Virus record (IMG/VR): IMGVR_UViG_3300004369_000027
Coordinates: 1 to 48,066 of that record
Length of the DNA stretch: 48,066 nucleotides
Reading direction: 5' to 3' (one strand)
Origin: a virus
Taxonomy: Duplodnaviria; Caudoviricetes
Positions 1 to 48,066 of the stretch are shown here, piece by piece. Made by a program: the position numbers and the translations under genes. The notes below the pieces were generated by a model. It ran no database searches. It was not told the origin of the DNA and saw nothing but the letters and a program-made list of their open reading frames with translations. How positions within the stretch are numbered: the first letter of the stretch is position 1; each line of letters begins with the position of its first letter.

Positions 1-2
1 AA

Positions 3-3000
3 AGATTTGGAGGTAAACTAAGATATGCAAGAGGTGGTTCATTAACATCTGCTCAAGATACAGCACAAGCTGTTGATTTGAATAAAGATGTAATGAGAAG
101 AGATGTTAAAAAAGCTTCTGTTGGAGAAGACTTTTTAGCTGGGCTATATGGTGTTGGTGAAGGATTATTAGATACTGTCACTTTTGGATTAACTGATGAA
201 TTAACTGATGCAGGATTTAAAGGATTACAAGCTGCAGCAGGACATGATATTAATTCTGATGAAGCTAAAAGACAAGCTGGTATTGCAGGTTGGGGTAATG
301 TAGCTGGAGCTGTAACAGGAGCTATAATTAATCCTGGAGCAATAGGTAGTGCTGCAGAAGAAGGATTAGAAGGTATTGGTACAGGTATTGAAGGTATTGA
401 TCCTAGTAGTGACATAGCTACTGGTATTGGTACAAGTTTAAAAGGAATGGCAAGCTCAAAAGTGCTAGGTGGTCTTAATGATAAAGATAAAATACCAGAA
501 GGAATGCAAGGATTTTCAAAATTATTTATGGCCAGAAATGGTGGAAGATTTAGATATGGCTATCGTGGAGGTGGACATATGTTAAATCAAAATATGGGAT
601 TAACAGAAATTGATGGCCCTTCACATGAAGATGGTGGTGTTACACTACCTAACAGTGGTGGAAGACCTGATGTTGAAGTAGAAGGCCCAGAAACTATTTA
701 CACTCCAGAAAACTATGTAATGTCTGAAAAGATGAAAGCTTCTAAAGAAGCTCTTGAATATGCAGGTATTACTGGCAAAGCTGCTAGAAGATTAGCAGGT
801 AAAAGCTATGCTGATCTAAGTAAGGCTATTAAATCTAAAGCAGGTGATAAATTAAGACCTGCAGATCCTCTGTCAAAGAAGATGCTAGATAAGGAAATGA
901 AAAGACTTATGATGGCTCATGAATATGACAGAGAAGCTAAAAGAATGAAAGATGAAGCTATGAGGAGCCAAATGATGGGAGGCTCTAATATTATAGCTGA
1001 AACACCAGAGCAAAGAGCTGGAGGATATAATATGTATCCCAATGCTGAAAGTATTGCATTTCCTGGTAGTGGGCCTACATCTGTAGTACCTACATATAAT
1101 AATGACCCAATCATGGTTACTGGTGCTGATGGTAGTCAGCAAATGTTAACTAATGAACCCATTGAAACTGAAGCACCCTTTATTGAACAAAAAATGGCAC
1201 AAGGCGGTAAAATGATTAAAAGAGCTGATGGCTCATATTCTAGAAGAGGATTATGGGATAACATCAGAGCTAACAGAGGTAGTGGTAGAAAACCAACTAA
1301 ACAGATGTTAGAGCAAGAAGCTAAAATTAAAGCAGCAGAAAAAGCCTATGGTGGGTACTATGCTGATGGTGGTAAAATGCCAACAGAAGTACTTAGGTCT
1401 AGACTTGAATCTCATATGTCACCTCAAGAAGCTGACAATTATCTAGAGCAATATGCTGATGGTGGCAGCTTTGATAACCCTGGCTTTAGAGCTTTGCCTG
1501 ATTATGTACAGGCTAAAATTAAATCTAATATGGCATTAGGTGGTTTTATGGGTGACTACATTGATGAAGATGATACCATGGAATATGGTAGTGGTGGTTA
1601 TACTGTAAGAAGGTCTAATGACAGGAAAGGTAAAACCCATGTAGTAACTGGCCCTGATGGAACTAAAAAGTATTTTGGTGATCCTAAGCTAGGAGAAAGA
1701 GGTAAATCTAAATATGGTAAAGATGCTTTCTATGCTAGACATAAAAAGAACTTAGCTAAAAATCCTTACTTTAGAGCTTATGCTAGAGCTACTTGGGAAG
1801 ATGGTGGTTATATGAATATGCTTGACTCTAATGTAGATATGGTAGATATAGAAACTCCTATGTATGAATATGGAGGTTCTATGATGTATGGTCAAGGTGG
1901 TGGTATTCATATTGATCCTAGCAAAAGAGGTACATTTAAAGCACAAGCTTCTAGAATGGGTATGGGTGTGCAAGAAGCAGCTAGAACTATTCTAAATGCA
2001 CCTGAAGGAAAGTATTCTCCTGCTATGAGAAAAAAAGCTAACTTTGCTAGAAACTTTGCAAAAGCTGATGGAGGATATATGTATCAAATGGGAGGTGAGA
2101 TGATGGCTCAACAACCTCAAGGTGGTGGCCAAGAAGAAATTATGCAACAAGTAGTGCAAATGCTACAGCAAGGCATGGCTCCTGAAGAGATTGTGGGACA
2201 ACTAGTTAAAATGGGATTACCCCAAGAACAAGCTATTCAAATAGTACAAATGATTGTTCAACAAATGCAAGGGCAACAACAAGCTCCACAAGAAGCTCCA
2301 CAACAAGCTCCTCCTATGATGAGAGGAGGTGGTTATATGTATCAGATGGGTGGAGAAATGGCTCCACAACAAGCACCTCAACAAGGTGGTAGCCAAGAGC
2401 AGATTATGCAAGCTATTGTTGAAATGTTGCAACAAGGTTTACAACCAGAACAAATTGTAGGAGAACTTGTTAAAATGGGTGTTCCACAAGAAGCTGCTAT
2501 TCAAGCAGTTCAAATGGTTATGCAACAAGTACAACAATCTCAAGGTATGCAGCAACAACAAGCTGCTCCTCCATTTGAGCAAGGTATGATGGGGCAACAA
2601 CAAGCAGCCCCAGCAACTATGAGAGGTGGTGGTAGAATGTATCAAATGGGAGGTTCTTTAGCTGATACATATTTGCAGAACTTAAATAAACCTAAGCCTT
2701 TATTTAGAAATGGTGGTAAGTTGTATTATCAGCAAGATATAAGTTTATTACCTGATAAAGGATATGCAGCAATTAACAAGTTTGAAAATACTATGGGTAC
2801 TTATGATGCTCAAGGTAATCCTATAGGCATGGGAAGGGGAGATCAATATGCTCAAACTGAAGATAAAGGTAAAATAGAATCATTTATTGATTCCTCTATT
2901 GGTAGAGATACTTGGGATAAATTACCTGATGATGTAAAAACTCAAATGTATTCCTTTATGTTTAATACAGGAAAGTATGATGCTGCTTTAAGTGGATTAG

Positions 3001-4175
3001 CTCAAGCAATTAACAACTCTACTGGAGGAGGTGACTTAGGTGATGAGAGAAGAGGGTATACAAGAGATTTTTCAGTTAATGCTATTAAGGGTGCAGATTT
3101 TAATAATCCTAATTTGTATAGTAATTATGTAAATGTTTTAGGAGATCAATATAACTCTATTGCAGATAGTACAAGTAAATTTAATAGTGGTGTAGGTGCT
3201 AATTATGCCCCTATATTAAGAAATAGACCTATATCAATACATAATAATTTATATCCTTCAGGTTATTCTTTTCCTTCATCTACATCTGCTCAACCTGCAG
3301 CAGTAGTACCTCAAGCTGCAGTAGCTCCCACTACTACTCAAACTAGTGCAGGAACTGGTGTTTTAAGGTTGCCAGATCCAGGAACTGATGTTACTTTAAA
3401 CCCTACTCAAATTGCATTAAGAAATTTTAATCAAGCTGGGCCAAGTAGTACTCCTGTAGGTAAACCTGAAAAATATCAACAATGGCAACCTAATACAGCT
3501 CCTATTGTAGCTGGAGGATTAAGTGCTGGTATTACTCCTATTGCTAATTTAGTAGCTTCTATAACTGGAAGAGATACTAGAGCTGCTGCTCCTTTAAAAT
3601 TTGAAAAACCTGATTACACTCCTGTAGCTATACAAAGAGCTGCTGCTAATCAAGCTTTAGCTAATACTAGAGAAGCTCTTAGAAGAGGTGCACCTACACA
3701 AGGTAACTACTTATCTAATTTAGCTATTACAGCTCCATCACTAGCTGCTAATGTAGGTAGAGAAATAGCTAATAAGAGATTTGAAATTGGTAAAACTAGA
3801 GCAGACATAGATATGAGACAACAGCTTGCTAATGACCAAATTAGAAGATTTAATATAATGAATCAAGGTAGAGATCAAGGTGCTAGAGAACAACTAAGAC
3901 TAGAAGCAGCTAAAGGATTCTCTACAATTGGTCAAGGTGTTACTAAAGACTTAGGTGAAACACTATATGAAGCTGATATTCTTAGGAACTTAGAAACTAA
4001 AGATTTTAGTCCTTTCAATTATATTAGAGATGAAAAAGGAAGATTTAAACAAGTTCTATCTCCAAGAGGTGCAGCACTATATAGAGATAATACCACAAAT
4101 AATCAGATTGTAAGAGATAATCAAGGTAATAAATATATGATATTGCCTGGAGGAAGAATTCAACTTATACAATAA
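3..4175 (+). CDS. Large modular putative virion cargo protein, 5'-truncated, with about 20 xxGG motifs and a Q-rich duplication
   Basis: Frame is open from nt 3 (RFGGKLRYARGG...), so the TTG at 78 is probably not the true start. Contains GPSHEDGGV, small basic modules and a C-terminal helical region; lies upstream of the vRNAP gene like crAss-like cargo genes. Confidence 0.75.
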   Translation, partial: RFGGKLRYARGGSLTSAQDTAQAVDLNKDVMRRDVKKASVGEDFLAGLYGVGEGLLDTVTFGLTDELTDAGFKGLQAAAGHDINSDEAKRQAGIAGWGNVAGAVTGAIINPGAIGSAAEEGLEGIGTGIEGIDPSSDIATGIGTSLKGMASSKVLGGLNDKDKIPEGMQGFSKLFMARNGGRFRYGYRGGGHMLNQNMGLTEIDGPSHEDGGVTLPNSGGRPDVEVEGPETIYTPENYVMSEKMKASKEALEYAGITGKAARRLAGKSYADLSKAIKSKAGDKLRPADPLSKKMLDKEMKRLMMAHEYDREAKRMKDEAMRSQMMGGSNIIAETPEQRAGGYNMYPNAESIAFPGSGPTSVVPTYNNDPIMVTGADGSQQMLTNEPIETEAPFIEQKMAQGGKMIKRADGSYSRRGLWDNIRANRGSGRKPTKQMLEQEAKIKAAEKAYGGYYADGGKMPTEVLRSRLESHMSPQEADNYLEQYADGGSFDNPGFRALPDYVQAKIKSNMALGGFMGDYIDEDDTMEYGSGGYTVRRSNDRKGKTHVVTGPDGTKKYFGDPKLGERGKSKYGKDAFYARHKKNLAKNPYFRAYARATWEDGGYMNMLDSNVDMVDIETPMYEYGGSMMYGQGGGIHIDPSKRGTFKAQASRMGMGVQEAARTILNAPEGKYSPAMRKKANFARNFAKADGGYMYQMGGEMMAQQPQGGGQEEIMQQVVQMLQQGMAPEEIVGQLVKMGLPQEQAIQIVQMIVQQMQGQQQAPQEAPQQAPPMMRGGGYMYQMGGEMAPQQAPQQGGSQEQIMQAIVEMLQQGLQPEQIVGELVKMGVPQEAAIQAVQMVMQQVQQSQGMQQQQAAPPFEQGMMGQQQAAPATMRGGGRMYQMGGSLADTYLQNLNKPKPLFRNGGKLYYQQDISLLPDKGYAAINKFENTMGTYDAQGNPIGMGRGDQYAQTEDKGKIESFIDSSIGRDTWDKLPDDVKTQMYSFMFNTGKYDAALSGLAQAINNSTGGGDLGDERRGYTRDFSVNAIKGADFNNPNLYSNYVNVLGDQYNSIADSTSKFNSGVGANYAPILRNRPISIHNNLYPSGYSFPSSTSAQPAAVVPQAAVAPTTTQTSAGTGVLRLPDPGTDVTLNPTQIALRNFNQAGPSSTPVGKPEKYQQWQPNTAPIVAGGLSAGITPIANLVASITGRDTRAAAPLKFEKPDYTPVAIQRAAANQALANTREALRRGAPTQGNYLSNLAITAPSLAANVGREIANKRFEIGKTRADIDMRQQLANDQIRRFNIMNQGRDQGAREQLRLEAAKGFSTIGQGVTKDLGETLYEADILRNLETKDFSPFNYIRDEKGRFKQVLSPRGAALYRDNTTNNQIVRDNQGNKYMILPGGRIQLIQ
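2070..2654 (+). repeat. Intragenic tandem duplication of an ~85-100 aa Q-rich helical unit plus start of a third copy
   Basis: GGYMYQMGGEM..QEEIMQQVVQMLQQGMAPEEIVGQLVKMGLPQEQAIQ..MRG versus GGYMYQMGGEM..QEQIMQAIVEMLQQGLQPEQIVGELVKMGVPQEAAIQ..MRG, followed by GGRMYQMGG. Confidence 0.9.
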
Positions 4176-4180
4176 TAACT

Positions 4181-6955
4181 ATGGCTATACAGTTTGTAAA
4201 ACCTATTGAAACTGAATATGATAGTCAGTTTATGCCCTTGCCGCTGGATACAATATATAAAAATATTGAAACTCAGCAGCAAGGTCTAGATGCAGCTAGA
4301 GCTGATCTAAACAAAACTCAGATTAATCTTAAAGGGCCTTTCTGGGCATCTCAGCAAGGTGCTGAAACTCCTATTAAAGAAAAATACCAATCAGAGGTAG
4401 ATGAGTTAAAAGAAAGGCTAGAAAGAGATAAAGGTAATTACAGTGTAATTGCTAGTAAACTAGCTGAAGTTAATCAGAAGTTTCAAAATGACCCAGAGGT
4501 TCAAAAACTTGTTAGGCAAGAACAACTAGAAAAGAAAAATATTGATTTAGGTAAAATAGCTGGAGGAACTGCTTTTATGCCTAATATACAATATGTAGAT
4601 GAAGCTACTCAAGAGATTAAATTTAAAGACTGGAGAGATATAAACGATGAGGATATTGTTGCACCTGTTGAAGATAAAACTCTTGAGCATGTTAATAAAT
4701 TAGTGGTAGAGAAGTTACAAGAACAATATAGACTAACTTATAATAAACCACAAGCACTTGTTTATAAAGATCCTGTGTCAGGTGCATATGTTGTTTTAGA
4801 AGAACCTGGTACAACATCAAAAAAAGAAATAATAAAAAATAATCCAATAATTAAACAAGCAATTAGAGCTGCTTCAGAATTGATAGCTCTAGATGCTAGT
4901 GGTCAAGGTCGTATTTTGAGAGAGTTTAAAGAAAATCCATTTGTACCACCAGTTACTTTACCTAATGGACAGCAAGTGGTTAAAAGAGGATATAGTAATC
5001 CAGCAGAACTAGAAAAATTTATAGAAAGAGCAGTAGATATAGTTTCATATCAAAGAACAGAAGAAAAAGCTCCAAAGGTTAGAGTTGAAACTGAAGGAAC
5101 TGCTTTAGATGCTGGTAGTGGTGGTAAAGTATCTCCTGGGCCTATTGATTATAATTTTATGGTAGTCAGTGGGCCTACAGTAGATTATACACCTACTTCT
5201 AATTATTCTCAAACATTAGGTGACTTAAGAAGAACTATTGAAGGAAATGAAGCTACTGCATTTAATAACTACATTTTACAAGTAGCTAATTTATCTACTC
5301 AATCACCTAAAGCTAAAGCTGTTTTGGATGGTCTAGATGGTATGCTTAGAGCAGCTCTACAAGGACAAACTATAGATGAAAAGAATAGGTTTATTCAGCA
5401 GTACAAAGAAAATCCTGCTGTTACTTTGTATAGTTTATTTAATGAAGAAGGAAAAGATGAGCAAGCAAGATTATCTGGTTTTGTTACAGAGTTGAAAGAA
5501 ATTAAAGATAATAACGAAACTTTCCAAAATGTTAGAGCAGAGTTTTTTAGATTAATGAATGATTTAGCTAAAGATCCTGACGAAATTACTAGAACTACGG
5601 CTGAACAGTTTTTCAAGATGAATGCTCAAATATCTGATGATAAACTAGTAGCTAATAATTTAGAAAAAATAGAGAACCAAATAGGTAAAACTATTATAAG
5701 TGAAGCATTTAAAAACTCTGAGTTTTTAGCAGAGTTTAATAAAATATATAGTAGCGACCCTAAGCAAGCAAAAGCTTGGAAAGATATTCTACTAGATGAA
5801 AACTCTACTAATGCTAGGATAATGTATGGTGCATTAGGTGGGGATAAACAACAACTAGCTGTTTTAGATCCTTCTTTTTTTGACTATGCTGGTGATGTAT
5901 TTATGGATGCATTAGATCTGCAGTATCAAGGTCAAGCTAGAGAAATTGCTAGAAATTCTGGAGAACAAGCTATTTTTCAAGCTTTAAAAAACTTCAAAGA
6001 AAAAACCAATATAGCAGCTAAAATACAAACAGAAGAATATATTAAAGATGCAACTACAGGTGAAAAAGCTTCTAAGAATTTTAATCCAGTTTTAAATAAG
6101 TTAAAAGAACATTACAACAATGACGAAAACTCTCTTTTGACTTTATTGCAAAATTCAGGATACTCTGTTAGAGAAAAAGGTAAAAGCGAGTTTAACTTAA
6201 ATGATGTTAGAGAAATATTTAATAACTCTATGATTAAATCGCCTGATTTTAAATTAGACGAAAATGAGGAAGTAGAAATATCATCTGTTGATTTAGGTTC
6301 ATTAGGAGAATCTTCTTTGCCTATTATATATTTTACTGTTAAAGACAAAAACGGAAGAAGCTCTTCTTTACCAATAAAATTACCAGAGGTAAATAAACCT
6401 GAATTGGCAAATATTATTGGAGAACTTATTGTTGATAATAATCCTAATGTACAAGATAAAGGTGCATCTATATATGCTAGAGTATTGCTAAATGAGTCAT
6501 ACATATCTTCTGTATCTACAGCTTTAAATATCTCTGATAAATCTGATAGATTAAAAGGAACTATTATTGACTTTAAACTTGGAGAAGAGCCTTATCAGGT
6601 AAAAATAGAAGGTAAAGGTAACTATGTAATTGGTAAACAAACAGCTGATGGAAAGTTTGCTCCTTTGGCTAAAACTACAACTGCAACTGGTACAGAGTTA
6701 CCTGCTAGTGTATCTAGCTTTAGCCAGTTCCTAAGATTTATGGGATATCACCAAATGCAGTATTTATCTAACCAAGGAGATCTTGCTGCTGGAGAAGCTC
6801 AAAGACAAAGAGAAGCTACTTATAGTGGATTGCCTAGTGCTTCACAAATATTTGGTGGACAATCTAGTGGAAGTACAGCTACAACTACAACTGCACCTAC
6901 AGCTGGAGAAGGAGGCTCTACAGGAGGTAGCCTGGGAAAGTTCAGGATGGAGTAG
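4181..6955 (+). CDS. Putative virion/ejection protein, 924 aa; probable N-terminal part of a -1 frameshift fusion
   Basis: Long ORF starting 5 nt after the previous stop, A-rich leader, N-terminal YDSQFMPLP, S/T/G-rich linker ending at the GGGAAAG heptamer. Confidence 0.75.
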   Translation: MAIQFVKPIETEYDSQFMPLPLDTIYKNIETQQQGLDAARADLNKTQINLKGPFWASQQGAETPIKEKYQSEVDELKERLERDKGNYSVIASKLAEVNQKFQNDPEVQKLVRQEQLEKKNIDLGKIAGGTAFMPNIQYVDEATQEIKFKDWRDINDEDIVAPVEDKTLEHVNKLVVEKLQEQYRLTYNKPQALVYKDPVSGAYVVLEEPGTTSKKEIIKNNPIIKQAIRAASELIALDASGQGRILREFKENPFVPPVTLPNGQQVVKRGYSNPAELEKFIERAVDIVSYQRTEEKAPKVRVETEGTALDAGSGGKVSPGPIDYNFMVVSGPTVDYTPTSNYSQTLGDLRRTIEGNEATAFNNYILQVANLSTQSPKAKAVLDGLDGMLRAALQGQTIDEKNRFIQQYKENPAVTLYSLFNEEGKDEQARLSGFVTELKEIKDNNETFQNVRAEFFRLMNDLAKDPDEITRTTAEQFFKMNAQISDDKLVANNLEKIENQIGKTIISEAFKNSEFLAEFNKIYSSDPKQAKAWKDILLDENSTNARIMYGALGGDKQQLAVLDPSFFDYAGDVFMDALDLQYQGQAREIARNSGEQAIFQALKNFKEKTNIAAKIQTEEYIKDATTGEKASKNFNPVLNKLKEHYNNDENSLLTLLQNSGYSVREKGKSEFNLNDVREIFNNSMIKSPDFKLDENEEVEISSVDLGSLGESSLPIIYFTVKDKNGRSSSLPIKLPEVNKPELANIIGELIVDNNPNVQDKGASIYARVLLNESYISSVSTALNISDKSDRLKGTIIDFKLGEEPYQVKIEGKGNYVIGKQTADGKFAPLAKTTTATGTELPASVSSFSQFLRFMGYHQMQYLSNQGDLAAGEAQRQREATYSGLPSASQIFGGQSSGSTATTTTAPTAGEGGSTGGSLGKFRME

Positions 6956-6972
6956 GAGATAATCCTATTCTA
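6934..6972 (+). other. Programmed -1 ribosomal frameshift signal (G GGA AAG, 7-nt spacer, stem-loop)
   Basis: In-frame GGA AAG at 6935-6940 preceded by G6934; hairpin tggagtagga/gataa/tcctattcta at 6948-6972; the -1 frame is open from 6931 to 7887. Confidence 0.75.
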
Positions 6973-7887
6973 GAAAAAGCACAAAGTTTAGTAGGTCTTC
7001 CATATAATTTTCAATGGAGAACAAATAAACAAGCTGGAATGGACTGTTCTGGTGGAGTATGTGAAGTTCTAAAAGCTAAAGGATTAGATCTAGGGTATGC
7101 TGACTCTGAAAGTTTATTTAAAAAGAGTGATGAAAGATTTGGAAAGTTTGCATCTTTTGTAGAGATGATACCTGAGCTAAGAGAAGGTGATCTTATATTT
7201 TTAGATAGTGGCCCTAAAAAATTTGATAAAGGAAGAGAATATGGTATTGACCATGTAGGGGTAGTAGTAGAAGATAACGATGGTTCTCTAAAATTATTTC
7301 AGTTTCAATCTGGGGAAGGAGCAACTTTAAAGCCTTTAAATCAAGCTTTAATTAGATATGATGCTATTGCTAGAAATAGATACATAGGCAGATTTAATGC
7401 TTTAGCTCCAGCTGTAAAAGAAACTGCAAATAACATAGAGCCTTCTAAAAGAGAAGCTTCAGCTAAGTCTTACTTAGAGTCTAAAGGATATTCACCAGCA
7501 GCAGTTGCAGGTATATTAGGTAATATAGCTACAGAAACTGGAGGAACATTTGATCATACATTAAAGCAAAAAAATGGTAATGGTTACGGACTATTTCAGT
7601 TTGACTTTATGAGAAAGTATTATGAAGATTACCTAAAAGAAAATGAAAAAACTGATTCATACCAATCACAAATTGATTACATGGATGATGTAATAAATGG
7701 TAGAGTTAGTATGATGTCTACTGAAAAAAGAAAAACATTACTTGATGTACTCCAAAAATCTAATGACCCAGAAGAAATAGCAAGAGTATTTATGGAAATA
7801 TTTGAAAATCCTGGAGTTCCACATTTAGACAGAAGAACAAAAGCAGCAAAAGAAATCTATACTCGCTATTATGGTAATAGAGGTTAA
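6940..7887 (+). CDS. Peptidoglycan hydrolase: NlpC/P60 domain plus phage-tail-lysozyme-like domain (ORF track start 7039; domain begins upstream, likely entered by frameshift)
   Basis: ILEKAQSLVGLPY...GMDCSG (catalytic Cys), GDLIFL, IDHVGV (His); then AAVAGILGNIATETGG..GYGLFQF..FENPG..RRTKAA typical of Phage_lysozyme2-like domains. Confidence 0.85.
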   Translation, partial: VQDGVGDNPILEKAQSLVGLPYNFQWRTNKQAGMDCSGGVCEVLKAKGLDLGYADSESLFKKSDERFGKFASFVEMIPELREGDLIFLDSGPKKFDKGREYGIDHVGVVVEDNDGSLKLFQFQSGEGATLKPLNQALIRYDAIARNRYIGRFNALAPAVKETANNIEPSKREASAKSYLESKGYSPAAVAGILGNIATETGGTFDHTLKQKNGNGYGLFQFDFMRKYYEDYLKENEKTDSYQSQIDYMDDVINGRVSMMSTEKRKTLLDVLQKSNDPEEIARVFMEIFENPGVPHLDRRTKAAKEIYTRYYGNRG

Positions 7888-7900
7888 AGTAACTTTTATC

Positions 7901-7908
7901 TATATTTG
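7901..7908 (+). promoter_or_regulatory. Bacteroidota-type -7 promoter element TAnnTTTG upstream of the vRNAP gene
   Basis: tatatttg in the 46-nt intergenic gap, ending 25 nt before the ATG at 7934; no clear -33 box. Confidence 0.5.
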
Positions 7909-7933
7909 ACGTATAATATAAAAATCTAATTTC

Positions 7934-10900
7934 ATGCCTTTAGTATATAACGAAGAAAAAGGAGTTTGGGAATTTGGAGAAGATCCAAAATTCAAAACTA
8001 AATCTGAAGCACAAGCATATAGTAATAATAGACAAGCTTCTTTACAAGATAGCATTAGAAGGTCTATGGGTGTAGGCCCTTCAGACTTACAAACCCTTGC
8101 TAGAGAATCAGGTACTAAAAAAGCCTTAGAAGAACAAGGTTATGATTATGATGAAATGTTTGAGGCTACACCTTATACTCCTGGTGGTACATCAGGAGGT
8201 TATGAAGCTCCAGAATTAGAAGGAGAAGAGGCAGTAGCTTATCAAAAAGCATCTGAAAAACTAGGTTATAAACCTGGGGTTTATTCAGATACTCAAGATT
8301 TATTAGCTGAAGATCAAGGTAATGTTAGCCAAATAGTAAATGGTACTATTAAATTGGCAGGTAAAACAGCTACTAATGTAGCTGGTTCTATTATAGGTAC
8401 AGCTTATGGTATAGGTTCTGCAATAGTAAATGGCTCTTTTTCTAGTTTCTATGATAATGATTTCCAAAGAGCATTAGATGAAGCCAATGCTGCTATGGAT
8501 GAGTATCTTCCTAACTATGTTAGAAAAGAAGTAGAAGACTATTCTCTGCTTGAGCAAATGGGTACTACTAACTTCTGGGCTAATGACTTTTTAGGAGGTA
8601 TGTCTTTTGTAGCAGGTGCAGTTATATCAGAGTATTTAACTGCTGGTCTAGCTTCATCTATGATTATACCTAGAGCTGCAAAGACTTTAAAATACGTTGA
8701 CAAAGCTGAAGATGTTGCTAAAGGATATCAAGCAGCTGCTTTTGGTAGAAATATAGGTTTAGGGGTAACAGATAAAACCCTTAAGAATTTAGGAAACTTT
8801 GCAAGGCAAACAGCTGTAGGTTCATTCTATGAAGCTGGTGTAGAAGCTAGACATTTTGTAGATGAAGCAAAGAAAAACTACATTAGTGAAATGCAACAAA
8901 AAGAAGGCAGAGACCCTTCTGCTGAAGAGCTATCTGCATTTATGGATAATGCTCACATTGTGGGTAATTCTTTATTTGCTGCTAATGCTGCTTTAGTATC
9001 ATTAAACAACATTGTTACATTACCTAATAGCTTTGGGCCAGGATTAACTAAAAGATTTGGAAAGGGTGCTTCACAAGATGTAGCTAATAAGTCTGCATTT
9101 GATAAAGGTATCTTTGGGACTAAAGAAGCTAATGTAATACCTACTAAATCATTATCTGCAAAAGAACTTAAAACTGCTGCTGCTAATTTAAAAGTGTCTG
9201 TTGATGATGTCAAAGCTATGACTGTAATCAATAAAAAAGCACTTAGAAGTACTAGTAAATTAGGAAAGACTTTAAATGGTCTAAGAACTACAGGTAAAAT
9301 ACTTGAGCAAGGTTTTGCAGAAGGTGTATGGGAAGAAGGTATGCAAGGAGCCTTAAGTGGTGGTGCCTTAGAATATGTTACTAACTTCTATGACCCTGAA
9401 GCTAAAGATGATAACCTTAGTGTTATGTCTGCATTTGCATCAGGTTTACATGATGCATATGGAACTAAAGAAGGATTAAAAGAAGTAGTTATTGGTGCTA
9501 TATTAGGTTTAACAGGTTTTGCAGGCCCTGGTGGTTGGCAAGGTGGTATCTATGGTACAATAAAAGAAGAAAAGCAAAAGCAAAATCAAATAGATAAACT
9601 TGTAGAAACAGTTAATCAAAGTAAAGATTTTGGCTCTATTTTTAAAGGTATGTACCTAGCTGGTCAGCAAAGACTAGTAGCTACAAAAAAGATGGATAAA
9701 GCTGCTGAGCTTAATGACATGTTCAAATATAAGAATGCAGAGAATGATGCATTTATGGGATATGTCTTAGGTAGAACAGAAGCTGGAATGTATGATAGTA
9801 TTGAAGAAGATTTAGTCAATACTGTAAACAAAATGAGCAATGAAGAATTTGCTCAGGAGTTTGGTTATGAAAACATGACTAATGATGAAATCACTAAAAG
9901 AAAAAATGAAGCCATAGTAGAAACTAAAGCTAGAGCTAAACAAATTAGAGATGGTTTATTAACTGCTAAAAACATTACTAACTCTGAAGATGTAGCTTTA
10001 AACCATGGTTTAGCTTGGACTATTAGTACATTAGATAATATTGATAGGAGAGAAGCATCATTAGGAGAATTAGTATCTACATATGCTGGAAGATCTATCA
10101 GAAATGAAGATCTTAAAAACTATATTCAAATAGGATTAGCTTTAGATGAAACCAAAGCTATAAAAGAATATACAAGAATTATAGCTGAAATTAATAAGAA
10201 GAATCTACAAAAAGCAGATGGCACTTTTAGCCAAATGTGGATGGGTAGAGAAACTACTCTTATTGGTGACAGAATTAAAATTGATAGACTAGACAAAGAA
10301 ATAGCTGAACTTCAAAAACAAAAAAGAGAACTAGCTAAAGAGATGCTAGGCATTCTTAAAAAAGGTACTTCTTTAACTTACAATAATGATGTAGATGCTT
10401 TTGGTCAAGACCTAGATATATTTCTAGATACTAAAGATAAAATTAACTTACAAGCTAAAAGACCTACATTTGCTGAAAGAGCTGGTACACCTCAAGACCC
10501 TAGAAAGGTATATGAAGATTTAAAGAAACTTGCTAAATATAGAGAACAAGTTATTACTGAATATAATTTCTTTTTATCTAAAGAAGGCAGAAAAGATTTT
10601 GTAGCTACTATAAACAATATTAATAAGTTAGCTGATAAAGAAAGGTTATTTGAAGAGTTTGCAATTGCAGCTTCTGTAACTCCTATAACTCCTGATACTA
10701 AGGTAAGAGAAATCCAAGAAGCTGCTTTTAGGATTAGAGGTAATAGTTTTATTACGCAAGCAATAAAAGAAGAAAAAGCTGCTGATATGGTTCCAGCAGA
10801 TAATACTATAGCTAACTTAAATTCTCGTATTCAAAAAAGTGATGCTAGCCAACAATTTAAAAGTTGGATGGATGACTTTAAAAAAGGACATGATGAATTA

Positions 10901-13900
10901 CTAAATACTGATCAAATAAAAGAACTTCTTAATTACTGCAAAACTAAACTAGCAGAAGCTAAAAAGTTTGCTAATAGTTTTAAAGATACACAAGAAGGAG
11001 AAAACTTTGAAGAGTTCTTAAGTACAAATTTGCTACAAAATAGAATTAAAGAGTTAGAGGATTTCTTAAAAGCTCAAGGAGTACCTGTTACAAAAAGTAC
11101 AGGTGGCTTTGTACCTATTATTGAAAAGTCATCTCAACTGCATACTGTTAAGCCTGATACTAGCAGCAAAGAAGCTATGGAGATTTTAAAATCTCTAACT
11201 GCTGCAGATGTTAAAAACTTTAAAGATGTAACTATTGAATTAGTTACAGATTCTGAAGGTGGTAAAATTGTTAACCCTCAAGATGCAGAAGGAAATGAAG
11301 TAGAGCAAGGGGTTAAAATAAGAAAAGGATATAATAACAAACAACAGCAACTAGCTGTTAAATATAAAGGAACTATTATTGGATATATCTATGATCCTAA
11401 TAGGTATCAGTTTGATGATGGTGCTGGAGGGCTAAGAAACTTTAATAAAACTGCTGCAGATTTAGAAAAGCTAAACCCTGCTTTTGTACAAATGGAGAAT
11501 GGAGTTATGGTTCCTTCTGCATTAGGTGATGATTTTATTAACACTTATAATGCCTTAACATCTTTCTGGACTATTGCAGATAAAGCCTTTGAAAGTAATT
11601 TAACCTTACCTTCTGATTTACTAGATAAATTTTTATTCCTTAATCACTCAGTTAAGTATTTGTCTAATGCTTCTGAATCTTTAGATTCTATATCTAGTAA
11701 CCCTAATCTACAAATAAAAGATCCTAAAGGTAATTCCACTAGGCCTATTATTTTTAGACAATATGACCAAAACATTTTTGTCTATAATGAAGATACAAAA
11801 AACTACGAGCTAGTTTCTCCTGATGATTATGAGTACTACTATAATAATTATATTGAAACATCTAAAAAGAATATAGATAATTTATCTAACCAGTACATAA
11901 TTGTTGGTAACCCTGAAGCTGATGTACATGTAATAGGTTTGTCATATAGTGAAGTACCAGTTACTGAATCTATTGTAGAAAACATCCAAGATACTTATGG
12001 TGCATTTAAAGAAAATGTAGAGAGAAAAGTAAAAGAGAATGATAAAACTACAAAAGATGATTTAGATATATTCCCTGTTAATACAGGATTTATTGCTGCT
12101 AAAAATGCTGCAGGTGTTAGGATTAGTTTAAGTTTCAGTAGGTATCAAAGTATTCAACAAACTAAAGAAGGTAAGATTATACCTAAACCTAACCTAGTAG
12201 TTCAATTATATACTAGAGCTAATAGAAACGCAGGTCAAGGTGGAACTTACTTTAACTTATATAGAGATAAAGAAAAGGATAAACCTGTATCTAGCATTAG
12301 GTTAGTTGAGGGTGTAGGATTATTATTTAGAGATAAAACTGGTACTTCTACACTTATTAACAATAATGAAGAACTAGCTAAAGCATTAACTATAGCTATC
12401 AGTGATAGACTAGAAGCTTATGGTGAAGAGGGTCTTGAAATAACAGCCTTCCAACAAATGCCTGAAATTAGAGAAGAAAATAATGAAGGTAAAAATGTTG
12501 TAGTAGGATTAGAAACAGACAAGCTAAATGTAAGGGTAGACTTAATGAGTTCTCTTAGCTTTAGACCTAGAGGTATTACTCCTGCATCTAGTGCTAGTGC
12601 ACCTAGTAAGCCAACAGGAAATGCAGATAGTAAATTAGCTAAAGAAATTATTGAAGAAATAGATAAGATAAACACTGCTACAGCTGATGACCAAGAAGTA
12701 GCAAAAAAACTATTAGATGCAATACAAAAAGCTGTTAAAGGTCAACCTACTGTATCTTTATTAATAGCTACAAAAGTAGGTGCTTTAAAGGCTTATATCA
12801 ATAAAGTATTTGTAACTTCTGTAAGCAAAACTTCTACAAAACAATCACCTTTTTCAAGTGTAGAAGCAACTGCTAAGGCGTTGGAGAGTCTAAATGAAGA
12901 TGAAATAAAGCAGGCTATATACCCTAATTCTTTAGGCTATATGTCCAATCAATCTATCTCCGAAGCCTATCACGCAGACAAAGCAGCAGGCAAGGAAACA
13001 GAATTAACTAAAGCAGTAGAAAAATTATTAGGTAAGCAATCATCTGTTTCTGAATTAACTCCAAGTAGTTTCAAAAATGAAGCAGAGCTTCAAGAAGCTT
13101 ATAATGCTAGAGCAGCTAAGCAAGAAGAAGCTGATAAGAGAAGAGCTGAAATTAAAAATGAAGCAGGTGCTGGATGGAGAAAAGCTCTTGGAACTGATCC
13201 TAAACTTCAAGCTATTAATAAAGAGATAGATGACCTAACTAAAAAAATACAAGAGCTAGAAGCAACAGGGCCAGCATTTAAGATAGAAGAAAATCCTGAT
13301 GGAGAGTTAATTGATTTTGAACAAGCTTTTATAAATCTAAGCAGAATATTACCTACTAATGTAATTAGCTTTAAAGAGCTAGATACCATTAGAAGAAACC
13401 TAAAAAGAAAAGGGCAAACCTCTGGAGCTTTCTTTAACAAGATAGTATATTTAGCTAGAAATGCTTCTAGAGGTACTGAGTATCATGAAGCTTTTCATGC
13501 AGTAGTTAGAACATTTTTAACTGCTCCTCAGCTTAACTTACTTTATAAAGAAGCTGCTATTAGATATGGCAAACCTACTAAAGAACAACTTACATCTTTA
13601 AAAAATAAATCTGGTGATTACCAAAACCTAACTGCTAGACAATTAGAGTTATTGTGGTATGAAGAGCAGATGGCTGATGAGTTTCAAAGATATGCAGTAA
13701 AAAGAGATAAAGAGTACACAGGAGTTAAAGGCATTATCAAAATGATTTTTGATAAGCTTAAAAGATTTGCTCAATGGGTAACAAATTCTAAAGCAGATAT
13801 TGATGTACTCTTCAATAATATATATGAAGGCCAATTTAAAACAGCCAAAGAAGTAAATGATTTTCCATTATTTTTTGGAAGGGATATTGAAGTGTATAAA

Positions 13901-16900
13901 CTATTGCCAAAGAAATTTGGCATAGGTTACTTAGATGCAACTACTAGCTTAATAGCTTATAACAGAGTAGTTAAAGAGGTTCTAAGAATGAAAGATGAAG
14001 GAGGCCTTATAACTGATGATAAAGTTCAAGATGCTTTAGAATCTGTTATAAATAGATATTATGATATAGAAAGCGATGACTTAATATATGGTGAAATTTT
14101 AGATAGACCTTCTACAAATCAAGATGCAGTGTTTAAAGCTGTAAACAAACTAGAAGAAATTAAAGCAGGTTTAGATGGTTTATTTGAAAGACCTAAAGAC
14201 TTAGCTCAATTTATATATGAAGTAAAAAGAAGAGCTAACTCTGTTAAGTTTGAAGAAAACATAGATGAAGAAGAATATGTAGAAGATGAAACATCTGCAG
14301 ATTTAGGTATTAAAGACAATAGAACATTAGGTGGACTAGGCTCTACATCTAAGCAAATGAGAGAATATATGGCTCTTATGGAGGTACCTATAGATGAATT
14401 TAATCTAGGCCTTACTGAAGAAGAGTTAAACAGTGGAGTATTTACTACCTATATTAATCCTCAAGAGTTATATACTAGTGTAGAAGCTATTATGACTAAC
14501 ACTTGGAGGCCTGATATGTTGAAAAAACTTTCCTACCATGCTCAAGATAATATCAAGATATACCACTTCTATAATAACTTAGCTAGGGATATTAAATCAG
14601 AACTAGGCAGACCTGAGTTAAGTAATGAAGAACTAGCTAATTTGCCTATATCTGAATTATTTAAGTCTAACAAGTTTAACCTATTTATTTCTAACTTTAA
14701 TAAGTACAAGGCTAACCAAATTACAGTTTTAGCAGATCCAAGAAATGGGTTGTCTAAAGTGTTTAGAACAAATATGTATGATGTCCAAGAAAAGCAAGTA
14801 GAAACTTGGTCTAAAAACTGGAGAGCTAATGGATTTAATGATAACCCTGGAGAAGCTAAAGTTATATTAGAAAGTCTTCAAAAGTCTTTAAAGTCATACA
14901 CTAAGCTTCTAAATCCTAATACTGCAGAGGAATATGTTAATCAAATCCAAGCTTATTTTGATGCTTTAGGTATTAAGCTAGCTAAGAACTATATTAGATA
15001 CTCTTTAGCATATGCTAATATTGTAGCTACTAATGAATATGCTAATGCTTATAATAGAGCCGACAGTTTTACTGCTGAATACTTAGATAAGTTAAAAGAT
15101 AACTTTGAGCTATTTAGTGGAGTAGAAGTATTTGATGAAGCTACTGTGCAAGGTATAATTGAATCATTAAAATCAGGTAGCCCTTTCTTAGTAGACTCTA
15201 CAGTTAATGCATTTGATGAAGCTGACAACTTAGAGCAAGTTAAAGATGCTAATACTGCAGTTTCAGGAGCTGTTGGCAGACTTAAAACTATGGCTTTAGG
15301 TAATAGCTACTTTGATGAAACTGTAGGTTCTACTACTGTTCAAAATGCTGATGGGGAAAACCAATATACTCACCTAGCACCTAACTTTTTCTTAATACAA
15401 ACTTTATTCTATCAAAACCCTCAGCTTAGACAATGGGTGTTTACTGAAGATAGAAAAGAAGGATTGCAACAACTAAGAGATGCCTTTAATGCTATGGAAA
15501 GAAATGTAACTGAATATCAGTTAGAATCTTTCTATGATGCAGTAAAAGGTAATCCTATGCTTAATGCTATGATTACTGGAGAAGGTAGTACAAGCTTTCC
15601 TGCAGATAGACAAAAGACAGCAAATAGAGTATTCCAAAACTTTAAGGTAGAGTTTAATGATGGATTAAGAAGAAAGTATTTAGAGACAGTTGAATCTGCT
15701 GATAATAAAACTGCAGTTGTTGCTCAGAACTATAGAGAATCTAATGGAAATGTATTTTTTGATTTAGATACTAGAGCTACTCTATATACTATGATGGCTT
15801 ACTTTGCATCTGATAGTGGCAATACAAAACAAACTACTGTTAATATTCCTGGTCAAGGTGAAGTTAGAGTAACTCCTTTTATTCCTTTACAAATTGAAGC
15901 TAAGAATACACAGATTGCAGTAATGATGCCTGTGAATAAACTAGCAGATAATAACTATGAGTTAAATAGCTCAGGGCAAAAAATGTTAGTTCAGCATTTT
16001 ATGCAGGAGTATAATAGGATTTCTAAGATAGCTAAGGAGATAGCTGAAGATACTGAAAGAGATAGAGTTGATGGATACAACATTAAAATGACTGATAGGG
16101 GAGTAGACTTTTTTAATTTCAAAAAGCTTTCTAAAACTAATCCAAGATTATACGATACTCTTTTAAATGCTGCTAGAGCAGGAGAAGCTTTACCTATATC
16201 AGAAGCACAATTGCAAGATGAATTAAAAAAATTCTTTACCTCTGAATACAATGAGTTTAAAGAATTACTTGGAGAAGAGAATCTAACCTATACAGATAAA
16301 GAAGGTAACACTCGTGTAAACATCTTACCTAATTACTATAAAACTTCTGATTCTACTTTAAATGAATCAACTACAGCTGAGTTTTTCTATAATTCATACA
16401 TTAACTCACTGAACTATAATAATTTAATGTTTGGTGACTTAGCTTATAACTTTAAGAATCCTATTGACTTTGTTAAAAGGATGGCAGGCCCTAATGCTGC
16501 TGGCCCATCTATAGGTTATGGTGAAACTAATGTAGCTATATTAGAAGATGTTTACAATGAAAATGGCACTGAAACTACAAATGCTCAAGCTTATACTTAT
16601 CCTTTTTGGTATACTGATACTTATCTTCAAAGCTTAGGTAAAAACTCTACTGCAGTTAAAAAAATCTGGGATAGAATCACAAAAGGTTATCCTTTAACTG
16701 CTGCTGAAGTTGCTACTCTTAAAGAGGAAGGGGCTATGGCTAATCCTAGAAAGCTTACTACATTTGACCTTTTCTTATATGGTAAGAAATCTGTTAAGGT
16801 ACTTATTAGGTCTGAGGCTTCTAATTTTAAAGGTGGAGAAAAAGCTAGAAAGTATGTAGATACTTTATATGATAGAATTAAAAGATTAGATCGTAATACT

Positions 16901-19900
16901 GATGAATATAGAGAAATAGTTAGAGAAATTCAATCATATTGGGTTGCTAAACCAGGAAGGGAAAACTTACATAGTAAACTTAATAAACTAGAGCTACAAA
17001 ATATTGGTTTAGCTATCCATGCATCAGGTGTTAAGGGAGCTAAAACTAATGTTAATGGAATAGATGCAGCTGAGTATTCAACTATAGTTGTTAATAATCA
17101 GTTTATTAGAGAGCAAGTAGCTACTAACTCTATAAAAGATAAAATTGTACATGGTACTCAGTTAATGCAGCTTATATCTAGTGAGCATGCAGACAATACT
17201 GAAGTAATATTTAGAGGAAAAAATACTGATATAGGTACTCTAAGAAGATACTATAGAACACTTTTAGGAAATAGAGTTCTTGATAGTTTCATGTTAATGA
17301 GGGATTCTATTGTAGATGGAGATATAGCAAAATATAAATATCTTTTAAAATCTTTTGAAGGATCATTAATAGAATCTGGAGCAGATCCAGTTCTTATGGA
17401 ACAGTTTAGAGCTGCTTATGCTCAAGCTGATATGCCTGAGTATAACCTTAATATGCCTAGTGTTGAACAGAAGTTTGAAGCTATGTTCTTATCTTATATG
17501 AGCAAAGGTGTACTAAGTCAAAAAGTTCCTGGACACAAATTAACATTAACTTCTGATGAAGGGTATGATGTATTAAGAGATAAAAATGGAAATGTTCTTC
17601 CAGATAATCTTCCTCTTGCTGCAGTTACTGCTTATCAAAATGATGGTGCACAATTTACAAAATTAAGGTACCATCAAAAAGATAATCAAAAAAATGTTTA
17701 CTATGCAGAGTGTTTAATCTCTGGTCAGCTTTTAACTGAGTTAGGACTTAGACCTGGAGATGAAATTCCTTCATATATGTTAGAATTAGTAGGAGTTAGG
17801 ATTCCTACACAGGATAAACATTCTATGGTTTACCTAAAAGTAGTAGGTGTTTTACCTGCTGAAACAGGGAACCAAATTGTAATGCCTGCTGATATTCTAG
17901 ATTTGTCTGGTGCTGACTTTGACATTGACTCTGAGTTTGTTAGGATTCCTGACTTTTATAGGGATGAAAATAACAATATTCTTATCTATGGTGATTACTT
18001 AAAAAGTAAACAACCTTTAATAACTGCTTTTAATGAATTTGTACAAAGCATTAAGAAACAAGATAAGAGGGTTAAGCAAGACATCAAAGATTTTGAATTA
18101 TCTGATGAAAAGTATATTAAACTAATAGAAGAAAGGAATGCTTTAAAGTTAAGGTTAAAATCTATTGAAGGCAATATTGCAGATAACTACGATGACATAG
18201 CTCTAGCTATGAATTTAGAGCCTACTGTTGAAGATGAAATTGAAGACTTTAGTAATGCTGAAGATGTTATTGCTAACCTTGAAACAGTTGGGATTGGTTT
18301 AAATCAACAGCAGAAAAACATTATTAGAGAAATAGGTGATAAGAATAAACAAATTAAAGCTGCTAAAAAAGAAATAGTTGCTAAAGTTTTAGAGAAAAAC
18401 AATCACCCTTCTACACAAGAAAGCTTTGACTATAAGTATGGTAAACAGGTTGCTGATAATATAAAAGCTTTTAATGAAGGTAAAATTGATGAAATTAAGC
18501 CTATCACTGTTAATGAAATCAACAACCTTACTTTAGATATAGAGAAATCTCTTATCTATAATGAAGGTAATAGCGATGTAGCTACATCTCCTGCTGATGA
18601 TAAGCTGGCTCAAGACTTCATGAAAAAGTACTTTAATGCAGAAGGAGAGGATTCCTCTAATAAGTTTGATAACCCTGCTGATATTAAAACTGCAAGCTCA
18701 CCTACTGATATTCTAAAAGCTAATGCATCTAATAGTATTGGTAAAGACAATGTAGGTATAGCAGCTTTATGGAATGTTATGTATTCTTATTTAAGGAACT
18801 ACAATATTCCTTTAATAAAAGAAGTTGAAAAGGATAATAGAATTATACTAAATGCTAGTGGTATTGACCAAGATATTATAGATATAGTCACAAGTCCTTT
18901 TAATACAGATGTTACTACTGATAAATCTGAAACTAGAAATAGGGTTAGAATTGTACATATCAATTCTACACAGATTACTTTAGCTGTGGATAACGCTAAG
19001 TTTCAGTATGCCTCTTTCTTTAACTTATCTACTGATAACTTAGGTTCAACATTAATACTTACAAGTAAAGGCCTATCTTTTGACAGAGCAATGTTGCTTA
19101 ACATTCAACCTGCATTATTAGAGTATTCTAAAAGAGCAAAAGTAGTAAGTGGGCAGCTAAAAACTGAGGTTGAAGAAAGGGTAACTAAGGCAGGTGTGAT
19201 AAAAGATTTAATTATAGAGTATACAAGTGAGTTAAAAGATATTAAACCTGAAAAGGCTGGTCAAGTAGAGCTAACAGTAGAAAATCTTTACCAAGCTAAA
19301 CTGTTTGGAGAAGGTAAACCTAGTACTTTAGAAAAATGGCAATACTTAGAAATTCAATTAAAAGCATTAGAGGTTTTCAGTATTACTAATGAAGAGTCTA
19401 GTTTCTTAAGAGATTTAGGTAATGTACTAAGCCTTATTAAAGGAGCTAAAACAGACTTTGTTGAAATGAATGGTATATCAGAAAGTTTAAAGAAACTTGG
19501 TATTCAACTTGTTTTAAAGAAAGGTACTAAAGGTTTTGAACCTAGTGACTATGAAATTAAGCATGTGCCTAATTTTAAGGACTTAGCAGTTCCATATGAT
19601 GTACTTCCTATTCTTACTCAAGATGGTTTAGTAAAAACAAACTTACAGGTATTTGCATCTATGATGAGGATAGCTGAAGACTTTGTAATTACTCAAAGTA
19701 AGTTTGCACTTAACACATCTGAAAGAGTAAAGCTCTCATTTAAAACCAAAAAGAATGGTAGTGTACTAAACTATCCTGATAAAGCTAAGACTCTAAAAAA
19801 TCATATGATTGCATTCTTAGCTTCTAAAGCTTATGCTAAAAAGTCTGGTAGAAAGTTTACTTTTGATACTTTATTTGCAGTGACTGGAGAACTAACTGAG

Positions 19901-21304
19901 TTAAGTAAACTAGTAAGAGAAGCTTATAGAAATGATGAACTTAAAAAGAATCATTTTATTAAGTACCTAACTCCAGAAAGAACTAGCTATGAAGGAAAAA
20001 CTGATAGTACATTTTTTGGTAAAGCATTACAAAAGTTTGTAGGTCAGACTAGAACTAAAAAAGATGCTACTTTTAAACAGCAGCTATCTAATGCTTTTAC
20101 TGAACTACAATCAGGTGAGTTCTCAGATCCAAATACTAAACAAATTGCTAGAGAGCTATCAGGACTACTTTTAGAGTATCTATTTGTAAAAGATGGTTTG
20201 CTGTTCAGAAACAAATCTTTTATATCTGAGATTGATCCTAAGCACTTTAAGAGAGTATCTGAATCTCTTTTTGATGTACAAGCAGTTTTAAGTGGTAAAA
20301 AAACATTCCAAGATGTATTTGGTGTTGACCAAGCTACTTTAGAGCAAGAGTTTGTTGAAAAGTTTGCTAGGTATCAAGGAAATGCATTTGATCTTATTTC
20401 TAATTCATATGTTAACATAGTTGGTAACATGCGAAACAATAAGATTGAACAACTTAAAGATGTTGCTATAGGTACTGGACTAGATGAAGATCTAATTGAA
20501 GGCCAATCAGCTTCTAATATAGTTAAGTTACTAAAAACTCTTCAAGAAAGTGAAGCTTTAGATAGTATCAATAAGGATATAATGCCTTTGACTATAGATA
20601 AAGAAACTGGAGTTCTTACTGTTAATTTATTTGCAGGTACTAAGAAAAAGGAGTTTGGTTTTGAAAGCTTAGATTCTAATAATACTCCTGTTATTAAATC
20701 TAATTTTCAAGCTTTACTTTCTACAGGATTGTTTGTACCTATGAAAGGAACAATAAATGGTAAATCTCAAAATAGAATAGGGTTTCCAGAGTTTATATCT
20801 ATTACTTATCAAGGCGGAGCTAAGCAGATATATAAGCTGATAAAAACAGAAAAAACTAAAAAAGACAAAGACCTTAAAGGAGTTAATGCTCCTTATGATT
20901 TTGGTTTTGGAGCTACCTATATGCCTGTATCTACTCTAGGCACTCAAGAAGTATTACCATATGCTATTGACCTAGATGAACATGCTAGAATGGAAGGTGA
21001 AGCAGAATTACTTAGAATGAGTAAAGCTTCATCTAAAGCAGCTGAAACTTCAGAACAAAAACCAGCAGAGAGCAAGTCATTATTTAATTTTAGCAGAGAA
21101 TCTAAGAAGGAAGAATCTAAAGAATTACCTGCAGAGCCTCCAACTATAACTTCATTTAATCCTCTTAGTAGTAACCCTATTGCTGGAATACAACCTAAAC
21201 TTAGTAAACTTGAAAGGGTAGGCACTGATGCTTCTAAAATGTTAAGTAAAATAGATAAAAACATTAGTTTTAATGAAGATGAATCAGATGATATTGACTG
21301 CTAA
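7934..21304 (+). CDS. Giant virion-associated DNA-directed RNA polymerase (crAss-like vRNAP), 4456 aa, with zincin motif and N-terminal hydrophobic segments
   Basis: GADFDID catalytic loop (DFDID at 17915-17929), VRIPTQDKHSM near 17795, YHEAFH (HExxH at 13484-13498) with downstream EEQMADEF, hydrophobic stretches FLGGMSFVAGAVISEYLTAGLA and VVIGAILGLTGFAG. Confidence 0.9.
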   Translation: MPLVYNEEKGVWEFGEDPKFKTKSEAQAYSNNRQASLQDSIRRSMGVGPSDLQTLARESGTKKALEEQGYDYDEMFEATPYTPGGTSGGYEAPELEGEEAVAYQKASEKLGYKPGVYSDTQDLLAEDQGNVSQIVNGTIKLAGKTATNVAGSIIGTAYGIGSAIVNGSFSSFYDNDFQRALDEANAAMDEYLPNYVRKEVEDYSLLEQMGTTNFWANDFLGGMSFVAGAVISEYLTAGLASSMIIPRAAKTLKYVDKAEDVAKGYQAAAFGRNIGLGVTDKTLKNLGNFARQTAVGSFYEAGVEARHFVDEAKKNYISEMQQKEGRDPSAEELSAFMDNAHIVGNSLFAANAALVSLNNIVTLPNSFGPGLTKRFGKGASQDVANKSAFDKGIFGTKEANVIPTKSLSAKELKTAAANLKVSVDDVKAMTVINKKALRSTSKLGKTLNGLRTTGKILEQGFAEGVWEEGMQGALSGGALEYVTNFYDPEAKDDNLSVMSAFASGLHDAYGTKEGLKEVVIGAILGLTGFAGPGGWQGGIYGTIKEEKQKQNQIDKLVETVNQSKDFGSIFKGMYLAGQQRLVATKKMDKAAELNDMFKYKNAENDAFMGYVLGRTEAGMYDSIEEDLVNTVNKMSNEEFAQEFGYENMTNDEITKRKNEAIVETKARAKQIRDGLLTAKNITNSEDVALNHGLAWTISTLDNIDRREASLGELVSTYAGRSIRNEDLKNYIQIGLALDETKAIKEYTRIIAEINKKNLQKADGTFSQMWMGRETTLIGDRIKIDRLDKEIAELQKQKRELAKEMLGILKKGTSLTYNNDVDAFGQDLDIFLDTKDKINLQAKRPTFAERAGTPQDPRKVYEDLKKLAKYREQVITEYNFFLSKEGRKDFVATINNINKLADKERLFEEFAIAASVTPITPDTKVREIQEAAFRIRGNSFITQAIKEEKAADMVPADNTIANLNSRIQKSDASQQFKSWMDDFKKGHDELLNTDQIKELLNYCKTKLAEAKKFANSFKDTQEGENFEEFLSTNLLQNRIKELEDFLKAQGVPVTKSTGGFVPIIEKSSQLHTVKPDTSSKEAMEILKSLTAADVKNFKDVTIELVTDSEGGKIVNPQDAEGNEVEQGVKIRKGYNNKQQQLAVKYKGTIIGYIYDPNRYQFDDGAGGLRNFNKTAADLEKLNPAFVQMENGVMVPSALGDDFINTYNALTSFWTIADKAFESNLTLPSDLLDKFLFLNHSVKYLSNASESLDSISSNPNLQIKDPKGNSTRPIIFRQYDQNIFVYNEDTKNYELVSPDDYEYYYNNYIETSKKNIDNLSNQYIIVGNPEADVHVIGLSYSEVPVTESIVENIQDTYGAFKENVERKVKENDKTTKDDLDIFPVNTGFIAAKNAAGVRISLSFSRYQSIQQTKEGKIIPKPNLVVQLYTRANRNAGQGGTYFNLYRDKEKDKPVSSIRLVEGVGLLFRDKTGTSTLINNNEELAKALTIAISDRLEAYGEEGLEITAFQQMPEIREENNEGKNVVVGLETDKLNVRVDLMSSLSFRPRGITPASSASAPSKPTGNADSKLAKEIIEEIDKINTATADDQEVAKKLLDAIQKAVKGQPTVSLLIATKVGALKAYINKVFVTSVSKTSTKQSPFSSVEATAKALESLNEDEIKQAIYPNSLGYMSNQSISEAYHADKAAGKETELTKAVEKLLGKQSSVSELTPSSFKNEAELQEAYNARAAKQEEADKRRAEIKNEAGAGWRKALGTDPKLQAINKEIDDLTKKIQELEATGPAFKIEENPDGELIDFEQAFINLSRILPTNVISFKELDTIRRNLKRKGQTSGAFFNKIVYLARNASRGTEYHEAFHAVVRTFLTAPQLNLLYKEAAIRYGKPTKEQLTSLKNKSGDYQNLTARQLELLWYEEQMADEFQRYAVKRDKEYTGVKGIIKMIFDKLKRFAQWVTNSKADIDVLFNNIYEGQFKTAKEVNDFPLFFGRDIEVYKLLPKKFGIGYLDATTSLIAYNRVVKEVLRMKDEGGLITDDKVQDALESVINRYYDIESDDLIYGEILDRPSTNQDAVFKAVNKLEEIKAGLDGLFERPKDLAQFIYEVKRRANSVKFEENIDEEEYVEDETSADLGIKDNRTLGGLGSTSKQMREYMALMEVPIDEFNLGLTEEELNSGVFTTYINPQELYTSVEAIMTNTWRPDMLKKLSYHAQDNIKIYHFYNNLARDIKSELGRPELSNEELANLPISELFKSNKFNLFISNFNKYKANQITVLADPRNGLSKVFRTNMYDVQEKQVETWSKNWRANGFNDNPGEAKVILESLQKSLKSYTKLLNPNTAEEYVNQIQAYFDALGIKLAKNYIRYSLAYANIVATNEYANAYNRADSFTAEYLDKLKDNFELFSGVEVFDEATVQGIIESLKSGSPFLVDSTVNAFDEADNLEQVKDANTAVSGAVGRLKTMALGNSYFDETVGSTTVQNADGENQYTHLAPNFFLIQTLFYQNPQLRQWVFTEDRKEGLQQLRDAFNAMERNVTEYQLESFYDAVKGNPMLNAMITGEGSTSFPADRQKTANRVFQNFKVEFNDGLRRKYLETVESADNKTAVVAQNYRESNGNVFFDLDTRATLYTMMAYFASDSGNTKQTTVNIPGQGEVRVTPFIPLQIEAKNTQIAVMMPVNKLADNNYELNSSGQKMLVQHFMQEYNRISKIAKEIAEDTERDRVDGYNIKMTDRGVDFFNFKKLSKTNPRLYDTLLNAARAGEALPISEAQLQDELKKFFTSEYNEFKELLGEENLTYTDKEGNTRVNILPNYYKTSDSTLNESTTAEFFYNSYINSLNYNNLMFGDLAYNFKNPIDFVKRMAGPNAAGPSIGYGETNVAILEDVYNENGTETTNAQAYTYPFWYTDTYLQSLGKNSTAVKKIWDRITKGYPLTAAEVATLKEEGAMANPRKLTTFDLFLYGKKSVKVLIRSEASNFKGGEKARKYVDTLYDRIKRLDRNTDEYREIVREIQSYWVAKPGRENLHSKLNKLELQNIGLAIHASGVKGAKTNVNGIDAAEYSTIVVNNQFIREQVATNSIKDKIVHGTQLMQLISSEHADNTEVIFRGKNTDIGTLRRYYRTLLGNRVLDSFMLMRDSIVDGDIAKYKYLLKSFEGSLIESGADPVLMEQFRAAYAQADMPEYNLNMPSVEQKFEAMFLSYMSKGVLSQKVPGHKLTLTSDEGYDVLRDKNGNVLPDNLPLAAVTAYQNDGAQFTKLRYHQKDNQKNVYYAECLISGQLLTELGLRPGDEIPSYMLELVGVRIPTQDKHSMVYLKVVGVLPAETGNQIVMPADILDLSGADFDIDSEFVRIPDFYRDENNNILIYGDYLKSKQPLITAFNEFVQSIKKQDKRVKQDIKDFELSDEKYIKLIEERNALKLRLKSIEGNIADNYDDIALAMNLEPTVEDEIEDFSNAEDVIANLETVGIGLNQQQKNIIREIGDKNKQIKAAKKEIVAKVLEKNNHPSTQESFDYKYGKQVADNIKAFNEGKIDEIKPITVNEINNLTLDIEKSLIYNEGNSDVATSPADDKLAQDFMKKYFNAEGEDSSNKFDNPADIKTASSPTDILKANASNSIGKDNVGIAALWNVMYSYLRNYNIPLIKEVEKDNRIILNASGIDQDIIDIVTSPFNTDVTTDKSETRNRVRIVHINSTQITLAVDNAKFQYASFFNLSTDNLGSTLILTSKGLSFDRAMLLNIQPALLEYSKRAKVVSGQLKTEVEERVTKAGVIKDLIIEYTSELKDIKPEKAGQVELTVENLYQAKLFGEGKPSTLEKWQYLEIQLKALEVFSITNEESSFLRDLGNVLSLIKGAKTDFVEMNGISESLKKLGIQLVLKKGTKGFEPSDYEIKHVPNFKDLAVPYDVLPILTQDGLVKTNLQVFASMMRIAEDFVITQSKFALNTSERVKLSFKTKKNGSVLNYPDKAKTLKNHMIAFLASKAYAKKSGRKFTFDTLFAVTGELTELSKLVREAYRNDELKKNHFIKYLTPERTSYEGKTDSTFFGKALQKFVGQTRTKKDATFKQQLSNAFTELQSGEFSDPNTKQIARELSGLLLEYLFVKDGLLFRNKSFISEIDPKHFKRVSESLFDVQAVLSGKKTFQDVFGVDQATLEQEFVEKFARYQGNAFDLISNSYVNIVGNMRNNKIEQLKDVAIGTGLDEDLIEGQSASNIVKLLKTLQESEALDSINKDIMPLTIDKETGVLTVNLFAGTKKKEFGFESLDSNNTPVIKSNFQALLSTGLFVPMKGTINGKSQNRIGFPEFISITYQGGAKQIYKLIKTEKTKKDKDLKGVNAPYDFGFGATYMPVSTLGTQEVLPYAIDLDEHARMEGEAELLRMSKASSKAAETSEQKPAESKSLFNFSRESKKEESKELPAEPPTITSFNPLSSNPIAGIQPKLSKLERVGTDASKMLSKIDKNISFNEDESDDIDC

Positions 21305-21340
21305 TAACTAAAAATATACTAACTTTATTAAAAAATTTGT

Positions 21341-24300
21341 ATGGCTCAGTGTAGTATAATACCTAAAATAAAAACACCTAATGGTGATGTAGAAAGTAAT
21401 CTATTTAAAGACCTATATGAAGGACTTAAAATACCCAGAGCTAAAGCTTTAGAGATTTACTATAAAGTTAGAGAAAGTAACTTTATGATTAAAAATGGTA
21501 ATTGGGTAGGAGCTAGAGTAGCTTGGATTAAAGGAGAATACAACTCTATTGAAAAAGCTAAAGAAGCTTATGGAGTAACTATTGCTACTAATAATTTAGG
21601 TGAACCTACTGTTGAATCTATTTCTGATGTACTAAAAGACTTTGGTTATGTAACACCTACTACAATCAAACCAGGTGTAGCAGAACTATTTGAATCTAAT
21701 CCTGAATTAGCTTCTATAGGCACACAAGAACAATACTCTCAATATCTTGATACAATATTTCCTGATAGTAAAGTAAAAGATATTGTTTATCATGGTAGTA
21801 AAAATAAAATAGATAAAGTTTCTTTAGAAGAAACTCGTAAATCTCAACTTTTAAAATACCCTGATTTACCAACAGTAGATGCTTTTTTTCTTACACCAAG
21901 TAAGATTACAGCAAAAGCAATGACTTCTGAAGAAGCTATTATAAATCCTGCTCTTATAAATTCTAAAAATCCTTTAAAAGTTACAACTAGTTTAGTAAAA
22001 GAAAATAATATATCAACTCTTGCAGGAACTATTTTATTTACAAATAGCCCTGAAATGATTTCTAAATATAAAAAACTTGGTTATGATACATTTGACAGTT
22101 CAAGTAATGCAGCAAATGAATATGTAGTATTTGAACCAGAACAAATTCACATATTAGGTAGTAAACAAGATATAGAAGGGTTTAAAGAGTTTGCTAAATC
22201 AGAAAGTCCTGTAGTAAATATTAATGATACTATACCAAGTACAAGCACTGTGTATGATATAGTAGAACAGTATCCTGAAATTACTACTTACTTAAATAAG
22301 ATTGAAGCTGAAAACTTATCTAGATTAATTAATGAGTCTTATAGTAAGAATGATATTACAGCTGTAATTACAGACTTACTTAATGGAAGGTATAAAGTAA
22401 ATTTGGCCAATAATCAAGGACAAAAATACAATATAAGCTCTCTATCTACTAATCCTAAAGTAGATACTATTATAAGAAGATTAGCAGAAAAGCTTCCTGG
22501 AATTACAGTTATGTCTATGACATATGCTGAAGCACAAGCTAAATATAATGGTAAGCTTCCTTCTAACTCTACATCAATGATTGATGGTAGCACTGTAATT
22601 TTATTTAGTGATAGAGTTACAGAAGAAACTGCTATTGAAGAAATGTTACACCCATTTGTTTTTGGAATAGCTAAACAAAATCCAGAGTTATTTGAAAACT
22701 TGCTTAAAGAAGCATATAGGTTATATCCTGAGCTAGCTGCTAGTATATCTAAAGAATACAAAAGTAGAGGACAGACTACAGTTAATTTAGAGATTGTTAC
22801 TCAAGCTTTATCTAAAGTAGTTAATAAAGAGTATGAGCAAAATGATACTAGAGTAGTAGAAGAAGCTAAAGGATTTTTTAGAAAGTTTTTAGATCTATTA
22901 TCAGATTGGTTTAACTCTATTATTACTGATCCTGATATTTACATATCTCCTAGTTTTTTAGAATCTAATTTAACATTAGGAGATGTAGCAATTCTTTTAA
23001 ATACAGAAGGATTACAATTTACTCAAGAGTTCACAGATAAAATATTTTATAATCTAACAGCAAATACAGCTTATGCTAATCAAGTTTTAGATTATGAAGC
23101 TAAAATGGGTCAAGAGATACCTAAAGAAATGAGAGCAACTATTGATAAATTATTTGTTGATAGTTCTTTTGTTAAGTACGACCCCTTAACTGAAACTTAT
23201 TCTGATACTACTGGTAATCCTTATACTAGGATATCTGATTTTATTAAAAAGTTTGTATATAAAGGTGTACTAGATTTCTTTGGATTTGATGGCAATGAAG
23301 ATGAATATGCTCATAATAGAGAATGGGGTAATCAAATTGATGGTTTATTTGAATCAGTATTAGAAGGTTCTAGTGAAGAAGATGCTATCTCAAAATGGAA
23401 AACTACATCAGATTTCTCAGTAGCAGCTATTTCAGAAGATGTAGCTAGAAAGCTATATAAAGATTTTGTTAGACTTAAAGAGGAAGAATTTAGTAATGTA
23501 ATTCTTATTCCTCAAGTAGTAATGTTTAATAGGGAAAAGCAAATAGCAGGCAGAGCTGACATAGTAGCTGTGTACCCAGATGGCACTATTAAAGTTTTAG
23601 ATTTAAAATCATCTATTACAAGCACTACTAGATTTGAATATGCAAAGGAATATACTACAGCTAAAGGGCCTAGAGCTTCTAAAAAGCTAAGACATGCTGC
23701 ACAATTATCAGGATATAAAGGATTATTTCTTTCACAAGGATATGAGTTTAATAAAGATGATTTAGCAATTATCCCAGCTTTTATTTCAGATGTTGATGCA
23801 CAGAATAATGCAAGTAAAGTGGAACTAGAAGCTGAGATTGAAGTAAATGGTGTTCAAGATATTGTATCAGCTTTAGATGAAGATAAAGAGTACAAGGGAA
23901 AAATATTTGCTGACAACAAAGAAGCAGTAGGTAAGGCTAAAAGCATTATAGACAAGGTATTAAAAACACTTGCTCAAAGAAAACTTACTTTAGAAAGGCA
24001 ACCTAGCATTAAAGCTAGCTCTTTTAAAAAGAAAGAAATCCAAGATCTAGAGAGAATGATTAAAGATGCTCAGTACATTAAATCTTTGAGTAGATTTATT
24101 GATGATGCATATTCTCTTTTTATATCTAAAAAAGTAGGAGATAATGATTTTCCTGGACTAGCATATGAGATTAGAAAGAAAATCAAATCACTAAGGCAGG
24201 AAAAAGATAAGCTAAAAGTTATTGATGAGCTTAACTACTATAGAAAAATGGTAGAAAGCTACATGCCTATTATGAATGAGATAAGAGATTTCTATCAGAG

Positions 24301-27166
24301 AGAAATAGGCTTTACTGAAAATGTTATTGAAAACTCAGAGTTAGATAAGATTAGAAAAATTGTAGATGCACAACAAACAGTATTAACTGTTTATAATAAT
24401 GAGATCTTGCCTGAGATTGCTAATGTATTAGCTGAAAGTGCTTCTCAAAGTGCTAATGTAGCTGGAGCAGTTCAGTATGAAAGTATAGTAAAAAGAAGAG
24501 ATGAGCTACTAAAAAAAGGAGATAAAAAAAGAGCAGCCTACCTAACTTCTATTATTAACAAAATGGAAGCTAGAAATGTAACCTCAAAAGGAGTTACTGC
24601 TGATGTTATTCTAGAAAACTTAAGAGAAGGTTCAGATATAGATATACCTTTATTAGATTTATGGCTAAATCCTGCTATATCTAGTAGTAACTCTATTGTA
24701 GCTTTGTTTGCTAAGACACTTAAAGAAAAGTTTGAAGCAGCTAGAATTAAGCTTATTAAGTTTAGAAGTGTTGGTATTAAAGCCTTTAATGACTTTAAAG
24801 CAGTACAATCAGGTAGTGATAACCCTGCTAATTTTAATAAGCCTTTTTACGAAGTAATTAAGAGAACGTATACTAATGATAAGGATGAAAAAATAACAAA
24901 GCAAACAGCTAAGTTTGTTCAACCTTATGATGAGCAAGCATATATTAATGCTAAAGGACAGTTTAAACAATCTATAGAAAAACTTCCTTTTGCAGATAGA
25001 AGAACTGCTTGGAGAGATTGGTATAATAAAAACCATGAAACTCTTCCTGAAGAAGATGAGGTAGTAATTAACCCATACACTAATGAAAAAGTAGTTATTC
25101 AAAAAGGCAGAAAAACTTTAATGCTTGAAGCTATCAAAAAGAAAGATGATGGCATTTGGACTGAGTATGACTTTAACATGTGGTTAAGTAGTGTTCAATC
25201 AAAAAATTCAGATGGGTCAATAGAATATAAAAATGAGTTTACTAGGCCTAGCAGAAGAGTATATCCTAGTGCTAAGTACAATGCTATACAGAATAACAAA
25301 GCATACAAAAAATACTATGACTATCTTATAGCCTCTTACTTTAATGCTCAAAATACTAGAGTACCTGAAAACTCTAGATTAGGGTATACCCTACCTTCTA
25401 TTAGTAAAAATGCTAATGACAGACTTAGAGAGCAAGGTCTAAAAAACACAATTATTAGAGAAACAAAAAGAACTTTTAAAGTTGTAGAAGAAGATGTAGA
25501 ATTATTTGGAGAATCTATAGAAGGAGAAAAAATAGTACCACTATTGTTTCATCAGCCTATGGATGCAGATAATGTAAGCTTAGACCTTATATCTTCTGTC
25601 ATGAGATTTGAAGATGCAACTTTAAAATATGAAGCTCAATCTTCACTTGCTGGTTTAGGTGATGCAACTTTACAAACATTAAAACAAAATGCTCCTTTTA
25701 AGAGAGATTCACTAGGCAATAGGTATATTGATGAAGCTGCAGAAAAAGCAGGTATTAAGGATAGCTTAATAAAATACAGAAAAAAATATTCTGGAAATAA
25801 CATTGCTGCATTGTTTGAAGCTTTCTTAGATATGCAGGTGTATGGCCAAATGAAAATTCCTCATCCTATGATGTTTAATATGGATGCTAATAAATTAGCA
25901 GACGCATTAATGGGATTTACATCTAAAGTTCAAATAGGTGGTTTAAATATAGTAGGTAATATAGCTAACTCTATGACTAACCATATATCTCTTAATATTG
26001 AGGCAGCAGGTAAACAATGGTTTAGTCAAAAAGATTTAGTCTGGGCAAAGTATTTTTATAATAGATATGCTGGATCTTTAATAAAAGATTTTAGTGAACC
26101 AGAAAATAAATCTTTTTTAGGCCAACTTGTTGATTTGTATGACCCTATGCAAGGAGAGTTTAGAGATAAGTATGGTAGAAAAGTATCTCATTCTGTCTTT
26201 AAAAAGCTGTGGTCTATGGATACTTGGTTTTTTATGATGCACCAAACTGATTATAGTATTCAAGTACAGATGCTACTAGCTCATTTAAAAAAGACCAAAG
26301 TAAAGAGAACTGTAAATGGAAAAACAGAAGAAATCTCCTTATTTGATGCTTATGAAATGGGTAGCAACGGCAAAATAAAACTTAAGGAGGGTGTGGAAAT
26401 CCCTAACCTAAGAGATGAAAATGGGTTAGTAGATTTTGACACCATGAATAAAGTGCATGCTATTAATAAAAGAGTGTTTGGTATCTATAATAAATTTGAT
26501 GAAGTTAATTTAGGAAGATACTGGTATGGTAGAATGGTTTTAATGTATAAAAAACACGTTGCTCCAGGGTTTAAAAGAAGATTTAAAGGCATATCAAGAG
26601 ATGAAGAACTAGGAGATATAACTGAAGGGTTCCATAGCACATTCTTAAGACTAGCTTTAACAGATACAAAAAGAATGGTTAAAGCCTTATATAGTGAAGA
26701 TAGTGGTTTATCTCCAGTTGATAGAGCTAACTTAAAAAAATCTGTAAGAGATATGATGTGGGTTATAGCTACAGGTATACTAGTTATGGTATTAGCTAAC
26801 TTGTATTCAGCTGCAGATGATGATGATGAAAAAACAGCTTATAAGTATGCCTTATTCTTTGCTTTAAGGCTAAACCAAGACTTAGGAATATATGGCACAC
26901 TAGGTGACCCTCAAAACTTAGGATTGCCTAGTATAAGAGAAACTTTGAAATTGGTTAAAAATCCAGTAGTTGCTTTAGCAGTTGTAGAAAGAGGTTTAGA
27001 TATGGTAAGTCAGCTAAAAGATCCATTTGCAACATATAAAAACCCTTCAAGTATCTTTGATAAAGGGGACTCTAAGCTTGGAGCTGCAGTTTTTAAGTTT
27101 TGGGGGATAACAGGTACTAACTTTAATCCTGAAAATGCTATCAAATTTATGCAACAGAATAAATAA
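21341..27166 (+). CDS. Large multidomain virion/ejection protein, 1941 aa: ART-like module, zincin-like EExxH, PD-(D/E)XK nuclease, C-terminal hydrophobic helix
   Basis: IVYHGS..AFFLT..EYVVFEPEQI; AIEEMLHPFV; IAGRADIVAV..VLDLKS..HAAQLSGY; MMWVIATGILVMVLANLYSA; directly follows the vRNAP gene. Confidence 0.8.
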   Translation: MAQCSIIPKIKTPNGDVESNLFKDLYEGLKIPRAKALEIYYKVRESNFMIKNGNWVGARVAWIKGEYNSIEKAKEAYGVTIATNNLGEPTVESISDVLKDFGYVTPTTIKPGVAELFESNPELASIGTQEQYSQYLDTIFPDSKVKDIVYHGSKNKIDKVSLEETRKSQLLKYPDLPTVDAFFLTPSKITAKAMTSEEAIINPALINSKNPLKVTTSLVKENNISTLAGTILFTNSPEMISKYKKLGYDTFDSSSNAANEYVVFEPEQIHILGSKQDIEGFKEFAKSESPVVNINDTIPSTSTVYDIVEQYPEITTYLNKIEAENLSRLINESYSKNDITAVITDLLNGRYKVNLANNQGQKYNISSLSTNPKVDTIIRRLAEKLPGITVMSMTYAEAQAKYNGKLPSNSTSMIDGSTVILFSDRVTEETAIEEMLHPFVFGIAKQNPELFENLLKEAYRLYPELAASISKEYKSRGQTTVNLEIVTQALSKVVNKEYEQNDTRVVEEAKGFFRKFLDLLSDWFNSIITDPDIYISPSFLESNLTLGDVAILLNTEGLQFTQEFTDKIFYNLTANTAYANQVLDYEAKMGQEIPKEMRATIDKLFVDSSFVKYDPLTETYSDTTGNPYTRISDFIKKFVYKGVLDFFGFDGNEDEYAHNREWGNQIDGLFESVLEGSSEEDAISKWKTTSDFSVAAISEDVARKLYKDFVRLKEEEFSNVILIPQVVMFNREKQIAGRADIVAVYPDGTIKVLDLKSSITSTTRFEYAKEYTTAKGPRASKKLRHAAQLSGYKGLFLSQGYEFNKDDLAIIPAFISDVDAQNNASKVELEAEIEVNGVQDIVSALDEDKEYKGKIFADNKEAVGKAKSIIDKVLKTLAQRKLTLERQPSIKASSFKKKEIQDLERMIKDAQYIKSLSRFIDDAYSLFISKKVGDNDFPGLAYEIRKKIKSLRQEKDKLKVIDELNYYRKMVESYMPIMNEIRDFYQREIGFTENVIENSELDKIRKIVDAQQTVLTVYNNEILPEIANVLAESASQSANVAGAVQYESIVKRRDELLKKGDKKRAAYLTSIINKMEARNVTSKGVTADVILENLREGSDIDIPLLDLWLNPAISSSNSIVALFAKTLKEKFEAARIKLIKFRSVGIKAFNDFKAVQSGSDNPANFNKPFYEVIKRTYTNDKDEKITKQTAKFVQPYDEQAYINAKGQFKQSIEKLPFADRRTAWRDWYNKNHETLPEEDEVVINPYTNEKVVIQKGRKTLMLEAIKKKDDGIWTEYDFNMWLSSVQSKNSDGSIEYKNEFTRPSRRVYPSAKYNAIQNNKAYKKYYDYLIASYFNAQNTRVPENSRLGYTLPSISKNANDRLREQGLKNTIIRETKRTFKVVEEDVELFGESIEGEKIVPLLFHQPMDADNVSLDLISSVMRFEDATLKYEAQSSLAGLGDATLQTLKQNAPFKRDSLGNRYIDEAAEKAGIKDSLIKYRKKYSGNNIAALFEAFLDMQVYGQMKIPHPMMFNMDANKLADALMGFTSKVQIGGLNIVGNIANSMTNHISLNIEAAGKQWFSQKDLVWAKYFYNRYAGSLIKDFSEPENKSFLGQLVDLYDPMQGEFRDKYGRKVSHSVFKKLWSMDTWFFMMHQTDYSIQVQMLLAHLKKTKVKRTVNGKTEEISLFDAYEMGSNGKIKLKEGVEIPNLRDENGLVDFDTMNKVHAINKRVFGIYNKFDEVNLGRYWYGRMVLMYKKHVAPGFKRRFKGISRDEELGDITEGFHSTFLRLALTDTKRMVKALYSEDSGLSPVDRANLKKSVRDMMWVIATGILVMVLANLYSAADDDDEKTAYKYALFFALRLNQDLGIYGTLGDPQNLGLPSIRETLKLVKNPVVALAVVERGLDMVSQLKDPFATYKNPSSIFDKGDSKLGAAVFKFWGITGTNFNPENAIKFMQQNK

Positions 27167-27197
27167 AAAATTAGTAGGGCATTACTGCCCTACTAAT
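27165..27197 (-). terminator. Intrinsic terminator at the convergence of the two gene blocks
   Basis: Perfect 12-bp inverted repeat attagtagggca/ttac/tgccctactaat (27170-27197) next to an A-run that is the U-tract on the - strand. Confidence 0.8.
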
Positions 27198-27376
27198 AAT
27201 CTTCTAACTTCCTCACCTAATTTACTATCATTGGGAGTGCTTTTTACTAGCTGCTGTATCTGATGTAATTTATACAATACAGCTAATTGTCTAGAGCTTA
27301 CATTAGTAAACTGCACTCTTCCTATCTTGTCTTGGATCTCAATATCAACTTGAGGCTCAGATTTTTTCGTTAACAT
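27182..27376 (-). CDS. Small hypothetical protein (~64 aa)
   Basis: Likely start at ATG 27376 (MLTKKSEP...), overlapping the MazG end; C-terminal PNDSKLGEEVR resembles a small phage protein motif. Confidence 0.55.
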   Translation of the reverse strand: MLTKKSEPQVDIEIQDKIGRVQFTNVSSRQLAVLYKLHQIQQLVKSTPNDSKLGEEVRRLLVGQ

Positions 27377-27890
27377 TATCTTCAGATTTAATAAATACTC
27401 CTGCTTCAGTTGTTTTGCCTGTTCTGTTTTTAATAACATTATAGGCAGAATTTAAACAACTTACTAAATTTTTATTTCTAATACTAGCTAGAATAATAAG
27501 ACAAACTAATACATCTCCAAAAGCATCTATCTCTTCTTTTTCATTATTAGTAAGTATAGCTCTACCTAGCTCACCTAGTTCTTCAATAGTTTTAATATAT
27601 TGATTAGCAGCATTGTTAATACCCTTGTTAGCACCCCACTCTGAAACTAGTTTTTGCAGCTCATTAAAACTAAGTACAGGTTTATTCTCAACATAACTTC
27701 TAGCTATAGTAGCCCAATAATCAAATCCTTGTAGAGTTGAACTCCAGTTAAATGCACTACCTAATGCACTTAGCATATTATCTGCAGGAACATTAAAATC
27801 ACTAAAGTTAGTATACTTAAGTGCTAACTCTTTATGTGGACTAGAAAGTGAGTTAATCCAATCAAAAATTGTTGTTGGTGTTTTTACCAT
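27357..27890 (-). CDS. MazG-like nucleotide pyrophosphohydrolase with an extra N-terminal domain
   Basis: KTIEELGEL..EEIDAFGDVLV..AYNVIKNRTGK; N-terminal AFNWSSTLQGFDYW module. Confidence 0.85.
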   Translation of the reverse strand: MVKTPTTIFDWINSLSSPHKELALKYTNFSDFNVPADNMLSALGSAFNWSSTLQGFDYWATIARSYVENKPVLSFNELQKLVSEWGANKGINNAANQYIKTIEELGELGRAILTNNEKEEIDAFGDVLVCLIILASIRNKNLVSCLNSAYNVIKNRTGKTTEAGVFIKSEDNVNEKI

Positions 27891-28537
27891 TGTATTATGT
27901 GTTTAGTGTTGTTAAATTGGTTGTTTGTTATCCATGGTCTTCCTTGTCTTGCAGCATAAGCTGGATGTTCTGCTTCAAAGATATTCATTTTTATAGTATC
28001 ATCATAGATATAAGGTTTATATGCTTGGGCATTTTTACCCCATAAAAACCATTGAACATCTTCTTTATGAATAGATATAAAAACGAGAATAGACTTTATA
28101 AACTTTTCCCATATATGTATATGAGAGCCAGGAATGCCATGTTTTACTGTTAAAGCACTATTAAGTAATAGTACACCTTGTCTAGCTAAATACTCTAAAC
28201 TATAGTCATATTCTAGGAGTAACCTATTATATACTTCTGTTTCTATAGCATCTTTTATTTTTCTAAGACTGGGATTTATTTTTAGAGTATTAACACCAAA
28301 AGCTAGACCAGTAGCATTACCATCATTATAAGGATCCATACCTAATATCACAGCTTTTATATCTTTATACTGGCATAATTCAAATGCCCTAAATATATTC
28401 TGTGGTTCAGGATAAACTTTATATTTTTGATACTCACTACTAATAGCCTTTACAATGTTATTAGTACCAGGAGATTCCCAAAAAGATGGGAACTCCTGAT
28501 ACCAATCTCCTAATTGATTAATAGTTGTTGGCTTCAT
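27884..28537 (-). CDS. ung: Uracil-DNA glycosylase (family 1)
   Basis: VYP..IFRAF, ILGMDPY, ATGLAF, PSLRKI, QGVLLLNSALTV, LWG, HPA. Confidence 0.93.
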   Translation of the reverse strand: MKPTTINQLGDWYQEFPSFWESPGTNNIVKAISSEYQKYKVYPEPQNIFRAFELCQYKDIKAVILGMDPYNDGNATGLAFGVNTLKINPSLRKIKDAIETEVYNRLLLEYDYSLEYLARQGVLLLNSALTVKHGIPGSHIHIWEKFIKSILVFISIHKEDVQWFLWGKNAQAYKPYIYDDTIKMNIFEAEHPAYAARQGRPWITNNQFNNTKHIIQW

Positions 28538-29169
28538 TTTACTTTAATTCTTCTATGATCTTCTATTTTTATATCCAATATCTCTTCTTCACCTATATTA
28601 CCCCATACCTCAGCCTTACTAAAGTCAAAAGGATAATCACTAAAATGTTTACATCTTAGATATGTATTAGGAGTACATTTACATTCTTGAGCTAAACAGC
28701 CTAGATTTTTATGCACATTCCTAAGCATATGTTCATTCCTAGATAACACACCTATAATACCTTTAGTAGGACTGCCTACATGGAAGTCTACAACTTTATT
28801 TTTGTATTTAGGACTCATCTTAGAATACTTACTGTACATAAACCAATCATAATCATCTTGATGTTCTTTAGGAACATTGTAAATAAATACAGAGTGATGC
28901 ACATCAGGATCATATCTTTTTACTAGCAAATGGTCTAGGTCATGATACAGCTTATTTTCCATAGCTACAATCTTACCTAAGTTATTAGCATTAAGATATT
29001 CAGGATAATTTAGTAACAATACAATATGGTTATTGTATTCTGGGTAGTTAGCATCTTGGATATAACAATTTACTAGTAACCCAGACCAATCAAAATATGA
29101 TTGATCTGGGCCTAGCATAGGCAGAATTAAAAAGGAAGCTTTATTCTTCTGGGGTTTTTGCCTTGTCAT
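28534..29169 (-). CDS. Hypothetical protein, 211 aa, with a Cys cluster
   Basis: Overlaps both neighbours; SKYSKMSPKYK and CLAQECKCTPNTYLRCKH. Confidence 0.7.
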   Translation of the reverse strand: MTRQKPQKNKASFLILPMLGPDQSYFDWSGLLVNCYIQDANYPEYNNHIVLLLNYPEYLNANNLGKIVAMENKLYHDLDHLLVKRYDPDVHHSVFIYNVPKEHQDDYDWFMYSKYSKMSPKYKNKVVDFHVGSPTKGIIGVLSRNEHMLRNVHKNLGCLAQECKCTPNTYLRCKHFSDYPFDFSKAEVWGNIGEEEILDIKIEDHRRIKVK

Positions 29170-30175
29170 ACATATTAGTTGTTAACTCACCTTCATTCTC
29201 ATAAACTTCTCTAGTATAATCCCAAAGGTCATTACTAATATGCCAATCTAAGTCATCCATAATTTCCCACATACTTTTAACTGAATAGCCAACTGCTTTG
29301 CCAAGCTTAGCTGCCATAAAATCAGTTTCACTGAATTTCCAAATCAAAGGATTATTAGGGAATTTAACATTGATGACAATAAACTTAAATGGCAATATAG
29401 TATAACTTTCTAGATTATTAGCTTTAACAAATTCAGTGCTAATGTAGTGAGAATAAATTACTGCTTGTAAATCATATCTATATTTCCACATAGATTTTGT
29501 AAAACCATAAGGAGAGTCACTAGTAGTTTTAATGTCTAGTGGCTGTATAGTTTTATTATCATGGTCTACAACAATAGCATCTAGCTTTACTCTGTAATTG
29601 ATGTTATCGTAGGTAAACTCTTTATCTACTTGGTAGAATCTTTCCTTATTGCCTTCTAAAGTTTCACTTAAATACTTAGCAGTAAACCTGTTGGATTTAA
29701 GTATATTAGCAGCAGTTTGAGCTATAGTAAAATTCTCAAAAGAGATGGTCAGCTTTTCTTCTGATTGTTTTAGAAAATTAAAGTAAGCCAGACCTTCAGC
29801 GAGGAATCTTTCTTTTACTTTATCAAGACTAATCTTAAATCCAGTTTCTTTATAGGCAGTAGCTTCAGCACCAACATAACAAACTTCTTCAGATAAAGGT
29901 GTAGATTCTAGTAGATGTTTATAGTTCTTATATAAAGACTTTACATAATCCCCCATCATAGCTGTAGGCACAGGAACTGTAGCTACAGCAAATCTATTGT
30001 GGAATTCATCAGGCTCTGTAATAAGACAATCTACTGCAGAACCTATGTCTAAAGTAGTAGTGTCATCTTCTATGACTTCACCTAAAATATACTTTTTATA
30101 ATATAGATAAGGGCTTCTGTCAAATAAAGCTAACCTACTAAAACTAATTGTTGGAAACTGCGAACTATAACTCAT
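29141..30175 (-). CDS. PD-(D/E)XK exonuclease (RecE/ExoVIII- or Cas4-like)
   Basis: ISFSRL, GSAVDCL, KLDAIVVD..LDIKTT, YRYDLQAVIY. Confidence 0.85.
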   Translation of the reverse strand: MSYSSQFPTISFSRLALFDRSPYLYYKKYILGEVIEDDTTTLDIGSAVDCLITEPDEFHNRFAVATVPVPTAMMGDYVKSLYKNYKHLLESTPLSEEVCYVGAEATAYKETGFKISLDKVKERFLAEGLAYFNFLKQSEEKLTISFENFTIAQTAANILKSNRFTAKYLSETLEGNKERFYQVDKEFTYDNINYRVKLDAIVVDHDNKTIQPLDIKTTSDSPYGFTKSMWKYRYDLQAVIYSHYISTEFVKANNLESYTILPFKFIVINVKFPNNPLIWKFSETDFMAAKLGKAVGYSVKSMWEIMDDLDWHISNDLWDYTREVYENEGELTTNMYDKAKTPEE

Positions 30176-30353
30176 GATCGTGGGGTATTACAATATTAGA
30201 TGTTGCTTTTTCTAAAGACTTTTTATAAAGCTCTACTTTTCTATTTATTTTTTCAATAGGAGTTCCTGGTTTAAAATACACAGTAGTCCTTTGATTAATA
30301 ATTACTCCTATCATTTTATTGATGTTTGGGGATTTAATTTCTTTTTCAGTCAT
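30165..30353 (-). CDS. Small hypothetical protein, 62 aa
   Basis: Fills the gap between neighbours with an ATGA-type overlap at its start and a short overlap at its end. Confidence 0.6.
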   Translation of the reverse strand: MTEKEIKSPNINKMIGVIINQRTTVYFKPGTPIEKINRKVELYKKSLEKATSNIVIPHDHEL

Positions 30354-30781
30354 AATTCTAGCTTTAAATAAACACCAGGATTTTCTTTGTCCACAGAGTA
30401 ATATTTGTTATCCATTTCTAATACATATGGGATTAGGTATTTCATGCTATCATCTGTAATGAAATCATGAGCTACTAATAAATCTTGGATAATCTGTGTG
30501 GCATTATTAAAATCAAATTCAGCCTTTGTTTTGCGAACAAAATGAAATCCTAGTTTAATTGGGTAATTGTCAATAATAGGAAAATCTTTAAGAGATTCTC
30601 TAAATAGATTAGGCTTTGTTTTATACTCTTGAACTTGTTTATCTCTCACAGAGTATTTTAAAATACCTATATCTCTTAAGTATTTTACTACAGTTTTAGA
30701 AGGAAATATCCCCCTTGAAGTCTTCACTTTGGAATTCTTCAAGGAGGGTACATTTCCAGGAATAAAAAATAAAGTTACCAT
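30350..30781 (-). CDS. rusA: RusA-like Holliday junction resolvase
   Basis: IPGNVPSLKN, FDFNNATQIIQDLL..ITDD, ENPGVYL. Confidence 0.75.
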   Translation of the reverse strand: MVTLFFIPGNVPSLKNSKVKTSRGIFPSKTVVKYLRDIGILKYSVRDKQVQEYKTKPNLFRESLKDFPIIDNYPIKLGFHFVRKTKAEFDFNNATQIIQDLLVAHDFITDDSMKYLIPYVLEMDNKYYSVDKENPGVYLKLEL

Positions 30782-31752
30782 AAAACTTGAAAAGTCTCTT
30801 CAGCAGGTTCAGGCTCTGGATTTATACCGCTAAGATAATCAGTAATAATTTTAAGCATAACTTCCTTCTCTTCTTTAGATTTTTGTATTGCATTATTAAA
30901 TACTGGTAAATCTACTTGGTAAAAGAATTGAGGTTTAAGATCAGGTACAGTGACTATTTCAATGTTGTTCTCTTCAGCAAAAGGAAGAAGTATATTTCTA
31001 TATACTTTTCTAAAGCTTTGAGATGGAAAATCTTTATAGTCAAAACCAGCTTGCACAAAGAGTTTAAACAAACCTTCTTTATTTTCTAAGTGGTGGTAAT
31101 TACATTGATCACCTTTATTACGTTCAATACTATTATATAGTCCTGCTAGCCTAGGTAACTGCACAGCTTCAGTTTTAATAGCTAGTATTGCAAGAGGGTT
31201 AAAGATACCAGAATAAAAATATTGATTATTTTTATACATCTGAGCTACACCAAAAATACCACCTCCCCAATAAAAATTACCAGCTCTTGAAACAGTGTGT
31301 AAAACTCCTTGGCTTAGAAAACTAGCAATGGTTAAATCTCCTAAAGCACTCCTTGTATGAGGCCCTCTTCTTAATCTTAAATCTTCACAAGGAGTGAGGT
31401 AGCTATTAAGAACTTCTTTTATTCTAGTTTTAACTACATCATCTTTAAGAGAAATAGGAACATTAGCATCTAAAAAAGTATTAGATAGTTCTAATAAGTA
31501 CTGATTACAAATTTGATCAGCTCTTATTATAGATTGTAAAGATTCATTTTCAGGCCTACCCAAAAACTCTCGAATATACTTATAGCTGCTAGAGGAACGA
31601 TTTGAAGCACTATATACACTAATTGAAGGTATGTAATGATTACCTGAATATACACAATACTCTTGATTATATTTTATTTTAAAGGTATTTGTGTATCTAT
31701 TTTCATGCCCAGAAGTATTTGTAGGGTTTCCTGTAAATAATAAATTTTGCAT
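30775..31752 (-). CDS. Hypothetical protein, 325 aa, last gene of the putative Ubl operon
   Basis: Starts 9 nt after the E1/ThiF stop; no motif recognised. Confidence 0.75.
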   Translation of the reverse strand: MQNLLFTGNPTNTSGHENRYTNTFKIKYNQEYCVYSGNHYIPSISVYSASNRSSSSYKYIREFLGRPENESLQSIIRADQICNQYLLELSNTFLDANVPISLKDDVVKTRIKEVLNSYLTPCEDLRLRRGPHTRSALGDLTIASFLSQGVLHTVSRAGNFYWGGGIFGVAQMYKNNQYFYSGIFNPLAILAIKTEAVQLPRLAGLYNSIERNKGDQCNYHHLENKEGLFKLFVQAGFDYKDFPSQSFRKVYRNILLPFAEENNIEIVTVPDLKPQFFYQVDLPVFNNAIQKSKEEKEVMLKIITDYLSGINPEPEPAEETFQVLW

Positions 31753-31761
31753 AGGTACTAA

Positions 31762-32448
31762 TTAAAAGGTTACAATTTCAGTCATAGTGAAAATATCATT
31801 TTCAATGCAAAATGGTACATCTCTAACAGGCTCTTCGGTTACTAAATTAGCACAAAAATTAGTATATGCAGCTACCATTTTACTTGCTATCATAAAACTA
31901 TTATGTGTAGTGCCTTTAAAACCACAAGGTAATACAGCAGCTTCTGAATCAGGAAATAAAGTTTCTTTATACCTATCTACCTTATCTCTAGTAACTACAT
32001 AAATGTAGAACTGCTCAGCAGTTAATCTACCATCAATTAATATAGGCTCAATTCCTTCAGAAGAATACATATTCATATCTCTAGTAAATAGGTCAAACAT
32101 AACCTGTCTAGCTGCCATGTTATCAAAACAGCTAAACATTACTTCACTAGTTGTAGTTACAGGTGTTACTAAGGCATTATTAGGACTTAATCTATCATAA
32201 CCACTAAACCCAAAAACAACATCTGCAACAGCAGTTATTTTACTTTTACCTATATGTTGAAAACTAAATAGTTGATTTGATAAATTTATCTTATCCACAG
32301 TATCATTATCATAGATACTAATTGATGCTGGTTCTATCCTAGATAGAAGAAAGGTTACCACAGAACCTATACCCCCAGCCCCACCAACAGTAATGTTATG
32401 GGACTGGGCTTTAGGTAACCACACAGCTTCTTTAAATCTGTCTGTCAT
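31762..32448 (-). CDS. E1/ThiF-family adenylyltransferase (Ubl-activating enzyme-like)
   Basis: VGGAGGIGS, YDNDTVDKINLSNQ, GKSK, CFDNMAAR, IDGR, candidate catalytic Cys175 in LPCGFK; no CxxC zinc pairs. Confidence 0.9.
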   Translation of the reverse strand: MTDRFKEAVWLPKAQSHNITVGGAGGIGSVVTFLLSRIEPASISIYDNDTVDKINLSNQLFSFQHIGKSKITAVADVVFGFSGYDRLSPNNALVTPVTTTSEVMFSCFDNMAARQVMFDLFTRDMNMYSSEGIEPILIDGRLTAEQFYIYVVTRDKVDRYKETLFPDSEAAVLPCGFKGTTHNSFMIASKMVAAYTNFCANLVTEEPVRDVPFCIENDIFTMTEIVTF

Positions 32449-33713
32449 TAGTTGTTTGATTTGTTAAAAGAATTATTCCAAGAAGTAGTATCGTCATTAT
32501 CTTCAAGTACATCTGTAAAATAATCAGCTATAACTGTATAAAGAAATTCAGCAGCACTACTTTTAACATCATAAGCAACTTCTAAACAATACTCCATTAC
32601 ATCAGTAAGAAAATCAGCCATAGAATTGTTATTGATTAGCTGTCCTTTTTTAATAAAGAACACCTCTTTGTAACAATCTTCAATCTTATCTTCTATATGA
32701 AATGCATAAGCATCTTGATCCATACCACTAAACTTAGCATCAAGCTTAACTAAAGCTTGTTCAAAGCTATCAGTACTTTTATATGCAGGATCTAAGAACA
32801 TCAATTTACACAAAAAGAGTTCCATCTCTTTTTTGGTAAATGTGACTTTGTTATTAGTTACAAATGATTTATCATCAAAAAGTTTAGGCAATGTAGATTG
32901 GCTTTGATTATAAGTTGGCTTATTATAAGTATCTATATCATAATCATCTCCATAGTTATAATTACCATTATTATAATTATAGGTACCATATCTATTGTAG
33001 GCTGTATAACTTTCTTTAATTGCTTTATCAGTCATAGACTCAAAGAAAGTATCCATCTCTTTAACAATGTCTAAGTCTAATGTTATTACATCAAAAGTAG
33101 ATACTTCTTCTTCTTGATTAGCAGTAAGAGGAATCCAGTTGCCATCAGAATCTTTGTATTCTTTAGCATATCTTTTTGTTTTATTATTAATAGGATAAGC
33201 AGCTTTGGCTACCATTTCACCTTTGTTATTAACAATTAAAGAGATACAAAAATTAGAAAGCTTAGCATACTCATTTAAAGTAGAACTGTCTGTACCACTA
33301 AAGAATACTCCCATATTAACATGAGAGTGAATAATACCCATTTTACAATCTTCTAGCTCTGGGTTATTATCATAAGCATCAATGATCCTTTCATCTACTT
33401 CAAATTCAGTATAGGTAGGCTCACCTTTATGCATAGGCAAAATGTCTATAGCTCTAATGCTAAAGGTTTCAGGGTTAATAGGATGCCCTTCAGTTTTACA
33501 AAATACAATACCAGACCATTCTACTGTGTTAATTTTATGACACAAGAACCAAATTTTTGATATTATCTCTGGAGAGATAAACATCTTCGGTCTGTAAACT
33601 GGTGTAGTGGTTTGTAAATAATTGTTGTAAAGTTTCCCTTGTGAAGGATAAGAGTTCTTCACTGCAGAATTCTGTTGTGATTTCTGCTTGTTGATCAATG
33701 ATTGTGGCTTCAT
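32448..33713 (-). CDS. JAB/MPN+ (JAMM) metallopeptidase with a long acidic C-terminal region (alternative start 33584)
   Basis: VEWSG plus exact HxH-x7-S-x2-D motif HSHVNMGVFFSGTD (33288-33329); stop overlaps the E1 start (TAATG). Confidence 0.9.
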   Translation of the reverse strand: MKPQSLINKQKSQQNSAVKNSYPSQGKLYNNYLQTTTPVYRPKMFISPEIISKIWFLCHKINTVEWSGIVFCKTEGHPINPETFSIRAIDILPMHKGEPTYTEFEVDERIIDAYDNNPELEDCKMGIIHSHVNMGVFFSGTDSSTLNEYAKLSNFCISLIVNNKGEMVAKAAYPINNKTKRYAKEYKDSDGNWIPLTANQEEEVSTFDVITLDLDIVKEMDTFFESMTDKAIKESYTAYNRYGTYNYNNGNYNYGDDYDIDTYNKPTYNQSQSTLPKLFDDKSFVTNNKVTFTKKEMELFLCKLMFLDPAYKSTDSFEQALVKLDAKFSGMDQDAYAFHIEDKIEDCYKEVFFIKKGQLINNNSMADFLTDVMEYCLEVAYDVKSSAAEFLYTVIADYFTDVLEDNDDTTSWNNSFNKSNN

Positions 33714-34899
33714 AATTTATGGGGTTGTTTCTAAAGGTTTTAAAACGTGCATTCCTTATAGCTATATCTAATTGATGTTTATGTAATCTATCATCGTACT
33801 GTTCAGTATTATTTGTTTGTACATTACCATCAGAATCAGTATAACCATAATAAGTAGAATATGGAGCTAAGGCTCTAGCTAAATTAAGTGCATTTTGAAT
33901 AGTCACTTCTACACTACTACCTGAATTATTGTAATTTAGTAAAGGAATAAATAAATCAGGATTTTCTTTGTAGGTATTGCAAAATTTATTAAAATCACTT
34001 ATAATAGTGGCAGGGTCTATTGACTGCCTTGATACTACAGTTAAATTTCTGTTGTTAGTTGTTGATAAATGAATATAAGGAGTGCCTTCAATAGATTCCC
34101 ATTCTACAAAATTGTTTATTTGATATAAAAACAAATCAAACCTATCCTCATTAAAGTCTTCCCTAAACTCAGAGATAAGTGCAGTTAAATCAGTACTGCC
34201 TGTGCAAAATGATGATACATCAAATAAACTTTCTAAATTCCTAGAGTTTAAGTGAGAATGTCTGTAACCATTTTTTACATCATTAAAAGACATTTTAGCT
34301 CTAAAGCCTTGAAATTCTTTTAATAAGCAAGATTCATTAAAGGTTAGTACACAATATAATTCTTCTATTTCTCTACTTTCTTGTTTAGTATTAGTAATAG
34401 TTATGTGTGGGTACCTAATAAGTAGATCTAAAAATCCATTTAAGTTAAGTTGTAAATCATAATTCTCACCATAAACTTCATCCAATACAGGTTTTAGTTT
34501 TGTTAAACCAAAATCTTTAAACTTATTAGCAATTGCAAACTTAATATTCTCACTCCATAAAGTTTCTAAGTTGCTAAAATCAACTGCTTCATGTGATAAT
34601 ATAATATAATCATCTGCATCGTTTAGAGATAGTAAGTAGTCTTCATCGTAGTTATAAAGACTTTTTATATTATTATTTCGAGGATTTACAATTACATCAT
34701 AACTATTAAATATCCCATCTATATTCTCAGGATCTACAAAATAAAAATGATTGTACATACCAATGCCAGAAGATATATAGTTTTCTCCTTCAAGTTGGTT
34801 AGCAGGCCTAACTATCACATTTGGATAATTTTTAACTACCAGATCTCTAAATGAAGTTACATTACTAGCAGTTGATAATAATTTTTCTAATTCTGTCAT
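33535..34899 (-). CDS. Putative E2/UBC-like conjugating protein, 454 aa
   Basis: IRYP..YRHSHL..FCTG (Cys232)..WESIEGTPY recalls the HPN/HPH..C signature; lies between Ubl and JAB genes. Fold assignment is inference. Confidence 0.55.
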   Translation of the reverse strand: MTELEKLLSTASNVTSFRDLVVKNYPNVIVRPANQLEGENYISSGIGMYNHFYFVDPENIDGIFNSYDVIVNPRNNNIKSLYNYDEDYLLSLNDADDYIILSHEAVDFSNLETLWSENIKFAIANKFKDFGLTKLKPVLDEVYGENYDLQLNLNGFLDLLIRYPHITITNTKQESREIEELYCVLTFNESCLLKEFQGFRAKMSFNDVKNGYRHSHLNSRNLESLFDVSSFCTGSTDLTALISEFREDFNEDRFDLFLYQINNFVEWESIEGTPYIHLSTTNNRNLTVVSRQSIDPATIISDFNKFCNTYKENPDLFIPLLNYNNSGSSVEVTIQNALNLARALAPYSTYYGYTDSDGNVQTNNTEQYDDRLHKHQLDIAIRNARFKTFRNNPINYEATIIDQQAEITTEFCSEELLSFTRETLQQLFTNHYTSLQTEDVYLSRDNIKNLVLVS

Positions 34900-34911
34900 A
34901 TTTTGGTTTTT

Positions 34912-34958
34912 AAAAAAAATAAGAAAGGGTGAGGTAATAAATACCCCACCCTATTCTT
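34912..34958 (-). terminator. Intrinsic terminator/attenuator between the Ubl and E2-like genes
   Basis: - strand reads aagaatagggtggggta/tttat/tacctcaccctttctt followed by attttttt. Confidence 0.7.
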
Positions 34959-34967
34959 ACATCATAG

Positions 34968-34975
34968 CAAAGCTA
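34968..34975 (-). promoter_or_regulatory. TAnnTTTG -7 element
   Basis: - strand tagctttg just after the Ubl stop codon. Confidence 0.45.
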
Positions 34976-34979
34976 CTAC

Positions 34980-35378
34980 TTAGGAAATTACTCCTTCAGC
35001 ACGTAGTTGGTCTAAGTCATCTTCCTCATCTTCAGAAAGATTAGAGTTATCAGCTACATTACCAGCTAATACATCTTCAAAAAGGTTTTGAAGTTTAGTA
35101 CGCAACTCTCTGATTTGAGAATCAGTGTAACGAGTACCATTATCATTGCTACCAGAAGCAATTTTCTTCATGCTCAAGATAACAGTAAAGTTACCTTCAG
35201 GAAGTTGAGCTTCTGGAGACTCCAAAGATACTCTGGTTTCACGAACAATAGCTTTCATATTTCCAATGTCAGAAATATGAGAAGACAAATCAGTTTGAAG
35301 TTCACTCCAAGTGGTAGCAGCAGATTCTACACTTTTAGCACGATCTGATTGAGAAGAAATAACACGAATTGTACGCAT
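34980..35378 (-). CDS. Putative ubiquitin-like (beta-grasp) protein with Gly76 and a 56-aa C-terminal extension
   Basis: RTIRVIS/AKSVES strands, TWSELQTDL helix, final strand FTVILS, then KKIASG76; followed by E2-like, JAB and E1 genes. Confidence 0.65.
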   Translation of the reverse strand: MRTIRVISSQSDRAKSVESAATTWSELQTDLSSHISDIGNMKAIVRETRVSLESPEAQLPEGNFTVILSMKKIASGSNDNGTRYTDSQIRELRTKLQNLFEDVLAGNVADNSNLSEDEEDDLDQLRAEGVIS

Positions 35379-35380
35379 AA

Positions 35381-36406
35381 TTAAAAAATTAAAGGATTAA
35401 AAATTAGGGCTTTAATTAAAGATTTGGATACTTCCTTTCCATGGTTTTTTACTAGGTCAGAAAAGTCTTTTGATTTATATTCATCGGGTATTTCTATTTG
35501 ATTTAACTGAAATTTAGAAGCTAGCTCATTGCCATACTTTCTACCCCAGTTAACTTCTTTATTGAAGTCATTATCATACAGTAAATACACTTTATCAAAC
35601 CTTTTCTTCAGCTGATTAACAATATGAGGCTTAGGATCAGTTGTTTCAGCTTGAAGAGATACAGAAGGAACACCAGTTAATTCTGTAAGTGACATAACAT
35701 CTTTTAAAGATTTAGTGATTATGAGCTTTTCACCTCTCTTTGGCAATTGTGTCCATCCTTGCCAAACAGATTTATCAACATTTGATATAAATCTTAATTG
35801 TTTGTTATAGGGTTGATATATTTTATATGTATAGATTCTATCCTTGCTCTCTAGATAAGCATATGCAGGGTTCTTTGAGTTATCTACAGGTATTATTAAA
35901 TCATTTAAGAAAATGAATTTACAACTAAAAACATTATACCTATTTAATGTAGATTTACTTATCCCAAACTGCCCCCAGAAATGTATATCTCTTGGGGTGA
36001 ACTCTTGCATTTTTATGCCTATGTGTACTCTAGATTTATCTTTGTAGTCAATGTCTTTGGGGATTTTAATTTTCTTTTTTCTGCCCACTATATCACTGTC
36101 AATAAGTCCAAAGTCATTAGCTACTTTTCGCAAAGCACCATAGTAATCTAGTCCAAATAACCTAGAAACAAATACAAAACAATCTCCTTTTTCTTTTGTA
36201 GCAAAATCTCTGAATAGAAGTTTATCCAAGGTGGATGCATAAAACACACTAAAAGAAGCAATATCATCCTCTCTAAGAGGGCTGCATATAGCAGTATTGA
36301 GTTGCAAATTTGGTATGTAGAATGCAAAGATTTGATACTCTGAAACTCTATCTAATATAAGTTCAGATGATAATATGTTATAGTCTAAAGAATTAAGATT
36401 AATCAT
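35381..36406 (-). CDS. DNA primase (crAss-type, TOPRIM)
   Basis: SPLRED..SFS..FRDFAT..GDCF N-terminal domain; LIITKSLKDVM and LYDND TOPRIM motifs; KDFSD. Confidence 0.85.
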   Translation of the reverse strand: MINLNSLDYNILSSELILDRVSEYQIFAFYIPNLQLNTAICSPLREDDIASFSVFYASTLDKLLFRDFATKEKGDCFVFVSRLFGLDYYGALRKVANDFGLIDSDIVGRKKKIKIPKDIDYKDKSRVHIGIKMQEFTPRDIHFWGQFGISKSTLNRYNVFSCKFIFLNDLIIPVDNSKNPAYAYLESKDRIYTYKIYQPYNKQLRFISNVDKSVWQGWTQLPKRGEKLIITKSLKDVMSLTELTGVPSVSLQAETTDPKPHIVNQLKKRFDKVYLLYDNDFNKEVNWGRKYGNELASKFQLNQIEIPDEYKSKDFSDLVKNHGKEVSKSLIKALIFNPLIF

Positions 36407-36410
36407 AATA

Positions 36411-36442
36411 TAATAAGGGGGATTGTTAATCCCCCATTATTA
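36411..36442 (-). terminator. Stem-loop, possible terminator
   Basis: taataagggggatt/gtt/aatcccccattatta; the U-tract is weak. Confidence 0.55.
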
Positions 36443-36450
36443 CAAAGTTA
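36443..36450 (-). promoter_or_regulatory. TAnnTTTG -7 element upstream of primase
   Basis: - strand taactttg abutting the hairpin. Confidence 0.5.
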
Positions 36451-36461
36451 CAATCTAATTT

Positions 36462-37034
36462 TTAGATAATATCACTAGAAGCAGCAAAACTTCCAGCATT
36501 CATAGCTGGAGCATCTTCTTCTATTCTAGTCATCTGGTCAATATTATTGGCTTTCAGACGAGTATCAGACAGCAGCACACTTTCTGCTTCAATAAAAGGA
36601 ACATAGCTTCTTACTTGTAGATACTTCTTAGGATACAAAGTAGTACCATAAGTACAATACACTCTAACCATTACTGAAGAAATCTTAGGTTGGATTAGCT
36701 GTAAGCATCCATCAAGCAATTCTTTAGGTGAAGTAAAAGCAGGAAACTGATAAGTTTCACCTAAGAAACAATGTACCAAATGCTTAAGAGCTTTACCTTG
36801 TTTCTCCAAGTCCTTAGCAAATGTATCTCTTGTAGAATCTAGATACCAAAAGGCCAAGTTAATCTCAGCACCATTAGAATCTTTAAAGAATAGCTTATAG
36901 TCAGGAGCATTACCAGCTTCTGTCTTAGGCTCAATTCTATCAAGTCTAACATTTCTTACTACACCAGCTTGTCCACCATTAAAGATTTGAACATTACTAC
37001 CTCCATCAAAGGAATTGTCATTTAGATTAATCAT
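36462..37034 (-). CDS. Putative single-stranded DNA-binding protein
   Basis: Beta-rich core, acidic tail (EEDAP..SDII), position between AAA ATPase and primase; inference. Confidence 0.5.
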   Translation of the reverse strand: MINLNDNSFDGGSNVQIFNGGQAGVVRNVRLDRIEPKTEAGNAPDYKLFFKDSNGAEINLAFWYLDSTRDTFAKDLEKQGKALKHLVHCFLGETYQFPAFTSPKELLDGCLQLIQPKISSVMVRVYCTYGTTLYPKKYLQVRSYVPFIEAESVLLSDTRLKANNIDQMTRIEEDAPAMNAGSFAASSDII

Positions 37035-37062
37035 ACGATTTATTTGTTTTAGGGGTTAATAC

Positions 37063-37380
37063 TTAGATATTTGTAAAATCATGCTGAGGAATACCAGCAT
37101 GTTGTAGAGTTCCCAAATCTGCTTGAGGCTCTTCTTCAGGCTCACTGTAAACACAGTTGTTTTCAACAATCATTTCAGGATCTACAAACTCAAAAGTAGG
37201 TTCACTTCTTTTGATATTTCTGGCTTGAACTTTTCTCTCTCTGAGTAAAGTTACAACATCATCACCACTGCAATTTATGCGGTAAATATCGTTGATTTTC
37301 ACCGCAATTTCATCAGCTGACATACAGTCCAGCACATACCAGATTTTCAAATCTCTAGTACTAATAGGAATTTGTTTCAT
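37063..37380 (-). CDS. Hypothetical protein, 105 aa
   Basis: ORF in operon context; possible helix-turn-helix. Confidence 0.65.
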   Translation of the reverse strand: MKQIPISTRDLKIWYVLDCMSADEIAVKINDIYRINCSGDDVVTLLRERKVQARNIKRSEPTFEFVDPEMIVENNCVYSEPEEEPQADLGTLQHAGIPQHDFTNI

Positions 37381-37385
37381 ACTTA

Positions 37386-38063
37386 TTAGTTATAATATTC
37401 GTTAATTTTTGCAGACACAAGGGATAAGTCATTAGGAATAGAAAGCTCATCAAACATTCCTCTTGGACTTTTAGCAGTGGTCACACCATCAGTTTGAGTT
37501 ACAAAATAATAGTGTGGCCTTTGGTCTTCTTCAATCCTTACTTCAGTAAATAGGACAATAGTAAATAAACCTTCTAGAGTAATTTTATCATCTAGAAGTT
37601 TACCGATTGTCTTAATTTTCCTTTTCTGATTGAAGTTTTCATTGGTACTTTCCTCATGATATAGTGCAAATACTATGAGGTCATCCCTAAGCTGACGACC
37701 TGTATTTAACACATCAAAAGTGTTTTTCGCAATGTCTGTAAATTTGTCAAAGCCTCTTTCTTTAGCTTTAGCCATAAACTCAAAGGACATCAAGTATTGA
37801 ATATCATCCAAGATAATATGCTTAATCTCAGGTCTATTGTCGCTAATGAATTTCATAGCTGCAACAATAGTAGCTGATACATCTGTGGCTATATAGTTAG
37901 CACCTTCAGATAGCTTACCTTGGATGTATTTACTTTTCCATCCTTTAAATGGTAAAGGTTTGTTAGAAACATTGACAATTACAGTTTCTTTTGGGTCAAG
38001 GCCTTCAATAGAAGTGGATTTACCAGTTCCACTATGGCCTACAATACCTACGAGTGTACTCAT
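37386..38063 (-). CDS. AAA-type P-loop ATPase (Sak4/AAA_24-like)
   Basis: GHSGTGKS Walker A, IILDD Walker B, KTIGKLLD, TAKSP. Confidence 0.85.
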   Translation of the reverse strand: MSTLVGIVGHSGTGKSTSIEGLDPKETVIVNVSNKPLPFKGWKSKYIQGKLSEGANYIATDVSATIVAAMKFISDNRPEIKHIILDDIQYLMSFEFMAKAKERGFDKFTDIAKNTFDVLNTGRQLRDDLIVFALYHEESTNENFNQKRKIKTIGKLLDDKITLEGLFTIVLFTEVRIEEDQRPHYYFVTQTDGVTTAKSPRGMFDELSIPNDLSLVSAKINEYYN

Positions 38064-38076
38064 ATATTTGTTGAAT

Positions 38077-38238
38077 TTAGTTACGATATTTTCTTTTTAA
38101 TCTCCAGATAAGTGACTTAATATATGCAATAGATACACCAAATCTTTCTATAATACTTTTATGTGTTATAGTTGGGCCTGCTCTTTCTATAAAGTCAACA
38201 ATATCTTGCTCTACGGTGTTACGCTTTAGGTTTTCCAT
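38077..38238 (-). CDS. Small basic HTH-like protein (~53 aa)
   Basis: Likely start MENLKRN at 38238; HKSIIERFGVSIAYIKSL resembles an HTH. Confidence 0.5.
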   Translation of the reverse strand: MENLKRNTVEQDIVDFIERAGPTITHKSIIERFGVSIAYIKSLIWRLKRKYRN

Positions 38239-39325
38239 TGTATTTTCTATAAAGTTCTTCCAAGAGAGGATCTCCTGGTTTAGGTAGTTCTTCAAAGAAG
38301 TTTGTAGCACCATTAAAGTGCAAACCTACAACTCCATTAGGACTACCACTGCGGTATTTCAACACATGTAAAGATCGGAAATTATCCTGTAATAAAGAAA
38401 TTTTATAGTTCCTAAATACATCTAATTCATACCTTGCAGGACTAAAAATACCTAGTGCTATATCAGCATCTCTACCAGTTAATTTAGTTTCACCTAAACC
38501 ATACAAACTAGGAATCAATTTAGATTCTAAAGTCTGACCTTTATAGGTGTCTAATTCCTCCATAGCAGCAGCTTGTTGTTGAATTAATACAGGAATAAAC
38601 CCAAAGTTATTTCTTAGCTGCACCATGTTATTACTATGCTTTTCTATAGTACCTTTAATGCTTAAGCCTTGCTCAGTATTAAGCAAAGCAGCATGGTCTA
38701 CAATGATGATAACATATTCTTTTGGGTTATTAGGAGTATAATAGTCAAAGATTTCTTGTTGTTCTTCTCTTATTTCTCCAGATACCTCATCTCTAATCTT
38801 TTTAGTTATCATCTTTTTGTGTATAGTACCATGGGATTTAGCATAGTCAACCATCTGTTTGAAGATACCATAAGGATTCATCGTACTATCATAGATGTAA
38901 ACAAAGTCTTCTAATTTCTCAAAGTAATCTTTAGTGGAAGATATAATACTATACTCCTCTTCTGATATCCTATGCTTGTTCATAGATAGGATTTTATTAA
39001 ATGGAATAACCATGTTGTAATCATAGTATATCTTCCTAGCAATACCTTGTATAATCTTAGATTCTTTGTCTACCTCTAATGAGTAGTAAAAGATTTTTAA
39101 CTTAATATCTGTTTCATTATTAAGCACAAAATCTATAGGTCTATACATAAAAAAAGCATCAGTAAACTGAGTTTTGCCAATACCTGAGTTAGCAGTTACT
39201 AGGTAATACTTTTGTTGCATAATACCTGGAACTACATTCTCAAATCTAGGTAAACCCCAAGGGATGCAGTTATGCTCATTATGCATATTGTCCCTAATTC
39301 TACTTAATGCTCTATCAAATATCAT
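38219..39325 (-). CDS. DnaB-like (SF4) replicative helicase
   Basis: ANSGIGKT, YYSLE, IIVDH, IQQQ, LKYRSG; likely start MIFDRAL at 39325. Confidence 0.85.
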   Translation of the reverse strand: MIFDRALSRIRDNMHNEHNCIPWGLPRFENVVPGIMQQKYYLVTANSGIGKTQFTDAFFMYRPIDFVLNNETDIKLKIFYYSLEVDKESKIIQGIARKIYYDYNMVIPFNKILSMNKHRISEEEYSIISSTKDYFEKLEDFVYIYDSTMNPYGIFKQMVDYAKSHGTIHKKMITKKIRDEVSGEIREEQQEIFDYYTPNNPKEYVIIIVDHAALLNTEQGLSIKGTIEKHSNNMVQLRNNFGFIPVLIQQQAAAMEELDTYKGQTLESKLIPSLYGLGETKLTGRDADIALGIFSPARYELDVFRNYKISLLQDNFRSLHVLKYRSGSPNGVVGLHFNGATNFFEELPKPGDPLLEELYRKYNGKPKA

Positions 39326-39761
39326 GTATAAACGAATTTTGAGGTTCATTAGCATCTAGCTCATCACAATATGCTTCTAGCTTAGATACTCTACCATCTC
39401 TGGTGTTACCTTGGTTCTTAGAGATAAAATAGTCTGCTTGCATTAGATACTTCCATCTTTGATTAGATTCTACCTGAATATACTTTTCAGTAGCTCTCAT
39501 TACTTTATCCATAGATAAATCAGGTCTTCTCAAAAACAGCTCTTTCATTTTAACAACACAGGCATTTTTATCACCCATAGCACCAGGTTTCTTACCTTTA
39601 AACAGATTTCTATAAGCATCAATCCATTCTTCAATAGGATGGATAATCTTACTTTCTGTTTTAGGTAAGAGGATTAGTTCTCTGGTTTCCCAGTTTAAGA
39701 CTTTTATAAAGCCTTCATCTTGCATTTTATTTAGCAAGTCAATTACTTCTAGTATTTCCAT
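39315..39761 (-). CDS. Hypothetical protein upstream of helicase (possible initiator/loader)
   Basis: YRNLF..GAMGDK..ATEKYI..YLMQADYFI; function inferred from position only. Confidence 0.65.
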   Translation of the reverse strand: MEILEVIDLLNKMQDEGFIKVLNWETRELILLPKTESKIIHPIEEWIDAYRNLFKGKKPGAMGDKNACVVKMKELFLRRPDLSMDKVMRATEKYIQVESNQRWKYLMQADYFISKNQGNTRDGRVSKLEAYCDELDANEPQNSFIHDI

Positions 39762-39925
39762 AATACGAGAGTGTTTACTCTAGTGAAAGGCATACCATCG
39801 CTATCAATCTTTTCTGTAACCCATACAAGCTTCAGGACTTTTCCATCATCAATTAGGGATACACTATGCATTGCAATAGCTATGTAACCTACAATAAGTA
39901 AAATAATTACAATCATCAAAATCAT
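39749..39925 (-). CDS. 58-aa protein with an N-terminal membrane helix (absent from the ORF track)
   Basis: MILMIVIILLIVGYIAIAMHSV...LWKY*; ATG overlaps the upstream TGA (ATGA) and the ORF fills the gap. Confidence 0.7.
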   Translation of the reverse strand: MILMIVIILLIVGYIAIAMHSVSLIDDGKVLKLVWVTEKIDSDGMPFTRVNTLVLWKY

Positions 39926-40170
39926 AAACCCATGTTTTTATACTTTAGTCTTGCATCTTCTTCCTCCATCAGTAGTATAAAAGCAGGTATAACACACATT
40001 ACTTGGTCTGCACAGGTGCATTTAGGTTTTGCTAAGGTGTTAATTTTGTCAACATAGGATTGTGGGTGTTGTTTTTCTTCTTGTGTCATATCTACCTCTA
40101 CTATCTTAGAAAAGAAAAGTACTTCTTCATCTGTCAGCATATTTATACTGACTTGTTTAGTTTGCTCCAT
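39922..40170 (-). CDS. Hypothetical protein, 82 aa
   Basis: Abuts the helicase stop codon. Confidence 0.6.
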   Translation of the reverse strand: MEQTKQVSINMLTDEEVLFFSKIVEVDMTQEEKQHPQSYVDKINTLAKPKCTCADQVMCVIPAFILLMEEEDARLKYKNMGL

Positions 40171-41286
40171 TTATAAGTTTTTATAGTGAATAAACTCTAT
40201 TTTGCTCCTAGGAACATTTTTTAAAGCACTTCTTACCCAATCTTCATCTACTGTATTAACAGCACATATAACCCATACTTCTGCAATCTTATTAGGGTTA
40301 TTATACTCTAACCTAAGCAGTCTACCCATTCTTTGCTGAGCAGTTTCTTCAGAGCTTTGAAATTGATGTACTACGGCTTTATTTAATGGCTTTATATTTA
40401 AGCCTACGTTTGCCATATTAACTACTGCTAGTTTATCAATTTCTCCTTCTGAGAATCTCTCTAAGTTTTTCTTATCAGCTTTAGAATGATATTGGTAATC
40501 ACATAGCTGGTTAGCACTGTCTGTCAATGTAGTGAAGACAAGCAATCTGTCTTCAGGATAATTGTTGATTATTCTAGAAGCAGCATCTAATTTACTTTTA
40601 CAGGAATAGATAAGCTTGGCTCTTTTAGAAGCAAACTGCATTTTAATTAATGCATATTTTCTTTTATCAGCTCCTATAGCATTCCACTCTGCAAATTTAA
40701 TTTGATTAAACTGCTTTGTTAGATAATCGTATTGTGCCTTTTCTGTAGTTAAAAAGGGCTTTAGTTTAGTTCCTCCTTCAATATACTTGTGTGTATCATC
40801 AAGAGAAACCTCTACAACTTTAACTCTATAATCAGCAATAATACCATCTCTAATAGCTCTCTCAATATCATATGAATATATAATATCAAGATTTAGTTGT
40901 TCTTTAATTACAGCTTTAGAATTATCACTAAGAGTACCTGTAAGGCCTAATAATGGCCCTGTAGGTACCTTAGATAATTGATTAGTAGAATACAGATGAA
41001 TTTCATCTAATATTACTAAATCAAATGTATTCTTAGTGTGTTTCCCTAAGGAAGCTGTAGTGGTATATACAACATTACTATCTGATTTACCCCATTTAAT
41101 AAATTCTTCTTTCCAAGAATCTAAAACTGATATAAATGGTGCTACTACAAGTATTTTCTGATGGGAGTTTTCTATTAAATCTATTCCGATTTTAGTTTTA
41201 CCAACACCCATTGAAATATGTAATATGCCTCTTTTATGAGTTAAAAAAGTCTGTTTTGCTAAATGTTGTATTTCATCTTTTGTCAT
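40171..41286 (-). CDS. Superfamily 2 helicase
   Basis: MGVGKT, LDEIH, LTGT, VGLNI, QRMGRLLR. Confidence 0.9.
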   Translation of the reverse strand: MTKDEIQHLAKQTFLTHKRGILHISMGVGKTKIGIDLIENSHQKILVVAPFISVLDSWKEEFIKWGKSDSNVVYTTTASLGKHTKNTFDLVILDEIHLYSTNQLSKVPTGPLLGLTGTLSDNSKAVIKEQLNLDIIYSYDIERAIRDGIIADYRVKVVEVSLDDTHKYIEGGTKLKPFLTTEKAQYDYLTKQFNQIKFAEWNAIGADKRKYALIKMQFASKRAKLIYSCKSKLDAASRIINNYPEDRLLVFTTLTDSANQLCDYQYHSKADKKNLERFSEGEIDKLAVVNMANVGLNIKPLNKAVVHQFQSSEETAQQRMGRLLRLEYNNPNKIAEVWVICAVNTVDEDWVRSALKNVPRSKIEFIHYKNL

Positions 41287-41651
41287 TTTAAAAGTTCTTC
41301 AAGATTGAGTTTTGTATTTGTAGTTTGGCTTACAGTTTGACCTCCCATCCAAGGTTTAAAAGGTAAACAACTTATCCATTGTTCTATGGTAGGCACAAAA
41401 CCTAGATCTTCTTTGATGTGATTAATAACAATGTATCTAGTTTCTATTTTCTGTCCTTCTGAATTTACTATAAATGCACCAAACACTCTTTCACATACAT
41501 AAATACCAAAAGTATTATGTAGTATAGCTCTATGTTGATAACCAACATAGTGTGTTTTAGTCATATCTAGAAATTCATGAATAGGTAAATAATCTGTGTA
41601 TTCTCCTCCGAATTTTTTAACTGATAGTTCTGAATGTTTTAATGGACTCAT
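41283..41651 (-). CDS. His-rich hypothetical protein (DUF6915-like, from memory)
   Basis: HSELSVKKFGG..DYLPIHEFLD..HRAILHNTFG..HIKEDLG. Confidence 0.7.
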   Translation of the reverse strand: MSPLKHSELSVKKFGGEYTDYLPIHEFLDMTKTHYVGYQHRAILHNTFGIYVCERVFGAFIVNSEGQKIETRYIVINHIKEDLGFVPTIEQWISCLPFKPWMGGQTVSQTTNTKLNLEELLK

Positions 41652-42025
41652 CTTGTAAATTCTTTAGCTTGATAATTAAATCCATAATAATTTGTATCAG
41701 TAACACGAATATTCATATGAACTTTAATATTACCTGTTAACAAGCAAATATTTACACAACCATATCCACCATCATTATTATACCAATCATAATCTGTAGC
41801 TCCTACTGCTCCATAACCAAGAGAAAATAATTCATCTGCGTCATTGTCATAGCCATCAGAATAATCTTCATCTATATGAAAACTATCATCAGTTCTAAAT
41901 ACAGAAGAATAATTAAAACTACCACTATCTCCACTACCATCAAAACATAAAGACACACCTACATAACCTTCATTTTTTAGTCTAGTAAGTGTATTTCTAA
42001 CTAGTTCTTTTTGTTCTTGTCTCAT
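41648..42025 (-). CDS. Acidic hypothetical protein (DUF6878-like, from memory)
   Basis: FDGSGDSG and DWYNNDGGYG motifs. Confidence 0.7.
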   Translation of the reverse strand: MRQEQKELVRNTLTRLKNEGYVGVSLCFDGSGDSGSFNYSSVFRTDDSFHIDEDYSDGYDNDADELFSLGYGAVGATDYDWYNNDGGYGCVNICLLTGNIKVHMNIRVTDTNYYGFNYQAKEFTR

Positions 42026-42197
42026 GTTGTTCTATATTAAATTTCCAAAATCCAGGGCAACTTATTACCCCATTTTTATCTTTTTCCCACTCAAATTTTG
42101 CATATGATTGTAACAAGTCATCTGGCTGAGCCAAATACCTATAACATGAGAGTTTAAGTGGGCAACTCTCATTTTTGCACATCGAAATATCTGGCAT
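41997..42197 (-). CDS. Small Cys-rich hypothetical protein
   Basis: MPDISMC..CPLKLSCYRY..C, a pattern seen in small phage proteins. Confidence 0.7.
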   Translation of the reverse strand: MPDISMCKNESCPLKLSCYRYLAQPDDLLQSYAKFEWEKDKNGVISCPGFWKFNIEQHETRTKRTS

Positions 42198-42205
42198 AGT
42201 TTAAG

Positions 42206-44071
42206 TTATTTTTTCCAATGTTTAGCTATATACCCATCAACATCAATAGGATATCCTATAACTTCTTTAAAAGCATCTATCATACATTGTTTTTGGATAT
42301 TAAACCATTCATCAGCCTGTTCATCTTTAACTTCACATACTATAGCATCATGCAATTGTAAAACAAACTTAACATCAATGTTATGCTTAAGTCTTTCTTC
42401 ATGCATTTTAACCATGGATAGCTTAGTTATATTAGCACCAGTACCTTGTATATAGGTATTACCACTTTGTCTTTCTATTTGAGAATAGATTGCAGGATCA
42501 TCTTGTGGATTTTCAAAGAATCTAATTCTTCTATATGGAGGTTTAGTCCTAATCATTAGATTTCTTTTACCATAATCCTTTAGCATATTAAGAAAGCCAG
42601 TAAGCTTTGGTAATCCTTTAAAGTAAGTGCTAATAATTTCTTTAGCTTCAGCTAATGGAATGTTAATAGAGTCACTAAGCTTTTGTGGGCCACCACCATA
42701 TAAAGCAAGGTAGTTAAGAGTTTTAATCTTAGTTCTCATGCTCTTATGTTCTTTGCAGTCACACTTTTGTTTAGTTTTCATATACTCACAGCTTTCTTCA
42801 GCAGCATTTCTCCATTTATCTTTATAAACAGCTTCTGCTACTACAGAGTGTAAGTCTAATCCATTATTAAAAGCTTCTACCCAAGATTCTTCACCACTAG
42901 CACAGCCAGCAATAACCAATTCCATAGCAGAATAATCACAATCTACATAAGAATAGCCATCTCTAGCTATAAAGCAATTCCTAACTTCATTTAAAGCTGG
43001 TAATTGCTGCATATTAGGTGCTTCATCTTTCATACCTGATGATACTCTGCCTGTAGCTAATATTTGCCAATATGAAGTATGCACAGCATTTGTTACAGGG
43101 TTTACCCATTTTAAGTATTCCCTACCAAACTTACTAATTGCAGTTTGGTTTTCTTTGTAGTCAAGATAAAGTCCTACTATAGGAACTTTAACCTTATACT
43201 TTTCTATAATTTTTTCATTGACAGAATCTGTTCTAATGCCTGAAGCTAATAATATATCTAATACTTGTTTAGGAGAAGACCATGTAACATTAGTCTTAAA
43301 TCCTTCTTCAAATAAATTAAGCTGTCTATCAATAAATCTATTATACTTATCTGGATTATCTAGTATGTACTTGTTAAGAGCTTCTTCATATTGATTGGCA
43401 TTTTTTTCTCTGTCAAGAGATTGAATCATCCACTTTTCTCTATCAAGTTTCATTCCTGCATATTCCATCTCTGCAAATACTCTAGAACACTTAAACTCTA
43501 AGTCTGCTACAGACATTAAATCTAATCTAGTAAGTTCTGCAATCTGCTTATTCATTACTTCTTCTAGAGCAATAACATCATAAGCAGCATACTTAATGAC
43601 ATCATCAGTAAGTCCAGCCCAATTAATTTTGCCTCTTACTGACTTATCTAGTTGGTATTTATCACCACAATACTTAGTTACTACATAGTCAAGTCTTAGC
43701 TGTCTATTTTCATAACCAGTAGTTAAAATACATTCTGCTAAAAAGGTATCATAGATGTTATGTAGTCTAATGCCTTTAGCAAAGAAAAACTTATCATCAT
43801 ACTTGCTATTTTGTAGAATGTTAATAGCTGTAGGATCTTCAAGTTCTTCCTTTAGATCTAATATATTAGCATAGGTACAATCTATTACAAATTGTGTATC
43901 AGCATCACCAATTTGCAGAGTAAAAATGTATCCAGTCCAACAATCACCTATAGTTTCTGTGTCTATACCTCTAACTTTATGAGTTTTACACCATTCTTTT
44001 ACATCATTAATTGAACAAGGTGTAGATATCTCACTAGCTATCAGAGAGTTATTTGCTATTAAGTATATCAT
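42206..44071 (-). CDS. polA: Family A DNA polymerase with 3'-5' exonuclease
   Basis: IDTET, NSKYD, YAAYDV; TGRVSS..PNMQQLP; DYSAMEL (A), RTKIKTLNYLALYG (B), LHDAIV (C). Confidence 0.95.
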   Translation of the reverse strand: MIYLIANNSLIASEISTPCSINDVKEWCKTHKVRGIDTETIGDCWTGYIFTLQIGDADTQFVIDCTYANILDLKEELEDPTAINILQNSKYDDKFFFAKGIRLHNIYDTFLAECILTTGYENRQLRLDYVVTKYCGDKYQLDKSVRGKINWAGLTDDVIKYAAYDVIALEEVMNKQIAELTRLDLMSVADLEFKCSRVFAEMEYAGMKLDREKWMIQSLDREKNANQYEEALNKYILDNPDKYNRFIDRQLNLFEEGFKTNVTWSSPKQVLDILLASGIRTDSVNEKIIEKYKVKVPIVGLYLDYKENQTAISKFGREYLKWVNPVTNAVHTSYWQILATGRVSSGMKDEAPNMQQLPALNEVRNCFIARDGYSYVDCDYSAMELVIAGCASGEESWVEAFNNGLDLHSVVAEAVYKDKWRNAAEESCEYMKTKQKCDCKEHKSMRTKIKTLNYLALYGGGPQKLSDSINIPLAEAKEIISTYFKGLPKLTGFLNMLKDYGKRNLMIRTKPPYRRIRFFENPQDDPAIYSQIERQSGNTYIQGTGANITKLSMVKMHEERLKHNIDVKFVLQLHDAIVCEVKDEQADEWFNIQKQCMIDAFKEVIGYPIDVDGYIAKHWKK

Positions 44072-44411
44072 ATTTTTTAAAATGTATTTGTACTTTATTG
44101 TCTAAAGTCACACTATCAAAATCTTTAACATGCAGTAAATCACCATAATCAATTTTGTAATGATGAACATTACTGCGGCTTACTGCTTGTTTAAAATAAT
44201 CAGATGCTTGTTGTTCTGTGTAATCAAACTGGTTAATTAAGTAGTAAGATATAGCTTTTCTAGCATTTACAACATCTTGTTTTCTAGTTTTTAGATAAAG
44301 ATGTTCTTCTTTAACTCTATAATGCTTACATATTGTGTTTACAAAAGCTTTAATCTTAGCAGTTTTAGATAAATCTAGACCTGGAAGTACCCATGGATTA
44401 ATCTGTTTCAT
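44049..44411 (-). CDS. DnaA C-terminal (domain IV)-like HTH protein
   Basis: ICKHYRV..LYLKTRKQDVVNARKAISYYL..SRSNVHH. Confidence 0.7.
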   Translation of the reverse strand: MKQINPWVLPGLDLSKTAKIKAFVNTICKHYRVKEEHLYLKTRKQDVVNARKAISYYLINQFDYTEQQASDYFKQAVSRSNVHHYKIDYGDLLHVKDFDSVTLDNKVQIHFKKYDILNSK

Positions 44412-44414
44412 AAA

Positions 44415-44651
44415 TTACCTCCATAACTCGTCAATGTTTTGCTCCCGAAGGTACTGCCGTATCTGCTCAGCAAGTTGAATTTGTTCTTCTGTTGCTTTGC
44501 CTCCATTAAAGGGATTGTTTTCATATTTGGTAATATCCCTTAGTTGTTGGTCTAAATTGTGAATAACAACAAAGTAATCACCACCTTTAAGTGCAAAATT
44601 AGCCTCTTGCTCTTCTTTGGGTAATTTGAATTTAAGTTTTAATTTGGGCAT
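44415..44651 (-). CDS. Hypothetical protein, 78 aa
   Basis: LKFKLPKEEQE..ALKG..LDQQLR pattern of small phage proteins. Confidence 0.7.
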   Translation of the reverse strand: MPKLKLKFKLPKEEQEANFALKGGDYFVVIHNLDQQLRDITKYENNPFNGGKATEEQIQLAEQIRQYLREQNIDELWR

Positions 44652-44669
44652 AAGTCAATATTTAATAAT

Positions 44670-44700
44670 AAAAAGAGCAAGGGCTATTAACCCTTGCTCT
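44670..44700 (-). terminator. Intrinsic terminator
   Basis: Perfect 10-bp stem agagcaaggg/ctattaa/cccttgctct with an A-run on the left (U-tract on the - strand). Confidence 0.8.
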
Positions 44701-44701
44701 A

Positions 44702-44709
44702 CAAATATA
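44702..44709 (-). promoter_or_regulatory. TAnnTTTG -7 element
   Basis: - strand tatatttg, 1 nt before the hairpin. Confidence 0.5.
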
Positions 44710-44715
44710 TGAATA

Positions 44716-45075
44716 TTAGTACTTAAAATTAATCAAACCCCAAAAGAAACTAAAGTGCCTTTCATTTTTACGCTCTGGAGTAGTAGCTACAGTTTTTACT
44801 GCATTTCTTCTACCTCTTTGTTTAGCATTCATAACATCAATATAGCTTTGATATGTTGAAGCTAAAGCAGCATTAGGTTTAATACTATTATTCCATACAA
44901 CAACATTATTTTTCTTTTGAAGAATATTATTTTTATGTAAAAAGCTAACTAATCTGCTATCTACTTTTACATCTTTTGTAACTTCTTTAAATGTTTTGTA
45001 TTGCAGAATATTTGTGTTGTGATGAATAGCATTAAGCTGTGTGAGTTTTCTTTTAATCTTGTTTTGGTTACTCAT
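44716..45075 (-). CDS. Basic hypothetical protein, 119 aa
   Basis: Start overlaps the kinase end by 4 nt; aromatic C-terminus FSFFWGLINFKY. Confidence 0.7.
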   Translation of the reverse strand: MSNQNKIKRKLTQLNAIHHNTNILQYKTFKEVTKDVKVDSRLVSFLHKNNILQKKNNVVVWNNSIKPNAALASTYQSYIDVMNAKQRGRRNAVKTVATTPERKNERHFSFFWGLINFKY

Positions 45076-45713
45076 TTTATTTTATGTTTTTTAATTATTA
45101 ATCTAACTTTATCAATTAGGTCATATAAACTACCATCATTGATAATTACTTCGTCAAAACCATCAAAGTTATCTAGTGCTGTTTCTGATATATGTAAGCC
45201 TGTGTTATTATTACTAGGTCTTATAACTTTTATCAATAAACCACCTTTATCTTTGATAGCTAGAACTTCATTATGGAATCTAACATCAGATATAATCCAC
45301 CTAGATTTTTTAGTTATTTGGTTAAATAAAGCATTAACCCATACATTTTGGTTTATATTTCTTCCAATGTCAGTTCCCACTTGCTGTAGAATATCTCTAG
45401 GAGTTAATTCTACATCAATGCTAACCCATTCTTTACCTAATGGGGTTTCTTTGTACTCTCTATCTTCAAGGTCTTTTACTTTACATCCTAATAAAATACT
45501 AACAACCTTTTTTAGAGCTGTTGCAAATTTTTTTACTTCCCATTTAGATTTAGAAGCACAATAACCTTTATGGTCTAAATCAACTAAGCAGTCTTTATTA
45601 GTTTTGCTAAATACTTCATCATCTAAGGTTAAAAACTGGATAATTGTAGCAACAGTATCTTTACCTGAGCCAGCTTTACCAGCTATCCCCATTAGTTTTA
45701 TTTTCTTCTTCAT
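45072..45713 (-). CDS. Deoxynucleoside monophosphate kinase
   Basis: GIAGKAGSGKDT, FATALK, TPRDILQQVGT, ISDVRFHNE, HISET; likely start MKKKIKL at 45713. Confidence 0.9.
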   Translation of the reverse strand: MKKKIKLMGIAGKAGSGKDTVATIIQFLTLDDEVFSKTNKDCLVDLDHKGYCASKSKWEVKKFATALKKVVSILLGCKVKDLEDREYKETPLGKEWVSIDVELTPRDILQQVGTDIGRNINQNVWVNALFNQITKKSRWIISDVRFHNEVLAIKDKGGLLIKVIRPSNNNTGLHISETALDNFDGFDEVIINDGSLYDLIDKVRLIIKKHKIK

Positions 45714-46266
45714 CTTCTTTTGGTTTAAGCGTATCATTGTAGTCTTGCAGTTTTTGAGTAGACCACCACTCATATTTAAAATCAGGTTCTATAGCTCTAA
45801 TCTCATCAAGTAGTTCTTGTCTATAACCTCGATCATAAAAATGAATGATAATGGCATCTTCTAGGTCACAAATGTCTTGTGGGGCAGCTATTGATACTCT
45901 TAAATCATAATGGTTCCACTTAATTTTGTAATCATAGATTGTAATACCTTTTGTAAGCTTCCTAAGTAGATTATGTAACCTGCGGTTTCTAACTCTAACA
46001 ATAGATTTGTCGCTACCAAATACATGCAAGAACCTTAAAAACCATCTAGGACACCACTTAGGCTTGGCTTTGTAGTCCATGGCTAAGATCAAAGGATAGA
46101 GTGCCTTAAAAACATCTCCATCATTTTCATAAGGTACAGATCCTAAGTAACCATAGGTTTCATGAAATTCTTTAGGAAAGAAGATATACCTAAAATCATC
46201 TAAGGTAATATCACGAGTATGAATTATACCCTTTTTTCTACCTTTCCAAAATAAAAGTGTTTTCAT
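45676..46266 (-). CDS. Hypothetical protein, 196 aa
   Basis: Coupled ORF; KPKWCPRWFLRFLH. Confidence 0.7.
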   Translation of the reverse strand: MKTLLFWKGRKKGIIHTRDITLDDFRYIFFPKEFHETYGYLGSVPYENDGDVFKALYPLILAMDYKAKPKWCPRWFLRFLHVFGSDKSIVRVRNRRLHNLLRKLTKGITIYDYKIKWNHYDLRVSIAAPQDICDLEDAIIIHFYDRGYRQELLDEIRAIEPDFKYEWWSTQKLQDYNDTLKPKEDEEENKTNGDSW

Positions 46267-46475
46267 TTCTCTTTGGTGTTAAAGGTTTTGTTAAAGTATT
46301 GTTCACCCGGTTGTTGATGGTCAGGCCCAATAACATCAATTTGATTACAAGCATCAATTATCTGCTCCTCAAACATTGCTTGGGCTTGTTTGAGCATAGC
46401 GTACCAAGTCAACTTATCTTTAGGTTCATCCCAAAGTTTTTGGAATAACCATTCTACTGCTGTTTGTTTGCTCAT
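46263..46475 (-). CDS. Small protein with KQTAVEWL N-terminus
   Basis: MSKQTAVEWL..QAQAMFEEQIIDA..EQYFNKTF, a pattern common in Bacteroidota phages. Confidence 0.75.
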   Translation of the reverse strand: MSKQTAVEWLFQKLWDEPKDKLTWYAMLKQAQAMFEEQIIDACNQIDVIGPDHQQPGEQYFNKTFNTKEK

Positions 46476-47139
46476 TGTTTTTGGTTTTAAAGGTTTCGTT
46501 GTAGTAATCTTCTAAATCAGCATAGAAATAATACGCTGTGTTACCATACGTTCTATCCACATCCTCACTTGATTTAAACGGGTTTGTAAGCTTGATCTTA
46601 GGCAAATCAGTTTTACTATAAGGAACTATAAAATCTGGATTATGCCATCTAAGCAGGTTATTAGGCTGGATACAGAAGTTACCATCTTCCAGTTTGATGA
46701 AGTGGTAACACTTACTATCCATCATCTGTGAGTAGCCCACATTAATCTCATTAGCATCTGTTTCATAGTCATCTATGGTAAATAAATATATACCTTTTCT
46801 CCACACTTTATCTCTACAAAACACATCAACTGATTTATGTTGTAAGAATTTGAAACAAGTAGTAGCTATTGCTGTTGATTGACAATCCCATGTTTGTAGT
46901 AATTGTAATCTTGTCTTCTCATCTTCAGATAAAATATCAAAATCCTCTTTATGGAAGAACGCTGATATAGGCATGTTCCAGAACATAGCTCCTATGCTAC
47001 TTTGGAAATGAAATAACATTGGATAATTTAGTTGAGATTTCACACCGAATAAATAACCATTTAAATGCTCTTTGTATCCAGTTATTTCTTTTCTAATCTT
47101 ACATTCTATGTAAGGAATGTTTGCATTTAATTGACTCAT
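46426..47139 (-). CDS. Hypothetical protein, 237 aa
   Basis: LNANIP, PISAF, LQTWDC, YLFTID, GNFCIQPNN; resembles an uncharacterised phage family. Confidence 0.75.
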   Translation of the reverse strand: MSQLNANIPYIECKIRKEITGYKEHLNGYLFGVKSQLNYPMLFHFQSSIGAMFWNMPISAFFHKEDFDILSEDEKTRLQLLQTWDCQSTAIATTCFKFLQHKSVDVFCRDKVWRKGIYLFTIDDYETDANEINVGYSQMMDSKCYHFIKLEDGNFCIQPNNLLRWHNPDFIVPYSKTDLPKIKLTNPFKSSEDVDRTYGNTAYYFYADLEDYYNETFKTKNNEQTNSSRMVIPKTLG

Positions 47140-47212
47140 ACTTTACTGGATATTTGTTATTAAAAATGTTAATTTTTTTGTTTCTAAAACTCATTGTCAG
47201 AATCATCTACAA

Positions 47213-47479
47213 CTATATAGTTAAATAAGGTAAAGCACTGATTTGATAAAATTTAGCTTTCTGTCCTGCTTTAAACAGTATTTTAGCAGCTACAGAAAAA
47301 TTCTGAGTAATATGTTCATCTCTATTCCATATTAACATTAGCTCTTTTTCATGTAGCTCACCAATTAGTTGAAAGGTTAAATAACCTTGTGTATCCCATA
47401 AGTCTTCAACTAAGAAAAAACCCATAGATTTAGTTATCTCTAAGATAACTTTTTTGTCATTAAATACTAATTCTTGCAT
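47213..47479 (-). CDS. Hypothetical protein, 88 aa
   Basis: ORF with an AT-rich leader. Confidence 0.6.
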   Translation of the reverse strand: MQELVFNDKKVILEITKSMGFFLVEDLWDTQGYLTFQLIGELHEKELMLIWNRDEHITQNFSVAAKILFKAGQKAKFYQISALPYLTI

Positions 47480-47498
47480 ATTTATAAAGTTAAAGAAT

Positions 47499-47529
47499 AA
47501 AAGATAAATAGGGGGATTTCTCCCCCTAT
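47499..47529 (-). terminator. Terminator-like hairpin downstream of the tRNA
   Basis: ataggggga/gaaa/tccccctat on the - strand followed by ttatctttt. Confidence 0.7.
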
Positions 47530-47581
47530 CTATTGTACCAAAAAATCTTGAGCTTTAGGTGACATCAAGAACCTTTAATTG

Positions 47582-47655
47582 TAGTCCCATCAGGATTCGA
47601 ACCTGAGACCTATAGATTAGAAATCTATTGCTCTATCCAGCTGAGCTATGGAACC
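47582..47655 (-). tRNA. trnR: tRNA-Arg (anticodon UCU), CCA not encoded
   Basis: GGTTCCA-TA-GCTC AGCTGGATA GAGC-A-ATAGA TTTCTAA TCTAT-AGGTC-TCAGG TTCGAAT CCTGA-TGGGACT-A folds as a cloverleaf. Confidence 0.93.
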
Positions 47656-47662
47656 TTATAAA

Positions 47663-48022
47663 TTATTTAAGGTCGCATTTGTGGTATTTAGGATAAAACA
47701 GATTAGATACCTTTTGCCAGTACTTTAATGTAGATTCTTTAAGATGACCATTAGGGCCACCATTCCACTTTCTAGCAATAATCTCTGGGTTGGTATAGTT
47801 CTTAATTTCTACCCATTTCTTAAATGCTTCAACAGATTTTTGTTTAGAGTACCTATCTTCTAAAGTAAACTCGATACCTATTCTGTTGAACTCTGCAACC
47901 ATAATAGGTCTAATTTGCAGTACACCTGCGGCTTGCTCTTTAGCATTAAAACTAAGAGGATTTCCGCCACTCTCTACAAAGATTATGGCAGAGATTAATT
48001 TTGCTAATACAAAAGCTTTCAT
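47663..48022 (-). CDS. Lysozyme-like / lytic transglycosylase protein
   Basis: IIFVESGG (catalytic Glu), AAGVLQI, IARKWNGGP, YWQKV. Confidence 0.8.
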   Translation of the reverse strand: MKAFVLAKLISAIIFVESGGNPLSFNAKEQAAGVLQIRPIMVAEFNRIGIEFTLEDRYSKQKSVEAFKKWVEIKNYTNPEIIARKWNGGPNGHLKESTLKYWQKVSNLFYPKYHKCDLK

Positions 48023-48066
48023 AGTTTACAGAGTTAAATGTTAGTTTAAAATTTATACCCTATCGG

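Follow-up and report, generated by a model that had tools for sequence, protein, structure and literature searches.

A predicted ubiquitin-like conjugation cassette downstream of the primase gene in crAss-like phages

The window analysed here is a 48,066-nt stretch of viral DNA (Caudoviricetes; IMG/VR record IMGVR_UViG_3300004369_000027), about 38% of a genome. Five co-oriented ORFs lie downstream of the primase gene on the minus strand (30775..35378). Their coordinates were checked and agree with the preliminary description, which placed five contiguous co-oriented genes 2 nt past the primase stop. The features are as follows.

35381..36406, minus strand, DNA primase (PHROG 12622, E 5e-65), the upstream context of the Ubl gene
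34980..35378, minus strand, ubiquitin-like (Ubl) precursor, 132 aa; predicted beta-grasp residues 1-76 and a 56-aa helical tail
34916..34952, minus strand, intrinsic-terminator-like hairpin and U tract in the Ubl-E2 gap
33535..34899, minus strand, E2-like protein, 454 aa; predicted UBC-superfamily core
32448..33713, minus strand, JAB/MPN+ metalloprotease, 421 aa; variable acidic C-terminal region
31762..32448, minus strand, minimal E1 (ThiF/MoeB/UBA5-like), 228 aa; single domain
30775..31752, minus strand, orphan, 325 aa; position conserved, sequence very divergent

The primase stop and the Ubl ATG are 2 nt apart, and 80 nt separate the Ubl and E2 genes. E2 and JAB overlap by 179 nt (JAB start taken as the first ATG), JAB and E1 overlap by 1 nt, and 9 nt lie between E1 and the orphan. 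A sigma-70 promoter scan gave no excess over chance (42 vs 36).

Ubl and E2 were identified by predicted fold because neither has a meaningful Pfam match; profile searches of PDB and Pfam gave chance-level matches only for both. The Ubl AF2 model is a ubiquitin-type beta-grasp (residues 1-76) ending at Gly76. It was matched by VIA to FAT10 (Z 9.5, rmsd 1.9, 72 aligned) and ubiquitin (Z 9.3), nearly all fold matches being ubiquitin-type, and by Foldseek to ISG15/ubiquitin (best E 1.5e-3), bearing out the beta-grasp assignment made earlier for this ORF. The Gly76 equivalent is Gly in 100/100 distinct relatives, and the tail after it is 1-217 aa long, never 0. Some of these tails resemble a SAP/HeH motif, for which Pfam gave no support.

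The E2 core (residues ~121-285) contains H214-S215-H216, C232 and E268, all invariant in 136/136 distant representatives of a family of 3,288 clusters at 50% identity, and is flanked by fast-evolving N- and C-terminal domains. Its conserved histidines all lie upstream of Cys232, with none conserved downstream; the invariant Ser215 adjoining His216 may have a role in E2. The AF2 model (pLDDT 86.9) was matched by VIA to Tsg101 UEV (Z 6.2), BubB (Z 5.6) and Ubc9 (Z 5.3), the best of which falls below the tool's bar of Z 8. Matches were mostly UBC/UEV/RWD, the top rows including catalytically dead UEV/RWD domains, and Mediator subunits scored as high as UBC-type structures. Foldseek against PDB gave nothing at E<=1e-3, and an ESM Atlas search with the core gave no usable match. 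The UBC fold proposed earlier for this ORF thus stands as a predicted UBC-superfamily domain with moderate scores.

The E1 matched Pfam ThiF over the cut-off (E 2e-13), in agreement with the E1/ThiF motifs previously read from it. UBA5 was its best solved relative by profile (E 2e-12), with similarity confined to the nucleotide-binding half; the family's nucleotide-binding loop carries Gly/Asn in place of UBA5's Arg. C175 is conserved in 25/25 and 53/55 sequences in two alignments, and the protein has neither CxxC zinc pairs nor a rhodanese domain. The JAB protein matched Pfam Prok-JAB under the cut-off (E 0.0025) and AMSH-LP/Rpn11 weakly (E 0.26-1.1). Its JAMM motif is nevertheless intact, as had been noted, with E65, H129, H131, S139 and D142 each conserved in 50-52 of 54 sequences. 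The residues named in the preliminary description (G76, C175, C232) were all correctly placed.

Because the window is only part of a genome, five whole relatives were searched to see whether the reported lack of sulfur-transfer genes holds there. Each of the four families covered (rhodanese, ThiG, MoaE, PP-loop) was found in 0/5, with positive controls; host enzymes could substitute for them. The earlier statement is borne out for ThiG and MoaE. A thiamine-biosynthesis annotation of the cassette was rejected. These results bear on a reading in which the activated tag goes to a non-protein acceptor (lipid, nucleotide or small molecule), or serves to carry sulfur with the help of host desulfurases. 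Such a role would suit the ThiF/MoeB-like minimal E1, the JAB trimming of Gly-ended carriers also used in sulfur pathways, and the small-molecule-type amide ligases that occupy the same slot in phage phi14:2. It is considered unlikely given the 0/5 counts (including PP-loop thiolase), a predicted UBC-fold partner with invariant Cys that is always there, and the ubiquitin-type character of the Ubl matches.

For the orphan, profile searches gave no meaningful family match and ESM Atlas no usable match. The family alignment has no invariant column, hence no invariant Ser/His. Its profile did not match crAss001 gp75, so homology to gp75 is argued from position only. We infer that the orphan is a candidate substrate adaptor.

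The set was compared with known systems. Bil (BilABCD, types I and II) is a bacterial anti-phage Ubl conjugation system (10.1101/2023.09.26.559546; 10.1101/2023.09.04.556158). Shared features are the order Ubl-E2-DUB-E1, a JAB protease, Cys in E1 and E2, no RING E3 and, in type II, a BilA that requires trimming past its Gly. However, Bil E1 is IAD-AAD-CYS with a four-Cys zinc site, whereas the phage E1 is a 228-aa single domain without CxxC pairs; Bil E2 has a conserved His after the catalytic Cys, whereas the phage E2 has His-Ser-His before it and large flanking domains. The cassette is also phage-encoded, with Ubl tails up to 217 aa and an additional orphan gene. Bil membership was rejected on E1 architecture, E2 His position and bacterial setting, although the order matches.

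Bub (types I and II; formerly 6E/DUF6527; 10.1101/2024.11.21.623953) shares a minimal E1, a JAB that cuts at a Gly inside a long precursor to free Ubl, and the structural match of BubB to the phage E2 model (Z 5.6). Its chemistry runs through Tyr and Ser oxyesters, its genes are fused and it includes BubE, whereas the phage set has separate genes and both Cys conserved. No DUF6527 (BubE) match and no BubAB, BubCD or BubBD fusion was found among the five separate ORFs. Bub membership was rejected on these grounds, C175 and C232 being conserved instead of Tyr/Ser.

PRTRC, which we take to be operon type 6d, has stand-alone Ubl, JAB, E1 and E2 with a fast-diverging extra protein, as here, and occurs in Bacteroides (PMC1779556; NCBIfam TIGR03736 and neighbours). 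In the 6d E2 the His follows the Cys, whereas the phage histidines precede it. PRTRC membership was rejected, with E1 scoring 33.4 bits against TIGR03736 (cut-off 144.75) and no other PRTRC model matching at E<=1. UBA5-UFC1-UFM1 offers the closest solved E1 relative, also a minimal E1 with a crossover-loop Cys. UFM1 is a single-Gly tag synthesised as a precursor. The similarity covers the nucleotide-binding half only, and there is no sign of direct descent.

A literature search, with subscription journals and unindexed preprints outside its reach, found no description of a crAss-like phage Ubl cassette. A preprint, which could lower novelty, is said to describe 'Pub', a ubiquitin-like system encoded by Otagovirus phages of Pseudomonas. 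The preprint was not found in the search, and phiPsa374 has no ThiF match and no match to the cassette's E1 family. The cassette is widespread, not unique to the window.

The hairpin between the Ubl and E2 genes (z -4.2) recurs. A terminator-like element follows the Ubl gene in 72/88 distinct loci (absent from 16/88), compared with 2/88 after E2, 0/88 after JAB, 0/84 after E1 and 4/88 in shuffles, and is among the new observations here. Together with codon bias it suggests abundant Ubl. Assembled contigs from RNA carry no level, strand or transcript end; one 15-kb contig of a relative from a lake metatranscriptome covers the whole module, and other RNA sets are patchy. Plentiful Ubl would also suit a decoy or counter-defence role, with Ubl and JAB jamming or reversing host Bil/CBASS and the phage's own ligation secondary, and phage deubiquitinase domains have been proposed in the literature as anti-Bil measures. 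This is improbable: it leaves the invariant E1 and E2 cysteines unexplained, and the Ubl and JAB cores are conserved rather than diversifying. Jamming of host Ubl immunity, suggested earlier, received no specific support.

Synteny is conserved. The order Ubl-E2-JAB-E1 was present in 109/109 of the crAss-like loci that span enough sequence to reveal it, among them crAss001 (gp79-76), DAC15 and Fpv3, and chance clustering of the five genes was rejected. Three true matches came from scanning 185,579 species genomes with one motif (two in phage-like context, one on a 2.7-kb contig); the cassette was not found on plasmids. The same slot behind primase is filled in phi14:2 by GGCT/ATP-grasp/COOH-NH2 ligase/GATase/amidoligase genes, and in IAS virus and cr116_1 by genes annotated as rII-type (rIIA/rIIB), a new observation. 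No ThiF-family gene occurs in phi14:2, IAS, cr4_1 or crAss002; crAss replication is therefore possible without the cassette.

Rates of change differ within the locus. In E2 and the orphan (pN/pS ~0.9-1.7 for the latter among closest relatives) pN is near pS, whereas strong purifying selection acts on primase, Ubl, E1 and resolvase (Fisher p 3e-4 to 1e-11, four non-independent pairs). This far faster amino acid change in E2 and the orphan than in their neighbours is also a new observation. Relaxed constraint fits too, since pN is nowhere significantly greater than pS (p>=0.13).

The same chemistry could instead be directed at phage replication, transcription or virion-RNA-polymerase proteins, regulated or protected by the tag. 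The seat in the replication block directly behind primase, stable across gut, freshwater and marine lineages, the largely replication functions of crAss001 middle genes, and the correlation of cassette with primase tree distances (rho 0.46-0.59) fit this reading. We judge it rather unlikely, though less so than the two alternatives above: the cassette is missing from the four phages just named, and the primase and resolvase neighbours are highly conserved in contrast to E2 and the orphan. As the module is lineage-restricted and swappable, a host-facing role is favoured over replisome regulation, both of which had been suggested.

The best explanation, given a probability of about 0.55, is a phage-run ubiquitin-like conjugation cascade whose tag would be attached to host proteins during infection. 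The predicted folds, catalytic residues retained across deep divergence, the gene order shared with Bil and the lack of sulfur-pathway partners in the five whole relatives argue for the cascade, and the pN/pS of E2 and the orphan, with slot swapping, for its host-facing side. Because a terminator-like hairpin follows the tag gene, the tag would likely be made in excess over the enzymes. By analogy with Bil and Bub, Ubl would be a precursor requiring JAB cleavage, and a cut after Gly76 is proposed because no relative ends at Gly. Gly76 would then be adenylated by E1, probably acting as a homodimer, and kept as a thioester on Cys175. From there the tag would be handed to Cys232 of E2, where the upstream His-Ser-His resembles the E2 His motif, and be ligated to host-protein lysines, the weakest step. 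Targeting would lie with the fast-evolving E2 flanks, probably with the orphan as an E3-like adaptor, and tag removal would likely be a second task of JAB. The earlier reading as a phage ubiquitin-like system is thus supported by predicted folds and conserved synteny, with conjugation as a proposal.

More tentatively, and at somewhat less than even odds, a large crAss-like branch, including the common human-gut Steigviridae, may run a complete Ubl cascade against its host, using an E2 family not described before and an adaptor of non-RING type that evolves fast and chooses the targets: a mirror image of Bil. Direct tests are possible in crAss001, a gut phage in culture that carries this set as gp79-75 (under hypothetical, metalloprotease and thiamine annotations); DAC15 and Fpv3 have been cultured too, and candidate residues for mutation are defined. 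The minimal E1 and new E2 family inform the origin of ubiquitin systems and are a potential compact orthogonal ligation kit. In the Bil and Bub literature bacterial Ubl conjugation is host defence; a phage-side cascade in so abundant a family of gut phages would, if true, add a new level to host takeover.

ORF calling in the window confirmed the five-gene cassette proposed in the preliminary description, at the coordinates claimed and beginning 2 nt past the primase stop. The features were as follows:

35381-36406, minus strand: primase
34980-35378, minus strand: putative Ubl (tag)
34916-34952, minus strand: hairpin after the Ubl gene
33535-34899, minus strand: putative E2, 454 aa
32448-33713, minus strand: JAB
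31762-32448, minus strand: E1, 228 aa
30775-31752, minus strand: orphan

The virus record that makes up the window is linear and ~38% complete. It has crAss-like traits: a crassvirus cargo-protein domain match, a plus strand with very large ORFs and a minus strand that carries the replication block. As called, the E2 frame and the JAB frame share 179 nt (33535-33713; ~10-180 nt in relatives), a candidate for start choice or frameshift fusion. Another terminator-like hairpin (36417-36435) separates the primase gene from the 36462 ORF.

The Ubl was modelled with AlphaFold using 20 sequences. Residues 1-70 were predicted to form a beta-grasp, followed by a flexible region around Gly76 and a tail of two helices. 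All 50 VIA matches listed were beta-grasp proteins, the best being FAT10 (Z 9.5, rmsd 1.9, 72 aligned; ubiquitin, Z 9.3); Foldseek concurred, with no row reaching E 1e-3. Gly76 was conserved in every one of the 100 distinct sequences from the loci, and K-[SA]-G was found in 119 of the 120 further homologues listed (221 found). None of the 100 sequences ends at Gly, and since it is always trailed by a tail (1-217 residues), the Ubl is made as a precursor. In L055, L080 and L101, which are among the shortest tails, an insertion directly behind the Gly accounts for the length; two of the three show an HNH-like ORF, and the tail resumes as a separate ORF, hinting at an independent tail function. 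Tails in L016, L021, L025, L032 and L035 are long and lysine-rich; they recall fusions of ubiquitin to ribosomal proteins and might bind nucleic acid, but the tail segments tested had no Pfam support.

In the window the tag gene is followed by a hairpin with a U tract, and the equivalent was present in 72 of 88 distinct loci (shuffled controls, 4/88). The same type followed the E2, JAB and E1 genes in 2/88, 0/88 and 0/84 loci, respectively. Codon use of the tag gene was also distinct (CGT 7, AGA 2, ATA 0), its neighbours preferring AGA. Hairpin and codon use together suggest that the tag is produced in excess over the enzymes.

E1 was assigned to the ThiF family using Pfam, with UBA5 its closest solved relative in a profile search. 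C175 was present in 25/25 aligned sequences (53/55 after dereplication), and Gly or Asn stands where UBA5 has Arg. E1 contains no CxxC pairs. A sulfur-carrier role for the tag is unlikely: searches of five whole relatives for rhodanese, ThiG, MoaE and PP-loop families gave no match. Depending on the residue, 50-52 of 54 JAB sequences kept E65, H129, H131, S139 and D142; most exceptions are gaps from split genes. Insertions split the JAB gene in seven loci (L017, L022, L023, L027, L038, L099, L102), including a confirmed group I intron in L022; cassette insertions fall at conserved sites. The E2 model had a pLDDT of 86.9. Its residues 121-285 best matched the Tsg101 UEV in VIA (Z 6.2, rmsd 3.8, 121 aligned), other matches being BubB (5.6), RWD domains, Ubc9 (5.3) and Cap2 (4.6); Mediator subunits scored similarly to UBC-type rows, and the matches are moderately consistent with a UBC-type fold. 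H214, S215, H216, C232 and E268 were invariant in all 136 new representatives inspected from 3,288 clusters found. The orphan is a divergent family defined by position, with zero invariant residues in the alignment.

By analogy with Bil and Bub chemistry, JAB would cleave the Ubl after Gly76, and E1 would adenylate it and form a thioester on C175. The tag would then move to C232 of E2 and be joined to a target by isopeptide ligation, which JAB would reverse. The probability that this cascade performs protein conjugation was put at about 0.8. Counted against the reading as a whole, host targets included, were the moderate E2 score, the replaced E1 Arg, and the cassette's stable seat among the replication genes, where its tree distances correlate with primase.

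In a comparison of the window with L005, the relative nearest to it, identity was 99-100% for primase, resolvase, E1 and the cores of Ubl and JAB, 86-96% for the E2 domains and 90% for the orphan. Synonymous divergence was alike among these genes; the nonsynonymous share was much higher in the orphan (41 nonsynonymous to 6 synonymous, Fisher p 1e-9) and E2 (p 2e-7). pN was significantly above pS in none of four pairs compared, and relaxed constraint is an alternative explanation for the fast E2 and orphan. For the conjugation cascade, we lean slightly towards host proteins as targets, selected by the E2 flanks and the orphan.

The slot behind the primase is exchangeable among related phages. 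In phi14:2 it was assigned as follows, with three of five assignments below the Pfam cut-off:

L120:8016-13660, gp48-52: phiEco32-like amide-ligase set (GGCT, ATP-grasp, COOH-NH2 ligase, GATase, amidoligase)

In IAS virus and cr116_1 the slot holds genes annotated as rII-type lysis protectors, and in cr4_1 and crAss002 neither type. No ThiF gene was found anywhere in phi14:2, IAS, cr4_1 or crAss002.

Synteny was compared in 114 loci picked by E1 match, excluding as uninformative four that stop short of the tag gene (L019, L093, L099, L109); one further locus (L113, a Xanthomonas jumbo phage) has a different arrangement. The order Ubl-E2-JAB-E1 was found by profile in 102 of 109 informative loci. 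The other seven have E2-JAB-E1 and a divergent upstream ORF, assigned from position and Gly motif. The 109 do not count as independent cases, many of them being gut phages that are nearly identical. Among the named phages with the cassette are crAss001 (gp79-75), Fpv3 and DAC15. E1 was found in 80 of 50,697 phage records, and primase in 130. When 185,579 prokaryote genomes were scanned with one motif, the pattern matched 10 times and four loci came out, one of them spurious; L116 and L117 are surrounded by phage-type genes, and the contig of L118 measures 2.7 kb. An E2 search of plasmids gave no match. L116, a 373-kb contig of a Puia MAG, carries the whole cassette in a crAss-like replication block within long bacterial sequence, possibly an integrated prophage. 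In L117 (1-7700, Bacilli MAG) a long CRISPR-like repeat array adjoins a truncated Ubl gene, probably a chimeric assembly. L113:2730-6606 (PV764601.1) encodes a 140-aa ORF with a Gly-Gly end, a related E1 (also in four near-identical Xanthomonas/Erwinia records) and an 892-aa ORF that has a His-Pro-His...Cys motif towards its end, with no JAB seen in the vicinity; it is possibly a second phage Ubl system.

A preprint is said to describe a phage 'Pub' system. The cassette would work much as Bil does, but Bil's E1 and E2 features are absent here; Bub shares the precursor logic, whereas the cassette retains cysteines; and the cassette fell under PRTRC model cut-offs. These mismatches place it in a separate, phage-borne class. 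Literature was compared in its accessible portions (10.1101/2024.11.21.623953, 10.1101/2023.09.26.559546, 10.1101/2023.09.04.556158, PMC1779556, PMC8375218, PMC10172136, PMC7824862). Term searches of the available text of PMC6235969 and the PMC7886860 main text gave no match, and the available part of the latter's supplement labels just 'ThiF family' and 'MPN, metalloprotease'. No description was found in the searchable literature, where coverage of subscription journals is poor. The cassette is real and widespread, apparently undescribed in that literature, and open to direct testing in cultured phages.
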